DNA from: an uncultured Thermotogae bacterium
GTDB taxonomy: Bacteria > Bipolaricaulota > Bipolaricaulia > UBA7950 > UBA9294
Length of the DNA stretch: 59,069 nucleotides
NCBI GenBank assembly: GCA_964582975.1
Contig: CAZOUO010000001.1
Span: 1 to 59,069 of the forward strand
Reading direction: 5' to 3'
In this document: piece by piece, positions 1 through 59,069 of the stretch
How positions within the stretch are numbered: the stretch's first letter is position 1
Layout of the letters: each line of letters opens with the position of its first letter
Program-made: the position numbers and the translations under genes
The notes under the pieces: generated by a model
The model's input: the letters and a program-made list of their open reading frames with translations, nothing else
What the model was told of the DNA's origin: nothing
Databases searched by the model: none

Positions 1-708
1 CCCTGGTTCCGGCCGGATGCCGGGGATCTTCTCTCCCCGCCAGATGTATTTGTCCCCCTCTGTGGTGAAGGTGAGCGGCAGCTCCTCGATCCCGTTTGTC
101 ATGAGTACATCCCAGTCCAGATACATCATGGAGTCCTCGGGCACGGTGAGGGTGTAGGCCACCTCGCGGATCGGCATCCAGTCCTGAAAGATACTCCAGT
201 CTTGGAATTCGCCCGGCATGGGGAAGGTCTCACGGATCGTGTAAGTGTACTCGATCATGCTGCCAATGCTCACACCGGGCATGTTGTAGACGCGCTTGCG
301 GGCGTCGGAATAGACTCGCTGGCGCACCAGAGGCAGATCGTGAATGGCATCCTCCATGGGAACAAGTTCGGTGCCATCAGGAAGCACGGTTTTGATCTCC
401 TCCACCTCGAGCTTTTCCCAATGGCGGTTGTAACGGATCTCCACCTCGAGATACCGGTCTGCACCGCGTTCGGTGAGGATGCGCAGCTTCCGATGTGCCC
501 GATGGATGATCGTTTCGCCGTCAAAGGTTACGTCCGTCTGCATGTCAAGCCACACTGCGTCGAAGTCCTCCTCCGTGTACGGCCGCGGCGGCGGATCGTA
601 GTGCTTCGGCGGCGGCTCGACCGGTGGCCGGCCGGCAAACGTGGGGAGCAAAGCGCAAAGCCCCAGAATCAATCCCAAACAGGCCGCTAAGAGTATTCTT
701 CTTGTCAT
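1..708 (-). CDS. Secreted DUF3857-like (transglutaminase-associated) protein, first 236 codons; C-terminus lies beyond the left edge
   Basis: Absent from the ORF track because there is no stop in the window. Hand translation of the minus strand from ATG 708-706 (GGAGG ~7 nt upstream) gives MTRRILLAACLGLILGLCALLPTFAGRPPVEPPPKHYDPPPRPYTEEDFDAVWLDMQTDVTFDGETIIHRAHRKLRILTERG... It has a signal peptide and the body resembles DUF3857 N-terminal domains. The + ORF 202..690 is its antisense shadow. Confidence 0.55.
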   Translation of the reverse strand, partial: MTRRILLAACLGLILGLCALLPTFAGRPPVEPPPKHYDPPPRPYTEEDFDAVWLDMQTDVTFDGETIIHRAHRKLRILTERGADRYLEVEIRYNRHWEKLEVEEIKTVLPDGTELVPMEDAIHDLPLVRQRVYSDARKRVYNMPGVSIGSMIEYTYTIRETFPMPGEFQDWSIFQDWMPIREVAYTLTVPEDSMMYLDWDVLMTNGIEELPLTFTTEGDKYIWRGEKIPGIRPEPG

Positions 709-720
709 GATTATGCCTCC

Positions 721-2391
721 CTACTTCGCCGGTTTGACGAACACGAAACTCCAATGGTTACCGATGCCGCCGAGCTGATCGATCCACCCTTCAAGGCGAT
801 TGGCGCGCGCCTCGATGATCTCGAGCGAATAGAGTGCCAGATAAGGCAGATCCTCGGCCAACATCTCCTGCAGGGTGAAAATGATCTCGCGCCGTTTCTC
901 AGGATCGGCGGTGATCATCGACTGCTGCGCCAGCTCGTCGAACTCGGGGTCCTGATAGCCGGTGGAGTTGAACCCGCCGGGCACGTCGTACTTGGAGTGA
1001 AAGAAGACGCGCACGTAATCGGGATCCGGGCTCAGACCCCATCCCAGTACGTACGCCTCGAAGTCGCGCTCGTCGAAGACTGTGAAGACGAGCTCCGCAA
1101 ACGAGATGTTGCGCTTTCTCACCTTCAAGCCGAGCTGATTGAACCAGACTGTGACGAGCCCGGCGGTCTTGTCGCGCACGGGATCGTAGTCCGCCGGTGG
1201 CACCAGGATCTCGAGAGCCGGCGCCACCGAGCCGTCCGGAAGGATAAGGTCCCCGTTCTCCCAGGTGTAGCCGGCCTCGGAGAGGATCGTCTTAGCGGCA
1301 TCGAGACGCTCGGCCGTGCTCATCCCTTTCCCGGGGGTAGCGGCGGCGTCGTTGTGCCACGTCACGTTTCCGGGCGGCACCACACTGTAGGCGGGATAGC
1401 CGAGGTTCCACAGAATCCGCTCGACGATCGTCTCGCGATCGATCAGCGTGGAGAGCGCCGTGCGCAGTGCCACATCATTCCACGGCGCGTTTCTCAGGTT
1501 GAACGCAAGATAGAAGAACCCGTTGGAGGGATTGCGGTGGACGGTGATGTCGGGATCCTTCTCCAGATCCTCGATGAACCCGGGCGGAATCGACCAGAAG
1601 ATGTAGTCGAGCTTACCTTTTTTCAGTGCGAGACTTGCCAGATCCGTGGTGCGATAGACGTTGAACAGAACACCGTCGACGTGCGGACCCACCGTGTGCC
1701 CGTCAATCTGTGTGCCGGAGGCGTAGTAGCTTTCGTTTTTAGCGAGATAGATGTAGCTTCCGCGCAGCCACTCGTCGTATTTGAACGGACCGCAGCCGAC
1801 CGGCTCTGGCATCTGGGCGACAAACCAGTTGAGCGGATCCCTTTGCTTGAGGGCGTCCTCGAAGATCGATTTCCACTGGGCCTTCTGGATCACGAAGTTG
1901 GTAAGGGTATCGGTTTCAAAGATCGGTGTCATGCCCGCGCCGAGGGCCTCGGTGTCGAGGTGATAGCGCAGGGTATGCTCGTCCACGACCTCTACGTCCT
2001 TAACGAACTCGAAGCGATAGTAGAGGGTGGGAAACTGGAAGTGTTGAATCACTTGAGCGGTGAACACCACGTCGTGCGCCGTTAACGCCGTGCCGTCCGA
2101 CCAAGTGATCCCCTCCTTGAGGCGCACGACCGCTGTGCCGTTCTCGGCATCGATTTCGGGGTCGCCGTCGGCCAACATCGGGATCAGTTCAAGCTCCGGG
2201 TTGTAGCCGTACAGGGACTCGTAGATCAGCCCGAGCACGTTCCACGACCAGACGTCGCGGGCGTAGAAAGGGTTGAGGGTAATCGGCTCATCCTGCATTC
2301 CTACACGCAGGATCACTTCCTCCGCCGCAAACGCGGCGCACGTTGCCAGGACGATCGCAAAAAAGACCGCTAGCTTGCGGATCATGTTCAC
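721..2391 (-). CDS. ABC transporter substrate-binding protein, family 5 (DppA/OppA/NikA-like)
   Basis: 556-aa ORF with signal peptide MNMIRKLAVFFAIVLATCAAFAAEE. Length and sequence are typical of peptide/nickel SBPs. AAGGAGG is best spaced for the ATG at 2385 (the track start at 2391 is GTG). It directly follows two permease genes. Confidence 0.9.
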   Translation of the reverse strand: MNMIRKLAVFFAIVLATCAAFAAEEVILRVGMQDEPITLNPFYARDVWSWNVLGLIYESLYGYNPELELIPMLADGDPEIDAENGTAVVRLKEGITWSDGTALTAHDVVFTAQVIQHFQFPTLYYRFEFVKDVEVVDEHTLRYHLDTEALGAGMTPIFETDTLTNFVIQKAQWKSIFEDALKQRDPLNWFVAQMPEPVGCGPFKYDEWLRGSYIYLAKNESYYASGTQIDGHTVGPHVDGVLFNVYRTTDLASLALKKGKLDYIFWSIPPGFIEDLEKDPDITVHRNPSNGFFYLAFNLRNAPWNDVALRTALSTLIDRETIVERILWNLGYPAYSVVPPGNVTWHNDAAATPGKGMSTAERLDAAKTILSEAGYTWENGDLILPDGSVAPALEILVPPADYDPVRDKTAGLVTVWFNQLGLKVRKRNISFAELVFTVFDERDFEAYVLGWGLSPDPDYVRVFFHSKYDVPGGFNSTGYQDPEFDELAQQSMITADPEKRREIIFTLQEMLAEDLPYLALYSLEIIEARANRLEGWIDQLGGIGNHWSFVFVKPAK

Positions 2392-3248
2392 ATCCTCCTT
2401 AGTCTAGGATTGATGACCTCGTCCAACCCTCGGCCGATGAGGTAAAAGGAAAAGCACAACGCCGAGATGGAAAGGCCGGGCGGGAGCATCCAATAGGGCG
2501 CTCTGAACGTATTACCTGTCTTGAAACACCATTGCAGCATCATCCCCCAGCTTACCGTGTTCGGATCGCCAAGTCCAAGGAAGCTCAACGCCGCCTCGAG
2601 AAAGATCGCACCGTTTGCGGTCAGGCTCATGTAGACGAAGGCGAGTGGCAGCACCGAGGGCGCCATGTGACGCAGGATGATGCGCGCGTTGCCGGCTCCG
2701 TACGCCCGCGCCGACTCGATAAAGTCTCGCGTACGAAGCGATAGCGCCTGTGCGCGGATCACACGGGCGATCCCTGGCCAACCGAGAAAGCCGATCAACA
2801 GGACCACTCCCCAGATGGAGAGCTGTCCGAGTGCCGAGGAGACCACCAGCACAAGCGGAATCAGCGGAAGCGTCAGCATCACGTCGACCAGGCGCATAAG
2901 GGTTCCATCGACCGCGCCGCCGTAGTGGCCGGAAAGAAGGCCGACGATCGTGCCGATGGCGACAGACGTCGCAGCGGCGATTACCGCAACGAGGAGCGCG
3001 GTGCGTGCGCCGTGCATGAGTTGGGAGAGGACGTCGCCGCCCCACGCATCGGTTCCCAAGAGGTGCCGCGCCGACGGGGGTGAGGTCCCCAGGATTTCGG
3101 GGTCCATCCCCTGTACGGGGTCGTAGATCGGACTCATGCGCGGAAGGATCGGGGCGAAGAGTGCCATCAGGACGAAGGCAAGTAAGATTCCGGCGCCCAA
3201 AAAGCCGAGTGGGTTATTTCGCAGCGACAACCAGCGTCTCTTGCTCAT
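2388..3248 (-). CDS. ABC transporter permease (DppC/OppC-like)
   Basis: The true start is most likely ATG 3248 (MSKRRWLSLRNNPLGFLGAGILLAFVLMALF...), which forms an ATGA overlap with the stop of the upstream permease. It has multi-TM BPD-transporter-like sequence. The 150-aa Arg/Gly-rich N-terminal extension in the 437-aa track ORF overlaps the upstream gene and is rejected. Confidence 0.85.
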   Translation of the reverse strand: MSKRRWLSLRNNPLGFLGAGILLAFVLMALFAPILPRMSPIYDPVQGMDPEILGTSPPSARHLLGTDAWGGDVLSQLMHGARTALLVAVIAAATSVAIGTIVGLLSGHYGGAVDGTLMRLVDVMLTLPLIPLVLVVSSALGQLSIWGVVLLIGFLGWPGIARVIRAQALSLRTRDFIESARAYGAGNARIILRHMAPSVLPLAFVYMSLTANGAIFLEAALSFLGLGDPNTVSWGMMLQWCFKTGNTFRAPYWMLPPGLSISALCFSFYLIGRGLDEVINPRLRRM

Positions 3249-4216
3249 TGGTATCGAATCCTCGGATCCAAGACCACGTACAGAACGTCGGCGACAAGAT
3301 TTGCCACCAGGACGAGCATCGCGATCAGTAGAAACGCGCCCTGGGCGAGCGGAAAGTCCTGCGCCAACACCGCCTCGACGAGCTCGGTCCCCAAGCCGGG
3401 CCAGGAAAAGACCGTCTCGGTGAGCACGCCCCCGGACATCGAGAACGCCAGCGATAGTGTGAACGAGGTGACCAGCGGCAGCATCGCATTTCTCGCCGCG
3501 TGTTTGTTCTTGACAACACTCTCGGAAAGGCCTTTGGCCCGCGCGGCGGTCACGTAGTCCTGTTCGAGCGTCTCCAGCATCGAGCTTCGCATCACCAGCA
3601 TCGAACCGGCGAACATCACCGCGGTCAGAACGAAGAGCGGTAGGGCAAGATGGTGCAGGACATCCAGAGCCTTCGCCCACGTGCTCGCCGTGCCGATCCA
3701 AAGCTCAGGCGAGAGGATCCCGCCGAGCGGGAACCAGTCAAGCCGATAGGCGAAGATCCAGATCACGAGCATCCCGAACCACGGTAAAAACACGGTGTAA
3801 AACGAAAGCCCCAGCAGCGTGCACGAGGTCTCCAACGGGCCACCGCGCCGCCACGCGATCAGCTTGCCGATCCACATGCCCAGAGCAAAGGAGAGGACGG
3901 ATGCGGTTGTGAATAGCAGCAGCGTCGCCGGCAGGCGGTCCACGATTACGGCAAGCACGGGACGCGCGGATTGAAACGAGCGGCCAAAGTTCCCGCGAAC
4001 GACGTTGCCGAGATAGAGGAAATACTGCGTGAACAGCGGGCGGTCCAAGCCGAACTGGCGGCGCAACGCCTCTTTGGCCTCCGGTGGCATCTTCGGATCG
4101 AGCACCATCGAGGCTGGATCCCCCGGCATGAGACGAAACAGGAAGAAGAGTACCGTGAGGATGACAAACAGCGTCACGATCATCTGCAACAATCGCCTTG
4201 CGATGTATCCGCTCAT
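3245..4216 (-). CDS. ABC transporter permease (DppB/OppB-like)
   Basis: 323 aa starting MSGYIARRLLQMIVTLFVILTVLFFLFRLMPGDP, which is the canonical DppB/OppB N-terminus. GGGAGG precedes the ATG at 4216. It ends with the ...DPRIRYQ motif typical of this family. Confidence 0.9.
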   Translation of the reverse strand: MSGYIARRLLQMIVTLFVILTVLFFLFRLMPGDPASMVLDPKMPPEAKEALRRQFGLDRPLFTQYFLYLGNVVRGNFGRSFQSARPVLAVIVDRLPATLLLFTTASVLSFALGMWIGKLIAWRRGGPLETSCTLLGLSFYTVFLPWFGMLVIWIFAYRLDWFPLGGILSPELWIGTASTWAKALDVLHHLALPLFVLTAVMFAGSMLVMRSSMLETLEQDYVTAARAKGLSESVVKNKHAARNAMLPLVTSFTLSLAFSMSGGVLTETVFSWPGLGTELVEAVLAQDFPLAQGAFLLIAMLVLVANLVADVLYVVLDPRIRYQ

Positions 4217-4592
4217 CGATCGCCTCCCGCCCCTTGCTTGATGCGAATCGCTCGCAGGTCAACGCCAAATCAGGTAACAACTCCCCCCCGCGGCGTTCCC
4301 TTATCGGATGATTCTATCGGAAACAGGCCTTGGGATCTCCATCCAAACCGAAGCTGTACACCTCGGCCAAGGCAACTACTGGTAGAGTGTAATCTAGTCT
4401 GCTGGCGGTGAGGCTGTTCAAGTCGGTCGAAAATAGATGCGTGATACAATCGGAAAAGGGATAGCCTGCAGTGTATCACGAATGGTGAAGGCGAGAACTT
4501 CAATACCTGTCCGCTGAGCTTTGGAGAAACGGATCTCGCACCGACGTGTATCTAGTGAATGAAACCAGAACGAGTTAGGAGGTAACACGATC

Positions 4593-5483
4593 GTGCAAAA
4601 CAAGCTGCTCCATCGAATCATTGTTGGAATAATGGTTGCTACCGTGGCCGGCTTGCTTCTTGGCGCGCAGGCTCCACGAGCGCTGCAAAACGAGGAGCCG
4701 GAGCGGATGATCATTGCCGGTGTACCGCCCTTTGGACCCACCCAGTGGACGGATGATAAGGGCAACACGGTCCCCGCCGGTTGTGGTCCGGAGGCGGCGC
4801 GTATGCTCCTCGCCTATTACGACCGCCGCTACGGGTACAGGCAGCTCGTCCGTGCCCAGCCTGGTAAGGCGATCGTCGAGCTTCACGATCGGATGAATAC
4901 GAGTACCGTGATGTGGCAGGGACAGCCACAAGGATTCACCGATCCCACGATGTTCAAAAATGGGCTGAAAAGCTACATCAAGGACCGCTACTCAGGGGGA
5001 GCCAATCTCGGAAGTAAAGCTGGTACTTTGAATCAGGTGTTCGAAAAGTCGGTCGAGCTGATCCAGAACAACAAGCCGCACATCATTCTCTTCGACTGGG
5101 AGGGCGAGACGTGGATCTTCCCCAACCACTATTCGGTTGTCGTTGGGTACAGCAAGGAGGCCGGCCGCAAGCAGCTCATCATCAACCCCGGCTGGGGGTA
5201 CGACTTCCAAATCCTTGACATGACCGACTCGGCGGTCGCCCCGGCGAGCATCGTGTGGATCGAGAAGATGAATAATCCCCCTGACGGACAAGGGGGTTGT
5301 GCAATCGGCCCCGGTTCGGCACAGGGAATGTGGGTCACCGACGCAAACGGCAAGTACCAGCTGAAGCCCGAACTGCACAAGCACTTCGATCCCAACAACA
5401 CCGTCAGCTGGTCAGCGTCTGACAAGACGGAGTTCTTCCTCCCGCAGACAAACAGCAAGATCGGAGCCTGTTCCTGGTTTTAG
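4593..5483 (+). CDS. Secreted/anchored papain-fold cysteine peptidase-like protein (peptidase C39-like domain)
   Basis: GTG start preceded by AGGAGG. It has an N-terminal hydrophobic anchor. GCGPEAARMLLAYY is a candidate Cys nucleophile context, and NHYSVVVGY a candidate His, as in C39-like/BtrH-like domains. The C-terminal ~80 aa are of unknown type. Confidence 0.5.
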   Translation: MQNKLLHRIIVGIMVATVAGLLLGAQAPRALQNEEPERMIIAGVPPFGPTQWTDDKGNTVPAGCGPEAARMLLAYYDRRYGYRQLVRAQPGKAIVELHDRMNTSTVMWQGQPQGFTDPTMFKNGLKSYIKDRYSGGANLGSKAGTLNQVFEKSVELIQNNKPHIILFDWEGETWIFPNHYSVVVGYSKEAGRKQLIINPGWGYDFQILDMTDSAVAPASIVWIEKMNNPPDGQGGCAIGPGSAQGMWVTDANGKYQLKPELHKHFDPNNTVSWSASDKTEFFLPQTNSKIGACSWF

Positions 5484-5605
5484 GAGAACGTCGATTTCCT
5501 CGGTCAGCGGTGGTCTGCCTTCGTCGCTGGCCGTCTTCTTTCAAGCCGGGGTGGATCTGGATCTGTAGCTTGTTGGAGGCTCTTCAACTGCGGTACGCAT
5601 TTTCC

Positions 5606-6127
5606 TCAATCGATGCCCACGAGGTTGCTTCGACGTTCCAGAAGAATGACGTCACGCCAGGTTCCCGCCAGTTCTCCGAACGCCATCTTGCCGAGCTTCT
5701 CTCGAGCGCCCACCTCTCTGAATCCGTGGCGCTTGTGAAGCGCGAGGCTTGCAGTGTTCTCGGGAAATATCCCTGCCTGCAGTGTCCAGATCCCCGCTTT
5801 TTCCGATTCGCTGATGAGTGCGGCAAGCAAGGCCGATCCGATTCCCTGCCCCTGGTGCTCACACGCCACATAAATGCTCACTTCCGCCACGCCTGCATAG
5901 ACACAACGCTCTGAAACCGGGCTGAGAGCGGCCCAGCCCGTTATCTCTTCACCGATTCTGGCGACCAGACGGCATTGCGGCAGGTGGTCGGCGTTCCAGC
6001 TTTCCCAGTTTGGCGTGGTTGCGTCGAACGTGGCGTGTCCGGTCGAGATCCCCTCAAGGTAAATCGCGCAGACGCGCTCCCAGTCTTCCGGCTCCATCTT
6101 GTCTATAATCCAGTTGCTTGCGGCCAT
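5606..6127 (-). CDS. GNAT family N-acetyltransferase, phosphinothricin acetyltransferase (PAT/YwnH)-like
   Basis: 173 aa. The layout EDWERVCAIYLEGISTGHATFD ... QGQGIGSALL ... HKRHGFREVG matches the PAT-type GNAT layout. Confidence 0.8.
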   Translation of the reverse strand: MAASNWIIDKMEPEDWERVCAIYLEGISTGHATFDATTPNWESWNADHLPQCRLVARIGEEITGWAALSPVSERCVYAGVAEVSIYVACEHQGQGIGSALLAALISESEKAGIWTLQAGIFPENTASLALHKRHGFREVGAREKLGKMAFGELAGTWRDVILLERRSNLVGID

Positions 6128-6457
6128 GTCGGCACCAGCTCCTGACTTCTTAATGGCGGTTATCTCTCTTCTTTGGCAATGATACTCTTGGGGCTGATAG
6201 GAAAATAGCGCATTCCGAGTCGCCTCCCGACCAGTTCTTAGTGGGGGCTAAGCTTGTGTTTAAGAAGTGCCTTCTGCCCCTTCCAGCAGCGAACCGATTC
6301 AGTCGGCGATGCTGCCAGTCCCCAACAGAGATCACCTCAGACTCCAAACGGGGAGGTTCCTTCCGCAACAGCCCGAGCGCGTTTATGCACGTTGACGATC
6401 TTGCGAACGCGAAGTTCTTGGAATTCAACCTTCCTGAAGATGCGCCTTCCACAGGGA

Positions 6458-7522
6458 TCACTCGAGGCGATCCATTCTCTTGAGCACCCACAACGCGTGC
6501 AGGGTGATCCACTTGCTGGGGTGGCCTTTTTTCTCCAAGTTGACCTGCATCCGACCGTACGGCGTGGATTCCAGAATCCAGCTTCCTTCCCTGGTTCGTT
6601 TCTCTCGGAGTACGGCCAGTGCATCCTCCATTCGCTTGTCCGAGTAGCCTAATCGGGTAAGCACCCACAATCCTCTCAAAATGTCGTAGCCGTAGAACCA
6701 CGGAAAGGCTAAGTTCAGCCATTTCGGGTTGATCGTCCGAAAACCATGGTGGTCGCCCTTGTAGAGGCGATGCATCAAAAGGAATTCTGCTCCGCGGGAG
6801 ACGGCCTCTTGAACCTTCGGTGAGCGCCGCTCTGCCGGGATCTCGGCAAAGGCTTCCAGCGGGCAGATCGTCCCGTAGAAACAGGAATGCGTGTCCTTGA
6901 TGTGTGCCTTCCAATAGGGACAGAGCCAGCCTCCGTCGGCGTTCTGAATGTCCACCAGCCAATCTATTGCCTGCCAAACTCTGGAATCATCGGTGTATCC
7001 CAAGTGCAGTAACGCGGCAACGACATTCCCGGTAAGACAGGAGAGGGTCATCTGATGGATGTAGTCGGGAACGAATGCATCCTCCTGCGGCAGGTTTCTC
7101 CTGCTGGCACGCCTTCGGCGGGCCACGATTTCGTACTCGCGACGTGCCCCTTCCTCTCCGCACTCTGCAAATCCGCCGTTCGGCTGTTGGAAGCCAAAGA
7201 GGTGTTCCGCCGCCTTCGACACGCCCTCATCTTCCTTGCGTAAGCGAAGGTAGCCTAACACCATCAACGTCCAGTAGGAGGATTTGTACTTGGGAAGATA
7301 TGGACTATCTGGGTCGCCCCAAAATCCTTCTGGATCTTGCTTGGCAAGGATTCGTTTTACAGCCTGTGAGCCGAATACGGTCACGCGTGCGGCTTGTACT
7401 TCGAGGTCCTCCTCAGAGCGTCCAAGGAGGTAGCGGAGGGTGAGATAGCGCACCGATGGGTTATTCGGCTCTAGTAGCCAGGCGATAACTTCAGCGTTCG
7501 TTCCTTTGAAATTTTCCTTCAC
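6458..7522 (-). CDS. Prenyltransferase/terpenoid-cyclase-like alpha/alpha-toroid repeat protein
   Basis: 354 aa with repeated Qxx(D/N/E)GG(W/F)-type motifs (QDPEGFWGD, QQPNGGFAE, QNADGGWLC) characteristic of prenyltransferase/squalene-cyclase repeats. Confidence 0.6.
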   Translation of the reverse strand: MKENFKGTNAEVIAWLLEPNNPSVRYLTLRYLLGRSEEDLEVQAARVTVFGSQAVKRILAKQDPEGFWGDPDSPYLPKYKSSYWTLMVLGYLRLRKEDEGVSKAAEHLFGFQQPNGGFAECGEEGARREYEIVARRRRASRRNLPQEDAFVPDYIHQMTLSCLTGNVVAALLHLGYTDDSRVWQAIDWLVDIQNADGGWLCPYWKAHIKDTHSCFYGTICPLEAFAEIPAERRSPKVQEAVSRGAEFLLMHRLYKGDHHGFRTINPKWLNLAFPWFYGYDILRGLWVLTRLGYSDKRMEDALAVLREKRTREGSWILESTPYGRMQVNLEKKGHPSKWITLHALWVLKRMDRLE

Positions 7523-7547
7523 GTTTTCCTTATGTCTGCGAGTGACA

Positions 7548-8009
7548 TCACTCAGCCCCGGATTGCTTTCCCGTCATCGATTCGACGTGGATGCGGATGA
7601 TTGTGACCTCGTTGAGTGACTCCTCCGGATAGTCGTAGGCCTGCCCTGAGTATTGTCGCACGATCGCGTCGAGCGAGCGTTTCTTCTCTTCACGGTCTAC
7701 AACAAAGACCGCCTTCCCGTATCCGATCACGCTGCGGTACTTGAGGCTCGTCTTGCACGGGTTTTCGTTTCCCACCAGTTCTTGACCGATGTCAAGCTCG
7801 AAGCAGACGCTAGGATTGTGCTTCAAGACGTCGATCTTCTTGCCTTCGGAGGCCGAATGCAGATGGAGGCAGCCCTCTTCGTAACCGAAGCTCATCGGGA
7901 CCAAGTAGGGAACCCCTGCATCGCACATCGCGATCCGGCAGACCGCCGCCTGTCGCAGGATCTCTTCGATCGCGCTTTTGTTTTTTATCTCTTTGTCCTT
8001 CCTCCGCAT
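7548..8009 (-). CDS. Pyridoxamine 5'-phosphate oxidase family flavoprotein (NimA/Pyridox_ox_2-like)
   Basis: The start is likely ATG 8009 (GGAGGG upstream): MRRKDKEIKNKSAIEEILRQAAVCRIAMCDAGVPYLVPMSFGY.... This is the typical Nim/PNPOx split-barrel N-terminus. Confidence 0.75.
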   Translation of the reverse strand: MRRKDKEIKNKSAIEEILRQAAVCRIAMCDAGVPYLVPMSFGYEEGCLHLHSASEGKKIDVLKHNPSVCFELDIGQELVGNENPCKTSLKYRSVIGYGKAVFVVDREEKKRSLDAIVRQYSGQAYDYPEESLNEVTIIRIHVESMTGKQSGAE

Positions 8010-8222
8010 GATCTGCCCTCCAGCAATTACAGATTCAAAAACCAATTGTCACTGCCAGCCGATTCCACACGTGATGAACTGGACCTTTTCTAATTGATCT
8101 GCAGCCATCACGTCCTCCTTTTGGGCGTCACTGCTTCCCTTAGCTGAACCTGACAGACGGGCGATGGCATGTCGTCGCGACGTTGATTTGGATCAAGGGG
8201 TGTCGAACAGATATTGCTCATA

Positions 8223-9281
8223 CTATCTTGCCGCGCTTAAGAACTCGGCGACGGCCTCGGAAAAGACACCAGGCTTTTCGTGGAAGGGAAAGTGGCCCAC
8301 GTCCACGATCGCAGTGAACTGAGCGTTTGGAAAAAGGTCAGCGTAGGTCCGACTGGCTGATTCAGATTGCAGGTCATCTTCACCGTGAATGACGAGCACC
8401 GGTGCCTGCACCGCTTTTAGCGCTTTGCGGTAATCGTGCCGCCTGCCCATGCTGACGTACATCGCCGATACTATCCACCCGCCCGGTTCACCTTGCTCTT
8501 CAACCGGAACATCCGCTACGGCAGCGTAATAGCGTCCCAACTCAGCGTTTAATGCAGCGAGTTCCGCTTCCGATTTCGTGAAAAGACTTCCGAAGTCGAA
8601 GTATTCCACAAGGAAGGCATCGTACTCTTCCAGCATGTCTTCCGGAAGGCGCTCCCTCACCGCTTCGAAGAGGTCCGCGCCTTCTTGGGGCATGACTAAG
8701 ACGTCGGCCGGAGCGATCAGGATCATCGCCCCCACGCGTTCGGGAAACTCCACTGCGTACAGCGAGGCGAGGAAGCCTCCAAAGGAATGTCCGATGAGAA
8801 TGAGCTTCTCTTCGTCCAGAATCCGGCGAATCCTTTCAATATCGGCAATTTGTGCACCGAGGCCCAAGGTTCGATCGAGAAGCCCCATCACCTCGTAAGG
8901 ATTCTCTTTGGACAGGCGGTCGATGGGTCGGGTCGACTGGCCGCATCCGCGTTGATGGAAATAGTGGAACGTGTACTGCTCGGAGAGCGCGCTCAAGCCT
9001 GGCCAGGGCGAAGACGGAGGCATCCCGGGACCTCCGTGGACCACCAGCGCGGCCGGTCCCGTGCCTTCGGAGAAGTGATGGAGTTGGATGTCCGCCTCCA
9101 CTTTCCAAACGTTCGGATCATCCGGCTGTTGCGGCGGTGTCAAGGAGGCCCTGAGGTTCTTACCAGAACGAACCATCCCCGGTTCATACAATGATTTTGT
9201 TGTCGTGTACCAGAACAAGGCACCGGCGACAATCGCCACGACCAGAGCCCCAACCCCGATGACAACGAGTATCTCTTTCAT
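8223..9281 (-). CDS. Membrane-anchored alpha/beta hydrolase (proline iminopeptidase-like)
   Basis: The start ATG 9281 forms an ATGA overlap with the upstream gene. It has the N-terminal TM helix MKEILVVIGVGALVVAIVAGALFWY, the nucleophile elbow GHSFGG, and a C-terminal His region (VDVGHFPFHEKP). Confidence 0.8.
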   Translation of the reverse strand: MKEILVVIGVGALVVAIVAGALFWYTTTKSLYEPGMVRSGKNLRASLTPPQQPDDPNVWKVEADIQLHHFSEGTGPAALVVHGGPGMPPSSPWPGLSALSEQYTFHYFHQRGCGQSTRPIDRLSKENPYEVMGLLDRTLGLGAQIADIERIRRILDEEKLILIGHSFGGFLASLYAVEFPERVGAMILIAPADVLVMPQEGADLFEAVRERLPEDMLEEYDAFLVEYFDFGSLFTKSEAELAALNAELGRYYAAVADVPVEEQGEPGGWIVSAMYVSMGRRHDYRKALKAVQAPVLVIHGEDDLQSESASRTYADLFPNAQFTAIVDVGHFPFHEKPGVFSEAVAEFLSAAR

Positions 9282-9802
9282 GATCTTGCTTCTTCCTTTC
9301 CTGCGAACAACCTCGATGCGGGGCATCCGATCTCTCGCTGCCGGCAGTACTTGCAAGCAAACGCCCCTCTGATGACGCCATTGCCCACGGAGACAAGAAG
9401 AATCAACACTCCAAGGAGTACCACAACTGGCCAAGAGAAGCTCCTGACAAGGAACACAATGCCACCGATGATTGGAAAGACGAAGACCAAAAAATCCGGC
9501 AGCACGTCAGACCAGGAGACAGTCGCTTCCGCAAACTTCTTGGGATCTCCTTTCTTGAACAACAGGGCACAAAGCTTGCCTTTGCCAAACCCGCACACTT
9601 TGCCGTAGTAGGCGCAATTGACGCAGCTTCGCTTCAGAACTCTCATCTCCATCCAAAGCCAATAGACGAGATAGGGAATCGTCAGCCAGATGAACAAGCC
9701 AGCAAAGATGAACGCGCCGATGCCGACGATGGACAGAGAAGAGAGATTGCACAATATAACGATCCATATAGGAAAATTCTCAAAAGGTCTTGTCTCTTCC
9801 AA
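9278..9802 (-). CDS. Cys-rich integral membrane protein, unknown function
   Basis: 174 aa with a TTG start and GAGGTG upstream. It has about 4 hydrophobic segments separated by CVNCAYYGKVCGFGKGKLC and CKYCRQREIGC motifs. It is translationally coupled to the hydrolase gene. Confidence 0.5.
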   Translation of the reverse strand: MEETRPFENFPIWIVILCNLSSLSIVGIGAFIFAGLFIWLTIPYLVYWLWMEMRVLKRSCVNCAYYGKVCGFGKGKLCALLFKKGDPKKFAEATVSWSDVLPDFLVFVFPIIGGIVFLVRSFSWPVVVLLGVLILLVSVGNGVIRGAFACKYCRQREIGCPASRLFAGKEEARS

Positions 9803-9829
9803 GGGGCACCTCGCAAGTGATTACATTTG

Positions 9830-10174
9830 TCACAACACCTTGCGGATCTTCTCCAAGGTGGCCTTGGCCTCGGGAGCAAAGCCGAAGAACTTCTCCAGTT
9901 CCTGGCAAGCATAGTCGCTGCAATGAGCGCAATTTCGAACCTTTTTCTCGGTCCCACAGGCACGGATCTTGCACTCGCGACAATAGGAGCAATGGCGATC
10001 CGTGGTGGAAAGACAGCCATCGCAGAGACAGTCTTCCGCAGCAAGTGACGTGTTGAATTCCTTGCTCCATTGCTCGGCGACCTGTTTCAACGCCTCCTGG
10101 TCGTCCTTCTGCGTGGCAATGAAGGCCGGGCACTCTGTGCACACAAGGCCGCAGTAAGCGATCATTTTTTCCAT
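9830..10174 (-). CDS. DUF3795 domain-containing Cys-rich (probable Zn/Fe-S) protein
   Basis: 114 aa starting MEKMIAYCGLVCTECPAF, with further CxxC clusters, as in DUF3795. AAGGAGG precedes the ATG. Confidence 0.7.
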   Translation of the reverse strand: MEKMIAYCGLVCTECPAFIATQKDDQEALKQVAEQWSKEFNTSLAAEDCLCDGCLSTTDRHCSYCRECKIRACGTEKKVRNCAHCSDYACQELEKFFGFAPEAKATLEKIRKVL

Positions 10175-10339
10175 TGACTACCTCCTTGACCTTCATAGTA
10201 TCACATTCGTGTCTCTTTGGAGCTAGTGCGCAGGCTCTGCGCGAAGGAGTTGGTCAGCTGTGGGTTCCAAGCGGCCTACTTGGGTACTGTTGTTGAAACT
10301 TGGCCTGGTATGTTTCCGGCTTGGATCCCCAAGGAGGCC

Positions 10340-11641
10340 CTAGGGTTGCTCAGATAGATCTTGCACCACAGTGTCTCGATACGAGGAGGGGATGTCGAGT
10401 TGTTCCAGGCCGAATTCCTCTTTCGCGATCGTCATCAGAACCTCTGAAGGTGCCGCATGTGGTGACATGGCGTAAACGCGCTCCTTGAACACCTTGGTGA
10501 TCCCCTTGGCCACGGATGGCTCGATCTTGAAGTACTTGATCTCCTTTAAGAAGTAATAGATCACATTCCACCCGCTCAAAGGACCAAGGAGGATCTCCGA
10601 CTCGGTAACCCCGAATTGATCGAGCGGATGGGCCTCATAGGTGGCAGCATTGTTCAAGACGGCCTTTTGGTGGACACCGGCGGTGTGGGTCCGGTTAGTG
10701 AGGCTGACCGGTTCTTTATCGTTGACCAGCATGTTCAGCTTGGAGGCGAGCAGCATATTGATCGGGTAGGACTCGCATAGGTGATACCCTTCTAGAAGGC
10801 TGAATTGTCGCTCAATGTGCAGGTTGAATAAAAAGGCGGTCATCGAGGTGATGCCGGATCGTTCGCCAATACCCAGCACGGTGGTGTCGATGTAGTGCAT
10901 GCCGGCCTTCGCCGCTTCTAATGCGTTCACCAATGAGAAACCACGGTCATCGTGAAAGTGGCCCTCCCATTCTTGATTTGGGTAACGCATCTGTAAGCTG
11001 TTCAGCCTTTGACGGACCACGGCTGGCGTCGCGACACCGACGGTATCAGGAATGCCCACCCGATCAACAAGCGGCACGATCTCGTCATACACACGGTACA
11101 GATCCCGTTCATTCGTGCGAAAGGCATCCTCACCGCTGAACCGTAAGATAAGATGCGGATAATCGCCCCTCAGCTGCTCGATAAGGGACCGCGCATCGCG
11201 CACGATCGCATCCAGGGCTTTGCCGTGACTGTGCTGGCGGGCGTGCACAGAGAGCCCGAAGAAGAGGTTGAGTCCGTCGAATCCTGCCTCGGCGGCCGAA
11301 GCGATGTCCTCAGGATGACAACGGACGTGCGCCAGCAGGAAGGTGTATCCCTTCTGAGTGATCATGGCATCACGTGTTTCCTTAATGGCTGCCAGGTCAT
11401 CGAGTTCTTGTGGGCTGACCGTCGGGGCAAACAGTTCAACGAATTTGACGCCGTAGATGATCAGCGCGCGCAAAAGTTCGACCTTGTCATCTTGGGTGAA
11501 GAAGTACTTGCCGTAGTCGTGCAGCAGAGAGCTCTGCGCCCCCTCGCGCAAGGTGGTATCGATAATCTCCAAGGAGCGAGGGTTGTATTGGGCAAATCGA
11601 GAAGCCTTTCTAGACAAGATAATCGACTCTCCTTTCTGCAT
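10340..11641 (-). CDS. DRE-TIM metallolyase family synthase (homocitrate synthase / 2-isopropylmalate synthase-like)
   Basis: 433 aa containing EIIDTTLREGAQ, HFHDDRGFSLVNALEAAKAG and LGIGERSGI, the hallmark motifs of the HMGL-like/LeuA/NifV/HCS family. It lies immediately downstream of lysW. The REGAQ variant of the usual RDGEQ is noted. Confidence 0.75.
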   Translation of the reverse strand: MQKGESIILSRKASRFAQYNPRSLEIIDTTLREGAQSSLLHDYGKYFFTQDDKVELLRALIIYGVKFVELFAPTVSPQELDDLAAIKETRDAMITQKGYTFLLAHVRCHPEDIASAAEAGFDGLNLFFGLSVHARQHSHGKALDAIVRDARSLIEQLRGDYPHLILRFSGEDAFRTNERDLYRVYDEIVPLVDRVGIPDTVGVATPAVVRQRLNSLQMRYPNQEWEGHFHDDRGFSLVNALEAAKAGMHYIDTTVLGIGERSGITSMTAFLFNLHIERQFSLLEGYHLCESYPINMLLASKLNMLVNDKEPVSLTNRTHTAGVHQKAVLNNAATYEAHPLDQFGVTESEILLGPLSGWNVIYYFLKEIKYFKIEPSVAKGITKVFKERVYAMSPHAAPSEVLMTIAKEEFGLEQLDIPSSYRDTVVQDLSEQP

Positions 11642-11758
11642 TCACCTTTCGTAGCCTCCTCTAGTAGGCCAATCTGAGGAAATCCGACTGCGTATCTGCT
11701 CAGGTTCGGCCTCAATGCGCCGTCGAGTTCTCGGTCAGTGTTCGTACCGATGTTGTCC

Positions 11759-11932
11759 TCACTCTTCCCAGTGTTCCTCTTCCTCAGGCGCTAGTTCGAG
11801 TGCGAGAGGCCCCGGAACGCGTACGACCAGCTCTACCCAGCAGTAAGGGCATTGCACGATTGCACCTTGCTGAATCTCCCTCGCCAGCGAGATATCAGCG
11901 GCACATTCGGGACAAGATCCTTTTCGCCACAT
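11759..11932 (-). CDS. lysW: Amino-group carrier protein LysW (alpha-aminoadipate/glutamate carrier)
   Basis: Start ATG 11932 (GGAGGAAG upstream). The 57-aa product MWRKGSCPECAADISLAREIQQGAIVQCPYCWVELVVRVPGPLALELAPEEEEHWEE has a CPxC...CPxC zinc ribbon and an acidic C-terminal tail ending in Glu, as in Thermus/Sulfolobus LysW. Confidence 0.8.
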   Translation of the reverse strand: MWRKGSCPECAADISLAREIQQGAIVQCPYCWVELVVRVPGPLALELAPEEEEHWEE

Positions 11933-11965
11933 GCTCTTCCTCCTTGAGGCGGTTGTATTCCAGTA

Positions 11966-12010
11966 CCAACAATAATTGCCGGCGTTCCGTTTGGTCTGGA
12001 ACGCCGGCAA
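11966..12010 (-). terminator. Attenuator/terminator hairpin 2 in the lysW leader
   Basis: On the minus strand, TTGCCGGCGTTCC-AGACCAAAC-GGAACGCCGGCAA forms a perfect 13-bp stem and is followed by TTATTGTTGG. It lies 34 nt upstream of the lysW ATG and directly after a Lys-codon-rich short ORF. Confidence 0.5.
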
Positions 12011-12038
12011 CCTTTCCTGGCTTAGTGAAAGGCCTACC

Positions 12039-12119
12039 CTATCCAGACCCAGCGTCTGGCTTCCAGCAGGCCTTCTTCTTGGATGTCACAATCCCAACCT
12101 GTCCGATTGTCGTCTGCAT
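12039..12119 (-). CDS. Candidate leader peptide 2 (26 aa, KKK run)
   Basis: The ORF ATG...TAG encodes MQTTIGQVGIVTSKKKACWKPDAGSG, with AAG AAG AAG plus a fourth AAG. A weak purine-rich SD (GAGAGAAG) lies upstream. It is followed by terminator hairpin 2. Confidence 0.45.
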   Translation of the reverse strand: MQTTIGQVGIVTSKKKACWKPDAGSG

Positions 12120-12181
12120 GTTGACTTCTCTCTTACCCGTTGCTTTTGTTCCCAGATTCCTACTCGCTCTTTGACTCTCTC

Positions 12182-12219
12182 AAAAAAAATGGACCCTCGT
12201 TTTCTTGGGTCTGAGGGTC
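12182..12219 (-). terminator. Intrinsic terminator/attenuator hairpin 1 in the lysW leader
   Basis: On the minus strand, GACCCTC-(14-nt loop)-GAGGGTC is followed by CA and T8. It sits inside a divergent intergenic region, so it cannot be the 3' end of a conventional gene. Confidence 0.55.
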
Positions 12220-12253
12220 GCTTTTGTCTTCGCGCACTAGGAAAAGTGTTTAC

Positions 12254-12322
12254 CTAGCCAGACCCGAAGGCCGGCTTCTTTGCCTCCTCCTTTGGTACGC
12301 TTCTTCGCCGATTTTGAATCAA
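12254..12322 (-). CDS. Candidate leader peptide 1 (22 aa, RRR and KK runs)
   Basis: AGGAG, 6 nt, then a TTG start. The product MIQNRRRSVPKEEAKKPAFGSG has the same K-P-x-x-G-S-G-stop ending as leader peptide 2. It is followed by terminator hairpin 1. Confidence 0.35.
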   Translation of the reverse strand: MIQNRRRSVPKEEAKKPAFGSG

Positions 12323-12357
12323 CCCACACTCCTAGAAAACACACTGATGTTAAGAGG

Positions 12358-12386
12358 ATACTATCCTAGTTGAGGAGTGTTGTCAA
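12358..12386 (-). promoter_or_regulatory. Sigma70-type promoter for the lysW leader transcript
   Basis: On the minus strand: TTGACA (12386-12381), a 17-nt spacer, then TAGTAT (12363-12358). The predicted start is near 12351. Confidence 0.5.
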
Positions 12387-12516
12387 GATTTTTGTCGGCT
12401 ATGAAGGGATTGGCCGCTGGCACCCTGACTTCACAGTTGTATTGTGCTTTGCGCACCTTCCGTGTCATGTGCAAAGCGAGGACGTATGCTTTCGGACCCA
12501 CCGTGTAGGAGAGGGT

Positions 12517-13563
12517 ATGCAGGTCTCAAAACAAGAGCGATTGCTGATGAGACACCTTTTGCTTTCCCTGTTCTTGGGGTTGAGCCTCTTGTTGACAGGC
12601 TGTTTCTTGATGCCCAACACACCGCCTGTCGCACAATTTCAGACCATTCCTTCGGGGGGAGACGCGCCACTCACGATTCAGTTTGACGCGCAAAGCTCCT
12701 ATGATCCAGATGGGCACATCGTGTCTTACATGTGGAGCTTTGGGGATGGGCAAAGTGGGGTCGGCACAGTGGTGTCCCATCACTACATCGCGCCAGGGGT
12801 CTACACGATCACTCTAACGGTTGAAGACAATCGCGGAGATGTCGATAACTCTGATACTGTCCTTTTTGTCAGCGATCCAGGGGACTTTTCCCGCCAGTAT
12901 CAGTGGCAGTACGGCGGACAGACGTGGTATTGGAACGTGGCCATTCCCAAGTGGCTCTACTACGAATACCGCCAGCGCGCACGCAGGCCGTGGGGCTCCC
13001 GTGATTACGATGATTACGTTTTGGACGCACTTGACGATGAGACCATGCGAGGTCTGGGGCAGACCATTCAAGACGCCATGGGAGGGGACTACTACGCGAC
13101 CGTCGAGTGTGCGTTCCATTTCGTCCAAGCTGCCGTTGTCTACGTGCACGATCCGAGTGGATTTGAGTATCCCCGCTATCCGATCGAGAGCCTCGTTGAT
13201 GAGATCGGAGATTGCGAAGATTCCGCTATCCTCTATGCCAGTCTGGTCAGAACCCTAGGGTACGGAGCATTAATCTCCGCGGTGGATACCGATGGTGATG
13301 GCAAAGCAGATCACATGGTCGCTCTCGTACCGATTCACGAGTCGTATTCGGAGGCGATCAGCTGCGGGCCAGGGCGCTCTCCGAGCTTCTGGTGGTATGG
13401 GGGCCAGCTTTATGCCCTCGCCGAGACAACCGGAGATCCGCCAGGGTATTATCAACTGGGATGCGATCCTTGGGGGCTCGGCGCAATGGATTTCGTTCAA
13501 ATATGGGACGTGGCGCGGATAGATACATCGCCGCGAGTCAAAAAGTTTATCCTTCCGGAATAG
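12517..13563 (+). CDS. Lipoprotein with PKD domain and C-terminal transglutaminase-like cysteine-protease core
   Basis: Start ATG 12517 (TAGGAGAGGG upstream). It has the lipobox LLLTGC. The PKD signature is DPDGHIVSYMWSFGDG...YTITLTVEDNRG. The later GDCEDSAILYASLVRTLGY ... DHMVALV resembles the Cys/His of a transglutaminase-like core. Confidence 0.7.
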   Translation: MQVSKQERLLMRHLLLSLFLGLSLLLTGCFLMPNTPPVAQFQTIPSGGDAPLTIQFDAQSSYDPDGHIVSYMWSFGDGQSGVGTVVSHHYIAPGVYTITLTVEDNRGDVDNSDTVLFVSDPGDFSRQYQWQYGGQTWYWNVAIPKWLYYEYRQRARRPWGSRDYDDYVLDALDDETMRGLGQTIQDAMGGDYYATVECAFHFVQAAVVYVHDPSGFEYPRYPIESLVDEIGDCEDSAILYASLVRTLGYGALISAVDTDGDGKADHMVALVPIHESYSEAISCGPGRSPSFWWYGGQLYALAETTGDPPGYYQLGCDPWGLGAMDFVQIWDVARIDTSPRVKKFILPE

Positions 13564-13878
13564 ACTTCAGGATGATAGTGAGTTCTCCAAGTACGGGCTA
13601 TACAAGCCCGATCAGGTAAACTAACACAGCCACTCCTACTACGATCAAAAGGATCAACCACCAGGGAATATCGGCTTCCACAAGACACCTCCTTTTCCCT
13701 GCGCCAATATAGAGGGCGAAGGATGTCCCAACCAAATTCATCGTCGAAGCGCTCATCAAAACCCACACGACGCCCACATCACGCTCATAGTGACTTCACA
13801 AACGAAATGTAGGCTGAAAGTGATCAAGATCAAAGCGTTGTACCTCCTTACCAACGCACCAGCCCACTAGATCAAGAG

Positions 13879-13906
13879 GGGCCCGAAAAGGGCCCTTCCT
13901 TTTTTC
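13879..13906 (+). terminator. Rho-independent terminator-like hairpin
   Basis: GGGCCC-GAAAA-GGGCCC is followed by TTCCTTTTTTC on the + strand, with an A-tract on the other side. It could serve the PKD gene transcript and, less well, the convergent minus-strand gene. Confidence 0.5.
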
Positions 13907-13981
13907 ACTTTGACTCAGATTGTTTATCGAAAGCGCCTCAACTCCGAACTAAACTTGAGCCCGGGCATCATCTTCGAGATG

Positions 13982-14638
13982 TTAGGTGTTGGATGCCGAT
14001 TCAAGGTCCGCGATATGCTCGACCCCTTCATGTTCAAGGGAGACCATCCAAAGGTACCAGCCTGCCGGCATCGCCAGCTCGGTGCCATCAGGCAGGTGCC
14101 ATTTGTAGGTCTTGGTGTTTTCGAGGCGCTCGGGTGTGACAAGCTGGGGCTGGGTAAACATCAAGTGAAGGGACGTTGCCACGTCGCAGGTAAGGTTTTG
14201 AATCTGAGCCCACGGTTGCGTTGCGTGCGTGGTTGCTTGGTAGGCATTGAAGGCGTCCACACTGGCGAAATCCTTGGTTTGACCATTGGGACCCACGTAC
14301 CCGGAGAGATTCATGATCTGAGGCCACTCAACACCGGCCACGATCTCGCCGAGCGCAACGAGGGTCCAACGCTCCCATTCTGCGATGTGTGCCACCATCT
14401 GGCCAATGGTGCGGCCGTCAGAGCTGATCCGTTTTGCAGCCTGTTCGCTGATAGTACGAACAACGGCGAGATAGTGCGTCAAAACCTCGGTATGGAGTGC
14501 GCTGAGAAGGATGTGGCGGTCAAGTGGAGACCGGCGGACGATGCTCACCAGCTGTCTGTAAAACGCATCCCTTCCCAGCATGGTCCCTCTCGTGCGGACT
14601 AAGGGCCCATCCCGCGGCACGGTCTCGCCCTGCTTCAA
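13982..14638 (-). CDS. DinB/ClbS(DfsB)-like four-helix-bundle protein
   Basis: 218-aa ORF (TTG start; an alternative ATG at 14581 has a better SD). The stretch IGQMVAHIAEWERWTLVAL resembles the His-containing helix of DinB-superfamily/DUF1706 proteins. This is recognition from memory only. Confidence 0.45.
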   Translation of the reverse strand: MKQGETVPRDGPLVRTRGTMLGRDAFYRQLVSIVRRSPLDRHILLSALHTEVLTHYLAVVRTISEQAAKRISSDGRTIGQMVAHIAEWERWTLVALGEIVAGVEWPQIMNLSGYVGPNGQTKDFASVDAFNAYQATTHATQPWAQIQNLTCDVATSLHLMFTQPQLVTPERLENTKTYKWHLPDGTELAMPAGWYLWMVSLEHEGVEHIADLESASNT

Positions 14639-14744
14639 ATGGAGTCAGTCCTTAACCGCGCCTATCCAGCGGGTCAATACTGGATCGTGAGCATAGCCTG
14701 CCGGTACCGTGTTGTGCTCTCGTTACCTCACCCCAAGGCCGGAT

Positions 14745-15782
14745 CTATCTAGAAGCTGACCGCCAGTAGTCCGGGTTGTTGATGTGGATGCGAATCTGGT
14801 CGTACCCTCGGCCAGCGCAGGCACCCATTACGGAGAGCGTGATGTGGGCGTCTTCTCCGCCACAGCGATCGCTCATCGGTGCGTGCCAGATTGGATTCAG
14901 GGATGTGGGGTCATCGAACCAACCCTTATCCGCTGTCCACATGAAACACACAGTATGACAACCTGGATTGCTCACACTGCCGTGGAACTGAACCGAGCCA
15001 CCTTCATTGACGGCCGCTGGATAGTGTCGGTTGATAAGTGGTGTCGGGCTGACCCCTGGAGGACACGGGGTTGATACTCCGACGGACCAGGGAAAGCCGA
15101 ATGCCGGTCCGCACGGCAACTCTTCGCACGGCGAGCAGAGTGGCTCGCAAACACACGGCCGCACGAGCGTTTCACAGGGCTCCGGTGGACTGATGTGGGG
15201 CACACAAGGGATCTCGCAGGGGAGCGGCTCCGGCTCACACCGCTTGACCGGCCTTGTTGGTGGGCAGGGCGCCTCACACGGCCGTGGCTGACATTCACAC
15301 GTCCCCCAGGTCGTTGCTAGGGGAGGACACCGGATCGGGTCGCCGCTCACGTGCACCCACATGTGATCGGTCGTGCTGATACCTTGCGCGTTGGTCACAG
15401 TGAGAGTGAGCTTTATGCACTCTTCGCAGCCGCAAATAATCGGGGCCGTGTAGAGAGGTTGCAGCTGATGGGAATCATCGAAGGTTCCTCGTCCACCTTC
15501 GGCGCTCCAGTAGTAGGTAACCGTACCGCCGCTTGGATCGTATCCTTCTCCATTCAGCCGAACGGTCTCGTACTCATCGAGTCTAAGATTTTGGCCCGCG
15601 CTCGCGACCGGTGGGGCACCGGCATAGGCGGCGTGACTGACTCGGGAGACCTCCGAGACCTGAGTAGGGGGCGACGTAGTAGAGACTGCCGGCGTTTCCA
15701 CTTCAGGAGTTGCCGGGAGAAGAAGAACAAGTGCCAAGCCGACTGCCAGTATTCCGATAATCCAGATCGAGGATCCGTTCAT
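14745..15782 (-). CDS. Membrane-anchored/secreted protein with two Ig/PKD-like modules flanking a Cys/Pro/Glu-rich spacer
   Basis: AAGGAGGTG precedes the ATG. It has an N-terminal TM/signal sequence (IWIIGILAVGLALVLLL). Two modules share features (YDPSGGTVTYYWSAEGG... and CFMWTADKGWFDD...). The central ~70 aa are of PC(E)xPC type. Confidence 0.6.
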   Translation of the reverse strand: MNGSSIWIIGILAVGLALVLLLPATPEVETPAVSTTSPPTQVSEVSRVSHAAYAGAPPVASAGQNLRLDEYETVRLNGEGYDPSGGTVTYYWSAEGGRGTFDDSHQLQPLYTAPIICGCEECIKLTLTVTNAQGISTTDHMWVHVSGDPIRCPPLATTWGTCECQPRPCEAPCPPTRPVKRCEPEPLPCEIPCVPHISPPEPCETLVRPCVCEPLCSPCEELPCGPAFGFPWSVGVSTPCPPGVSPTPLINRHYPAAVNEGGSVQFHGSVSNPGCHTVCFMWTADKGWFDDPTSLNPIWHAPMSDRCGGEDAHITLSVMGACAGRGYDQIRIHINNPDYWRSASR

Positions 15783-16007
15783 TCCAGAACACCTCCTTGA
15801 TGTAGCCCCCTCTGGAACCCGGCTCTTGGAATCCGTTTCCCGCCAGACGTGTTACCCTCCTAACGTCATCCGGCATCGAACGGATCGTATTAGACTACCC
15901 CTAACTGGGGGCAAAGTCAACTGGATTATGTGATGAACATCACGTTGAGAACTGCATTTTCCGAGCACACGGTGGCAAAAGAACCATGGCTAGTGCTCAG
16001 CGATTGC

Positions 16008-17045
16008 CTAAAGGAAAAGGCTCGCCCACCTGTAGCCATAACCCGAGAGCAAGGCACCAACTAAGCCGAGACCAAAGTATAGGAGGAACACGCGTCGGTT
16101 GACGACTCCCCACACGGCTGCCATTGCCGGAAGCGTCGTGATCGGTCCGGCGATGAGGAACGCGAGCGCTGCGCCTGGATCCATTCCCTGCTGCAGCAGT
16201 CCTCCGATGAGAGGCATCGCCATCAGATTGCCGGTGTACACAGGTATGCCGACAAGCGCAGCCAGCGCTGGAGCGAACAAGCTGCCTGAGCTGAGCGAGC
16301 GGATGATCCACTCCTGCGGCACGTAGAACCTGATCAGCGCCTCAAGCACGAATGCGAGCAGCATGAATTTCGCCACCCGGCCGCTTGCAGACAGGATCTC
16401 CTGTGATACGTGCTTCCAGCCCCACCGCTTACTTGATCGCGAACTGTCACAGCCACCGGCGGATTCGCAAAAGCAGGAAAAAGTACACCCGCACCCTGAT
16501 TCCACCGGTGAGGGCTGTTTCTGAGAAGAATCCCACCGTTCTTTCAGCCACGTCGCTGTGCTTCGCAAAAACGATCGTGCAGAAGGGGTTTTTGTTGCGC
16601 CCATGCGGACAACTTCCTTGCCCAGATATCCCCGGTTGATGAGCCACAACGTCAGAAGTCCTCCACCAAGGCTGACCAAGAGCGTTGCCACCATCCGTGC
16701 CACAGCTACATTCCACCCCAGCACAGAGACACTGAGGAAGAAGATTTCGGGATCCATTGTCGGTGAGGCGAGCCAAAACGACATGACCGGCGCAATCGGT
16801 ACCCCAGCGATCAACATCGAAGCGATCACCGGGATCACCGTGCAGGAGCAAAACGGGCCGAACGCTCCTGCAGCAGTGGCTAGAAGGACCGCAACTATCG
16901 GCCGGGCCATGAACGCACCCCGCAACCGCTCTCCCAGTCCTGACAATCGAAGAATCACCGCAAACGGCACACTGAACAAAAGAAACGGCCAAATGCGAAG
17001 AAGATTCTGCCAGACAAACTCAGCTATTTGAGACAGATGATCCAA
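16008..17045 (-). CDS. UPF0718/ArsP-like permease (putative organoarsenical/metal(loid) efflux permease)
   Basis: 345 aa with a TTG start and GAGGAGG upstream. It contains GAFGPFCSCTVIPV, the vicinal Cys motif typical of the ArsP/DUF318 permease family. It lies downstream of an ArsR regulator. An extra cytoplasmic loop reads GCGCTFSCFCESAGGCDSS. Confidence 0.75.
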   Translation of the reverse strand: MDHLSQIAEFVWQNLLRIWPFLLFSVPFAVILRLSGLGERLRGAFMARPIVAVLLATAAGAFGPFCSCTVIPVIASMLIAGVPIAPVMSFWLASPTMDPEIFFLSVSVLGWNVAVARMVATLLVSLGGGLLTLWLINRGYLGKEVVRMGATKTPSARSFLRSTATWLKERWDSSQKQPSPVESGCGCTFSCFCESAGGCDSSRSSKRWGWKHVSQEILSASGRVAKFMLLAFVLEALIRFYVPQEWIIRSLSSGSLFAPALAALVGIPVYTGNLMAMPLIGGLLQQGMDPGAALAFLIAGPITTLPAMAAVWGVVNRRVFLLYFGLGLVGALLSGYGYRWASLFL

Positions 17046-17150
17046 TGTCGGCCTCCTCTCTTAAGAAATCGGGGGGAATCCAATTTCGCGTATTTCATCG
17101 TAAATTTGCGATTTTTTAGCGCAAAAAAAGACCTCCCCGATATCGTCCCG

Positions 17151-17471
17151 TCAAAATCTCTCATTGCACACCTCGCATTCCGATGCCAGATCAGCAATTT
17201 GCTTGCGCAGCCACCGCAGCGCCTCGGCATTCAGGGTGCAACACCGCGACGTCCCGGAATGCTCACCGTGTATCAGGCCCGCCTCCTGCAGCACTTTGAG
17301 GTGCTGCGAGACAGTGGACTGGGCAAGTGGTGTCTGCTCGACAACATCCCCAACGGCACGTTGCGGGTATCGCGACAAGAATCGGAACATCTTGAATCGA
17401 GCAGGATTGCCTAGCGCACTGAGCATCTTTACCAGCCGCTTCTCGGTGTCTGTAAGAGCGATCTGTTTCAT
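17151..17471 (-). CDS. ArsR/SmtB family metalloregulatory transcriptional repressor
   Basis: 106 aa. The winged-HTH region is VGDVVEQTPLAQSTVSQHLKVLQEAGLI. Cys residues occur at CC (SRCCTL) and in the C-terminal CEVC. Confidence 0.85.
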   Translation of the reverse strand: MKQIALTDTEKRLVKMLSALGNPARFKMFRFLSRYPQRAVGDVVEQTPLAQSTVSQHLKVLQEAGLIHGEHSGTSRCCTLNAEALRWLRKQIADLASECEVCNERF

Positions 17472-17476
17472 CCTCG

Positions 17477-18619
17477 TTACCTCTTTATCGTGATTTTACG
17501 ATAAAGGTCGCCTCTTGTCAAGACACACTGCTTAAGAGTACGGAAGACTCTCCACGCGCCAGAGCCGACTCCCCTTGACTGACCCTGCCACTCCGACATT
17601 ACCAGGACACCAGCGCCCTGGATCTCGCCTGCCCGCAGGCGATTCAACGCCTCGTTTGCTTCTTCCAAAGAGAACTTCTGCACCTCGGTTCTGACGGGCA
17701 CTTTCGGTGCGATCTTGAGGAACTCCTCACCGTCTTGGCGCGTCAGGTTCGCCACCGAGCGAATGATTCGCTCCTCCCACAACAAGCGATAGGGGAAGGA
17801 AGGAATGTCGCTCATGTGGATCCCGGCGCAGACGACCGTGCCGCCTTTGACCGTCGCTTTGAGCGCCTCCACGACGAGTGGGCCGACCGGGGCAAAAATG
17901 ATCGCCGCATCGAGCTTTTCTGGAGGCTGCTTCGTCGAGTCATCCGCCCACACGGCCCCCAGCCGGCGGGCAAATGCCTGGCCCTCCGTATCGCCGGGTC
18001 GGGTGAACGCATAGAGGCGCTTTCCCTCATAGACCGCCACCTGGGCGATGATGTGCGCCGCCGCACCGAATCCATACAGTCCGAGACTCTCCACGTTCTC
18101 CCCCGCCAGCCGGTACGAACGGTATCCAATCAGGCCGGCGCACAACAACGGCGCCGCTTCTGCGGCATCATAGGATGAGGGCAGTTGGAAACAATAGCGC
18201 TCGTCCGCCACGGTGTATTCCGCATAGCCGCCATCGATCGTGTAGCCCGTGAATCTCGGATGCTCGCAGAGATTCTCTTGCCTGCGCTGGCAGAAGCGGC
18301 AGGTGCCATCGGTGCACCCCAGCCAAGGAACTCCGATTCGGTCGCCCACCTGGAACTGCTTGACGTTCTCGCCGGTGCGAACGACTGTGCCCACAATCTC
18401 GTGCCCAGGAATGAGAGGAAGCTTCGGCTCTGTGAGCTCCCCATCTACGATATGAAGATCGGTACGGCACACCCCGCAGGCGTGAACCCGTAGAAGCACC
18501 TGGCCCGGACCCGGCTGTGGAACCGGCACATCCATGGCTTTGAGTGGCTGTTTTGGCGCCTCCAAGACCATCGCCCGCATTGTCTTTGGAATCGTCATGC
18601 TAACCCCTTTTGTGACCAA
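17477..18619 (-). CDS. Zinc-dependent alcohol dehydrogenase (MDR family, AdhP-like)
   Basis: Contains HACGVCRTDLH, GHEIVG and a structural-Zn Cys cluster (CTDGTCRFCQRRQENLC). The start is probably ATG 18598 (MTIPKTMRAMVL). An atypical ~40-aa C-terminal tail runs through the arsR promoter. Confidence 0.9.
   Translation of the reverse strand: MVTKGVSMTIPKTMRAMVLEAPKQPLKAMDVPVPQPGPGQVLLRVHACGVCRTDLHIVDGELTEPKLPLIPGHEIVGTVVRTGENVKQFQVGDRIGVPWLGCTDGTCRFCQRRQENLCEHPRFTGYTIDGGYAEYTVADERYCFQLPSSYDAAEAAPLLCAGLIGYRSYRLAGENVESLGLYGFGAAAHIIAQVAVYEGKRLYAFTRPGDTEGQAFARRLGAVWADDSTKQPPEKLDAAIIFAPVGPLVVEALKATVKGGTVVCAGIHMSDIPSFPYRLLWEERIIRSVANLTRQDGEEFLKIAPKVPVRTEVQKFSLEEANEALNRLRAGEIQGAGVLVMSEWQGQSRGVGSGAWRVFRTLKQCVLTRGDLYRKITIKR
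17483..17521 (-). promoter_or_regulatory. arsR promoter with overlapping perfect palindromic operator
   Basis: On the minus strand: TTGACA (17521-17516), a 17-nt spacer, then TAAAAT (17498-17493). A perfect inverted repeat CTTTATCGT-N6-ACGATAAAG (17483-17506) overlaps the -10. A related ATCGTAAATTTGCGAT lies at about 17095-17112 upstream of the permease gene. Confidence 0.5.
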
Positions 18620-18654
18620 GCCTCAGCCGTGATACAACCCAGAATCCAAGCCAT

Positions 18655-19005
18655 TTAGTCGCTCTCCTTACGCACTTCTTCCCGACCCGGTAGCTCGATC
18701 AACTTGAGCCGTAGAAGTTTCTTAGCGCGGAAGAAGACATCCTTTCGGTCTCCCTCTTTACGAATGCCCACTGCCACAATAATTACTCGATCCTTCTCGA
18801 CTCTATAGATCACCCGGTGTCGTGCAACAGACAGGCTTCGCAAGCCAGCAAGTTCATCTACCAAGGCTTTGCCTTGCTTCTTGGGATCCTGAGCCAGGCC
18901 TTCGATGCGCCGGTCGATGGTTTGGCGGATCCGTTTATTATCGGGAATTGCAGCAAGCATCGCACGCGCCTGCGGAGCAAGGAAAAGTAGATAGGAGGAA
19001 GCCAT
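18655..19005 (-). CDS. Type II toxin, RelE/ParE family
   Basis: 116 aa containing ...LSVARHRVIYRVEKDRVIIVAVGIRKEGD, which is typical of RelE/ParE. It begins 4 nt after the antitoxin gene. Confidence 0.75.
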   Translation of the reverse strand: MASSYLLFLAPQARAMLAAIPDNKRIRQTIDRRIEGLAQDPKKQGKALVDELAGLRSLSVARHRVIYRVEKDRVIIVAVGIRKEGDRKDVFFRAKKLLRLKLIELPGREEVRKESD

Positions 19006-19008
19006 TGC

Positions 19009-19281
19009 TCAAAGATCGCTCTTGATCTCATCCCAGGAGATGAGCTCTCCTTGTTCTATCTCCTTTAAACTTTTGCGCAAAGCGACCATGAGGTCCTCAT
19101 CGCCTAGGATGTCCAAGGTCTCGATCAATCCATCGTAAAGCTCCCAGGGCAAGACAGCCAAGACGGGCTTCCCGCGGCGTGTGATTGCTACTGCATCTGT
19201 GGCATCATCGGTCGCAAATTCTTCGGCAAGCCGGCTGAGTTCTGCCCGCGCCTGCGTAATCGGAATAGACTCCTTTACCAT
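19009..19281 (-). CDS. Type II antitoxin, Phd/YefM family
   Basis: Start ATG 19281 (GGAGGG upstream). The sequence MVKESIPITQARAELSRLAEEF...ITRRGKPVLAVLPWELYDGLIETLDIL matches Phd/YefM. Confidence 0.75.
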   Translation of the reverse strand: MVKESIPITQARAELSRLAEEFATDDATDAVAITRRGKPVLAVLPWELYDGLIETLDILGDEDLMVALRKSLKEIEQGELISWDEIKSDL

Positions 19282-19422
19282 CTTTGATCCCTCCGTTAAC
19301 CGTTCTTCTAAGTGTACAGTTAGAAGGACACACGTCAATAGGAGGCGATGATCTGCTTCGTTGGCCGGCCCGATAAACACTGCAAGCTAGAGTGCGAAGC
19401 TTTTCCAAAAACGAGTAGGGTG

Positions 19423-20535
19423 TCACCGATGATGACTGCTTACCAACTGCTCGAACTGTGGCATGTTGGAAAGGCCAAGAAGGTGGAGATTTCCCACGTT
19501 TACCATTTCCAAACCCGCTGCCTTGGCGGCGCGATAGCAGCGGATCGCCTGTTCGAGTGGTGTAGTCGGCAAATCGGCCATCACGAAGTCGCCGTGGAAG
19601 ATGAGCAGCGAGTAGGGAATACGCGGATCAAGATCGGCAATGAACTGGGCGATGTGGCTGACCTCTTCAGCATTGACGTAGCCGGGCACAAGGAGCGTGG
19701 TGGCCGTGAGAAGATGGTGGTTCGCCTGTTGGAGGTAGTCTTGGGCAATGAGGGTGAAGTTTTCATATGCTTGCCGATTAGAAACTCCGCATAGAGCAAG
19801 AGAGAGCTTTTCATTCCAGGCTTTGAGATCGAATTTGATGGTTCCAGCTGATGCTAACGAGAGTTTTGCAGCCTGTCGCACGAGGTTCTCGTTTCCGCAT
19901 CCGTTCCACTCCCAGCAAATGCGAAGGTCTCGCCCTTGCTTTTGCGCCTCCTCGAGCGAGGCCCAAGCAGCTTTCAGAGCAAACGGAAACTGCGGTTCCG
20001 GCGAGCCGCCGAAGTAGCAGACGCAGTGCACCTCAGGTCGAAGCGCACGCTTGGTGAACTCCACCAACGTGATCTTCTCTGCCTCTTTGAGATACTTGTG
20101 TTGAGCGTTCTGGCAGAACAAGCAGTCGAAGTTGCAGCCGTAGAAGAAGACGGCGAGATTGACTTCACGCCCGCAACTGGCCTTCTGGCACGGGGGGCAG
20201 AACCAGGCCGCGCAGCAATTGGTGGGGATCGAATCGTAGTAAGTATGGGCAAGGGCGTCATCCGGTCCCACGAGTTGGTGGAGTTTCCCATCGCGATTCT
20301 TGCGCAGGCCGCAGAAACCACGTCCTGCCTCAGGAATGGAGCAAGCATTGCTGCAAAGCTTGCAAGAAATTCCTTCCCCCGATGGGGGAACCGGTGGCAG
20401 ATTCAATGCCTCTCGGACCCGGCGATGCGGGGCGAGCAATCGTTCCGTGGGAGCATTCTTGACGCATGGATAGCAGAGGCCAATCTCGCTTGCGACAAGT
20501 CCTTCTCGTCCGCAAGCTTGACACTTTCCATTCAT
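19423..20535 (-). CDS. Radical SAM protein, PflA/COG1180 (AmmeMemoRadiSam-type) family with N-terminal Cys-rich extension
   Basis: Contains the CxxxCxxC motif GCNFDCLFCQN and the upstream auxiliary motif CKLCSNACSIPEAGRGFCGLRKNRDGKL. GGAGGC precedes the ATG. Confidence 0.8.
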   Translation of the reverse strand: MNGKCQACGREGLVASEIGLCYPCVKNAPTERLLAPHRRVREALNLPPVPPSGEGISCKLCSNACSIPEAGRGFCGLRKNRDGKLHQLVGPDDALAHTYYDSIPTNCCAAWFCPPCQKASCGREVNLAVFFYGCNFDCLFCQNAQHKYLKEAEKITLVEFTKRALRPEVHCVCYFGGSPEPQFPFALKAAWASLEEAQKQGRDLRICWEWNGCGNENLVRQAAKLSLASAGTIKFDLKAWNEKLSLALCGVSNRQAYENFTLIAQDYLQQANHHLLTATTLLVPGYVNAEEVSHIAQFIADLDPRIPYSLLIFHGDFVMADLPTTPLEQAIRCYRAAKAAGLEMVNVGNLHLLGLSNMPQFEQLVSSHHR

Positions 20536-20786
20536 GCCTCCAGGCTATTGCCAAAAAGAACACTGGGCAAGCCTCAGCACTGAATTTTTGTTTTACCGGC
20601 GCTGTAAAATCGCTTCAGGAAGTGTTTTTGGAGGAAATCTTCATTTCTATTCACGCCGTGAATGATGATCATTCAGCACATCTAGAACGTCGAAAGGATA
20701 GGCACCTGCGAAAGTGACGTCGCAAAATCCAGTCTTATCACTTATTGAGTATCAGAAAATACGTACTACGTCCCTGTATTTCGGTC

Positions 20787-21449
20787 TTACAAAACTACCT
20801 TCAAAAACCAGTAACCCTCGTGGTGCTCTTGACCTACGGTCTTGATCTCCATTTTGGAGGAAAAGATGGGGCCGTCCGTAACGACGGTATGGTACTCACC
20901 CAACTCTCCCGAGGGATCTATTCCGATTTCCTCCATCTCTGTTATTGTCTGAGCCTGTATGGTCTTTCCCAAGAAGTTCTTGTCCAGCTTTTGTTCATTG
21001 ATGACGACAATTTGAGCTCTGAATCCCAGATCAATGAATTCTTCCAGCAGTTGGCGCCGATCTCTTTCCCAGAGGGGATGAACCGGTACGATTCCCGTAG
21101 CACCACACACACGCCTAACCCATTCACGATGCGAGTCCACGTCAATATCCCCGAATACGCCCACTTCGATTCCAGCCTTCTTGAACTCCTGAAGGGCCGA
21201 AATGAATTCCGCTTCGTAGTGCTCCCATGAGGCTGAACGGAAAACCGGCTGCAAACCCAGACTCTTGGCCTGTTCCTCAATCAACGGTTTGGGCAGTGCG
21301 TGAGAGCGAGAGGTTACACCATCCTCCGATAGGATCGTAAGAAGGGAGTGAGGGATGCCGCCGTTTTGGATGGCGTGATACAGAGCAAGACACGAGTCCT
21401 TGCCGCCGCTCCATGAACAGAAAAAACGCTGCCCTTTGATCGATGTCAT
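20787..21449 (-). CDS. Dph6-related PP-loop ATP pyrophosphatase (ATP_bind_4 / MJ0570 family)
   Basis: Start ATG 21449. It has the PP-loop SWSGGKDS plus PLWERDRRQLLEEFIDLGF and GELGEYHTVVTDGPIF, all typical of the diphthine-ammonia-ligase-like family. GC looks lower than the backbone. Confidence 0.75.
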   Translation of the reverse strand: MTSIKGQRFFCSWSGGKDSCLALYHAIQNGGIPHSLLTILSEDGVTSRSHALPKPLIEEQAKSLGLQPVFRSASWEHYEAEFISALQEFKKAGIEVGVFGDIDVDSHREWVRRVCGATGIVPVHPLWERDRRQLLEEFIDLGFRAQIVVINEQKLDKNFLGKTIQAQTITEMEEIGIDPSGELGEYHTVVTDGPIFSSKMEIKTVGQEHHEGYWFLKVVL

Positions 21450-21604
21450 GAGTGTTTTTCTTTCCCTTCGCCCAACGGTCTTGAGCTCATCTGCAGCGGA
21501 TATCTCTGGGACTGTAAGTTGCATGAAATTGGGACGATGATTGAAACGCTACTTCACACAACCGTGTAGCTGTCAGATGCAGCGAGATGTTAGACGGACA
21601 ATTA

Positions 21605-22501
21605 TCACACACCAATATGCTGACATAGTACGTCGAACTCATCGGCAAAATATCCACGTAAAACAATATTCTTGCGATTAGCGCGAACCTCTGAAGACCA
21701 ATCTTCAAATTCTCGGGCAGATGATTCGCCACTACAGTAGACAATTCTGGCTTCAGTGTATGCCAATGGATTCCAGATATGCTCATCATGTGGCCGAACC
21801 TTAATTCCTATGAGCACAACTATCTTGGATTGTGATACTAGTTCAGACCATCTGGACCGCTGTCTTGAGATAAATGTAGCACCAGATGTCGTTTCTTTAT
21901 GGGGTTCGAAGTAACTCATTACAGGTGGAAATGCATCGCTTTGAATTCGGGCATGAAAGTCAGTAGGATCTGATATCGCAATTACAGGACTATCCGTCTT
22001 GACATTCATACCTGCAAATGAAACTACTCTTGAGTCTCCACGAGTTGATTCGCAGAACAAATGGCAACAACCATGGGGAAGGCATAACTCAATTGATCTT
22101 CCAGGATCTGTTTGAGTGCCAATAACTGGCCTCAAACGGGCAATACCTAGAGACAATTCCAGCAATCTCTCATAGTTAAGTGAGCATAAAGCTCCTTCCC
22201 ACCTAGCGGCTCTCAATCGATTGGCTAATCTAATGTAAAGGCTCTGCGGACCAGGAGTAAATCTATAGAAGTAAGCTGCCATCGCCCTTTGCAATGGCGG
22301 GAGGCTGTGAGGATGGTCACGAGATAGTTGAACCATACCAACCTCAAAATCTTCTCGAAATTGTTCGAGTAAATCATTGTCTATGGAGCCCCAGCCATTT
22401 GGATTGAAAACTCTTAGGTCTTCAAACAGGTGTTCTACTAGAGGTGGTGTGCCACTATCATCAGAGCCAAAACTTGCTCCTGCACCGAATAAAATTATCA
22501 T
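21605..22501 (-). CDS. Standalone SIR2-like (SIR2_2 family) protein, putative NAD-consuming enzyme
   Basis: The start is likely ATG 22501 (AGGGGA 7 nt upstream). MIILFGAGASFGS matches the lFlGAGxS motif, SLNYERLLE matches TNYDxLLE, and LPHG is a candidate catalytic His. IVVLIGIKVRPHDEHI resembles the C-terminal GySl.D motif. GC is about 45% in the lines I counted. Confidence 0.6.
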   Translation of the reverse strand: MIILFGAGASFGSDDSGTPPLVEHLFEDLRVFNPNGWGSIDNDLLEQFREDFEVGMVQLSRDHPHSLPPLQRAMAAYFYRFTPGPQSLYIRLANRLRAARWEGALCSLNYERLLELSLGIARLRPVIGTQTDPGRSIELCLPHGCCHLFCESTRGDSRVVSFAGMNVKTDSPVIAISDPTDFHARIQSDAFPPVMSYFEPHKETTSGATFISRQRSRWSELVSQSKIVVLIGIKVRPHDEHIWNPLAYTEARIVYCSGESSAREFEDWSSEVRANRKNIVLRGYFADEFDVLCQHIGV

Positions 22502-22858
22502 TATTAATCCCCTAAATAACTGGCCGTCTAACATTGTTTATGTCGATCCGTATAACACCCCAAATACAGTTGCGCTTGCCGTATAAGACGCCTGCAAATG
22601 AAGTATCGGTTTGCGCCTAAGCCCGGAAATACCAGGCTGTTGCGTCGAGGCAATGTTCTTATCATAGTGTCTTATACGGATCAGTATAAAACCCTCCATG
22701 TCCACCTCAGAGCACATCGACGGGGCTGCGAACTCCGGCGGCTCCAGCAGTTTCAGCATTGCGCCGAGAGCCGAACGGCGGGCTTGGCCTCCTCCACTCA
22801 GATTTCGAGCATCTGTCACAGCACGTCGGTTCTCCATGCATCTCTCTACTTTAGTGAT

Positions 22859-22887
22859 AGTATAGGATCTCCTTCCGCGTTGGTCAA
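22859..22887 (-). promoter_or_regulatory. Sigma70-type promoter directed toward the SIR2-like gene
   Basis: On the minus strand: TTGACC (22887-22882), a 17-nt spacer, then TATACT (22864-22859). Confidence 0.45.
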
Positions 22888-22975
22888 GAAGTTTTCCTTC
22901 CTGACACCACCACGACGCGAGTGGCATCAGTACAGCTTGACGAGTCCGCTTCGTTCTTCCTATGATGACCGTGTT

Positions 22976-23518
22976 ATGAAGTCCCTGCGTTTTGCCATCT
23001 GTATTCTGTTAGCGATGCTCATCGCTTGTTTGCCGGTTCTTGGAAATGATCTTCCACCTGACAAGGCGGAACTCGTGCGGGTTGGCATGACGCTCTTCGG
23101 AGCGGCCCTGGGTCTTGGGATCGGCCCCTTTTTGAATCCGAGCCCGGAAGGTACACCTTGGTCTGACTTGCTCCTTGTCAGCATTCCCGTTGCTGGTGCG
23201 GCGACAGCTACCGGGGCTTTGGCGGGGCGGTGGATTGCTGAGGTCACCCTGGCACAGGAACCTTCGCTTTGGCTCTCTCCAATTCTTGGTGTGGGGTTGG
23301 GCGCGGCGGGAACCGCCTTTGTTGGTGGTGTCAGCTTCTCACTCGCGGCTGCGATCGGCATACCCACGCTTGATGTCCCGGAGGGCTGGTGGGGATCGTT
23401 CAACTATCCCCAAGCTGTTGGGATGGGCTTTATCGCTGGCGCGGTTTGGGGAGGCCTGTTGGGCGTTCCCATCGGCGCGGTGACCGTACCGATTATCTCG
23501 GTGTACATGGGGTTCTAG
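22976..23518 (+). CDS. Gly/Ala-rich integral membrane protein (glycine-zipper-like), unknown function
   Basis: The start is likely ATG 22976: MKSLRFAICILLAMLIACLPVLG (signal/lipobox-like). Repeated GxxxG-rich hydrophobic segments follow. The upstream part of the 306-aa track ORF looks non-coding. Confidence 0.5.
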   Translation: MKSLRFAICILLAMLIACLPVLGNDLPPDKAELVRVGMTLFGAALGLGIGPFLNPSPEGTPWSDLLLVSIPVAGAATATGALAGRWIAEVTLAQEPSLWLSPILGVGLGAAGTAFVGGVSFSLAAAIGIPTLDVPEGWWGSFNYPQAVGMGFIAGAVWGGLLGVPIGAVTVPIISVYMGF

Positions 23519-23592
23519 AGAAGTTGGACAAACTCTTCAACCGTTAATCCGGCTTTACAGACGAGACTGCGTAGCGTGCCTCTCTTGAGCTG
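23515..23592 (-). pseudogene. 3'-terminal remnant of a hicA (YcfA/HicA toxin) gene
   Basis: In a different frame from hicB, the minus strand reads ...LPQLKRGTLRSLVCKAGLTVEEFVQLL-stop. This resembles the conserved C-terminus of HicA toxins (..GTLRsIlkqAGl..EEF..). There is no room for the N-terminal ~40 aa. Confidence 0.35.
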
Positions 23593-23812
23593 GGGTAGGG
23601 AGTTCCACCTCAACTTCGGTGATGAGCACCTGCTGGTTAGGATTAAGTTCATCACCCAGTTCCTGAAGGTAAGCCGCGATGGCCTCACGGATGTTGGCCA
23701 GCGCCTCTTCGTAGCTATCCCCTTGGGAGATGCAGCCGGGCAGGGCCGGGACTTCTACAGTGTAACCCCCCTCCTCTGCTTCCCGCAGCGTCACTAGATA
23801 CTTCATTCTCAT
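23555..23812 (-). CDS. HicB family antitoxin (UPF0150)
   Basis: MRMKYLVTLREAEEGGYTVEVPALPGCISQGDSYEEALANIREAIAAYLQ matches the canonical HicB N-terminal domain. The start is among ATGs 23815/23812/23806. Confidence 0.7.
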   Translation of the reverse strand: MRMKYLVTLREAEEGGYTVEVPALPGCISQGDSYEEALANIREAIAAYLQELGDELNPNQQVLITEVEVELPTPAQERHATQSRL

Positions 23813-23863
23813 CATCACTCCCTCTTCAAGGCTACAACTTTGGGATTCTGAAGACAAGGGCGC

Positions 23864-24847
23864 CTACTTCTCGAAGGTCTCGTACGCATCTATCAGGTCG
23901 AGGTAGACGCCGTTGAAACCAGCGGAAAGAATCTTGTCCAGGTACCCATAGATGATGGTTTGCCAATCCAGGTCCCAGTAGCGGACCTTGTAGTTGCCGG
24001 ACCAATTGTGGTTTTCATCCAGGAGCCAGGAGGGTGGATTGTCAAGCCATTGCGGCTGCCAATAGTACCGATAATCCTCGGCTTCGCCGATGCTCATGTA
24101 GGCGATCACCAGACGTGCGCCACCGTTCTCTTTGATCTTTAGTGAGGCAATCTCGGCGGGTGTGAGCGCCGAATCGTCGAAGAAGGCGTCGATGATGAGA
24201 AGGTCGTAATTCGTTTGGGCAAGAGCGGCCACGAAGGAGAAACGATCCGAAAACGCTCCGGGATTGATCAGGTAAAGGAAATTCTGCGTCTCAGAAAGAA
24301 AATGCACGTCCGAAGCATTTTCGTTGGTCGGCCGTTCGGGATAGCGTGGGATGTTATCCAACTCCCGATGATCGGCGGCGAACGATACATAGCCGCGCTT
24401 CTCACTTCTTGCATAGGAGTCATCGACAAACGGTTTACTCCAGCAGTAATCGGTCACCAGCACCTCGATCCCGTTTGCTTGCGCCAGATCGAGGAACGCG
24501 ATCATCCATTCTTGCTCCTTCTTTGGCGTGGGTACATTGTCGCTTTCATAGCCGTAGAACAGATCCTCTCGGCCGATCCCATCGATTGCCTCGAGATACT
24601 CTTGCGTTAACGGGCCATCAGGTAAGCCGGTTTCCGTCAGTAGCGCCTCGCCATTCTGTGGGATGACGATGAAGCCGGGATTGACGGCTTCGGCCGCTGC
24701 GCTAATTGCGCAGACGAACTTCCGCATGAGCTGTCGATAGTCAGGAGTGTTTTCTGCAAGCCCAACGCACCAGACCACCCCTGAAAGCACAAATGTCAGG
24801 AGGGATATAGTGGCGTTCTGAAAAGCCTTTCTGGCTTTTGGTTTCAT
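23864..24847 (-). CDS. MJ1477/TM1410-family putative glycoside hydrolase (GH114-like, endo-alpha-1,4-polygalactosaminidase-related)
   Basis: Start ATG 24847, with an N-terminal anchor/signal sequence. VIAYMSIGEAEDYRYYW and FNGVYLDLIDAY resemble the TIM-barrel motifs of this family. This is recognition from memory. Confidence 0.6.
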   Translation of the reverse strand: MKPKARKAFQNATISLLTFVLSGVVWCVGLAENTPDYRQLMRKFVCAISAAAEAVNPGFIVIPQNGEALLTETGLPDGPLTQEYLEAIDGIGREDLFYGYESDNVPTPKKEQEWMIAFLDLAQANGIEVLVTDYCWSKPFVDDSYARSEKRGYVSFAADHRELDNIPRYPERPTNENASDVHFLSETQNFLYLINPGAFSDRFSFVAALAQTNYDLLIIDAFFDDSALTPAEIASLKIKENGGARLVIAYMSIGEAEDYRYYWQPQWLDNPPSWLLDENHNWSGNYKVRYWDLDWQTIIYGYLDKILSAGFNGVYLDLIDAYETFEK

Positions 24848-24923
24848 ATAGCTCTCTTTTCTTTCCCACTTCGCCTTTGTTGCCATTCTACCCGCACCCA
24901 GTTTTCGGGTACACTTCACCCCC

Positions 24924-25535
24924 ATGACGATTCGTGCGGCTTTGTTGGACTTGGATGGAACAATCTGGGATGCGCCGATCGATTGGCCGCGATTGCGCCG
25001 CGAAATCGGTCTGCCTTTGGACAGCCGTCCAATTTTGCATCATCTGAAGGAGATGCCCCCGAAAGCGCGTAATCGAGGCCTCAGCATTCTTGAGAAACAT
25101 GAGGCCCTGGGGGTGTCAAACGGAGCGTTGATTCCTGGGGCCCACGAGTTGCTTCGATTTCTAAAAGCCCGACAAATCAAGTGTGCGCTCGTCTCCAATA
25201 ACTCGCGCCAAAACGTCCAATCCGTTCTTGGCCTACATGATCTTGCGTTTGAGGCAGTCCTAACGCGTGATGATGGTGTGTTTAAGCCGGATCCCGAGGC
25301 GTTTCTTGCGGCACTCAAACAGCTAGAAGTGACACCCGACCAGGCAATCGTCATCGGGGATACGCATCTGGACCTCCTCGCTGCGCACAGCGCTGGGATC
25401 AAGGAAGTCATCCTCGTTGGAACCAAACCATGGATGCGGGAACTGCTGCCGCCGGACGTCCCCTATCATCGGGCACAGGATCTGTTCGAGGTGAAGGCAA
25501 TCGTCACGCAGCTTCTGGACCATTCGAACGACTAG
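24924..25535 (+). CDS. HAD superfamily hydrolase (phosphoglycolate phosphatase-like)
   Basis: Contains LLDLDGTIWD (the DxDGT motif I), VSNNS (motif II) and a GDTHLD-type motif IV. Confidence 0.85.
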   Translation: MTIRAALLDLDGTIWDAPIDWPRLRREIGLPLDSRPILHHLKEMPPKARNRGLSILEKHEALGVSNGALIPGAHELLRFLKARQIKCALVSNNSRQNVQSVLGLHDLAFEAVLTRDDGVFKPDPEAFLAALKQLEVTPDQAIVIGDTHLDLLAAHSAGIKEVILVGTKPWMRELLPPDVPYHRAQDLFEVKAIVTQLLDHSND

Positions 25536-25552
25536 GCCGCTTCGGCCAATGT

Positions 25553-26011
25553 TTATAGCCGAACCAGTTTCAGCGCTAAATCGGCCGTCTGTTCCGGCTT
25601 GACCTTGTGCGTGAACTCCGCCAACCGCCCTTCTTCATCGATGGCGAAGTGGCTGCGAAGAATGCCGTGGAAGGTCTTTCCCATCATCTTCTTTTCGCCC
25701 CACGCGCCGTAGGCCTCGGCGACCTTGTGGTCGGGGTCGGAGAGGAGGGTGAACGGCAGGTTGTGCTTCTCGCGGAATTTACCCAAAGTCGCGGGTTTGT
25801 CTGGACTGATCCCGATCACGACGACGTCCTCTTCTTCGATTTTGGGAAAGACATCGCGAAGCGCACACGCCTGCTTGGTGCAGCCAGGGGTGTTGGCCTT
25901 CGGATAGAAGTAAAGAACGACTTTCTTGCCGCGGAAGTCCGATAGATTTACTGTTTCACCGCTATCGGCTGTGAGTGTGAATTCCGGCGCTATCTCACCG
26001 ATTTCTAGCAT
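25553..26011 (-). CDS. bcp: Thioredoxin-dependent thiol peroxidase (Bcp / peroxiredoxin Q)
   Basis: 152 aa. The stretch VVLYFYPKANTPGCTKQAC is the Bcp active-site context. Confidence 0.9.
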   Translation of the reverse strand: MLEIGEIAPEFTLTADSGETVNLSDFRGKKVVLYFYPKANTPGCTKQACALRDVFPKIEEEDVVVIGISPDKPATLGKFREKHNLPFTLLSDPDHKVAEAYGAWGEKKMMGKTFHGILRSHFAIDEEGRLAEFTHKVKPEQTADLALKLVRL

Positions 26012-26116
26012 TCCTGTTACCTCCTTAATTGCTTGATCTTAGTTGCGTGTCCAAATTGCCCAACCGTTCCAAGCGATTTCCTCTTCAACCTCTTGTCAAG
26101 CTATAATCATGACACT

Positions 26117-27604
26117 ATGGCTGTTGTCAACAAGATTGGCAAGGTGATGAAGCGAAACCACGCCCTGGTCACCTTCGATCAGGAGCGGATCATCCGCGCT
26201 ATTCGCCGTGCGGCGGAGTCGATCGGCGGGTTCGAGCAGGATTACTTGGAGGGCGTCAACGACCGGGTCTTCGCCGCCGGGAAAACCGACGAGGGGATCG
26301 CGGAGTGCCTCTCCGACCTGGTGGTGATCACCTTGAACGCCGAGCCGCATCACTTGGTCTCTAATTTCCCTCCCACCGTGGAAGAGATCCAGGACACGGT
26401 CCTCCACGTCCTATCCAGCTATGGATTCACCAGAATCTCGGATGCCTACGCCTGTTTCCGTTGGGGACACCACTGGGTGCGGGAGGGCGCGATCACCGAG
26501 GAACAGTTCGTTCGGAACGGCTATCCCGCTGAATACTTGGAGGAGCTCATTGCTTGGAACAAGGAACAGGGATGCGACACCGTCGAGGGCTTAAACGAAC
26601 TCGTACGACAGAACAAGCTTGAATCGCTCATCGAGGCGGCCATTGCGCGATACGAGGCCTCCCTGGATGAGGCCGCGAACAAGGTGATGGGACGGATCGA
26701 GGCGGGCGATGCAATCCAGATGATCTGGATCAGCGGCCCGTCTTGCTCGGGCAAGACAACCTCCACAGTCAAGTTGACCCGGCGGCTTGAAGAACAAGGC
26801 CTGCGCTTCCTCATGCTCAACCTCGATGACTACTTCTGGCCGCTGATCGAGCATCCGACTGACTGGCTCAACGACCGCAACTACGAGACACCCGAGGCGA
26901 TCGATATCCAGCTTCTAAACACCCACCTGCGTGCGCTTTTAGATGAAAAGACGGTGGACAAACCGATCTACAGCTTCAAAGAGGGACGACGTGTTGGGAC
27001 TAAGCGAGTCAAGCGGGACCCCGACCAGATCCTTCTTCTTGACTGCTTGCACGGATTCTATCCGCCGATGACCGAGGGAATCGACCCTGAGGTGATCTTC
27101 CGCTTGTACATCGAGGCGATGAATCCGCTGTACGAACTCGAGGTGATGGCCCCGCTGTACGAGGGTGATTGGACCGGACGCCGTTTGACGCGCTTTGATG
27201 ATGTCCGCCTTCTCCGCCGCATGCTGCGCGATGCGAAACACCGCAATCATCCACCGTTGGCGACGCTGCTTCACTGGCATTACGTCCGGGCGGGCGAGCT
27301 GTTCAGCATCATCCCATTAAAGGGGTCGGCCGATCATATCATCAACGGTGGCATGCCGTTCGATCTGCCTGCGCTGAAACCCTTCTTCACAGGAGAGGAG
27401 AGCATTTGGCCGAAGCCGGGCGACCTCGACCAGTACGCCTCTTTCCTCGATGCCCGCATCCGTTACCAGCGCGTCGAAAGGTTGCTTGATGCGGTCGAAG
27501 GGTTGACGCTCTCCCAAGTAGAGAACTTGAGCCTGATTCCAGGAGACTGCTTGGTCCGCGAGTTCATCGGGAAAAGCACGATCGAAATCCCCCACAATGA
27601 GTGA
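26117..27604 (+). CDS. ATP-cone domain protein fused to a PRK/uridine-kinase-like P-loop kinase domain
   Basis: The N-terminus KRNHALVTFDQERIIRAIRRA resembles an ATP-cone. The P-loop is ISGPSCSGKTTST. The start is ambiguous (ATG 26117 or 26147). Confidence 0.65.
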   Translation: MAVVNKIGKVMKRNHALVTFDQERIIRAIRRAAESIGGFEQDYLEGVNDRVFAAGKTDEGIAECLSDLVVITLNAEPHHLVSNFPPTVEEIQDTVLHVLSSYGFTRISDAYACFRWGHHWVREGAITEEQFVRNGYPAEYLEELIAWNKEQGCDTVEGLNELVRQNKLESLIEAAIARYEASLDEAANKVMGRIEAGDAIQMIWISGPSCSGKTTSTVKLTRRLEEQGLRFLMLNLDDYFWPLIEHPTDWLNDRNYETPEAIDIQLLNTHLRALLDEKTVDKPIYSFKEGRRVGTKRVKRDPDQILLLDCLHGFYPPMTEGIDPEVIFRLYIEAMNPLYELEVMAPLYEGDWTGRRLTRFDDVRLLRRMLRDAKHRNHPPLATLLHWHYVRAGELFSIIPLKGSADHIINGGMPFDLPALKPFFTGEESIWPKPGDLDQYASFLDARIRYQRVERLLDAVEGLTLSQVENLSLIPGDCLVREFIGKSTIEIPHNE

Positions 27605-27619
27605 TCGGGTGCAAGGACG

Positions 27620-28597
27620 ATGCCGGCGAACCTGACTCCAGAATTCTTGAAGGCGCGCGAGCGGTTCCGGGCCGCTCAGACTCCGGAGGAGAAACTCGTC
27701 GCATTGGAAGAGATGCTTTCTACCATTCCCAAGCACAAGGGGACGAGCAAGATGCAGGCCGACATCAAGCGACGAATCGCCAAGCTGCGGGGCGCGCACT
27801 CTCAACAGAAACGAGGAAGAGGCAGCGGGCCGGAACACATCGACCGCGCCGGCGCTGGACAGGTGGTTCTCGCTGGTCCTCCGAACAGCGGCAAGTCGAG
27901 CCTGCTTGCCGCGTTGACCAATGCCCAACCCCAGATCGGCGATTATCCCTACTCGACCGTCTTCCCCGTTCCGGGAATGATGAGCTTTGAGGACATTCAA
28001 ATCCAGCTCGTTGACCTGCCGCCGATCACCCCGGAGTACACCGAACCGTGGGTGTACAACCTGATTCGTGAAAGCGATCTTGCCCTTCTGACGCTCGATG
28101 GAAGTGAATCACAGGAGCTCACGGACACGGTCGTGGAGACCCTCACTCTGCTTGAGGAACGCCACATTCAACTGGCAGAAGCGCCGCTGGAACCTGAGGA
28201 TCTTAGAGTCAAGGTGGTGCCGTGTCGGATCGTCCTCACCAAGGATGATTTAGGCAATCACCGTGCCGCTGCCGAAGAGCTTTCGATCTTCTTCCCCGTC
28301 CTGTCTGCCTCAGCGACAACAGGGACTGGCCTTGACGAGTTGCGACAGGAGGTGTTCACTGCACTTCGGATCATCCGTGTGTACACGAAGCTTCCCGGCA
28401 AATCACCGGATCTGACCGTGCCTTACACGTTACCAATAGGCAGCACGGTGCTCAACATCGTCCAGACGGTGCATCGCGAATTTGTTGACAAGCTCAAGTA
28501 CGTGCGCCTGTGGGGGTCGGGCAAGTTCGACGGCCAACAAGTTCCTTCCGGCCACGAGCTACAAGACAAAGACATCGTGGAGATTCACATAACCTAG
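27620..28597 (+). CDS. DRG/Rbg-type OBG-family GTPase with C-terminal TGS domain
   Basis: The N-terminal helix has KHKGTSKMQADIKRRIAKLR, which is DRG-like. The G1 motif is GPPNSGKSSLL and the G3 motif is DLPP. The C-terminal TGS-like region is IIRVYTK...DKDIVEIHI. Confidence 0.75.
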   Translation: MPANLTPEFLKARERFRAAQTPEEKLVALEEMLSTIPKHKGTSKMQADIKRRIAKLRGAHSQQKRGRGSGPEHIDRAGAGQVVLAGPPNSGKSSLLAALTNAQPQIGDYPYSTVFPVPGMMSFEDIQIQLVDLPPITPEYTEPWVYNLIRESDLALLTLDGSESQELTDTVVETLTLLEERHIQLAEAPLEPEDLRVKVVPCRIVLTKDDLGNHRAAAEELSIFFPVLSASATTGTGLDELRQEVFTALRIIRVYTKLPGKSPDLTVPYTLPIGSTVLNIVQTVHREFVDKLKYVRLWGSGKFDGQQVPSGHELQDKDIVEIHIT

Positions 28598-30720
28598 ATC
28601 CAATACGGGTCGATATCAATCTCGACGTTCGACACGATTTCCCGAGAAGCGGCACAGGCAGCCCGTACGACCTCTGAGTCGGCCCCCTTGACAAGCAGGG
28701 TCTCGCAGCCGCGGCGCAGCGGATTGGGAATGGGGCCGAGAACCTCTACCTCGAAGCGGCGCAAGATTGTCTCAAGCTGTTCGAAATCTTTGCGGCGCTT
28801 CGCTACAGAGCGGCCAGTGAGGAGCAAGCGCGCCAAATGGGAGAAGGGCGGGTAAAAGAGAGCCTTTCGCTCGGCAATCTCCTGGGCATAGAAGCGATCG
28901 TAGTCCTCGCTTGCGGCAGCCCGTACGGCGTAGTGATCGGGATAGTGCGTCTGAATGATCGCCTCACCCTCCACCAAACGTCCGATGAGCCCGCTAAGAT
29001 ACTGATAGGTCCGCTCGGCGGCGCGGAAGTTGGGAAGCGCTAGGAGCGTATCGATGCTCACTGCCCCCACAAGCCCTAGTCGAGGAAGCGCTGGACCCTT
29101 GGCCAGCATCTGGGTTGCAACCAAGATATCCGCTGTGTCGAACAAGCCCTCTATTCCCTTCTGGAGGTGAGTTCGGAAGGTCTCCGTGTCCATTCGGACA
29201 ACCCGGGCATTGGGAAATTGCCCTTGCACCTCATGCTCCACTCGTTCGCTTCCCACCCCGACAAAGCGCAACGCTCGCGATCCGCAGTGGGAGCAGCGCA
29301 TCGGTCCGTGTGCCTTGCCACAAAAGTGACAGACGAACTGTGCTCGCTGCACGTGATACGTCAGGTTCACGCCACAGTCTGGACAGCGGAGCAGGTGACC
29401 ACACGTCTTGCACAGCACGCCTTTGAAGTATCCACGCCGATTGACTCCGAGCAGGACCTGCTTTCCCAAAGCAAGCGTCCGGTCAATCGCCTCAACAAGC
29501 GACCGGCTTAGAACGTCCTTTTCTCCTCGCATGTCCACCACGTGCACCATGTGTTTCGGGTTGGGCTCCTGAGGACGGGTCAGGACGAGGTCTCCCCTCT
29601 GAGTGGCATGGAAGGTTTCTAGGGACGGCGCGAACGATCCCAAAACGAGGAGGCCTTCGCTTATTCGTTCTTCTGCCACGGTGCGCGTGTGGTAGTAGGG
29701 GAGCATCTCGTCCTGCTTGTAGGACCAATCCTGCTCCTCATCGAGGATAAGGAGGCCGAGTTTAGTCAGCGGAAGAAACAGAGCAGAGCGCGTACCGACG
29801 AGCAGGTGGGATTTTCCCATTCGAGCCTTCTCCCACACATTCCCCCGTTCGCTTTCGGGGAGGCCGCTGTGGTAGAGATCAACCGCACTTCCCAGCTGCT
29901 CGCGCAAGTTGGCGTGAAGCTGCGCCGCGAGAAGGATCTCCGGGGCGAGGACGAGGGCGTTTTTATAGTCAGCGAGGGTTGTCTCAATCAAGCAAAGATA
30001 GGCATTCCAACGGTTTCTAGCGAAAAGCAAGATCTGTCCCTGGCCCTGTTGCGGCTCAACCAAGTCCTTCACCCAAGCAGGTTGCTTGAGCCGGACTTTG
30101 CGAAGGGCAAGACGCGGCGGTTTGACCTCCTTTACCCAGCCTTGTTTTGACAAACGATCGAGCACCGCACGGACCGAGCCCAATTGCTTCCGTAGTTCCG
30201 CCTCCGAGCACCGGCCGGATGTGGCTAAGAGAAGGCGAAGCACCGCCGCCTGTCGCGGCGCCCGTTTGGAAAGGACTTCTATGATGGGAAGAATCTCTTC
30301 AAAATCTTTGGCCAATGTGACGAAACGCTCTGATTTTTTACTCACCCGGCGAGGCAGCATCCTGTTTGCAACAGGACCGAGTGGGGCAAGGTAATACTCG
30401 GTAATGCGGGTGCAGAACGAGAGCGCCTCTTGCGAGAACGCGGGAGCCGGCTTGATCTCAAGGACCGCTTCCAGCGGCCCGGGGTGCTCACTTTCTGCCG
30501 CAAGGCCGGCCACAATGCCCCAGCGGTCACTTTCCTGGAAGCGAACCCGTGCTCGCTTTCCCACTGCAATGGCGCCCTCCAATTTCTCCGGGACGAAAAA
30601 GTCGAACGTTTGGTCGGCCGGCAGCGGAAGAAGAACCTGTGCGATTTTTCTCCTTGAGTCCAAGACGTTTCTCCCCTTGGTGCAATTGTACCACGTGCGA
30701 ATTTCTCTTGACCGGTTCAC
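28594..30720 (-). CDS. priA: Primosomal protein N' (PriA) homolog with degenerate helicase motifs
   Basis: It is collinear with PriA. The N-terminal 3'-DNA-binding region is AQVLLPLPADQTFDFFVP. It has DEEQDWSYKQ and a Cys-rich Zn region (CKTCGHLLRCPDCGVNLTYH...CHFCG...CSHCG). The Walker A position reads FARNRWNAY. The start is uncertain (GTG 30720 or TTG near 30664). Confidence 0.85.
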   Translation of the reverse strand: MNRSREIRTWYNCTKGRNVLDSRRKIAQVLLPLPADQTFDFFVPEKLEGAIAVGKRARVRFQESDRWGIVAGLAAESEHPGPLEAVLEIKPAPAFSQEALSFCTRITEYYLAPLGPVANRMLPRRVSKKSERFVTLAKDFEEILPIIEVLSKRAPRQAAVLRLLLATSGRCSEAELRKQLGSVRAVLDRLSKQGWVKEVKPPRLALRKVRLKQPAWVKDLVEPQQGQGQILLFARNRWNAYLCLIETTLADYKNALVLAPEILLAAQLHANLREQLGSAVDLYHSGLPESERGNVWEKARMGKSHLLVGTRSALFLPLTKLGLLILDEEQDWSYKQDEMLPYYHTRTVAEERISEGLLVLGSFAPSLETFHATQRGDLVLTRPQEPNPKHMVHVVDMRGEKDVLSRSLVEAIDRTLALGKQVLLGVNRRGYFKGVLCKTCGHLLRCPDCGVNLTYHVQRAQFVCHFCGKAHGPMRCSHCGSRALRFVGVGSERVEHEVQGQFPNARVVRMDTETFRTHLQKGIEGLFDTADILVATQMLAKGPALPRLGLVGAVSIDTLLALPNFRAAERTYQYLSGLIGRLVEGEAIIQTHYPDHYAVRAAASEDYDRFYAQEIAERKALFYPPFSHLARLLLTGRSVAKRRKDFEQLETILRRFEVEVLGPIPNPLRRGCETLLVKGADSEVVRAACAASREIVSNVEIDIDPYWI

Positions 30721-30858
30721 TGATGACGCATAGTCCAGTCGGATTTGTATCTCTGGTTAATGGTTTTGAAGTCGAAGGAGTTTGAGAAGCTTATGGATCA
30801 CAGCAGTTATATGCAACGACGTAGCGATCACGTTCATTCCAGCCTGACGGCCATTACT

Positions 30859-31716
30859 TCACGATTTGCCTGCTCGCATGTCATCAGCGTCAACCTCGAC
30901 AAACTCACAATGACTGACTGCCTCACCGAACAGTACGTCAGCCATTCCGGCTGGCTCAAACAGCGCCATTGCCCGCGTTGCCTCCTCGGGATCAATTCGG
31001 GCGACGACTAGCTGCTCCCTATTTAATTTGCTTGCCGCGCGGATCTGCCCATCGGGAGCAACGACCAGTGAACGGCAATTCTGAAATTCGCAAGCTATGT
31101 TGGCACTTACTAGGTATGTCGTGTTTTCCGCAGCGCGAGTGACGAGCATCGCCTCGTGGACCGGCAGCTTCCATTCTGTGCCCGGACGCGTTGTGTTGTT
31201 CTGTAAATGGAAAAGAACCTTGGCACCACTCAGAACGCACGCCCGTGTCGTATCCGCGAATCGAAACCCTTCAAAGCAGATCACTACGCCCACAGGGACG
31301 CCACGGAGTGGCCATACACTAAAGCCACTCCCGGGCGAGTACGCCAGCGCATCGAGCGGCGTAAGGACTGTCTTGTCGTGCCGGCCGATCATTTTTCCCT
31401 GCTCACTGATGATTAACGCCGTGTTGCGCGGTTTTTCGTTAGGAATATGCGTTTCAGTTCCGAGAATGCAGGCGACATCGTGTTTTCCACAGCGCTTGGC
31501 AATGGTTGCCTCCCAGGCTGCCAGTTGGTCCACTTGAACTGGCGCGTCGGCTGGTGTGATGTCAACGCGGTAACCAGGGAGATGGGCTTCGGGAAAACAA
31601 AGAATCTGTACCCCGCTCTTGGCTGCACGGTCAACATACTCAAGAGCCTTCTCCCCATTTGCCCCGATATCATTGGTCTGTTTGATCTGAGCGATACCGA
31701 TGACAAGCTCACCCAT
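30859..31716 (-). CDS. Carbon-nitrogen hydrolase (nitrilase superfamily) protein
   Basis: 285 aa. ILCFPEAHLPGY supplies the catalytic Glu context and VGVVICFEGFRF the catalytic Cys context. Confidence 0.8.
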   Translation of the reverse strand: MGELVIGIAQIKQTNDIGANGEKALEYVDRAAKSGVQILCFPEAHLPGYRVDITPADAPVQVDQLAAWEATIAKRCGKHDVACILGTETHIPNEKPRNTALIISEQGKMIGRHDKTVLTPLDALAYSPGSGFSVWPLRGVPVGVVICFEGFRFADTTRACVLSGAKVLFHLQNNTTRPGTEWKLPVHEAMLVTRAAENTTYLVSANIACEFQNCRSLVVAPDGQIRAASKLNREQLVVARIDPEEATRAMALFEPAGMADVLFGEAVSHCEFVEVDADDMRAGKS

Positions 31717-31738
31717 CTTTCCTCCCGTTAATTTCAGT

Positions 31739-34432
31739 TCAACTCGATGCGATTGCAGAAAGAATTCCGTGCGGGTCGAATTTCTCCCTGAGAGCCTTCA
31801 GCACATGTTCAGCCTCGCCAATAGATTGCCAAGCAGATAGCGCCTCTCGCAACGAAAGAGGCGCTTGCTCGATCACTGAATGTCCTCCACGTCTTGTTAT
31901 CTCCTCAAGATAATGCTCAAGTCGACGTGGAACAGCATCGGGAATTGACACAAATAGAAGACCGGTACCGGCTCGTGCTTGACGAAAGCCCCCCTCTCCT
32001 GCAAGCAGATCCCAGGCTTCTGGCAGCTGCGCCGGAGGAAGACCGATGCGAAGATGCACTGCGTCCTTGCCTGCACGTTGCCACCCATTCATCCTCAGGG
32101 TGGCCCACAATCTGACGTGTCTATTCCCCTGGATAACGTTGTGTTCCTTCGCTCCGCTCCTCTCTGCTATTCCGAGAATATCGCGCAGCTGTCGTTGCAC
32201 TATCGGCTTTGATCCCTCAAGAAGAACAGCTGCTAGCATCAGCTCAGACTTAGTTCGAAGACCTTCTAGTTGAAGAAGAGGGTCCATTACCTCAATTGCA
32301 GATGGAAACAGGCAAGAGGCACACAATTCTTGCACAAAGGCAAACGCCTCTTCAGGCATCTTGAAGTAGACAAGAACGGTCTTCTCTTCTGCCGGGAGCA
32401 GGGAAGTGCGCAATGTGGCGGCAGTCATAACCCCCAGCGTGTTCCGCGATCCGATGAAGAGCCCATGCAAGTTGTAACCGGCAACGTTCTTCACCGTTCT
32501 CCCACCAGAGTGGATTACCTGGCCGCTGACCAAGGCGACTTCCATTCCCAATACCATGTCATGGGCGGTACCGAACTTCAATCTCCGGGGTCCGGAAACG
32601 TTCTGGGCCAACATCTCGCCGACGGTAGCGTTTCTCGGGTCAGGTGCCTCCAAGGGGAACCACTGCCGCGATGGCCGGAGATAGTCTTGAAGCGCGGAAA
32701 GGCTACAACCGGCCTGCACAGTGATCGTCAGATTGTCTTTGTCGTACTCCAACACTCGGTTCATCCCTTTCAGGTCGAGGACAATGGCTTGCCTGTAGGA
32801 CGGGTTGTCCGTGTCCCGAGGGATAGTCCCATCCCAGACGATAAGCTTTCCGCTAAGTTGATCAACAGCATTGAGAACCCCAGCTACCTGCTCAGCTGTG
32901 CGTGGAAGCGCCAAAAGCTTTGGCGTTCGTTCGCTCACTACGTAGTGTGACAGCTCCTCAGGCTGATTGAGCCATTTGACCATAGGCAGTGCCCGCTGGA
33001 GAGACTTTATTGTCTTGTTCGGCATTCTCAGCTGGTTGTTCCGAGTGTCCGCGATATCCGGTGGGAGAATTTTGCCAGGATTCATGAGCCCCGGAGGATC
33101 GAACGCCCGCTTTACTGCAACCATGGCCTGCAAGTCGGCCGGCTCGAAGATGAAGGACATGGCAGCAATCTTCTCTGTTCCTATCCCATGTTCCCCGGTG
33201 ATGGTGCCGCCCAATTGAGTACAGATCTTAAGGATCTCTGTGCCGGCCGAGCGTACCTTCTGCACAATATCCGGTTCCCGAGGATCAAAAAGAATGAGAG
33301 GATGAAGGTTACCGTCACCAGCATGGAAAACGTTTCCCACTGGAAGGCCATAACGCCTCCCCACATCCGCCACTCTTTCTAGGGCTTCGGGCAGTTGGGT
33401 CCGGGGTACCGTACCATCAAGCACCAGGTAGTTCGGCATCAGCTGTCCCAACGCTCCAAAAGCTCCTCGTCGGCTGGCCCACAATTGATCCCGTTCAGCT
33501 TCATCACGGGCTGCTTGCATCCCACAGGCTCCATTCTGCTGACAGATGGCCTTGATCTTCGCTATTTGTTCATCTAAGTCGTCATTCAGGCCATCCACCT
33601 CGATGATTAGAAGAGCGGTCGCGTCTTGAGGAAGGCCAGCGCGGGTGGCTTTTTCTACTGCCTGGATGACGAGTGCGTCCATCATTTCTAGTGTCGATGG
33701 CACGATGCCAGCCGCAATCGTTGCTGAAACAGCTTGGCCAGCCTCACGCAGACTGTCAAAAAGAACCAAAAAGGTACGTACTCCTTCCGGCTTCAGCATG
33801 ATTCGAACCAACGCTTTTGTGACAATCCCCAAAGTGCCTTCGGAGCCAACCACCAAGCTGACTAGATCGTACCCAGGACTCTCAGGAGCCTTGCCGCCGA
33901 ACCAAGAAATCCTGCCATACGGAAGAACCAATTCCAGCCCCAACACGTGATTGAGAGTAACGCCGTACTTAAAGCAATGGGGACCGCCGCTGTTTTCGCC
34001 CACATTGCCTCCCAGCGTGGAGACCTTTTGTGAGGCCGGATCGGGAGCGTAGTGGTAGCCATAGGGAGCCAATGCCTTTTGCAGAGTTAGATTGAAGACA
34101 CCCGCCTCCACAAGCGCGAAGCGATTAGCCACATCGATCTCTAGCACCCGGTTGAGGCGATTAACCACTAGTACTATCCCTCCTTGGGTAGGGACAGATC
34201 CGCCGCTCAGATTCGTTCCCGCACCCCGAGGTGTCACGGGTATCCCGCGTTCGTAAGCAAGACGTACGACCCCCGCAACTTCCTCGGTGGAGCCTGGCAA
34301 CACCACAACATCGGGTCGGCCCCGTTCTAGGGATGCATCGTACCGAAACAGAAAGAGTTCTTCGGGATCGGTTAAGACATGTTTTGATCCCACAATTCTC
34401 TTAAGCTCATCGACTACCTGTGGTGAAAGCAT
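31739..34432 (-). CDS. Fused GlcD-GlcE-like FAD-linked oxidase (glycolate/D-lactate oxidase subunits D+E in one polypeptide)
   Basis: The first ~470 aa are a GlcD-like FAD-binding PCMH domain plus cap. The second ~430 aa are another PCMH FAD-binding domain (GlcE-like). The likely start ATG 34432 overlaps the glcF stop (TGATG). Confidence 0.8.
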   Translation of the reverse strand: MLSPQVVDELKRIVGSKHVLTDPEELFLFRYDASLERGRPDVVVLPGSTEEVAGVVRLAYERGIPVTPRGAGTNLSGGSVPTQGGIVLVVNRLNRVLEIDVANRFALVEAGVFNLTLQKALAPYGYHYAPDPASQKVSTLGGNVGENSGGPHCFKYGVTLNHVLGLELVLPYGRISWFGGKAPESPGYDLVSLVVGSEGTLGIVTKALVRIMLKPEGVRTFLVLFDSLREAGQAVSATIAAGIVPSTLEMMDALVIQAVEKATRAGLPQDATALLIIEVDGLNDDLDEQIAKIKAICQQNGACGMQAARDEAERDQLWASRRGAFGALGQLMPNYLVLDGTVPRTQLPEALERVADVGRRYGLPVGNVFHAGDGNLHPLILFDPREPDIVQKVRSAGTEILKICTQLGGTITGEHGIGTEKIAAMSFIFEPADLQAMVAVKRAFDPPGLMNPGKILPPDIADTRNNQLRMPNKTIKSLQRALPMVKWLNQPEELSHYVVSERTPKLLALPRTAEQVAGVLNAVDQLSGKLIVWDGTIPRDTDNPSYRQAIVLDLKGMNRVLEYDKDNLTITVQAGCSLSALQDYLRPSRQWFPLEAPDPRNATVGEMLAQNVSGPRRLKFGTAHDMVLGMEVALVSGQVIHSGGRTVKNVAGYNLHGLFIGSRNTLGVMTAATLRTSLLPAEEKTVLVYFKMPEEAFAFVQELCASCLFPSAIEVMDPLLQLEGLRTKSELMLAAVLLEGSKPIVQRQLRDILGIAERSGAKEHNVIQGNRHVRLWATLRMNGWQRAGKDAVHLRIGLPPAQLPEAWDLLAGEGGFRQARAGTGLLFVSIPDAVPRRLEHYLEEITRRGGHSVIEQAPLSLREALSAWQSIGEAEHVLKALREKFDPHGILSAIASS

Positions 34433-35625
34433 CAGCTCCTGTCCTCTGGGTGGGGCATTCTTGCCCACACGAACTCAGCTAGATCCCTCACCTCCAAAGC
34501 GATCTGCTTTTTGCGAGCAGCGCTAGTCAGCACACGCTGGCATTGTGGGCAAGCGGTGACAAGAATACTAGTGCCAGTTTTTTGAGCATTTTCTAGACGC
34601 AGCGCTGCAATGTCTTCTGACAGCCCTTGGTTCAACAGGTCCAGATTGGCGCCGCCACCACAGCACATAGCGGCATCCTTATTCTCGTTCATCTCACGGA
34701 ATTCGACGCCTGGGATTTGAGTCAACACCGTTCGAGGCGCATCGTAAATGCCTTGCTTGCGACCCAAGTGACAGGGATCGTGGTAGGTGACTACAAGAGG
34801 CTCACCGGGATTCTGTTTCCAGGTAAGCTGACTTTCTCTGGTTGCAGCAGCCAGAAACTCTACGGCATGAAGAACCTCCACTTGGTCTGAGGGATAAGCG
34901 GTCTTCCAGGTGTGATAGCACAACGAGCAGGTTGTGATAAGACGCTTGATCCCTTGGTCCTCCAGAGCCTGTAGATTATGTGAGATTAAGGTATCAGCCG
35001 GAAGTCCAGCCGAAACAAGCGGGTACCCGCAACACCATTCTTCGCCACCGAGCAGGGCGAACGGAACCCCCAGCGCGTTCAAAATGTGACCAAAGGTCAG
35101 CGGGATGGTAACAAGTGAGGGATCAAAAGCAGAGCCACAGCCCACCCAGTAGACTGTGTCCGCGTCAGAGGAAACAAAGATGTCTTCTTCGGGATTCAAC
35201 CACAGGCATCTCTTATCATTCAGATCACCCAAGATATTGTGGGCTTGCTCGATGCGGTTCTTCAGATCTTTCAAAGATTGGGGGAAGGCGACGGTCTCAG
35301 CCAGAGCTTGACGCGCCATTGAGAAGATCTCTTCAAGGTGGACACCACCGGGGCAGTGTTGAGCACACAGCTGACAATCTGGGCAGAACCAAAGGGACGC
35401 CCCCACGGCATCCGTCAGCGGGATCGTCCTCTCAGCCACACCTCTCAGAAGTTGTAGGCGGCCCCGAGCGGTCACGCCTTCTCGGTGGAGGATCTCAAAT
35501 GTGGGACACGCCGCTTGGCAATAGCCACAGCAGGTACAGCGGAGCATCTCTTCATAGCAAGGCATGTCGGTTGGCAGCACTCGAATGTCTCCATTCTTTG
35601 CACAATGATTTTCATCAGTGCCCAC
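34432..35625 (-). CDS. (Fe-S)-binding CCG-domain oxidoreductase subunit, GlcF-like
   Basis: Two ferredoxin-type motifs are present (CCGYCQAACPTFE and CPDCQLCAQHCPGG), plus C-terminal CCG-type Cys motifs (MCCGGG, CPQC). AAGGAG precedes the GTG start. Confidence 0.8.
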   Translation of the reverse strand: MGTDENHCAKNGDIRVLPTDMPCYEEMLRCTCCGYCQAACPTFEILHREGVTARGRLQLLRGVAERTIPLTDAVGASLWFCPDCQLCAQHCPGGVHLEEIFSMARQALAETVAFPQSLKDLKNRIEQAHNILGDLNDKRCLWLNPEEDIFVSSDADTVYWVGCGSAFDPSLVTIPLTFGHILNALGVPFALLGGEEWCCGYPLVSAGLPADTLISHNLQALEDQGIKRLITTCSLCYHTWKTAYPSDQVEVLHAVEFLAAATRESQLTWKQNPGEPLVVTYHDPCHLGRKQGIYDAPRTVLTQIPGVEFREMNENKDAAMCCGGGANLDLLNQGLSEDIAALRLENAQKTGTSILVTACPQCQRVLTSAARKKQIALEVRDLAEFVWARMPHPEDRS

Positions 35626-35705
35626 ATTTTCTCCTTAACCGAGTTTCCGTATCGTAGCTGCTTTTCTTTTCAGGTACCTACAGGCGGTGGCTACTATTGG
35701 CTCCG

Positions 35706-37118
35706 TCAGAACAGTTTCCCTGGGTTCATGATCCTGTTCGGGTCCAGGACGGATTTGATCTTACGCATTAATTCAATCTCGTCGGATTTTGTTCTGGAGA
35801 GAATTCCCTTTTTCACAAACCCGATTCCGTGCTCACCGCTGACGGCTCCGCCAAGCTGGGCGGCCTCTATTGCTATGCGCTCTAGAATCTCTTCCGCCAT
35901 GCTCTTCCAACGGTCGGGGGACACGTCTGCGGGCTTCAGCGGTGCAGGGTGGATGTTCCCATCCGCTGCATGACCAGCGCAAGGGATCTCAACGCCATAT
36001 TCCTCCGACAGGTCACTGATCTTCTGCATCATGCTTGGGATCTCTGACAGAGGGACGACAAAATCGCCAGTGCTTACATACGGGTCGATCGCTTTCAGGG
36101 CTTCTAGCCAATTGCGGCGCATGTTCCAGATCTTCTCGGAGGCAAACTTGTTGTCGGCAACAAAGACCTCCAACGCACCGCTTTCCAGGCACGCATTGCC
36201 ACCTATCTCGTACACATCCTGCAGATCCTCCTTCGTTCGACCCTCGAGCTGCAAGATCAAATACGCACCCGCCTCATCCTGATACGGGAGCGTAGAATTC
36301 GTATAGGTGGAACAGTGAGCGACCGAAAGTCGGTCGATGAATTCGACCGCGACAGGGAGTTCCTTACTGGCCAACATTACCTTGGGCACCGCGTAGATTG
36401 CGTCTTTGACCGTCCGGAAAGGAACCAACAGGTCGGCAACCTGTCCGGGCTCTGGAATCAAGTTCAGGTAGATCTTGGTGAATACCCCAAGTGTTCCTTC
36501 TGAGCCGATGAAAAAGCGAAGAAGGCTGTAGCCACTTGAGTCCTTGCGACGCTTGCCGCCCATCTCGATGATCTCCCCCGACGGAAGGACGACTTCAAGG
36601 CCCAGTACGTGCGCGGCTGTCGCACCGTACTTGATCACCTTGGCTCCACCGGCGTTACAGGCGACGTTTCCGCCAACGAAACTCGATTCCACGCTCATCG
36701 GATAACCAGCGTAAAACAGCCCCTGTTCGGCGACCAGTCGGCAGAGGTCATTGGTGACCACACCCGGCTCTACAACGGCCACCAGGTTTATCGGGTCGAT
36801 CTCAAGGATGCGATTCATCTTCTCACACGACAGAACAATCCCGCCGTGAAGCGGGATCGCCCCACCAGCAAGGCCACTTCCTGCGCCCCGGGGCGTCACC
36901 GGTATCTTCTCGCGGTTTGCCAACTTCACAATCTCGCTGACCTGTTTGGTGGTGGTTGCCTTCACAACTGCCTCAGGCATCGCTGCATACAACGCGCCGG
37001 CCTCGTCCTTCCCGTAAGGCTCGAGCTGGTCGCGATCGTCGAAGATAACGTTTCGCTCACCGACGATCTGTTGTAGTTGCTCTACCACATCTCCGGTTAC
37101 TTCTTCATACTTATTCAT
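35706..37118 (-). CDS. FAD-linked oxidase (GlcD/LctD-like 2-hydroxyacid dehydrogenase)
   Basis: The start ATG 37118 (MNKYEEVTGDVVEQLQQIVGERNVIF) forms an ATGA overlap with etfA. It has a PCMH FAD-binding domain and a C-terminal GEHGIG motif. Confidence 0.8.
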   Translation of the reverse strand: MNKYEEVTGDVVEQLQQIVGERNVIFDDRDQLEPYGKDEAGALYAAMPEAVVKATTTKQVSEIVKLANREKIPVTPRGAGSGLAGGAIPLHGGIVLSCEKMNRILEIDPINLVAVVEPGVVTNDLCRLVAEQGLFYAGYPMSVESSFVGGNVACNAGGAKVIKYGATAAHVLGLEVVLPSGEIIEMGGKRRKDSSGYSLLRFFIGSEGTLGVFTKIYLNLIPEPGQVADLLVPFRTVKDAIYAVPKVMLASKELPVAVEFIDRLSVAHCSTYTNSTLPYQDEAGAYLILQLEGRTKEDLQDVYEIGGNACLESGALEVFVADNKFASEKIWNMRRNWLEALKAIDPYVSTGDFVVPLSEIPSMMQKISDLSEEYGVEIPCAGHAADGNIHPAPLKPADVSPDRWKSMAEEILERIAIEAAQLGGAVSGEHGIGFVKKGILSRTKSDEIELMRKIKSVLDPNRIMNPGKLF

Positions 37119-38134
37119 TTCAGCGAACCTTCCTTGGGCGGCGCCATACTCGACCGATCTAAGCGTTCGAGAAGAACCGGGATGATCTCGGCAAGGTCTC
37201 CCACAATTCCAAAGTCCGCAACCTTGAAGATGTTCGCTTCCGGATCTTTGTTCACTGCCACGACCACCTCTGACGAAGACATACCCGCGAGGTGATTTGG
37301 AGAACCGGAGATTCCAAGCGCCATGTACAGCTTCGGCGTAACCGACTTGCCACTGAGGCCGACCTGGTGAGCGTAGGACACCCACCCCTGATCCACCGCC
37401 GTCCGCGAAGCGCCGACTGCCCCGCCAAGTCTTCTGGCGATCTCAAAGGCCTGGGTGAATCCTTTTGCATTCTTAAATCCCTTACCACCAGCGACAACGA
37501 TATCTGCGTCTTGGATAGGCGCATCGCTCGTCGTGTCCGGGTCAAAGGCAAGGCGAACCACGCGAGCAGCAAAATAACTCTCGTCGAGCTGCTCTTCAAT
37601 TATCTCTCCTTGCCGTGAGGGATCTCGGGGAAGAGGCCGCTTCGACTTGGGTCGCACTGTCGCCATCTGGGGTCGATGCTTGGGAGTCTTAATCGTCGCT
37701 ATCACGTTTCCACCAATGGCTGGGCGGGTCTGCAATAACAAGCGCTCTTCTGTATCTATGGCCAGCCCGGTGCAGTCAGCAGTGAGTCCAGTGTGAATCG
37801 TCGCGGCCAGAACTGGCATCACGGTCCGTCCCATAGTCGTTGCAGAGGCAAGCAGAATCTCCGGGTGATACTTCTTGATCAGTGTTGCAAGAATACGAGC
37901 GTACGGATCGGCGCGGAAGATGCCGAGTTCCGGGTGGTTGGCTACTAAGACTTTGTCCGCACCACGATAGACGAGTTCTTGTGCATGGTCGATCACGGAC
38001 TGTCCGAGGATGACGCACGTCAGCTCCTCTCCCAGTTTGTCTGCCAGACCCCGTCCCCAGGCTAGTAGCTCGTAGGAAACTGAGTGAATCGTGCCATTTC
38101 GCTCTTCCCCCAGCACCCACACACCTCGATCCAT
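37115..38134 (-). CDS. etfA: Electron transfer flavoprotein subunit alpha
   Basis: 339 aa. The C-terminal FAD-binding region contains VVAGGKG...GASRTAVDQGW...QVGLSGKSVTPKLYMALGISG. Confidence 0.9.
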   Translation of the reverse strand: MDRGVWVLGEERNGTIHSVSYELLAWGRGLADKLGEELTCVILGQSVIDHAQELVYRGADKVLVANHPELGIFRADPYARILATLIKKYHPEILLASATTMGRTVMPVLAATIHTGLTADCTGLAIDTEERLLLQTRPAIGGNVIATIKTPKHRPQMATVRPKSKRPLPRDPSRQGEIIEEQLDESYFAARVVRLAFDPDTTSDAPIQDADIVVAGGKGFKNAKGFTQAFEIARRLGGAVGASRTAVDQGWVSYAHQVGLSGKSVTPKLYMALGISGSPNHLAGMSSSEVVVAVNKDPEANIFKVADFGIVGDLAEIIPVLLERLDRSSMAPPKEGSLK

Positions 38135-38152
38135 ACAGTCACCAAACCTTCC

Positions 38153-38956
38153 TTAGATGATCTGAGCTGATTTGAGGTACTCAATGAGTCGATCGACGCA
38201 CTCCTCCAAAGGTGTGGTCTCTGTTGATATGACCTCCCCTGCACGCGTCAGTGTCGGATAAGACACTCTGACCACCCGCGTGGGAGATCCACTCAGTCCA
38301 AGACAGGTGCAATCCGCTCCGATGGTCTCGGCCGTGAGCACTGGAACTTCGGTGCGTCGGGCAGTCATCTTGCCGGTCAAGGTCGGCAGACGCGGTTCGT
38401 TGATTTCCTTAACCACGCTCACCAGCGCAGGCGTGGGGCATCGAACCACTTCATGGCCACCTTCGACCGCCCGATGCGCGGCCAGACTACCGCCATCGTG
38501 TAGCTCGATACGGCTCACATACGTAAGTACGGGAAGATCGAGCATCGTCCCTACCATTGGCCCAACTTGCCCTGTCTCTCCATCGGTCGCTCGCTCCCCG
38601 CAGAAAATGAGATCGAACGTACCGAGATAAGAAACAGCTTTGCTTAACGCGTATGCCGTTGCCCACGTGTCGGCACCGGCGAACTCGCGACCACAGATCA
38701 GAAGGCCCTCGTCGCAACCCATCGCGATGGCTTCTCGAATTGCTTCGGCAGCCGTGGGTGGGCCCATCGAGGCGACCGTCACTCGTGGCTTCCCCTCGTT
38801 TTGTTCCTTGATCCGGATCGCTTCCTCTACCGCGTAGAGATCGAGTGGGTTGATCACGGCCTCGACACCGGTCCGGACCATCGTACCCGTCTCTTCATCC
38901 ATCTTGACGTTCTCTGTCGCAGGGACTTGTTTGACCAGTACCAAAATTCGGTTCAT
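38153..38956 (-). CDS. etfB: Electron transfer flavoprotein subunit beta
   Basis: Start ATG 38956 (MNRILVLVKQVPATENVKMDEETG), which overlaps the upstream stop (TAATG). Confidence 0.9.
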   Translation of the reverse strand: MNRILVLVKQVPATENVKMDEETGTMVRTGVEAVINPLDLYAVEEAIRIKEQNEGKPRVTVASMGPPTAAEAIREAIAMGCDEGLLICGREFAGADTWATAYALSKAVSYLGTFDLIFCGERATDGETGQVGPMVGTMLDLPVLTYVSRIELHDGGSLAAHRAVEGGHEVVRCPTPALVSVVKEINEPRLPTLTGKMTARRTEVPVLTAETIGADCTCLGLSGSPTRVVRVSYPTLTRAGEVISTETTPLEECVDRLIEYLKSAQII

Positions 38957-41019
38957 TAATTGTTCTCCCCTTCTACTCCTCCGAAACGCCGCTGACCATC
39001 TTGACACAGGGACCAGGCCCCCACGACCCAATCGACAACCGAGTGAAATACAGGAATGCCTTCCGTCTCGATGCGGGCCGACATCTGCTCTGTATAGGGC
39101 CCGCCAATCGATCCGCAGACGATCGGCTTTTCGTGCCTTCTGCGGAGATTGGAAAGCACCTCGACGATCTCCATCCCCAGAGCCGGGTCCTGGAACACAA
39201 ACCAGGGCATCACAATATCAACATTCCGATCGGCAAGAAGAGCATCGATGCCGAGAGCATAGTCACCAGCAGTTCCAGAGCCCGTGACATCGACGGGGTT
39301 CTGGACCAGAAAGTAGGGCGGATAGTTGCGCCTCATGCGATCGAGGGTTGCTGTTGTCAGTTCTCCTAACCGGAGGTCGTAATGATCGAATAGATCCATT
39401 GCTTGGATCATTGGGCCAGCGCCGTTGCTGATCATCGCCACCCTGTTACCACGGGCTGCTGGCTGCATGACGAGAGATTTAACTGCAGAAAAGAGGGCTT
39501 CAAGGCTGTCTACTGCAATGACACCCGCCTGGGTAAATACTCCTTTCCAAGGCCCGAACGTGCCTCCGAAGAAGCCGGTGTGGGAGATCGACGCACTGGC
39601 GGCTTGTGCTGTTCGACCAGACTTGTACACCACAAGCGGCTTTCGAGGGGTAACGTTTTGAGCAGCACGTAAAAACTTCCTGCCATCATTCAGTCCTTCG
39701 ATGTAGCAGGCTATCACCTCCGTCTCGGGATCGTCTCCCAGGTAGACAATTAAGTCCGCCTCATCCACGTCCAGACGATTGCCGTAGCTTACGAACTTGC
39801 TTACGCCAAGTTCGCAAGCTTGTTCCAAAAGCGTTGCTCCCACTGTTCCCGATTGCGTGAGTACGGCGATCTTCCCGGCCTTTGGTCGAATCATGCGCTC
39901 GCCCGTCTGAAAGAAAGTATCGAGCCGGTTCTTGCCGTTGAAGATACCGATGCAGTTGGGCCCTACGATGCGAACGCTGTGCATGTCCGCAACCTCGGCT
40001 ATTTCGCGCTCAAGCCTCAAGCCTTCCTCACCCAACTCCTTGCCGCCACCCGAAACGATAACCATGTTGTGGACCCCTTTACTCGCGCAATCACGAATAA
40101 CTTCGAGCACCGCAGACAGCGGAATCGCCACGACCACCAAATCGATCGGCCCCGGCACCTCGCTCACAGTTCGATAGGCAGACAGCCCCATCACATGCTC
40201 CTGCTTCGGATTGATGGGGTAGATCGTCCCTCGGTAACCCTGGTGTAACAGGCTGTGGACTATGCTGTATCCGATCTTCGCGGGATTGGTCGACGCTCCG
40301 ACTACTGCAACCGACTGAGCATTGAAAAATAAATCCAGATGCTCCGTATTGGGGAGAGGTTCGGAGGGTACGCGAGGACTTTCTTTCATCTCCACCTTCG
40401 CGTCCAGAACCCAGTGTTTGTCTCCGATCACAAGGATTGGGTTCAAGTCGATCGCGATTAGGCGATCTGCATGATCCATCGCCAGGTGGTTAGCACGGAG
40501 TAGCAGGTCAATCAGCAGTTGATCAGATACGCCGGGCAGGCCCCTGTATCCTTGCAGCACCCGGTAGCTAGAAATCTCCTGGATCATCCGCGCTGCCTCA
40601 TTCTTGTCCATTGGAAGAACGCGGAAGGTCACATCCTGCAAGACTTCTGCGAAGATCCCGCCGAGTCCAAAGACAATGATTGGACCAAACTGTGCATTGT
40701 GCTCCAGACCGATGAAGATCTCGTAGCCTTTGGAGTACATCTTCTCAACCCGAACCCCTTCAATTTGAGCTCTTGGAACCTTTGACTCGACCGAAGTCAT
40801 GATGCGCTCATAGGCGGCTAGGACTTGATCTGGAGAAGCGACATCCAATTCGACACCTCCCACGTCAATCTTGTGAATGATGTCCGGCGAAGCGATCTTC
40901 ATCACGACCGGAAAGCCAATTTCTTGAGCAATCTGAGAGGCCTCCGCGGGGGTCTTCGCCAATCGATGTTGGGGAAACTTGAACCCGTACCGCTCGATCA
41001 GTGTCTCGTACTCCTCCAC
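38956..41019 (-). CDS. ADP-forming acyl-CoA synthetase (acetate--CoA ligase family), fused ATP-grasp (beta) then CoA-binding/ligase (alpha) domains
   Basis: 687 aa. The N-terminus is ATP-grasp-like (GFPVVMKIASPDIIHKIDVGGVELDV). It is followed by the CoA-binding motif VAVVGASTNPAKIGY and succinyl-CoA-synthetase-like flavodoxin domains. Confidence 0.8.
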   Translation of the reverse strand: MEEYETLIERYGFKFPQHRLAKTPAEASQIAQEIGFPVVMKIASPDIIHKIDVGGVELDVASPDQVLAAYERIMTSVESKVPRAQIEGVRVEKMYSKGYEIFIGLEHNAQFGPIIVFGLGGIFAEVLQDVTFRVLPMDKNEAARMIQEISSYRVLQGYRGLPGVSDQLLIDLLLRANHLAMDHADRLIAIDLNPILVIGDKHWVLDAKVEMKESPRVPSEPLPNTEHLDLFFNAQSVAVVGASTNPAKIGYSIVHSLLHQGYRGTIYPINPKQEHVMGLSAYRTVSEVPGPIDLVVVAIPLSAVLEVIRDCASKGVHNMVIVSGGGKELGEEGLRLEREIAEVADMHSVRIVGPNCIGIFNGKNRLDTFFQTGERMIRPKAGKIAVLTQSGTVGATLLEQACELGVSKFVSYGNRLDVDEADLIVYLGDDPETEVIACYIEGLNDGRKFLRAAQNVTPRKPLVVYKSGRTAQAASASISHTGFFGGTFGPWKGVFTQAGVIAVDSLEALFSAVKSLVMQPAARGNRVAMISNGAGPMIQAMDLFDHYDLRLGELTTATLDRMRRNYPPYFLVQNPVDVTGSGTAGDYALGIDALLADRNVDIVMPWFVFQDPALGMEIVEVLSNLRRRHEKPIVCGSIGGPYTEQMSARIETEGIPVFHSVVDWVVGAWSLCQDGQRRFGGVEGENN

Positions 41020-41049
41020 AATAATAGGCTCCTCGTTAACGTTAACTGA

Positions 41050-42279
41050 CTATTCAGAATCGCTAATGGCGGTTTCGTATATGTCAACGAACTCTTCATC
41101 AGTGATCATCCGCCGTTCTTTGATCGATTTTGCTTTGATACGATTCACCATCTCCCGAACAACGTCATCCGAAGCGGTACGCCCAATCTGATCCAGGTGC
41201 CACAGCACGTTGTACTTCCCTGCCTTCTTTCCCATCACGATCCCGAATTGGTTACCGACCAGTTCTGGGAGGTAGGGCATGACGCCAAGGGGAAGCCCTT
41301 TCTTGAACAGCCGATACGAGAACATGGCTGCGATACCTACTTCGTACGCGAAAGCGTTCTTTCCGATAACTGGTTTGTGGCCGGGCATCTCGACACCCGA
41401 TGCCTCTTGAAATACTGCCGCCACTTCGTTCAGCTTCCGGAGATTGAGTCCCGTGTCGATGCCATAGAGGAATTCAAGCGCCACGGCCATCTCTTCAGTG
41501 GGCACCCCTCCTGAGCGTTCTCCAAGTCCGAGGATGTTGGTGTGAACGACTTCGGCTCCTGCCTCCACGGCGGCCAAGGAATTCGCCACTCCCAGGCCGA
41601 AGTCGTTGTGCACATGCATCTCAATTGGGATGCCTGCCCACTCCTTCATCTTGCGCACAAACAGCGCCGTTCCAGCAGGGTGGAGGCGCCCGAACGTATC
41701 GACAGCGGTGAGAGAATCGATGTCCGTTTCAGCAGTCACTTCCTGAATGATCGATTTCAGAAACTGAGGCTCTGCGCCGCTGGAATCGATCAGGAAGAAG
41801 GTGGTATGAAGTCCTTTTTTCTTCGCGTAATTGCAGGTGTCAATGGCCTTGGTGATGACGTCATCCTTCGCCCAGTTGTAGCCCTCTTCAATCAGCGTCT
41901 GATTGGAGGGAAGCTCGACAATTACTCCCCAGGCCCCTGCATCCACAGCAAGATCCACATCGCTGCGCATTCCGCGGCAAAACACGGCTACGTCCGCCTT
42001 AACCCGCTTTGCAACCTCGCGCACTGCATCGAAGTCGTCTTGGGACACGGCAGGCATCCCGGCTTCCAGTCTTTGGATGCCCAAATCGTCCAATGCCTCA
42101 GCCAGTCGTATCTTGTCTTCCTTGGTGAAGACCAATCCTGGGTATTGCTCACCGTCTCGGAGTGTAACATCGTAGATCGTTACCTTCTTTGGAAGGGACA
42201 TCTTTGTGTTCGCATCGTACGCCCACGGGCTAATGAAAGCATCGTCTGTGATCCATGGTCGCGCTTTGGCTTCGCTCAT
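41050..42279 (-). CDS. DRE-TIM metallolyase family enzyme (2-isopropylmalate/homocitrate/citramalate synthase- or aldolase-like)
   Basis: Start ATG 42279 (AGGAGG 6 nt upstream). It contains IYDVTLRDGEQ, HVHNDFGLGVANSLAAVEAGA and LGLGERSGG. Confidence 0.7.
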   Translation of the reverse strand: MSEAKARPWITDDAFISPWAYDANTKMSLPKKVTIYDVTLRDGEQYPGLVFTKEDKIRLAEALDDLGIQRLEAGMPAVSQDDFDAVREVAKRVKADVAVFCRGMRSDVDLAVDAGAWGVIVELPSNQTLIEEGYNWAKDDVITKAIDTCNYAKKKGLHTTFFLIDSSGAEPQFLKSIIQEVTAETDIDSLTAVDTFGRLHPAGTALFVRKMKEWAGIPIEMHVHNDFGLGVANSLAAVEAGAEVVHTNILGLGERSGGVPTEEMAVALEFLYGIDTGLNLRKLNEVAAVFQEASGVEMPGHKPVIGKNAFAYEVGIAAMFSYRLFKKGLPLGVMPYLPELVGNQFGIVMGKKAGKYNVLWHLDQIGRTASDDVVREMVNRIKAKSIKERRMITDEEFVDIYETAISDSE

Positions 42280-42370
42280 GCTACTCCTCCTCTGTTTGCT
42301 TTGGTTCCTATCATCTTTTCTTGCCTCCCATGCGATCTTTCTTTTTGCCATTTGCGCCTTCTGGGATGGT

Positions 42371-43528
42371 CTAGAAGAGATCCGGATCGATCTCGGATAA
42401 GCACTGACCAACCTTTACGGGAAGTCCTTCCCGGCGGAGGCAATCCTCGATCGCAACCAAGACGCTTACGGCATTCTCCGGCGTTGCCTCCGGCCCCATG
42501 TGTCCAATACGAAAGGCTCGCTCTCCTCCGGGTACGTTCGCCCCTGCGATCATGATTCCATGTTTCTCCGCCACGAAATCCCGCAACTTCTGCGTCAACA
42601 GCCCTTCTGGAAGGACGGCCGTGGTAAGCGTTGGTGAGGCGATCTCGTCAGGGACGAAGGGGCAAACTCCCAAACTGCGCAGCCCCTGCCGAATCAACAT
42701 TGAGACGCGTCGATGCCTCTTGAAACGGTTTTCCAACCCTTCATCCAAGACCATTTGCATGGCAGCCCGCAAGGAAAAGAAGTTATTCACCGCCATTGTC
42801 GTGAGGGTGGGATGCCAGTCGGCCCACTCGGAAGCCCGCTTTCGCCACTCGTTTAAGTTCAAGTACCAACCGTGCCCACCTGCGCGTTTGTCGAACAGCG
42901 ACCAGCAGCGAGGGTTCACTGCCACCAAACACAGTCCCGGAGGCGCCCCCAATGCTTTTTGAGACGCTGTTACACACAGGTCGATGCCCCAGTTGTCCAT
43001 CGCTAATGGGGCTCCACCGATCGATGAGACTGCATCGACCATTAGAAACGCATCGTGTCTGCGACAGACCTCGCCGTATTCGTCAATCGGGTTCAGAAGC
43101 CCTGAGTGCGTCTCGCAATGCACCACGGCGACGGAGCTTATCCCCCGTTGATTGCGCAGCAACTCATCCAGTGCTTCCGGAGCGATGGGTTGTTCGATTG
43201 AAAACTCGGCCTCTTCTACACGATCGCCATAACTTCTAGCGATCTTTGCTAGAAGCTTCCCGAATACTCCGTTTGTAGGTACGAGGGTTATCCCATCGTT
43301 GCTGGCCAGTTGCATCAGACAAGCATCCAGCCCGGCGCTCCCACTGCCGACCATGATGAACATATCGCCTGTCGTCTGGAAGATCTGCTTGGCCTGGGCG
43401 ATCGTATCCGCATGGATTTTCACCCAATCGCTTTCGTAATGCGGCGTCATCGGCCGCGACATCGGCTCTAAAACCTCCGCGCAGACCTCCACCGGCCCTG
43501 GTATCATCAGCTTCAATCGCCGCTTCAT
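42371..43528 (-). CDS. Class V aminotransferase (alanine-glyoxylate/serine-pyruvate aminotransferase-like)
   Basis: 385 aa with the MIPGPVEV N-terminus, an SQKALGAPPG PLP-Lys context, and an ATGA overlap with the upstream gene. Confidence 0.8.
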   Translation of the reverse strand: MKRRLKLMIPGPVEVCAEVLEPMSRPMTPHYESDWVKIHADTIAQAKQIFQTTGDMFIMVGSGSAGLDACLMQLASNDGITLVPTNGVFGKLLAKIARSYGDRVEEAEFSIEQPIAPEALDELLRNQRGISSVAVVHCETHSGLLNPIDEYGEVCRRHDAFLMVDAVSSIGGAPLAMDNWGIDLCVTASQKALGAPPGLCLVAVNPRCWSLFDKRAGGHGWYLNLNEWRKRASEWADWHPTLTTMAVNNFFSLRAAMQMVLDEGLENRFKRHRRVSMLIRQGLRSLGVCPFVPDEIASPTLTTAVLPEGLLTQKLRDFVAEKHGIMIAGANVPGGERAFRIGHMGPEATPENAVSVLVAIEDCLRREGLPVKVGQCLSEIDPDLF

Positions 43529-44823
43529 TGAGCAAGCTCCTTCACTGCTTCCAGCCCTTTCTCAAAAGCAGAAAGGATACGCGCAACATCCTCATCGGTG
43601 TGGGCGTAGGTAACGCCGTGGTGGAAGAGTGGACTTCCTTTCATCCAGATTCCCTGTTTAAAGACAGCTGCGTGGAAAGCCTTGAAGAGCTTTGCGTCAG
43701 TAGTCGCAGCGGTCCGGTAGTCTAAGATATCCTCACCGGTGAAGTAGGTTTGGAATTGACCGCCACATTCGCATAGTTGCGCCGGTATTCCCCGCGACGC
43801 AGCCATTTCATCGAAGCCCACTCTTAACGCGCTCGTCTGCTTCTGCAAATGGTCCTGTGCATCGCCACGTTGAAGCTTCTCTAGACATGCCGATGCCGCG
43901 GCAAGTGCGACGTATTGACCGTTGTACGTTCCTCCATAAAGGACCTGCCCTCCCGGTCTTGTAATCTCCATTAAGTCCTTGCGACCAACCACAGCACTCA
44001 GCGGATACCCGTTGGCAATCGCTTTGGCAAAAACACTTAGATCAGGGATCACCGCGAATCGCTCCTGAGCTCCTCCTGGTGCAAGTCGGAATCCAGTGAT
44101 GATCTCGTCAAAGATTAGGGTCACCCCGTGTTCCTCGGTCAATCTTCTAACACTCTCCAAGTACCCATCCTGGGGAAGGATACACCCGCTGTTGAAGATG
44201 ACCGGCTCGATAATCAATGCAGCAACGTCTGATCCTTCGCGTTGCAGGACCTCCTCCAAAGCATCAAGGTTGTTGAACGGGATAACCACCACGGTATCAA
44301 TCGTAGTCTTGCGAATTCCCGCCGTTTCGGGTACTGGCAGGGGCAAATTCCTTGGACCAGCAACCGCCGGGTCGGGGTGAATGCTAACCTGGGCCTCATC
44401 GAACCATCCGTGGTAGCAACCCTCCACCTTGATGATCTTCTCCCGCCCCGTATACGCTCTAGCGATCATCAATGCTTTCATCACAGCCTCAGTTCCCGTG
44501 TTTGCAAAGCGAACCTGCTCAGCGGAGGGGATCATCTCGTGTAGTTGTTGGGCGACGGTGAGGCTGAGCTTCGACTCCAAGCCTACTGACAATCCTTTTC
44601 GGCACGCGGTGACGACCGCAGCTTCAATGTCCGGATCACCATGACCAAGGATGCACGCTCCATTGCTGACCGTGCAGTCTATGTACTCGTTCCCATCGAC
44701 ATCCCGCAGGCGAGCTCCCTTCGCTTCGACAAAGTAGACCGGAGCACGAAAGTTGGAGTGCACCCCACCTGGAACCGTATGGCCAAACTTTTCCAGCAGC
44801 GCTTGGGATTTTTCGATGCTCAT
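43525..44823 (-). CDS. Class III aminotransferase (glutamate-1-semialdehyde aminomutase-like / omega-aminotransferase)
   Basis: 432 aa containing GGVHSNFR, ILGHGDP and DEIITGFR, which are motifs typical of the HemL-like class III family. Confidence 0.85.
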   Translation of the reverse strand: MSIEKSQALLEKFGHTVPGGVHSNFRAPVYFVEAKGARLRDVDGNEYIDCTVSNGACILGHGDPDIEAAVVTACRKGLSVGLESKLSLTVAQQLHEMIPSAEQVRFANTGTEAVMKALMIARAYTGREKIIKVEGCYHGWFDEAQVSIHPDPAVAGPRNLPLPVPETAGIRKTTIDTVVVIPFNNLDALEEVLQREGSDVAALIIEPVIFNSGCILPQDGYLESVRRLTEEHGVTLIFDEIITGFRLAPGGAQERFAVIPDLSVFAKAIANGYPLSAVVGRKDLMEITRPGGQVLYGGTYNGQYVALAAASACLEKLQRGDAQDHLQKQTSALRVGFDEMAASRGIPAQLCECGGQFQTYFTGEDILDYRTAATTDAKLFKAFHAAVFKQGIWMKGSPLFHHGVTYAHTDEDVARILSAFEKGLEAVKELAQ

Positions 44824-44980
44824 ATCATATCACCTTTCCTATTATGGACTACTCAACAAATAATCAAGCGAGTTCCTATATGCCCTCAAAGGGCGGTGAT
44901 ATCCACCGGCAACGCCCTTTGGTTGGGTCCAAGTTGCCCTCTTGAAGGCCGATAAGGCAGGGCCCACTAGGAATCGATTT

Positions 44981-46477
44981 TCATTTCGGATCGTCTCCCA
45001 TTGCTTTCTGCCATTCGTACAGCGTCTTGCGGGCGTGACGAAATTCGTCAGGAGATCGGTTGATGGAAGTAGCTCCGCCCGTATCCACTTCAATGATCTC
45101 ACTGCAAAACGGCTCATAAGCTGCACGCGGAGCAACAGCTCCCTTGACTACCAGGATGCGCTGCTGCTCCGGCTGGATTCCCACGCAACGGATCTGGTTG
45201 ATACTGTTCGGTGAGGTTCTTCGACTATTCAGAACAAGAAGCCCTTTGGCTGCGGAATCGGGAACCGCCACTTCAACGACAGCAGTCAGCCCCTGATCGA
45301 AATACCTGCCGCCGCCGTGGCGTCGTTCGCTCTCTTCGTACGCCCCGTCATGCAGAGTTCGTACTCTTCCGGAAATGCGCAAAGTGGGGCCGTGGTCACT
45401 GTCGTACTTTCCTCCCACCAGCAACGAAACTGTTGCTCCAACCCCAGATTGAGCACAGGTCTTTGTTGCCTCTGGATCGTATAGTGTGACCACCCACTGA
45501 TCCGATTTCTGATCGATTAACTCCTTCAGGAGAAAGGTTGCGTCTCCAGAACTTCCTCCGCCGATGTTGTCTCCGAGATCGAAGAGCGCTACCGGCGGTT
45601 GATCACTGGTGATAGCCCGTCGGACGGCAACGGCTGGATCGGGAAGGCTCGGAATAAGTTGATCCCGTACTTCCCACATCATCAGGCCGAGGCGAGTGGC
45701 TTCCCTCTCTGCCAGTTTTGGATCGTCATCGGTAATGACCACGATGGATGGACCCATTGCAGGCACATCGGCATACTGGTAGCCAGCTGCAATGCTGCAG
45801 GCCAGGATGCCAGGTTTCTTCTCTGAGTCAATAGCTGCTTGCATGAGGGGCTGCATTGGTGGACGATTTGTATTGTGAAACGCGATGTTAAGAAGAACGT
45901 TGGGTTTGACGATGGCACCCGTGGGACGTACTTCATCACGGATGGCGCGAACGAGGATTGACGCGGCTTGTAGGCCCCGCTCCCGCTGGTCAACGTGAGG
46001 ATTGGTCTTGTAGATAACCAGCGCATTAACGTCTTCCACCAACTTCTCCGGCACATTCCCGTGGTAATCGTGAGTTACTACCAATGGGAAGTCCGACCCG
46101 ACCACTTCCCGAACGCGACGGACGGTCTCGGCATCAGCATCGGGGAAGCCTTCGGCCACCATTGCGCCGTGCAGGGCTAGTAGAAGTCCGTCTAGGGTCG
46201 GTGCATTTCTCAATGACATGAGGAGCTTGCTTACAAGAGCCTCATAGGTCGCGGAAGTGAGTGGGCCAGCTGGTGTAGCATCGGCTCCAATGAGTGAGTG
46301 AATTTCGTAGGCATATTCTTCTGCTCCAGCGATGAAGCCAGCCATCTCGTGGAATGTTGGAGCGAAATGCTCGATCAACTGCTGTCCTTCCCAAAGATCG
46401 AAATCCTCCAACGTTGTGGGAAGACACGAGAACGTGTTGGACTCGTGAGCGAGGCAGGCGACACCGATGCGCATCAT
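44981..46477 (-). CDS. M81 family metallopeptidase (MlrC-like)
   Basis: 498 aa starting MMRIGVACLAHESNTFS, the hallmark N-terminus of MlrC/DUF1485 proteins. Confidence 0.8.
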   Translation of the reverse strand: MMRIGVACLAHESNTFSCLPTTLEDFDLWEGQQLIEHFAPTFHEMAGFIAGAEEYAYEIHSLIGADATPAGPLTSATYEALVSKLLMSLRNAPTLDGLLLALHGAMVAEGFPDADAETVRRVREVVGSDFPLVVTHDYHGNVPEKLVEDVNALVIYKTNPHVDQRERGLQAASILVRAIRDEVRPTGAIVKPNVLLNIAFHNTNRPPMQPLMQAAIDSEKKPGILACSIAAGYQYADVPAMGPSIVVITDDDPKLAEREATRLGLMMWEVRDQLIPSLPDPAVAVRRAITSDQPPVALFDLGDNIGGGSSGDATFLLKELIDQKSDQWVVTLYDPEATKTCAQSGVGATVSLLVGGKYDSDHGPTLRISGRVRTLHDGAYEESERRHGGGRYFDQGLTAVVEVAVPDSAAKGLLVLNSRRTSPNSINQIRCVGIQPEQQRILVVKGAVAPRAAYEPFCSEIIEVDTGGATSINRSPDEFRHARKTLYEWQKAMGDDPK

Positions 46478-46603
46478 AGGCTCCTTCCCGAACTCGTTGC
46501 TGACCAGGCGTCTAGCGACGCTAGCCGGCTTTCTTGCCGATCCGCCCAGCCCGCGATTCCCGTTTGCCTTATAGAAAGCTTCTCCATATTTGATGCGTGC
46601 TCG

Positions 46604-47422
46604 TTATCCTCCCTGAGAATCCTCGTATAAGGAGGAGAATTCCCATGTAGAAAAGGCTTCGATGAACCCGGCGACTGCGATCGTGGCTGCCTCCAAGAAC
46701 TGATCACCGCTTTCACGAGTAGCGACCGTGGGGTCCCCAACCACCCCGGTTTCCGTGAGATCTTTGAGGTGAAACCCAAGCCCTATCTTTGTCGGGACAT
46801 ACCAGCCGGGCATGAAGTAGTTGTTGGACCAGTCCGGCAGGAATCTTCTTGCCTTGGACATGTCCACAAGAGTGGGATCAATGGCGAGGATGGCAGAGGT
46901 TTCGAATTCACCGGAATGCGAGATGCCACCCGTCTTTGACCGTCGAATTTGTTGTACTTGCTCCCTGATGAACTTCCAGTAGCTGGCCGTCGCACAGACT
47001 ACCTCCCCTTCTGTGCAATTGCGCATTTCGTTTACGACCAATTGCAGCGGAGCTTCATTCCCCCCGTGCCCATTTAGGAAGAAGATCTTACGAAAGCCGT
47101 GCCGAACCACGGACAAGCCAATTTCCGTGGCGGCACGGATGAACGTCTCCTCTTTGATCGAAAGAGACCCAGGAAACTCCATGTGGTGTTCCGAGCAACC
47201 AATCGTTATTGTGGGACATAGCAGAACCGAAGCTGTTTTACTGGCCCTGCAAACCGCACGTTCGGCAATTGTACTGACGATCTCCGAGTCGGTCTTAATC
47301 GGAAGGTGCAGCCCGTGCTGCTCCATCGATCCAGCAGGGATAACGACCACCGTGTTGGGTATTTTTGCCGCTGTTTCGATCTCTTGCCAGGTCAGATCTG
47401 CCCAGCGATACGGTGCTTTCAT
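46604..47422 (-). CDS. Creatininase-family amidohydrolase
   Basis: 272 aa containing VVIPAGSMEQHGLHLP and FFLNGHGGN, the signature motifs of the creatinine amidohydrolase family. It has an ATGA overlap with the AOR gene. Confidence 0.8.
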   Translation of the reverse strand: MKAPYRWADLTWQEIETAAKIPNTVVVIPAGSMEQHGLHLPIKTDSEIVSTIAERAVCRASKTASVLLCPTITIGCSEHHMEFPGSLSIKEETFIRAATEIGLSVVRHGFRKIFFLNGHGGNEAPLQLVVNEMRNCTEGEVVCATASYWKFIREQVQQIRRSKTGGISHSGEFETSAILAIDPTLVDMSKARRFLPDWSNNYFMPGWYVPTKIGLGFHLKDLTETGVVGDPTVATRESGDQFLEAATIAVAGFIEAFSTWEFSSLYEDSQGG

Positions 47423-49302
47423 TTTCGGCTCCTTTCAGGCAGACAAGAGACGACATCGCTTAGCCCTAAGGCGTGGAGGCGTTCGGGCGTTGGACCGCGA
47501 TCGTCAAAACCTCTTAGTTCATAGTACTCATCGATCCGCCGTTGTAGTTGTCCTGTTTCTATAGGCCTTCCGGCACAGGGCCCTGACTGCAGCGGTTGCT
47601 TGAGCCGCGCCGGGATATCGTCATCCGCTCGGGTGTATCCTTCACGAGCTGCGAGGACTTTCCGTAACGCGTAGTTGCGCTCGCCAATCCGCAGCATCTC
47701 ATCGGCGGAAATCGATTCGCCGGTCATTGCAGCAAGCGCTTGGCGAAGACGCTTGTAGGGATAAAAAGCCCCGACTGATTTACCCCAAGAGATGTTCTGA
47801 CACATGATGAGAGAGTTCGTGAAGGACATGAGGTCCTCGAACTTCTTGCACAATTCCGGCGTTTTCTCCCAATCGAACCGGTCTTTCCCCTCGGTGATTC
47901 CCAAATCGTCAATAGGTTGCGCCAATCCTTCGAGCATGGTGTCGTGGAAGGCCTCGAGGTGAGTTCCTCCGCGAGGGCTGGTGGCGTAACTGATGGCAAG
48001 GCCGACTTTGCCACGAGGATCATGCAGCGCAACCTCCTGGCCTTTGACGTGAACCGCGAAATCAACATCCCACTCCCTGGCAAGTGTGTCGATTCCCCGT
48101 GCCAGTTCTCTTCCAAGACCTTTCAGGTGAGCGATTTCATCGATCAGCCGCAACAGGGCATCTGCGTCACCCCATTCGATTCTCTCGTCGATGATCCCCT
48201 TTTCGCTTGCCTCCATGGCGAATGCAATCGTGACTCCAACGCTGATCGTGTCAAGGCCGTAGGCGTTGCACTTCTGGTTCGCAAGGGATAGGGCATCCAG
48301 ATTATCAACGAGGCAAAGCGAGCCCAGGCCGGCCGTTGATTCGTACTCAAGACCGCCATAGACCTCAGTCACTGCTTCACCTCCATAGGCTGTTCTGACC
48401 TTCCGCTTACACCGAACAGGGCAAGCGGTACAGGTTTCCCGTCCCACGAGGGTATTGCCGATCAGGCGTTGTCCGGTGATTGCTGACGCCCCGGCGAAGA
48501 CTCCGTCCGTGAAATTGCGGGTGGGGAGAATTCCCAACTCATTCAGCGCTTCGACGGAACCGATTGAGCCAAACTCGCCGAGCCACTGAGTGTTGGGATC
48601 CTCCATCACCCACTTCGCGTATTCGCGGCCGGCCTGTCGTATGTTTTCTTTGTCGTAAAATGGCTTGTCTCTTGTCCCGTGAATCGCTACAGCTTTGAGC
48701 CGTTTATCGCCCATCACCGCGCCAAAGCCGGGCCGGCCAGCGGCACGACTGTAGTCGTGCATGATGCACGCGTGCTTCACTCGGTTCTCGCCTGCTGGAC
48801 CGATGCTTGCAACCTTGACGTTTCCATGTTGTTGCTTCAGCCGGTCCTCTGTTTCCCGGACCTCACCCCCCCAAAGACCTGATGCATCACGAAGCGCTGT
48901 TTGGTCCTCGCTGATCAGGAGATATACAGGCTTTTCGCTTTTTCCACGGATTAGGATCCCGTCGTAGCCGGAGCGGCCCAGTTCATGTGCGAAGTATCCC
49001 CCGGCGTACGAATCGGATACCGCGTTCGTTTTTGGGGATTTCGCCAGAACAACGTGTCTTCCGGCTCCGGGGAACGCCGAGCCCTGGAACGGGCCGGTAG
49101 CAAAGACCAGCAAGTTCTCTTCTCCCCAAGGGTCAATCCCGGGGTTCAGCTCCTCGAGCAGAAGCCTGAGGGCAACTCCGTATCCTCCCAGATGGAGCTT
49201 CTGCCAAGCACTGGGGATATCCATGGATCGAGTCTTTCCTGTACCCAGGTCAACGTCCAGGTATCTTCCAAAACTACCGTCCATTAAGTCTCCTTTGCCC
49301 AT
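47419..49302 (-). CDS. Aldehyde:ferredoxin oxidoreductase family (tungstopterin) enzyme
   Basis: 627 aa with an AOR-type N-terminus (GRYLDVDLGTGK...LGGYGVALRLL), the Cys motif CTACPVRC, and AOR-like length. Confidence 0.85.
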   Translation of the reverse strand: MGKGDLMDGSFGRYLDVDLGTGKTRSMDIPSAWQKLHLGGYGVALRLLLEELNPGIDPWGEENLLVFATGPFQGSAFPGAGRHVVLAKSPKTNAVSDSYAGGYFAHELGRSGYDGILIRGKSEKPVYLLISEDQTALRDASGLWGGEVRETEDRLKQQHGNVKVASIGPAGENRVKHACIMHDYSRAAGRPGFGAVMGDKRLKAVAIHGTRDKPFYDKENIRQAGREYAKWVMEDPNTQWLGEFGSIGSVEALNELGILPTRNFTDGVFAGASAITGQRLIGNTLVGRETCTACPVRCKRKVRTAYGGEAVTEVYGGLEYESTAGLGSLCLVDNLDALSLANQKCNAYGLDTISVGVTIAFAMEASEKGIIDERIEWGDADALLRLIDEIAHLKGLGRELARGIDTLAREWDVDFAVHVKGQEVALHDPRGKVGLAISYATSPRGGTHLEAFHDTMLEGLAQPIDDLGITEGKDRFDWEKTPELCKKFEDLMSFTNSLIMCQNISWGKSVGAFYPYKRLRQALAAMTGESISADEMLRIGERNYALRKVLAAREGYTRADDDIPARLKQPLQSGPCAGRPIETGQLQRRIDEYYELRGFDDRGPTPERLHALGLSDVVSCLPERSRK

Positions 49303-49374
49303 TTACCAGCGGTTGTCAGTTCTACTCTTCCCAGTACCGATTTCTTCGGTGTAAAACCCGACGCTCTCCTCATC

Positions 49375-50259
49375 TCAAAGTTTTGGATCCAAAACATCGC
49401 GCAGGCTGTCGCCCAACAAGTTGATCGCCAAGACTACAATGACGATGACTGAGCCCGAGGCCAACGAGGTCCAAGGAGCGACTCGCAAGAAATCGCGGGA
49501 CTCGTTGAGAATGTTCCCCCAGCTCGGCGCCGGTGGGGGAGTTCCGACTCCCAGGAAACTGAGGGCTGCCTCCACGAGGATGGCGAGAGCGAAGATCAAA
49601 GTCTGTTGCACGATTAGCGCCGCCATCACGTTCGGAAAGATATGACGAGCGAGAATCCTCACGTCGCTCGCCCCAGCAGCCCGCGCTGCCTCCACGTAGT
49701 TCTCTTCTTTGACTGCAAGCACCTGGCTGCGACACACGCGAGCCGTACGAGGAAGATACACAATGCTCAAGGCAAAGATTGCATTAAGTTCCGATGGTCC
49801 GAACACTGCCATGAGTGCGATCGCTAGAAGAATAGCAGGAAATGACAACATGGTATCCATGATCCTCATCAGCAAGTTGTCCAACCGCCGATAGTAGGCC
49901 GAAACAAGCCCCACAAACGCTCCGAGAACACCGGACAGCACGCTTACCGACAAACCGACCCTCAGGGAAACTCGTGAACCGTAGATCACACGGCTGAACA
50001 CGTCCCTTCCGAAGTCGTCTGTCCCAAACCAATGGGCCTGGCTGGGTTTAGTCAGAATTCTCATGACGCTCATCTTGTTCGGATCATACGGGGCGATCCA
50101 CGGAGCAAATATGGCTACCACGAAAAACAGGATGATGAGTGCGAGCCCTGTCATCGCTGTCTTGTTACGGACCAGCTTGCGAAGGATTTTCCGCTTGTAG
50201 GACATCGACTCTCGTTTTCCGGTTGAGCTTTGAACGCGCCGATTACGAAGCAAGCCCAT
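49375..50259 (-). CDS. ABC transporter permease (DppC/OppC-like)
   Basis: BPD-transporter membrane protein. The start is probably ATG 50205 (MSYKRKILRKLVRNKTAMTGLALIILF). Confidence 0.85.
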   Translation of the reverse strand: MGLLRNRRVQSSTGKRESMSYKRKILRKLVRNKTAMTGLALIILFFVVAIFAPWIAPYDPNKMSVMRILTKPSQAHWFGTDDFGRDVFSRVIYGSRVSLRVGLSVSVLSGVLGAFVGLVSAYYRRLDNLLMRIMDTMLSFPAILLAIALMAVFGPSELNAIFALSIVYLPRTARVCRSQVLAVKEENYVEAARAAGASDVRILARHIFPNVMAALIVQQTLIFALAILVEAALSFLGVGTPPPAPSWGNILNESRDFLRVAPWTSLASGSVIVIVVLAINLLGDSLRDVLDPKL

Positions 50260-50282
50260 ATTTCCTTAAAACCTCTCTAAAC

Positions 50283-51230
50283 TCATGTGTATCGGATCTT
50301 CGGGTTCAGTGTCGCATAAAGGACATCGACGACGAAGTTCATCAAGATGAAAATAACGGCGACAAGCAAGATGCATCCGGTCAGCAAGATATTGTCTCGT
50401 TTGTTGACCGCAATTAGCAGTGCTCTACTGATCCCTGGTATGGTGAAGACCGTCTCAATCACGACGGTACCACCTACCAGACTGGCATAGGTCAGTCCGA
50501 TGATTGTCACGACGGGGAGCATCGCGTTGCGCATACCGTGTTTGATTACAACCAGCCGTTCCTTTACACCCTTGGCACGTGCCACGGTGATGTACATCTC
50601 GTTGAGCACCTCGAGCAGTGTTGAACGCATCATCCGTGCCACGGCACCCGCATTGATCAGCCCGATGGCCAACACCGGCATGATCGATGATTTCAACCAG
50701 TCTACCACGCTTACAGTCGGCGATACATACCCTCCGGAGGGAAGCCAATGGAGGGTGACCGCGAAAAGAAAGATGAAATTAAGACCCATCCAGAAGCCCG
50801 GAATGGAAACCCCTAGGGTAGCAAAGACAATCGCCCCTTTGTCGATCCAGCGACCTTTGTAGGCTGCAGCAAGGACGCCCGTTGGGATACCGATGAAGAT
50901 CGAAAGGAGCAGTCCAAGGCTGGCAAGGAAGAGAGTCACTGGTAGTTTGCTTCCGATGATCTGCGTCACAGGCTCCTGAAGGTAGAATGATTTACCGAAG
51001 TCGGCACGCACGATAACGCCAGCCACCCAGTTTGCATAGCGAACGAGGAAAGGTTTATCCAGACCCCAAGCTTCCCGCCTGCTCTTTATGAGTTCCTCGG
51101 TGGCACGTGTTCCCAGGGACACTGTGACCGGGTCGCCAGGAATCAGCTCCATCAAGCCGTAGATGGCGAACGATAAGACGAATAACACTATTATCATGGC
51201 GGCGAATCGCCGTGAAACGTAGGCGAGCAT
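50283..51230 (-). CDS. ABC transporter permease (DppB/OppB-like)
   Basis: 315 aa starting MLAYVSRRFAAMIIVLFVLSFAIYGLMELIPGDP and ending LNPKIRYT. Confidence 0.9.
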   Translation of the reverse strand: MLAYVSRRFAAMIIVLFVLSFAIYGLMELIPGDPVTVSLGTRATEELIKSRREAWGLDKPFLVRYANWVAGVIVRADFGKSFYLQEPVTQIIGSKLPVTLFLASLGLLLSIFIGIPTGVLAAAYKGRWIDKGAIVFATLGVSIPGFWMGLNFIFLFAVTLHWLPSGGYVSPTVSVVDWLKSSIMPVLAIGLINAGAVARMMRSTLLEVLNEMYITVARAKGVKERLVVIKHGMRNAMLPVVTIIGLTYASLVGGTVVIETVFTIPGISRALLIAVNKRDNILLTGCILLVAVIFILMNFVVDVLYATLNPKIRYT

Positions 51231-51262
51231 AGTCAGATCTTACCCATGACCGCTAGTTGTAA

Positions 51263-51303
51263 GCGGCGGGGTGTTGGATCGACCATCCTGCACACCCCGC
51301 CGC
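51263..51303 (-). promoter_or_regulatory. Intercistronic GC-rich stem-loop between SBP and permease genes
   Basis: Perfect 12-bp stem GCGGCGGGGTGT / ACACCCCGCCGC with a 17-nt loop and no U-tract. It sits 27 nt after the SBP stop, the position typical of mRNA-stabilising or partial-attenuation hairpins in ABC operons. Confidence 0.45.
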
Positions 51304-51329
51304 GTCTTCGTCCTTGCTGATTTTGGTTT

Positions 51330-52949
51330 TTAATCCTTCCAGACGTTCCAGAACGTTTCGCGTTTGAGGGCTTTGTAGCCGTGAACGTTCTTTCGCAAAA
51401 CGTTCAAGCTCTTGAAATTGCCGATGATGCAACAATAGGGGTCATCCAAGAGCTTTTCTTGAATCTGCTCCCACAGCGCATATCGGGCCTCGAAATCGTC
51501 CGTCTGGTACTCCTGGTCGAAGAGCTCCGCGATCTCTCTCGCCGTATCCGAGATGTATCCATGCTCCGCGATGACGGGGTTATTCGTTGCATCACCCATG
51601 ACCAAGGATGCGTTGTGGCCGGAATCAGGATCATAGACGTAGGCATTCGCATCCGGATCGGTTGGGAACCCCAAACCCGTGCACCAAACAGTCATGCGGC
51701 TATCGACCTGAATGTGGTTGACGAACGCCGCCCACGGATAGACTGCAAGCGTACAGTTAAATCCGACCGCATTCCACTCTTCCCACAGCGCCAACGACTC
51801 ACGATAAATCCAGTCGTAGTCGCGTGTGGTGCTGATCATGATTTCTGCGCCGTCGTATCCGGCTTCTTCCATGAGCCGCTTTGCGGCTTCATCGTCATTG
51901 GGGCTGTAACGATCCAACCCAGCGTCGGACCACCACTTCTTCTGGTCATCGAAGAAGACGCTGTTGTCAGGAGCGTAGAAGTCCTCTTTCCCGTATGCGG
52001 TGAAGTTCAGGACCTTTTCCATGTCAGCTGCGAGCCGCAACGCCTGTCGAATTTGAATATCGCTCGTTGGCCACTGGGTGCAGTTGACGAAGTAAATCGG
52101 TTTGTAGTACGGGCTGAACGCACGCAGCACCAGATCCGGGTTTCGTTCCAATCTGTCCGCTTCGGAAAGTGGGATCTCGGTCGCTAAATCGTACATCCCC
52201 GTCTCCAACCCAGCTATGCGAGCGGTCGCTTCTGGGACGTAGTTGAAGACGACCTTGTCCAGGTAAGCAATTCGATGACCACCGTATCCAGTCGCCGGAA
52301 AATCGGTGAACGGCGTGTGGTCATCGAAACGACTAAGCACAACCTTCTCTTCAGTCCAGGATTCCAGTTCATACGGCCCTGTCCCAACGATTCCCTCAGC
52401 CGGAATTGGCTCGTCCCCGTACTCGTCGAGGATCGCCTTGGGGTAGATTGCGGTTCCATTGACCGTAGTCGACAGCGCAGTCAAGAGCCGTGTGGGTGCA
52501 GACAACTTGAACTGAATCGTGTAGGGATCGACAATTACGATGTCGGTAACACTGTCGAAGTCGGCTCCTCTTTCGGCCACGCGGCGGAAACGCTCAATGG
52601 ATGCCTTGACATCCTCGGCCGTGAGCTCACCGTAGCCTTTTTGAAACTTCACGCCTTTTCGCAAGTAGAAGGTCCACGTCAGCTTGTCATCGCTGAGGTC
52701 CCACGATTTGGCAAGTTGAGGAATATCCTCGAAGCTGTCGTCAAAGGTTGTCACTGTCTCAAAGATGTGACAAGCGATCGCTTCACACGCTCCAGCCGTC
52801 GTTTGGTGCCAGTCCAAATACGGCGGGGCGATTCCAAGTGCCGCTTCGAGTGTGCCGCCGTATTTGGGTTCCGCCGCGATAACCGCAGCACTCACGGAAA
52901 CTATCAAAGCCAAACCAACCGCCAGCAACATGCAATGCTTCTGTCTCAT
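51330..52949 (-). CDS. ABC transporter substrate-binding protein, family 5 (peptide/nickel/opine type)
   Basis: 539 aa with signal peptide MRQKHCMLLAVGLALIVSVSAAVIAAEP and family-5 SBP-like sequence. Confidence 0.9.
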   Translation of the reverse strand: MRQKHCMLLAVGLALIVSVSAAVIAAEPKYGGTLEAALGIAPPYLDWHQTTAGACEAIACHIFETVTTFDDSFEDIPQLAKSWDLSDDKLTWTFYLRKGVKFQKGYGELTAEDVKASIERFRRVAERGADFDSVTDIVIVDPYTIQFKLSAPTRLLTALSTTVNGTAIYPKAILDEYGDEPIPAEGIVGTGPYELESWTEEKVVLSRFDDHTPFTDFPATGYGGHRIAYLDKVVFNYVPEATARIAGLETGMYDLATEIPLSEADRLERNPDLVLRAFSPYYKPIYFVNCTQWPTSDIQIRQALRLAADMEKVLNFTAYGKEDFYAPDNSVFFDDQKKWWSDAGLDRYSPNDDEAAKRLMEEAGYDGAEIMISTTRDYDWIYRESLALWEEWNAVGFNCTLAVYPWAAFVNHIQVDSRMTVWCTGLGFPTDPDANAYVYDPDSGHNASLVMGDATNNPVIAEHGYISDTAREIAELFDQEYQTDDFEARYALWEQIQEKLLDDPYCCIIGNFKSLNVLRKNVHGYKALKRETFWNVWKD

Positions 52950-53053
52950 GTCGTTTCACCCTCCTTATTTCCTCCCATCGTTCACACAACCGTTCTTAGT
53001 CCTACCTCTCAAACCATAGAGCTTGACCATCACCTCCTTCAATGATAGATTTC

Positions 53054-54082
53054 CTATTGGAGAGGCAATGCAACCTTCCGATTCTCGTCGATCGACTTTT
53101 CGGCTGCGATGGCAACTTCTAGCGACCGTTTCCCATCGGTTCCCCCTACACACGGTTCCCGACCGGTCTCTAAACATTCTACAAAATGGGCCATCTCGGT
53201 CTGCACTGCGCCAACCAATCGCCCCTCCACTTCGTTCCAAAGTCGCGTGATGGGAAAGGTCCAGCCACTGGGGTTCACTGCCATGACGTTCATCGGAACG
53301 AAGTCGAGAGCATAGTGCCCCTTGGTTCCGATGACGTGCATCTTCGCATCGCCCCAGGCGTTTTCAGGAAGTCCCCAGCCAGTCTCCGCGACGCCCAAAC
53401 CGCCGTCTTCGAATTCGAACATCATCCACGAGAAGTCCCACGTGCTTAGTTCCTCCTGAACCAGTCCCCGGACGGCTCTTGCATAAACAGAGGTTACTGG
53501 GACCCCGGGGTTATATGAGAGGATCTGATCGATGTCGTGGACAGCGATGTAATTTGTAACACTGGTCCGGCCACCCAGCCGTCTTGCTTCATCGATAGTT
53601 CCATTACGGCGAGCGTAGGCGACTCTGAATGTCCCTATCTGGCCGTCTTCGATTGCCTTCCGTATCGCAATGTAGGCCGGCTCAAAGCGGAGGATATAGC
53701 CGATCATGAGTTTTCGTTTCGCCTGTTCGCAAGTGGAAATGATTCGATCAGCCTCTTCGAGAGTCCGGGCGATCGGCTTCTCTAGAAAAATGTGACAGCC
53801 TGCATCCACCGCCTTGATTACCGGGTCAACGTGTAGGGGTTCTGGAGTAGCAATGATGACTGCATCCAGCGTCTCCTTGCTTAACATCTCGTTGTAGTCC
53901 AGATAAAGGCGAGCCCCAAGCTCATCGGGCGACCGGAACAGCCGAAGCCCAACAGCGCTCCGCTCTACGTATCCAGCCGGATCAGCAATCGCAGCCACCT
54001 CTACATTCGGAAGCTCCGCGGCCACCCGGCCCAGCAGTTGTCCCATCCAGCCGTACCCGATCACACCAAGCTTCTTGCTCAT
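53054..54082 (-). CDS. Gfo/Idh/MocA family NAD(P)-dependent oxidoreductase
   Basis: 342 aa with the Rossmann N-terminus MSKKLGVIGYGWMGQ and an EKP motif (HIFLEKPIA). Confidence 0.85.
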   Translation of the reverse strand: MSKKLGVIGYGWMGQLLGRVAAELPNVEVAAIADPAGYVERSAVGLRLFRSPDELGARLYLDYNEMLSKETLDAVIIATPEPLHVDPVIKAVDAGCHIFLEKPIARTLEEADRIISTCEQAKRKLMIGYILRFEPAYIAIRKAIEDGQIGTFRVAYARRNGTIDEARRLGGRTSVTNYIAVHDIDQILSYNPGVPVTSVYARAVRGLVQEELSTWDFSWMMFEFEDGGLGVAETGWGLPENAWGDAKMHVIGTKGHYALDFVPMNVMAVNPSGWTFPITRLWNEVEGRLVGAVQTEMAHFVECLETGREPCVGGTDGKRSLEVAIAAEKSIDENRKVALPLQ

Positions 54083-54390
54083 TTTGCCTCCCTACGTGTT
54101 GGTAATCGCGTTGCTTTCAAGCACCTCGTATCTCTTGGCAATTCACGCCAAGGCAACCGAGCCATCGCGTTTACAGAAAAAAAGACCTCGGCATCCCTGA
54201 GCCTCGGTTTTTGTCTCGTTGAACGCAGAACACCACTGGAGAAAAATTCTTCCAAAGGGACCCCCGTTCTTAGCCGTACTCTTCCCAGCCTTCTCCTCAT
54301 GCGGTAAGCTGTAAGACATCTTAGCATTCTTGAAAGAGATTGTCAATCACGTTCTATTCCCTACCATTGGCAGAGCGATCGTCACTCTGG

Positions 54391-54418
54391 TTGACCCCTG
54401 ATCAGCTTTCAATACAAT
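54391..54418 (+). promoter_or_regulatory. Sigma70-type promoter upstream of the OYE gene
   Basis: TTGACC (54391-54396), a 16-nt spacer, then TACAAT (54413-54418). GAGGAGG is the SD before the ATG at 54467. Confidence 0.4.
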
Positions 54419-54466
54419 GTTATCGTTCAGAATATTTGCCCAATCGTCGTTGAGGAGGCGTCTTTC

Positions 54467-55603
54467 ATGATTTTTGATGAATGGCAGTTCGGTTCTGTGT
54501 CACTGAAAAATCGCATTATCCGCTCCGGGACGTCGGAGTTTGCTGCTGACCCTTCCGGATGCCCCAATGAAAATCTAGCAAGATTATATACAGATATGGC
54601 GCGCGGCAGGGCGGCCCTTATTGTCACAGGGTATGCGTTCGTTCGCGAAGATGGCCGCTCGGACACTGATCAAAACGCGATGCACAACGATGAACTAGTC
54701 TCGCACTGGCGTGCGATTATCGATACTGTTCACGCTGTTGACCGCGATTGCAAGATCGCCATGCAACTTGTGCACGGCGGCCGCCAGTGCAAACCAGATA
54801 GCGTCAAAGAGACTCTGGCTCCCTCTGCAATTCCTGATTCCAGGGCCGGCATTACGCCGCGTGCGATGACGGAAAGCGAAATCTGGGAGATGATCGATGC
54901 TTTTGGTGAGGCAGCTCGCCGCGCGAAGGAAGCTGGATTTGATGCGGTGCAACTCCACGCCGCGCACGGCTACCTCATTTCCCAGTTCAACTCGCCACAT
55001 ACGAATCGACGTAGGGATGCGTGGGGAGGAAGTGCATCGAAGCGCGCGCGTTTCTTTGTGGAGGTTTTTAAACGCTGTCGTCAGGAAGTGGGTAGCGCAT
55101 TTCCGATCTTCGCCAAAATGAATTGTACAGACTGCTTACCCACTGGAATCACGCCAGAAGAAGCGGGTGAGATCGGAGCTATCCTAGCTGATGAGGGACT
55201 TCAAGCGATCGAGCTCAGCGCGTGGATGTTCGAAGCACCACTAGAGATGACACCTTCTCGAAAGATTGATCCGAGGCCAAACGAGGAGGGGTACTTCCTG
55301 GAAGAAGCTCGTGTTGTCCGCGGAATTGTTCCGTCTCATACTCCAGTTGGCCTCTGTGGAGGGATTCGATCCCTTCAAACAATGAATCGTCTCCTTACTG
55401 AGGAGAGGTTGGACTTCTTGGCAATGTCTCGCCCATTTATTGCGGAACCAGACCTCGTCAAGCGACTCCAGAACGGACAGCCTCGCGTGGCGTGCGACTC
55501 TTGTAATGAATGCCTGGAGAGAGAACGTCATCCGATCGTGAATTGTCCGCCAATTCGCGAAGGTAGATTGTACGCACGCATCGGGCATTCAGAATGGACA
55601 TAG
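54467..55603 (+). CDS. NADH:flavin oxidoreductase (Old Yellow Enzyme family) with C-terminal Cys cluster
   Basis: 378 aa containing SLKNRIIRSGT and LHAAHGYLISQF (OYE motifs). The C-terminal CDSCNEC...C resembles the Fe-S motif of 2,4-dienoyl-CoA-reductase-type N-terminal modules. Confidence 0.85.
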   Translation: MIFDEWQFGSVSLKNRIIRSGTSEFAADPSGCPNENLARLYTDMARGRAALIVTGYAFVREDGRSDTDQNAMHNDELVSHWRAIIDTVHAVDRDCKIAMQLVHGGRQCKPDSVKETLAPSAIPDSRAGITPRAMTESEIWEMIDAFGEAARRAKEAGFDAVQLHAAHGYLISQFNSPHTNRRRDAWGGSASKRARFFVEVFKRCRQEVGSAFPIFAKMNCTDCLPTGITPEEAGEIGAILADEGLQAIELSAWMFEAPLEMTPSRKIDPRPNEEGYFLEEARVVRGIVPSHTPVGLCGGIRSLQTMNRLLTEERLDFLAMSRPFIAEPDLVKRLQNGQPRVACDSCNECLERERHPIVNCPPIREGRLYARIGHSEWT

Positions 55604-55720
55604 ACGAGACAGACAGATCTCGCGACATACCGTATGCATTGTTCTCCTTGGCACAAATCTAGCTTGCTCACAGAGAGAACGAATATTAACAACAACTAGA
55701 ATGTCCCACCTCAGAGCGTG

Positions 55721-56443
55721 TTACGATCCCTGGAATAATCGATCGATCTCATCGAAATGTCGCTCCATACACTCAATAGCAGAATCTGCGTCTTGATTCT
55801 CTATTGCCTCATAAAGATTTTGGTGAGTGTGACGGGTCTCCTCTATGTGGTTTGTACTGCCAACCAAAAGCTGTGTTTTCAAGCGAGGCCACAAACCTTG
55901 CTCCATGACTTTCAAGAGGGACTGCAGTATCCGCTCCAGAAGTGAGTTTTTGCTTGCCCTTCCGATGGCTTCGTGGAACTCTCGATCCGCTAATAGCAGA
56001 CTGTCGCAGTCTTTCTCCTTCACTGAAGCAATGATTCGGCTCAAGGCATCTTGCATCTGTACTAGATCCTCCGGAGTACGCCGTTCAATCGCATACTTCA
56101 CAAGATTTGTTTCCAGGGCCCGCCTCGCCTCAAGCGCCTCAAAAGGGTTCTCACCCTGTTCCAGGATCGAGAGGATGTCAGTCTCTGTAGAAAGTCCATC
56201 AGTATTGCCGCGCCAAACCGTCTTCACGTAAGTGCCATTACCAACCTTGGTTTCCAGAATGCCAACAAAACGAAGCACTCCGAGCGCTTCTCGAACGGAA
56301 GGTCGGCTGACTCCCGTCAACTCTGCAATCTCCGGTTCAGAGGGCAGCTTGTCTCCGATCCCATAGACGCCAGTGGCTATGGCGTGCAACACTTCCTCCA
56401 CTACGTGTGCCGATCGCTTCTTATGCTCTAGTTTTCTGAACAC
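55721..56443 (-). CDS. GntR family transcriptional regulator, FadR (FCD) subfamily
   Basis: 240 aa. The wHTH region is LPSEPEIAELTGVSRPSVREALGVLRFVGILETKVGNGTYV, followed by a helical FCD-like C-terminal domain. Confidence 0.85.
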   Translation of the reverse strand: MFRKLEHKKRSAHVVEEVLHAIATGVYGIGDKLPSEPEIAELTGVSRPSVREALGVLRFVGILETKVGNGTYVKTVWRGNTDGLSTETDILSILEQGENPFEALEARRALETNLVKYAIERRTPEDLVQMQDALSRIIASVKEKDCDSLLLADREFHEAIGRASKNSLLERILQSLLKVMEQGLWPRLKTQLLVGSTNHIEETRHTHQNLYEAIENQDADSAIECMERHFDEIDRLFQGS

Positions 56444-56652
56444 GATGGTTTTCAGCCTTCGCTAAGTTGTCATACATATTACATGCGGAGCGGTTCCTGT
56501 CAACAGACCTCCGAGCCGTTGAACTTATTTTACGTCCCTGCGTTCTGAAAAGTCTACTTTTACGCTCATTGCTTCAGCCCCTCTCTTGGCCAAATGGCAG
56601 CATTTCATTTTCCTATCGTCAAAGAATCTGGGATGGACACCTCGAGAAGATT

Positions 56653-57963
56653 CTAAAAAAATCCAAACTTGATGGCGAGGACAAGGGCGAGGCTACTGAA
56701 AAGGCAGGTGGCAAAAGCAATAGCGGTCCCGCTTTTGAACCATCGCTTGAAGGTGAGTGGCTCCTCCATGCTGTCGGAAATGGAGACAACAAAAACGTTC
56801 GCCGTCGCTCCAATTGGTGAGAAATTGCCGCCAAATCCCACCCCGAGGGCGAGGGCCCACCATAGAGGAGCAACAGGTACCGGAATACCGTGCCCAGCAA
56901 GGCCTTTCAAAATTGGCAACATCGCGATCGTAAACGGAACGTTATCGATGACGCCGGAAGCCAGCGCCCCCGCCCAGAAAACGCCGAGGACAGCGAGGAC
57001 CAGTCCGTGCCCAGTAAGCTGAGCAATTCCTCTACCAGCCAGCTGAAGCACCCCCCCGCCCTCCAGGCCGCCGACGATGATGAACAGGGCGATAAAAAAC
57101 AGGAGTACGTCCCAGTGAACATGATTGAGGATTTGTTCGAGCTTTGGTCTCACCCACAGAAGGCCAAGACATCCCCCGGTGAGGGCGACCAATCCCGGAT
57201 CAAAACCGATCCGATCGTGAACGAGAAACAGGAGGATCGTAAATCCCAGCACCTTCAACATCCGGCTGGTGGTAAGCGGATCGGTGATCGACCGCTGCTC
57301 ATCCATCGCCATGAGGTGATCGACGTTTGTCGGCTTGCGGGCCAGACTGCGGCGGAAGATGAAAAGGAGGAGCCCCTGAGCGAGCAGCCAAGCCACAACA
57401 ACGATCGGGGCGAGATGGGTCAGAAAGTCGGTGAAGCTAAAACCCGCAGCGGAGCCGATCAGGATGTTCGGCGGATCGCCGATCAGGGTGGCCACGCCGC
57501 CGATGTTGGAGAGAAGGACCTCGCTCATTAAAAACGGCGTTAACGGAATTCCGAGGACATCCGCCAAGGAGACGGTCACCGGCACCATGATGATAATCGT
57601 CGTTACGTTGTCGAGGACCATCGAGACGAGACTGGTCACTAGGCCAAGGTACACGAGCAGAAGCCACGGTCTTCCGCGTGCAAGCTTGGCCGCCTTGATC
57701 GCGAGGTACTGAAAGAACCCGGTCTCCCGGAACAGGCCGACCACGATCATCATCCCAAACAGTAGGGAAATGGTGTTGAAGTCAATGGCCTCCACTGCCT
57801 GGTGGACGTCGTAGAAAGAGAGCCAGTGTCCAAACGCGATCATCAACACCGCGCCGGAAAGAGCGATGATCGTACGATGGATTTTTTCCGAGAGGATCCC
57901 CACATACGTGAGGGCAAACACTAGAAGCGATATTGCAAACGGTCCAACAGGTAAGTCTCCCAT
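56653..57963 (-). CDS. ArsB/NhaD superfamily (CitMHS/SLC13-like) anion transporter
   Basis: 436 aa with about 11-12 TM segments. The N-terminus FALTYVGILSEKIHRTIIAL is typical of ArsB/NhaD permeases. Confidence 0.8.
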   Translation of the reverse strand: MGDLPVGPFAISLLVFALTYVGILSEKIHRTIIALSGAVLMIAFGHWLSFYDVHQAVEAIDFNTISLLFGMMIVVGLFRETGFFQYLAIKAAKLARGRPWLLLVYLGLVTSLVSMVLDNVTTIIIMVPVTVSLADVLGIPLTPFLMSEVLLSNIGGVATLIGDPPNILIGSAAGFSFTDFLTHLAPIVVVAWLLAQGLLLFIFRRSLARKPTNVDHLMAMDEQRSITDPLTTSRMLKVLGFTILLFLVHDRIGFDPGLVALTGGCLGLLWVRPKLEQILNHVHWDVLLFFIALFIIVGGLEGGGVLQLAGRGIAQLTGHGLVLAVLGVFWAGALASGVIDNVPFTIAMLPILKGLAGHGIPVPVAPLWWALALGVGFGGNFSPIGATANVFVVSISDSMEEPLTFKRWFKSGTAIAFATCLFSSLALVLAIKFGFF

Positions 57964-58028
57964 TGAAGCCCTATCCTAAACTAAGGAACCACCGTGTGCA
58001 ACGGCAGGAGATCGGTTCCTTCGCGTCA

Positions 58029-58938
58029 CTACCTCATTTCAGGATCGGGCCGTTCCTCCAGGCTGACCGTTACCGTGAAGGTTCTTCCTTCTCGGAACAC
58101 GGTCAGCTCGATGGCATCCCCTACCTGCGTCTTTCCTTCCAAGTAGAGCGTTAAGTCGACGAAGTTGTTCACCGGGCTACCGTTGATGGCGAGAATAATG
58201 TCTCCACCAAGCGGAATCTCGAGCTCCCCGATCTGCTCGATTCGGCCACCGCCGCGAAGGCCGGCAGAAGCAACCGGGCCTTCAGGGTCCACCTCTACCA
58301 CAAGAATGCCGCGATCCAGAAGCACATCAAGATCCACCTCGCGAAACGCCTGGACGAGCTCGGGACTCAGTCCAAAGCCAGTAGTGGTCCCCCAGAGTTT
58401 CCAGGGTTGATCGCCGCTTCCGTCTGGATCGCCTCCCCAATGAAGCGGCCATCAGGGCTCTGGATCACGCGGCCAAGAGCACTGATCACGCCAAACGTCA
58501 ACTCACCGGCACGACGAGCTCGCCATGCCCAGAGGCACTGCACAAAGTCGAACGAGGAAGCGCGAGCAACTGCCAAGTTTAGGAGAGGCTATCGCTTGTC
58601 CAATACAGTGAGAGGACTACCGCGGGCTCCTATTGGAGTGGGCCCGGAGCCCGCGGCGGCACAAAGAGGTGCAGCAAGGAGGGCTGTGGTGGCTGTGGCA
58701 ACCGGCTTCTGGAGAGGCGCGTTGTGATCGACAAACGAACTTGGTTATGTCTTCGTGCTTCACTCAATGCGTGGGTTAGACAGCTTGAATCGTAAAGACA
58801 GAGACGAGGCTCGGAGTGCGCCAAGTGGTAATCTCGGAAGGCGTGTCCGCCGGTGAGCTGTCGTAGAGAGAAAGAATTGCAAAAAAACACTGGATCGCAA
58901 AAATCCGTTGCGACGACCTTCGGCAGTCCGGCGACCAT
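58029..58938 (-). pseudogene. Decayed HtrA/DegP-like serine protease gene (trypsin-like domain fragments plus PDZ domain)
   Basis: 58367..58576 encodes ...[38 protein letters not shown] (the active-site Ser motif). 58029..58337 encodes a PDZ domain (GILVVEVDPEGPVASAGLRGGD-like) in another frame. About 60 aa normally found between them are missing. An upstream fragment ([12 protein letters not shown]) is in yet another frame. A strong SD plus ATG at 58938 may mark the original start. Confidence 0.45.
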
Positions 58939-59069
58939 GGGAAACCTCCCTTAGGCCCGTAACTTTGCGTCCCCAGCTTTCACTAGGTTTACCATTATCG
59001 GGTATAAATCGAACCCTAGTGTCACGTCTGGTTAATCTCTTGACAATGGATGCGGATCGTGCTACGGTG

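Follow-up and report, generated by a model that had tools for sequence, protein, structure and literature searches.

The window, that is, the whole stretch of 59,069 nucleotides analysed here, carries on its minus strand the lysW gene followed by a homocitrate synthase-like gene (HCS). Between a sigma-70-type promoter and the lysW start codon lie two modules in series (modules 1 and 2), each made of a short ORF and a predicted intrinsic terminator with a GC-rich hairpin and a U-tract. At the positions given in the original prediction, the minus strand indeed carries the promoter, the two short ORFs with their shared ends, and the hairpin and T-run terminator of each module. The features are as follows.

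12358..12386, minus strand: sigma-70-type promoter, TTGACA (12386-12381), 17 nt, TAGTAT (12363-12358), the site of highest promoter similarity (10/12 positions) in 10000-13000
12254..12333, minus strand: putative leader ORF of module 1 with its SD sequence, AGGAG (12333-12329), 6 nt, TTG (12322), 22 codons MIQNRRRSVPKEEAKKPAFGSG, stop TAG (12256-12254)
12231..12300, minus strand: predicted anti-antiterminator hairpin of module 1 (MFE structures)
12182..12219, minus strand: predicted intrinsic terminator of module 1, GACCCUC (12219-12213), 14-nt loop, GAGGGUC (12198-12192), U8 (12189-12182)
12039..12119, minus strand: putative leader ORF of module 2, ATG (12119), 26 codons MQTTIGQVGIVTSKKKACWKPDAGSG, stop TAG (12041-12039)
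11968..12036, minus strand: 3' strand of stem P2, linker, and predicted intrinsic terminator of module 2
11759..11932, minus strand: lysW, putative first regulated gene, encoding a 57-aa amino-group carrier protein, ATG at 11932 (TIGR01206, E = 1.7e-10)
10340..11641, minus strand: HCS, 433 aa, putative second regulated gene (TIGR02146, E = 6e-65, under the curated cut-off)

In an alignment with five relatives (A2; synthase 78-90% identical), the −35 element was invariant and the −10 element was kept in four of the five; this promoter probably provides the transcription start for the lysW leader. Both modules were also kept in the five relatives, and the proposed arrangement of two leader-ORF/terminator modules in series between the promoter and lysW was borne out. 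The lysW orthologues contain the PF21344 domain (Zn_ribbon_LysW), and the HCS orthologues are located inside full alpha-aminoadipate (AAA) operons of the order lysW-X-Y-Z-J-K-HCS-hacA. The operons downstream of the relatives' leaders encode LysW, LysX, LysY, LysZ, LysJ, LysK, HCS, and homoaconitase. The genes downstream (lysW and HCS in the window, full operons in the relatives) are AAA lysine genes, which make the very amino acid that is putatively sensed. A reading of the two hairpins as terminators of an upstream gene was rejected, as the neighbouring gene (12370-13563) is divergent and lies on the other strand.

The ORF of module 1 contains an arginine run (12310-12302) and lysine codons at 12292-12290 and 12280-12275, and its SD sequence and a TTG or GTG start are kept at the same position in six relatives. 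The predicted hairpin comprises P1 (GCGUAC, 12300-12295, with GUGCGC, 12236-12231), P2 (AGGAGGAG, 12291-12284, with CUUUUCCU, 12246-12239), and an apical 1:2 helix in which region 1 (CCGGCC, 12274-12269) pairs with region 2 (GGGUCUGG, 12265-12258), with a computed P(1:2) of 0.97 in the free RNA. The complementarity of P2 (z = −4.3) was reached by none of 300 shuffles, and other members of the family described below keep P2 with different sequences. Region 3 (CAGACCC, 12213-12207) is complementary to region 2, and the 2:3 duplex (−14.7 kcal/mol) was reached by only 1% of shuffled region 2 sequences. Another candidate antiterminator, GGGUUG:CGACCC, pairing the start region of this ORF with the terminator arm, was dismissed because it is not conserved in relatives.

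In module 2, whose ORF, like that of module 1, has an SD-like sequence and a start codon, the lysine codons are located at 12080-12072 and 12062-12060, region 1 is CCAGAC (12059-12054), region 2 is again GGGUCUGG (12050-12043), and the 3' strand of P2 is GGGUAGGCCUUUC, at about 12038-12026. Its frame is kept in the relative L006 through synonymous changes (CCA to CCG, GCT to GCG, and TAC to TAT). The terminator is a perfect 13-bp hairpin (12010-11976), formed by UUGCCGGCGUUCC (12010-11998), a loop (11997-11989), and GGAACGCCGGCAA (11988-11976), and followed by TTATTGTT; its U-tract, UUAUUGUU (11975-11968), is weak, and region 3 is UCCAGACC (12000-11993). The fold of this module scored z = −7.0 against shuffles.

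The two modules share a core, AAGCCNNNCNNNGGGTCTGG, that occurs exactly twice in the 59-kb window, once per module. When two mismatches were allowed, at least two hits were found in 9 of 100 shuffles, and the recurrence of the core alone is not significant; the modules are more than chance because they are conserved, both being kept in relatives and belonging to a recurrent family. The original suggestion that the modules are mutually related was supported. Two points go beyond that suggestion: the terminators each contain CAGACC(C), the complement of the shared GGGTCTGG, and a local hairpin formed with the codons that directly follow the lysine codons also sequesters GGGTCTGG. The idea of a duplicated module held as far as paralogy is concerned. 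A recent local duplication is not supported, since module 1 is closer to the type-A modules of other genomes (59-77% identity) than to module 2 (49%), and modules 1 and 2 are best read, from these comparisons, as old paralogs (types A and B).

A family of leader modules in related genomes

An nhmmer search of 91 related loci and the window gave 33 hits, corresponding to 28 distinct modules, all on the operon strand. Together with seven divergent leaders read by eye (L081 and six of a third subtype, type C), the family comprises about 35 leaders, drawn from Anaerolineales-like genomes and metagenomes, each of them on the operon strand and with lysW or HCS as the gene immediately downstream. When contigs were scanned with the synthase as query, only two loci came up, and neither offered a leader that could be used. 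Aligning all modules together with MAFFT (A4) did not bring out the structure, RNAalifold recovering only three pairs, and the subtypes were therefore aligned separately (A5, A6). In place of a covariance model, structures were specified explicitly, duplex energies were calculated for each module, and shuffles served as controls. In A5, the P2 columns of distant members did not line up, and P2 was therefore tested module by module.

Every member contains an in-frame short ORF in which codon −7 or −8, counted from the end, specifies lysine, a predicted hairpin (1:2 plus the covarying stem P2) hiding region 2 (GGGUCUGG), and a terminator with the complement of region 2 (region 3) in its top or 5' arm, with the exception of L025, in which this complement is lost. 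In the 28 HMM-detected modules and L081, the open frame, an SD-like sequence, and the start codon are all kept, the N-terminal sequence and the length diverge, and the stop codon (TAG, TGA, or TAA) follows exactly 9 nt past the start of region 2. TTG and GTG starts interchange, a lysine codon is changed synonymously from AAG to AAA in L012, and other codons likewise vary synonymously. The type-C ORF often extends several codons beyond region 2. The A-B tandem is recurrent, being found in two clades (the window clade, and L017 with L020). Of the conservation expected for the short ORFs and their codon runs, that of the ORFs and of the lysine codons was observed and that of the arginine run was not.

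No match to the leader was found in Rfam at the gathering threshold or with E values up to 10, including the lysine riboswitch and the T-box, and the only hit, RT-6, was on the opposite strand (E = 2.6); no family there explains the region. As judged from sequence, the lysW leader modules are a well-populated and structurally coherent family that is absent from Rfam and comprises three subtypes and, in the sample analysed, about 35 examples.

The highly conserved nucleotides (GGGUCUGG, CCAGACC, and GAAGG), third codon positions included, could also belong to a structured cis-regulatory RNA (a riboswitch, or a protein- or tRNA-binding leader) that would itself be the sensor of lysine or some other ligand, with the short ORFs incidental; a tandem layout is common among riboswitches and T-boxes. 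In the same direction, the G-S-G codons vary to R-S-G, which indicates that the constraint at this site bears on the RNA and not on the peptide. However, besides the negative Rfam search, the frame, SD/start, and stop position are preserved in all 28 HMM-detected modules and L081 despite their N-terminal divergence, and the lysine codons occupy fixed positions with synonymous AAA/AAG swaps. A conserved multi-helix aptamer-like core is not seen, and what is conserved corresponds exactly to the three strands that compete in an attenuator. We consider direct sensing by such an RNA very improbable.

Predicted competing helices and the codons at the putative sensor position

The mutually exclusive pairings 1:2, 2:3, and 3:4 are all present, and region 1 begins at the codon after Lys(−7). 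Seven of the 13 terminator pairs showed compensatory double changes, a score reached by none of 500 shuffles. Among 13 type-B members, 98.7% of the cells of the 1:2 hairpin were paired, as were 97.1% of those of the 2:3 helix within type B, and P2, for which many different sequences are used, reached significance in 23 of 29 modules. The changes in 2:3 seen inside types A and B were only one-sided and wobble-preserving. Covariation of 2:3 was observed across subtypes, with the region pairs GGGUCUGG/CCAGACCC, GGGUCUCGG/CCGAGACCC, GGUCUUCGG/CUGAAGGCC, GGCCUUCGG/CCGAGGGCC, CGUCUGG/CCAGACG, and GGCCUUUGGC/GCCAAGGCC, and in a cross-matrix the cognate pair was the best in six of seven rows.

These data also bear on the conserved end of the ORF. 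In types A and B, the C-terminal peptide is strongly conserved with the stop codon fixed right behind it, as might be expected if K-K-P-x-x-G-S-G-stop were an arrest peptide that stalls the ribosome at the stop codon with free lysine in the exit tunnel, keeping region 2 covered and enforcing termination; stalling at a stop codon does exist, TnaC and SpeFL being precedents (PMC12360218). However, the peptide varies freely where regions 2 and 3 covary (GSG, RSG, GLG, GAFG, QVFG) and type-C ORFs overrun region 2, and it is thus RNA pairing that the conserved ORF end reflects. Moreover, a ribosome merely reaching the stop codon would already cover region 2, and arrest would be unneeded. An arrest peptide is, in our opinion, a most unlikely explanation.

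Folding of the free RNA predicted the 1:2 hairpin and the terminator, and the terminator was still predicted with a ribosome at the stop codon. Ribosome positions were modelled by equilibrium folding in which the footprint was masked. With the last lysine codon of module 1 in the A site, P(terminator) fell from 0.75 to 0.03 and P(2:3) rose to 0.87. With the ribosome at the last lysine codon, P(terminator) was below 0.1 in module 1 of the window, in the first modules of L007, L017, and L020, and in L016 and L074. Stalls at the upstream lysine cluster (−13 to −11) were predicted to leave 1:2 intact. The alternative states of module 1 lie at most 2 kcal/mol apart, too close for reliable computing of which stall codons flip the module. 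The codon-by-codon equilibrium ribosome scan was not relied on, as the states of module 1 are of almost the same energy and the truncated-transcript column of the scan was uninformative for this module. In long-stem modules, including module 2 of the window, the terminator state was predicted at equilibrium for every ribosome position, and antitermination in such modules would have to be kinetic; in folded truncated transcripts of module 2, a bipartite antiterminator forms ahead of the synthesis of the 3' arm.

Lysine accounts for 16.8% of the leader residues versus 3.0% in the long ORFs of the window, a 5.6-fold enrichment, and arginine for 6.2% versus a background of 6.1%, that is, without enrichment. 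Among the 28 modules, lysine is found at position −7 in 24, at −8 in 21, at −12 in 22, and at −11 in 19. Position −7 or −8 is occupied by lysine in 29/29 modules and, once aligned on region 1, in all six type-C leaders. The spacing between Lys(−7) and region 2 is a constant 9 nt which, given the usual ribosome footprint, would place region 1 within the stalled ribosome and region 2 at about +15. With this enrichment and the lysine at −7 or −8 in every module, attenuation of the AAA lysine genes through lysine codons, as proposed at the outset, is the best reading.

The original prediction had also taken module 1 for an arginine attenuator and the leader, hence, for a dual Arg/Lys device, a part of the claim that was not supported. 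According to this model, module 1 would sense Arg-tRNA through CGG-CGA-AGA and module 2 Lys-tRNA, either shortage derepressing lysW-HCS; in a weaker form, module 1 would sense both. The run is RRR in the window, L007, and L012, with synonymous codons in L012 (AGG CGT AGA), which hints at selection on these residues or codons in this lineage. It lies directly 5' of the P1 strand GCGUAC, so that stalling of a ribosome at the run would open P1. Stalls at R6/R7 gave P(terminator) values of 0.11-0.15 in the equilibrium scan, which ignores folding order. K/R interchange at the sensor positions was observed in a few members, with arginine at codon −7 in L030, L056, L054, and L057 and at codon −8 in L043. 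LysW-type carriers serve both lysine and arginine synthesis in some archaea (PMC10433800).

However, RRR is found in only these three of the six members of the window clade and is replaced by RQS, WRS, and WCS in L003 (whose synthase is the closest to that of the window, 90%), L004, and L006, respectively, which keep the lysine codons and all helices; all six have an unchanged KK-P-x-F-G-S-G end of ORF1. L017 and L020, which form the independent tandem clade, have two Lys-rich ORFs, and the arginine run is absent from both of these and from all single type-A modules. The Arg-plus-Lys idea is not supported because the run is kept in three of six close relatives and absent from the other tandem clade. 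Module 1 is a lysine module anyway, since it carries the universal lysine codons at −8/−7 shared with every other member. In addition, the drop at R6/R7 hangs on −32.8 versus −32.5 kcal/mol, states only 0.3 apart, and P2 and 1:2, if free, would form before region 3 is transcribed. With equilibrium energies this close, module 1 may nevertheless show some response to an Arg stall. Arginine is at background level in the leaders, and HCS is lysine-specific, leaving arginine control without obvious logic. Dual input therefore seems unlikely to us. In type C, four of the six peptides are Arg-rich and that of L090 is without any arginine; an explanation of K-to-R replacement in this type by a higher GC content was not borne out, GC being 0.54-0.65 in all groups.

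There is a small chance that, in the lineage of the window (window, L007, and L012), the arginine run abutting P1 is a selected second input, with arginine and lysine read in module 1 and then lysine alone in module 2, and, more broadly, that K/R interchange (K-R-P, R-K-P, and Arg-rich type C) means that part of the family reports both basic amino acids. If true, this would agree with a LysW pathway supplying ornithine and arginine as well.

Proposed attenuation and its relation to known systems

The sequence elements, their conservation, the lysine enrichment, the helix covariation, and the gene context were computed here, and they make it likely that the lysW-HCS leader consists of two classical ribosome-mediated transcription attenuators in series, both reporting the supply of charged tRNA-Lys. 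From these data we infer the functional steps, namely the transcription start, translation of the leader ORFs, the stalling geometry, the read-through, and the benefit of the tandem layout. Each module would be composed of a short translated ORF with lysine codons near its end, a long hairpin (P2 and apical 1:2) that would span the 3' half of the ORF and hide region 2 (GGGUCUGG, which encodes G-S-G), CCAGACC as region 3 in the uppermost part of the terminator, and the terminator 3' arm with its U-tract. When lysine is plentiful, the ribosome would reach the stop codon, 1 nt past region 2, and mask region 2, so that the terminator would form and transcription would end. When Lys-tRNA is scarce, the ribosome would stall with the lysine codon −8 or −7 in the A site, burying region 1 (the next 6-9 nt) and leaving region 2 just outside. 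The exposed region 2 could then pair with region 3, aided by an inner hairpin, and the terminator 5' arm would be kept unpaired, allowing RNA polymerase to read through. Without translation, the 1:2 hairpin and the terminator would form and lead to termination. Two serial gates should multiply, which may result in lower basal read-through and a sharper response to lysine.

A leader-peptide attenuator has reportedly been described for the AAA lysine cluster of Thermus thermophilus, which is, to our knowledge, the only known case of leader-peptide attenuation of lysine synthesis; a literature search for a lysine leader in Chloroflexi found none among the papers covered. The Thermus leader reportedly likewise combines a short Lys-codon ORF, an intrinsic terminator, and an alternative pairing before AAA genes, with lysine repression through ribosome position, the same logic that we propose here. 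In contrast, the present family of putative attenuators belongs to a different phylum (Chloroflexota, Anaerolineales), includes two serial modules, and is divided into three subtypes in which the Lys-(9 nt)-region 2 spacing is fixed. The 1:2/2:3/3:4 logic is shared with the enterobacterial trp, his, leu, thr, pheA, and ilv leaders, in which the regulatory codons also lie at the 5' edge of region 1, a ribosome finishing at the stop codon masks region 2, and an untranslated leader leads to termination. Unlike these, the modules described here would sense lysine with only 2-5 lysine codons in two clusters, place region 3 in the loop or top of the terminator (types A and B), and occur in tandem.

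In most bacteria, lysine is handled by the L-box riboswitch. This element (RF00168) likewise causes lysine-responsive premature termination of lysine biosynthesis genes, but it had no match in the window at the gathering or permissive threshold and its architecture is unrelated. Tandem riboswitches and T-boxes, such as complete tandem TPP riboswitches and the triple T-box of thrZ, are more tightly shut in the OFF state and respond more steeply. They are, like the modules here, serial complete units of sensor and terminator for the same signal, but sense a metabolite or uncharged tRNA by RNA, whereas the sensor here would be a translating ribosome. In the mgtCBR leader of Salmonella, mgtM and mgtP are tandem attenuators that act independently and additively (Lee and Groisman 2012, PMC3641672), and two short ORFs in one leader each have their own attenuation-like choice of stem-loops, as here. 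However, mgtM and mgtP sense distinct signals (ATP and Pro-tRNA) and show no sequence relationship, whereas the present modules are paralogs that both apparently read lysine. The authors termed mgtCBR a singular example of tandem attenuators for different signals (PMC3641672).

Given the Thermus precedent, the novelty is modest, its unusual part being the same-signal tandem layout, and the understanding of regulation is not changed in a major way. The findings would extend leader-peptide attenuation of lysine synthesis from Thermus to Chloroflexota as a new family of a classic device. Being absent from Rfam, this family could mark the starts of AAA lysine operons when Anaerolineae MAGs are annotated, and the fixed 9-nt distance between the lysine codon and region 2 offers a clean natural data set for the geometry of the ribosome footprint in attenuation. 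Finally, the A-B tandem, recurrent in two clades, would be a rare case of same-signal serial leader-peptide attenuators and could serve to find out whether gates placed in series make the response sharper.

Conserved tandem leader of a lysine operon

The original prediction of a minus-strand leader, comprising a promoter, two short ORFs and two hairpins ahead of lysW, was borne out in each of these elements:

12386-12358, minus: promoter TTGACA-17-TAGTAT, the best sigma-70-like site in 10000-13000
12322-12254, minus: module 1 ORF, TTG start, AGGAG 6 nt ahead, peptide MIQNRRRSVPKEEAKKPAFGSG then stop
12219-12182, minus: module 1 terminator, 7-bp hairpin (GACCCUC/GAGGGUC; 14-nt loop) followed by U8
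12119-12039, minus: module 2 ORF, ATG start, peptide MQTTIGQVGIVTSKKKACWKPDAGSG then stop
12010-11976, minus: module 2 terminator, perfect 13-bp hairpin, followed by UUAUUGUU
11932 (start), minus: lysW (TIGR01206, E = 1.7e-10)
11641-10340, minus: homocitrate-synthase-like gene (HCS; TIGR02146, E = 6e-65, below the curated cut-off)

An Rfam search for a known riboswitch gave no match in the leader, and Rfam holds no model for this leader family. Within the window, only one Rfam match passed the gathering threshold, a full-length c-di-GMP-I riboswitch aptamer at 58919-59003 (minus strand; RF01051, 74.6 bits, E = 7.7e-13).

Relatives of the synthase numbered in the hundreds and, where named, were Anaerolineales or Chloroflexi. 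The conservation check in relatives showed the entire leader (-35 box, both ORFs, both terminators) to be retained in five loci whose synthase is 78-90% identical. The sample was widened by 80 more metagenome loci, obtained via protein alignment, and several genome contigs. With an nhmmer profile made from 22 seed modules, 33 matches were obtained, representing 28 distinct modules, all 28 on the operon strand and each directly 5' of lysW or the synthase gene. Two paralogous types were distinguished:

Type A: ORF end KKP(A/T)(F/L)GSG-stop, terminator G(A/G)CCCUC-CAGACC; when alone, mostly upstream of HCS
Type B: ORF end K(K)PD.(G/R)SG-stop, terminator CCGGC..UCCAGAC; when alone, mostly upstream of lysW

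Because the modules directly precede lysW or HCS, with lys genes downstream, the element is the leader of the alpha-aminoadipate (AAA) lysine operon.

Gene order after the leader
Locus L024: lysW-lysX-lysY-lysZ-lysJ-lysK-HCS-hacA
Locus L012: lysW-lysX-...-lysZ-lysJ-lysK-HCS-DUF3795
Window: lysW-HCS-DUF3795

The same tandem leader precedes window 10340-11932 and L012 1103-7118, and the window clade has no lysX to lysK between lysW and HCS; in the rest of the 59-kb window, tblastn detected no lysX, lysY, lysZ or lysK. The lysW-HCS locus of this clade has undergone rearrangement, and the remaining AAA genes must be located elsewhere in the genome. A syntenic gene for a Cys-rich DUF3795 protein (PF12675, 114 aa) lies immediately 3' of HCS in the clade (window 9830-10174, minus strand; L004 2372-2716; L006 4475-4819; L007 4470-4814; L012 7283-7627) and may be co-transcribed with lysW-HCS. 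In L003, the closest relative (synthase identity 90%), an IS element (4632-5803; rve integrase and HTH_Tnp_1 ORF) occupies that place just 3' of the synthase. No recognisable leader ORF/terminator module was found within 330 nt upstream of lysW in locus L065 (about 3150-3485), so not every lysW operon of the group carries the element.

Leader peptides and competing RNA helices

Each module contains three competing strands. An apical hairpin joins region 1, formed by the Pro codon plus its successor (CCR-GNC), to region 2, which spans the G-S-G codons (GGGUCUGG); pairing in this hairpin reaches 98.7% in type B. Region 3 (CCAGACC) is complementary to region 2 and is located in the terminator top or loop. 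An open frame, an SD-like sequence, a start codon and a stop codon (TAG, TGA or TAA) exactly 9 nt past the first base of region 2 were found in all 28 modules and in L081, a separate divergent leader. Counted back from the stop, Lys occupies -7 in 24/28, -8 in 21/28, -11 in 19/28 and -12 in 22/28, and -7 or -8 in 29/29 members. Lys makes up 16.8% of leader residues versus 3.0% in the window's long ORFs. Synonymous AAG/AAA swaps were seen, and other ORF codons likewise change synonymously.

The 1:2 hairpin is extended by P2, in which upstream Lys-cluster codons pair with the post-stop linker; P2 is formed by very different sequences and was better than shuffles in 23 of 29 modules. Its 5' strand (window 12284-12292, with equivalents in most modules) consists of an SD-like run of purines (AAGGAGG or GAAGG), is near-invariant in nucleotides (columns 12-16 of the MAFFT alignment of all modules) and precedes the -8/-7 Lys codons by 8-9 nt. 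This run may be merely a helix strand, or could additionally slow the ribosome. The terminator stem showed double changes in 7/13 pairs, with a covariation score matched by none of 500 shuffles. In types A and B, 2:3 complementarity is conserved with solely wobble-preserving changes (97.1% pairing, versus 16-57% when slid). In six divergent leaders, designated type C, region 3 comprises the whole terminator 5' arm, and regions 2 and 3 have changed jointly to new sequences.

Regions 2 and 3 in canonical and divergent leaders
Canonical: GGGUCUGG and CCAGACCC
L054 (3356-3548) and L057 (3049-3235), upstream of lysW: GGGUCUCGG and CCGAGACCC
L083 (3367-3538), upstream of lysW: GGUCUUCGG and CUGAAGGCC
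L044 (2488-2683), upstream of lysW: GGCCUUCGG and CCGAGGGCC
L079 (6947-7136), upstream of HCS: GGCCUUCGG and CCGGAGGCC
L090 (6955-7144), upstream of HCS: GGCCUUUGGC and GCCAAGGCC
L081: CGUCUGG and CCAGACG

When all regions 2 were crossed with all regions 3, the cognate pair was best in 6/7 rows. The divergent leaders thus provide the 2:3 covariation missing within types A and B. The type-C ORF often extends beyond region 2. Since the peptide end varies freely as strands 2 and 3 change (GSG, RSG, GLG, GAFG, QVFG), the conserved G-S-G-stop is an RNA constraint and not a peptide motif. In locus L025 (253-364), a type-B module upstream of HCS no longer carries the region 3 complement, reading CUCCCGAAC in place of CUCCAGACC, and its region 1 is changed to ACAGAC; either this attenuator is decaying or it switches differently.

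Attenuation model and the arginine run

The arrangement matches that of a classical attenuator. Given the usual ribosome footprint, a Lys(-7) codon in the A site would place region 1 at roughly +6 to +11 relative to the P-site, inside the ribosome, and region 2 would start at about +15, just beyond it; the Lys(-7)-to-region 2 spacing is constant at 9 nt. A ribosome at the stop codon would cover region 2. Folding with a masked ribosome footprint gave 1:2 plus terminator for free RNA, and the terminator with a ribosome at the stop codon. At the last Lys codon of window module 1, P(terminator) fell from 0.75 to 0.03, with similar results in five other modules, so that the modelled folding reproduces attenuator logic. 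Modules with long stems, window module 2 among them, are predicted to remain terminated at equilibrium. In the stalled module 2, before the 3' arm exists, a bipartite antiterminator is predicted (the 2:3 helix plus GGUAG.GCCUUUC/GGAAAGG.UUGCC) that would occupy 8/13 nt of the terminator 5' arm, and read-through of such modules would be kinetic. The attenuation steps are inferred; the element itself shows every computationally testable property of a ribosome-mediated attenuator. Among known systems, the Lys-codon leader peptide of the Thermus thermophilus AAA cluster comes closest. No prior description of this Chloroflexi leader family was found in the literature searched.

A dual Arg/Lys device, as originally proposed, was unsupported: the ORF1 run reads RRR in three loci only (window, L007, L012), and Arg is not enriched across the family (6.2% of leader residues versus 6.1% in the window's long ORFs). 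We consider a real Arg input in this leader improbable. The run adjoins the P1 strand and is retained in L012 with two synonymous codon changes, but it reads RQS in L003, WRS in L004 and WCS in L006, where KK-P-x-F-G-S-G and all helices are fixed, and was found in no other type-A module. A stall at R6/R7 lowered P(terminator) in an equilibrium scan; however, the states there are only 0.3 kcal/mol apart, all module 1 alternatives span no more than about 2 kcal/mol, and P2 and 1:2, unmasked at this stall, would form ahead of region 3 synthesis. Arg stands at -7 or -8 beside a Lys in a few members; type-C peptides are Arg-rich in 4/6 (e.g., MFTVALPKREFRLPKRPNCGSRLVWLG), and that of L090 contains no Arg whatsoever.

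Two Lys-codon modules in series

The modules had been described as duplicated. They are indeed paralogous: aligned directly, they have in common their ORF ends and also an intra-ORF GAAGG and a CAGACC within each terminator. Identity of window module 1 is 49% to module 2 versus 59-77% to type-A modules elsewhere, so the pair did not arise by recent local duplication and, judged by sequence, represents two old paralogs arranged in series. The A-B tandem is shared by the window clade (window, L003, L004, L006, L007, L012) and a second clade (L017, L020), in the latter directly ahead of HCS, where both ORFs are Lys-rich (KKKEDKK, KKGNKK) and have no Arg run.

Passing through two successive gates for one signal should multiply termination and make the response sharper, as has been argued for tandem riboswitches and T-boxes. 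In contrast, the documented tandem leader ORFs of Salmonella mgtCBR read two different signals (PMC3641672). The element is real, conserved and well-structured; it is probably a known kind of device, a ribosome-mediated attenuator, in an uncommon same-signal tandem layout.
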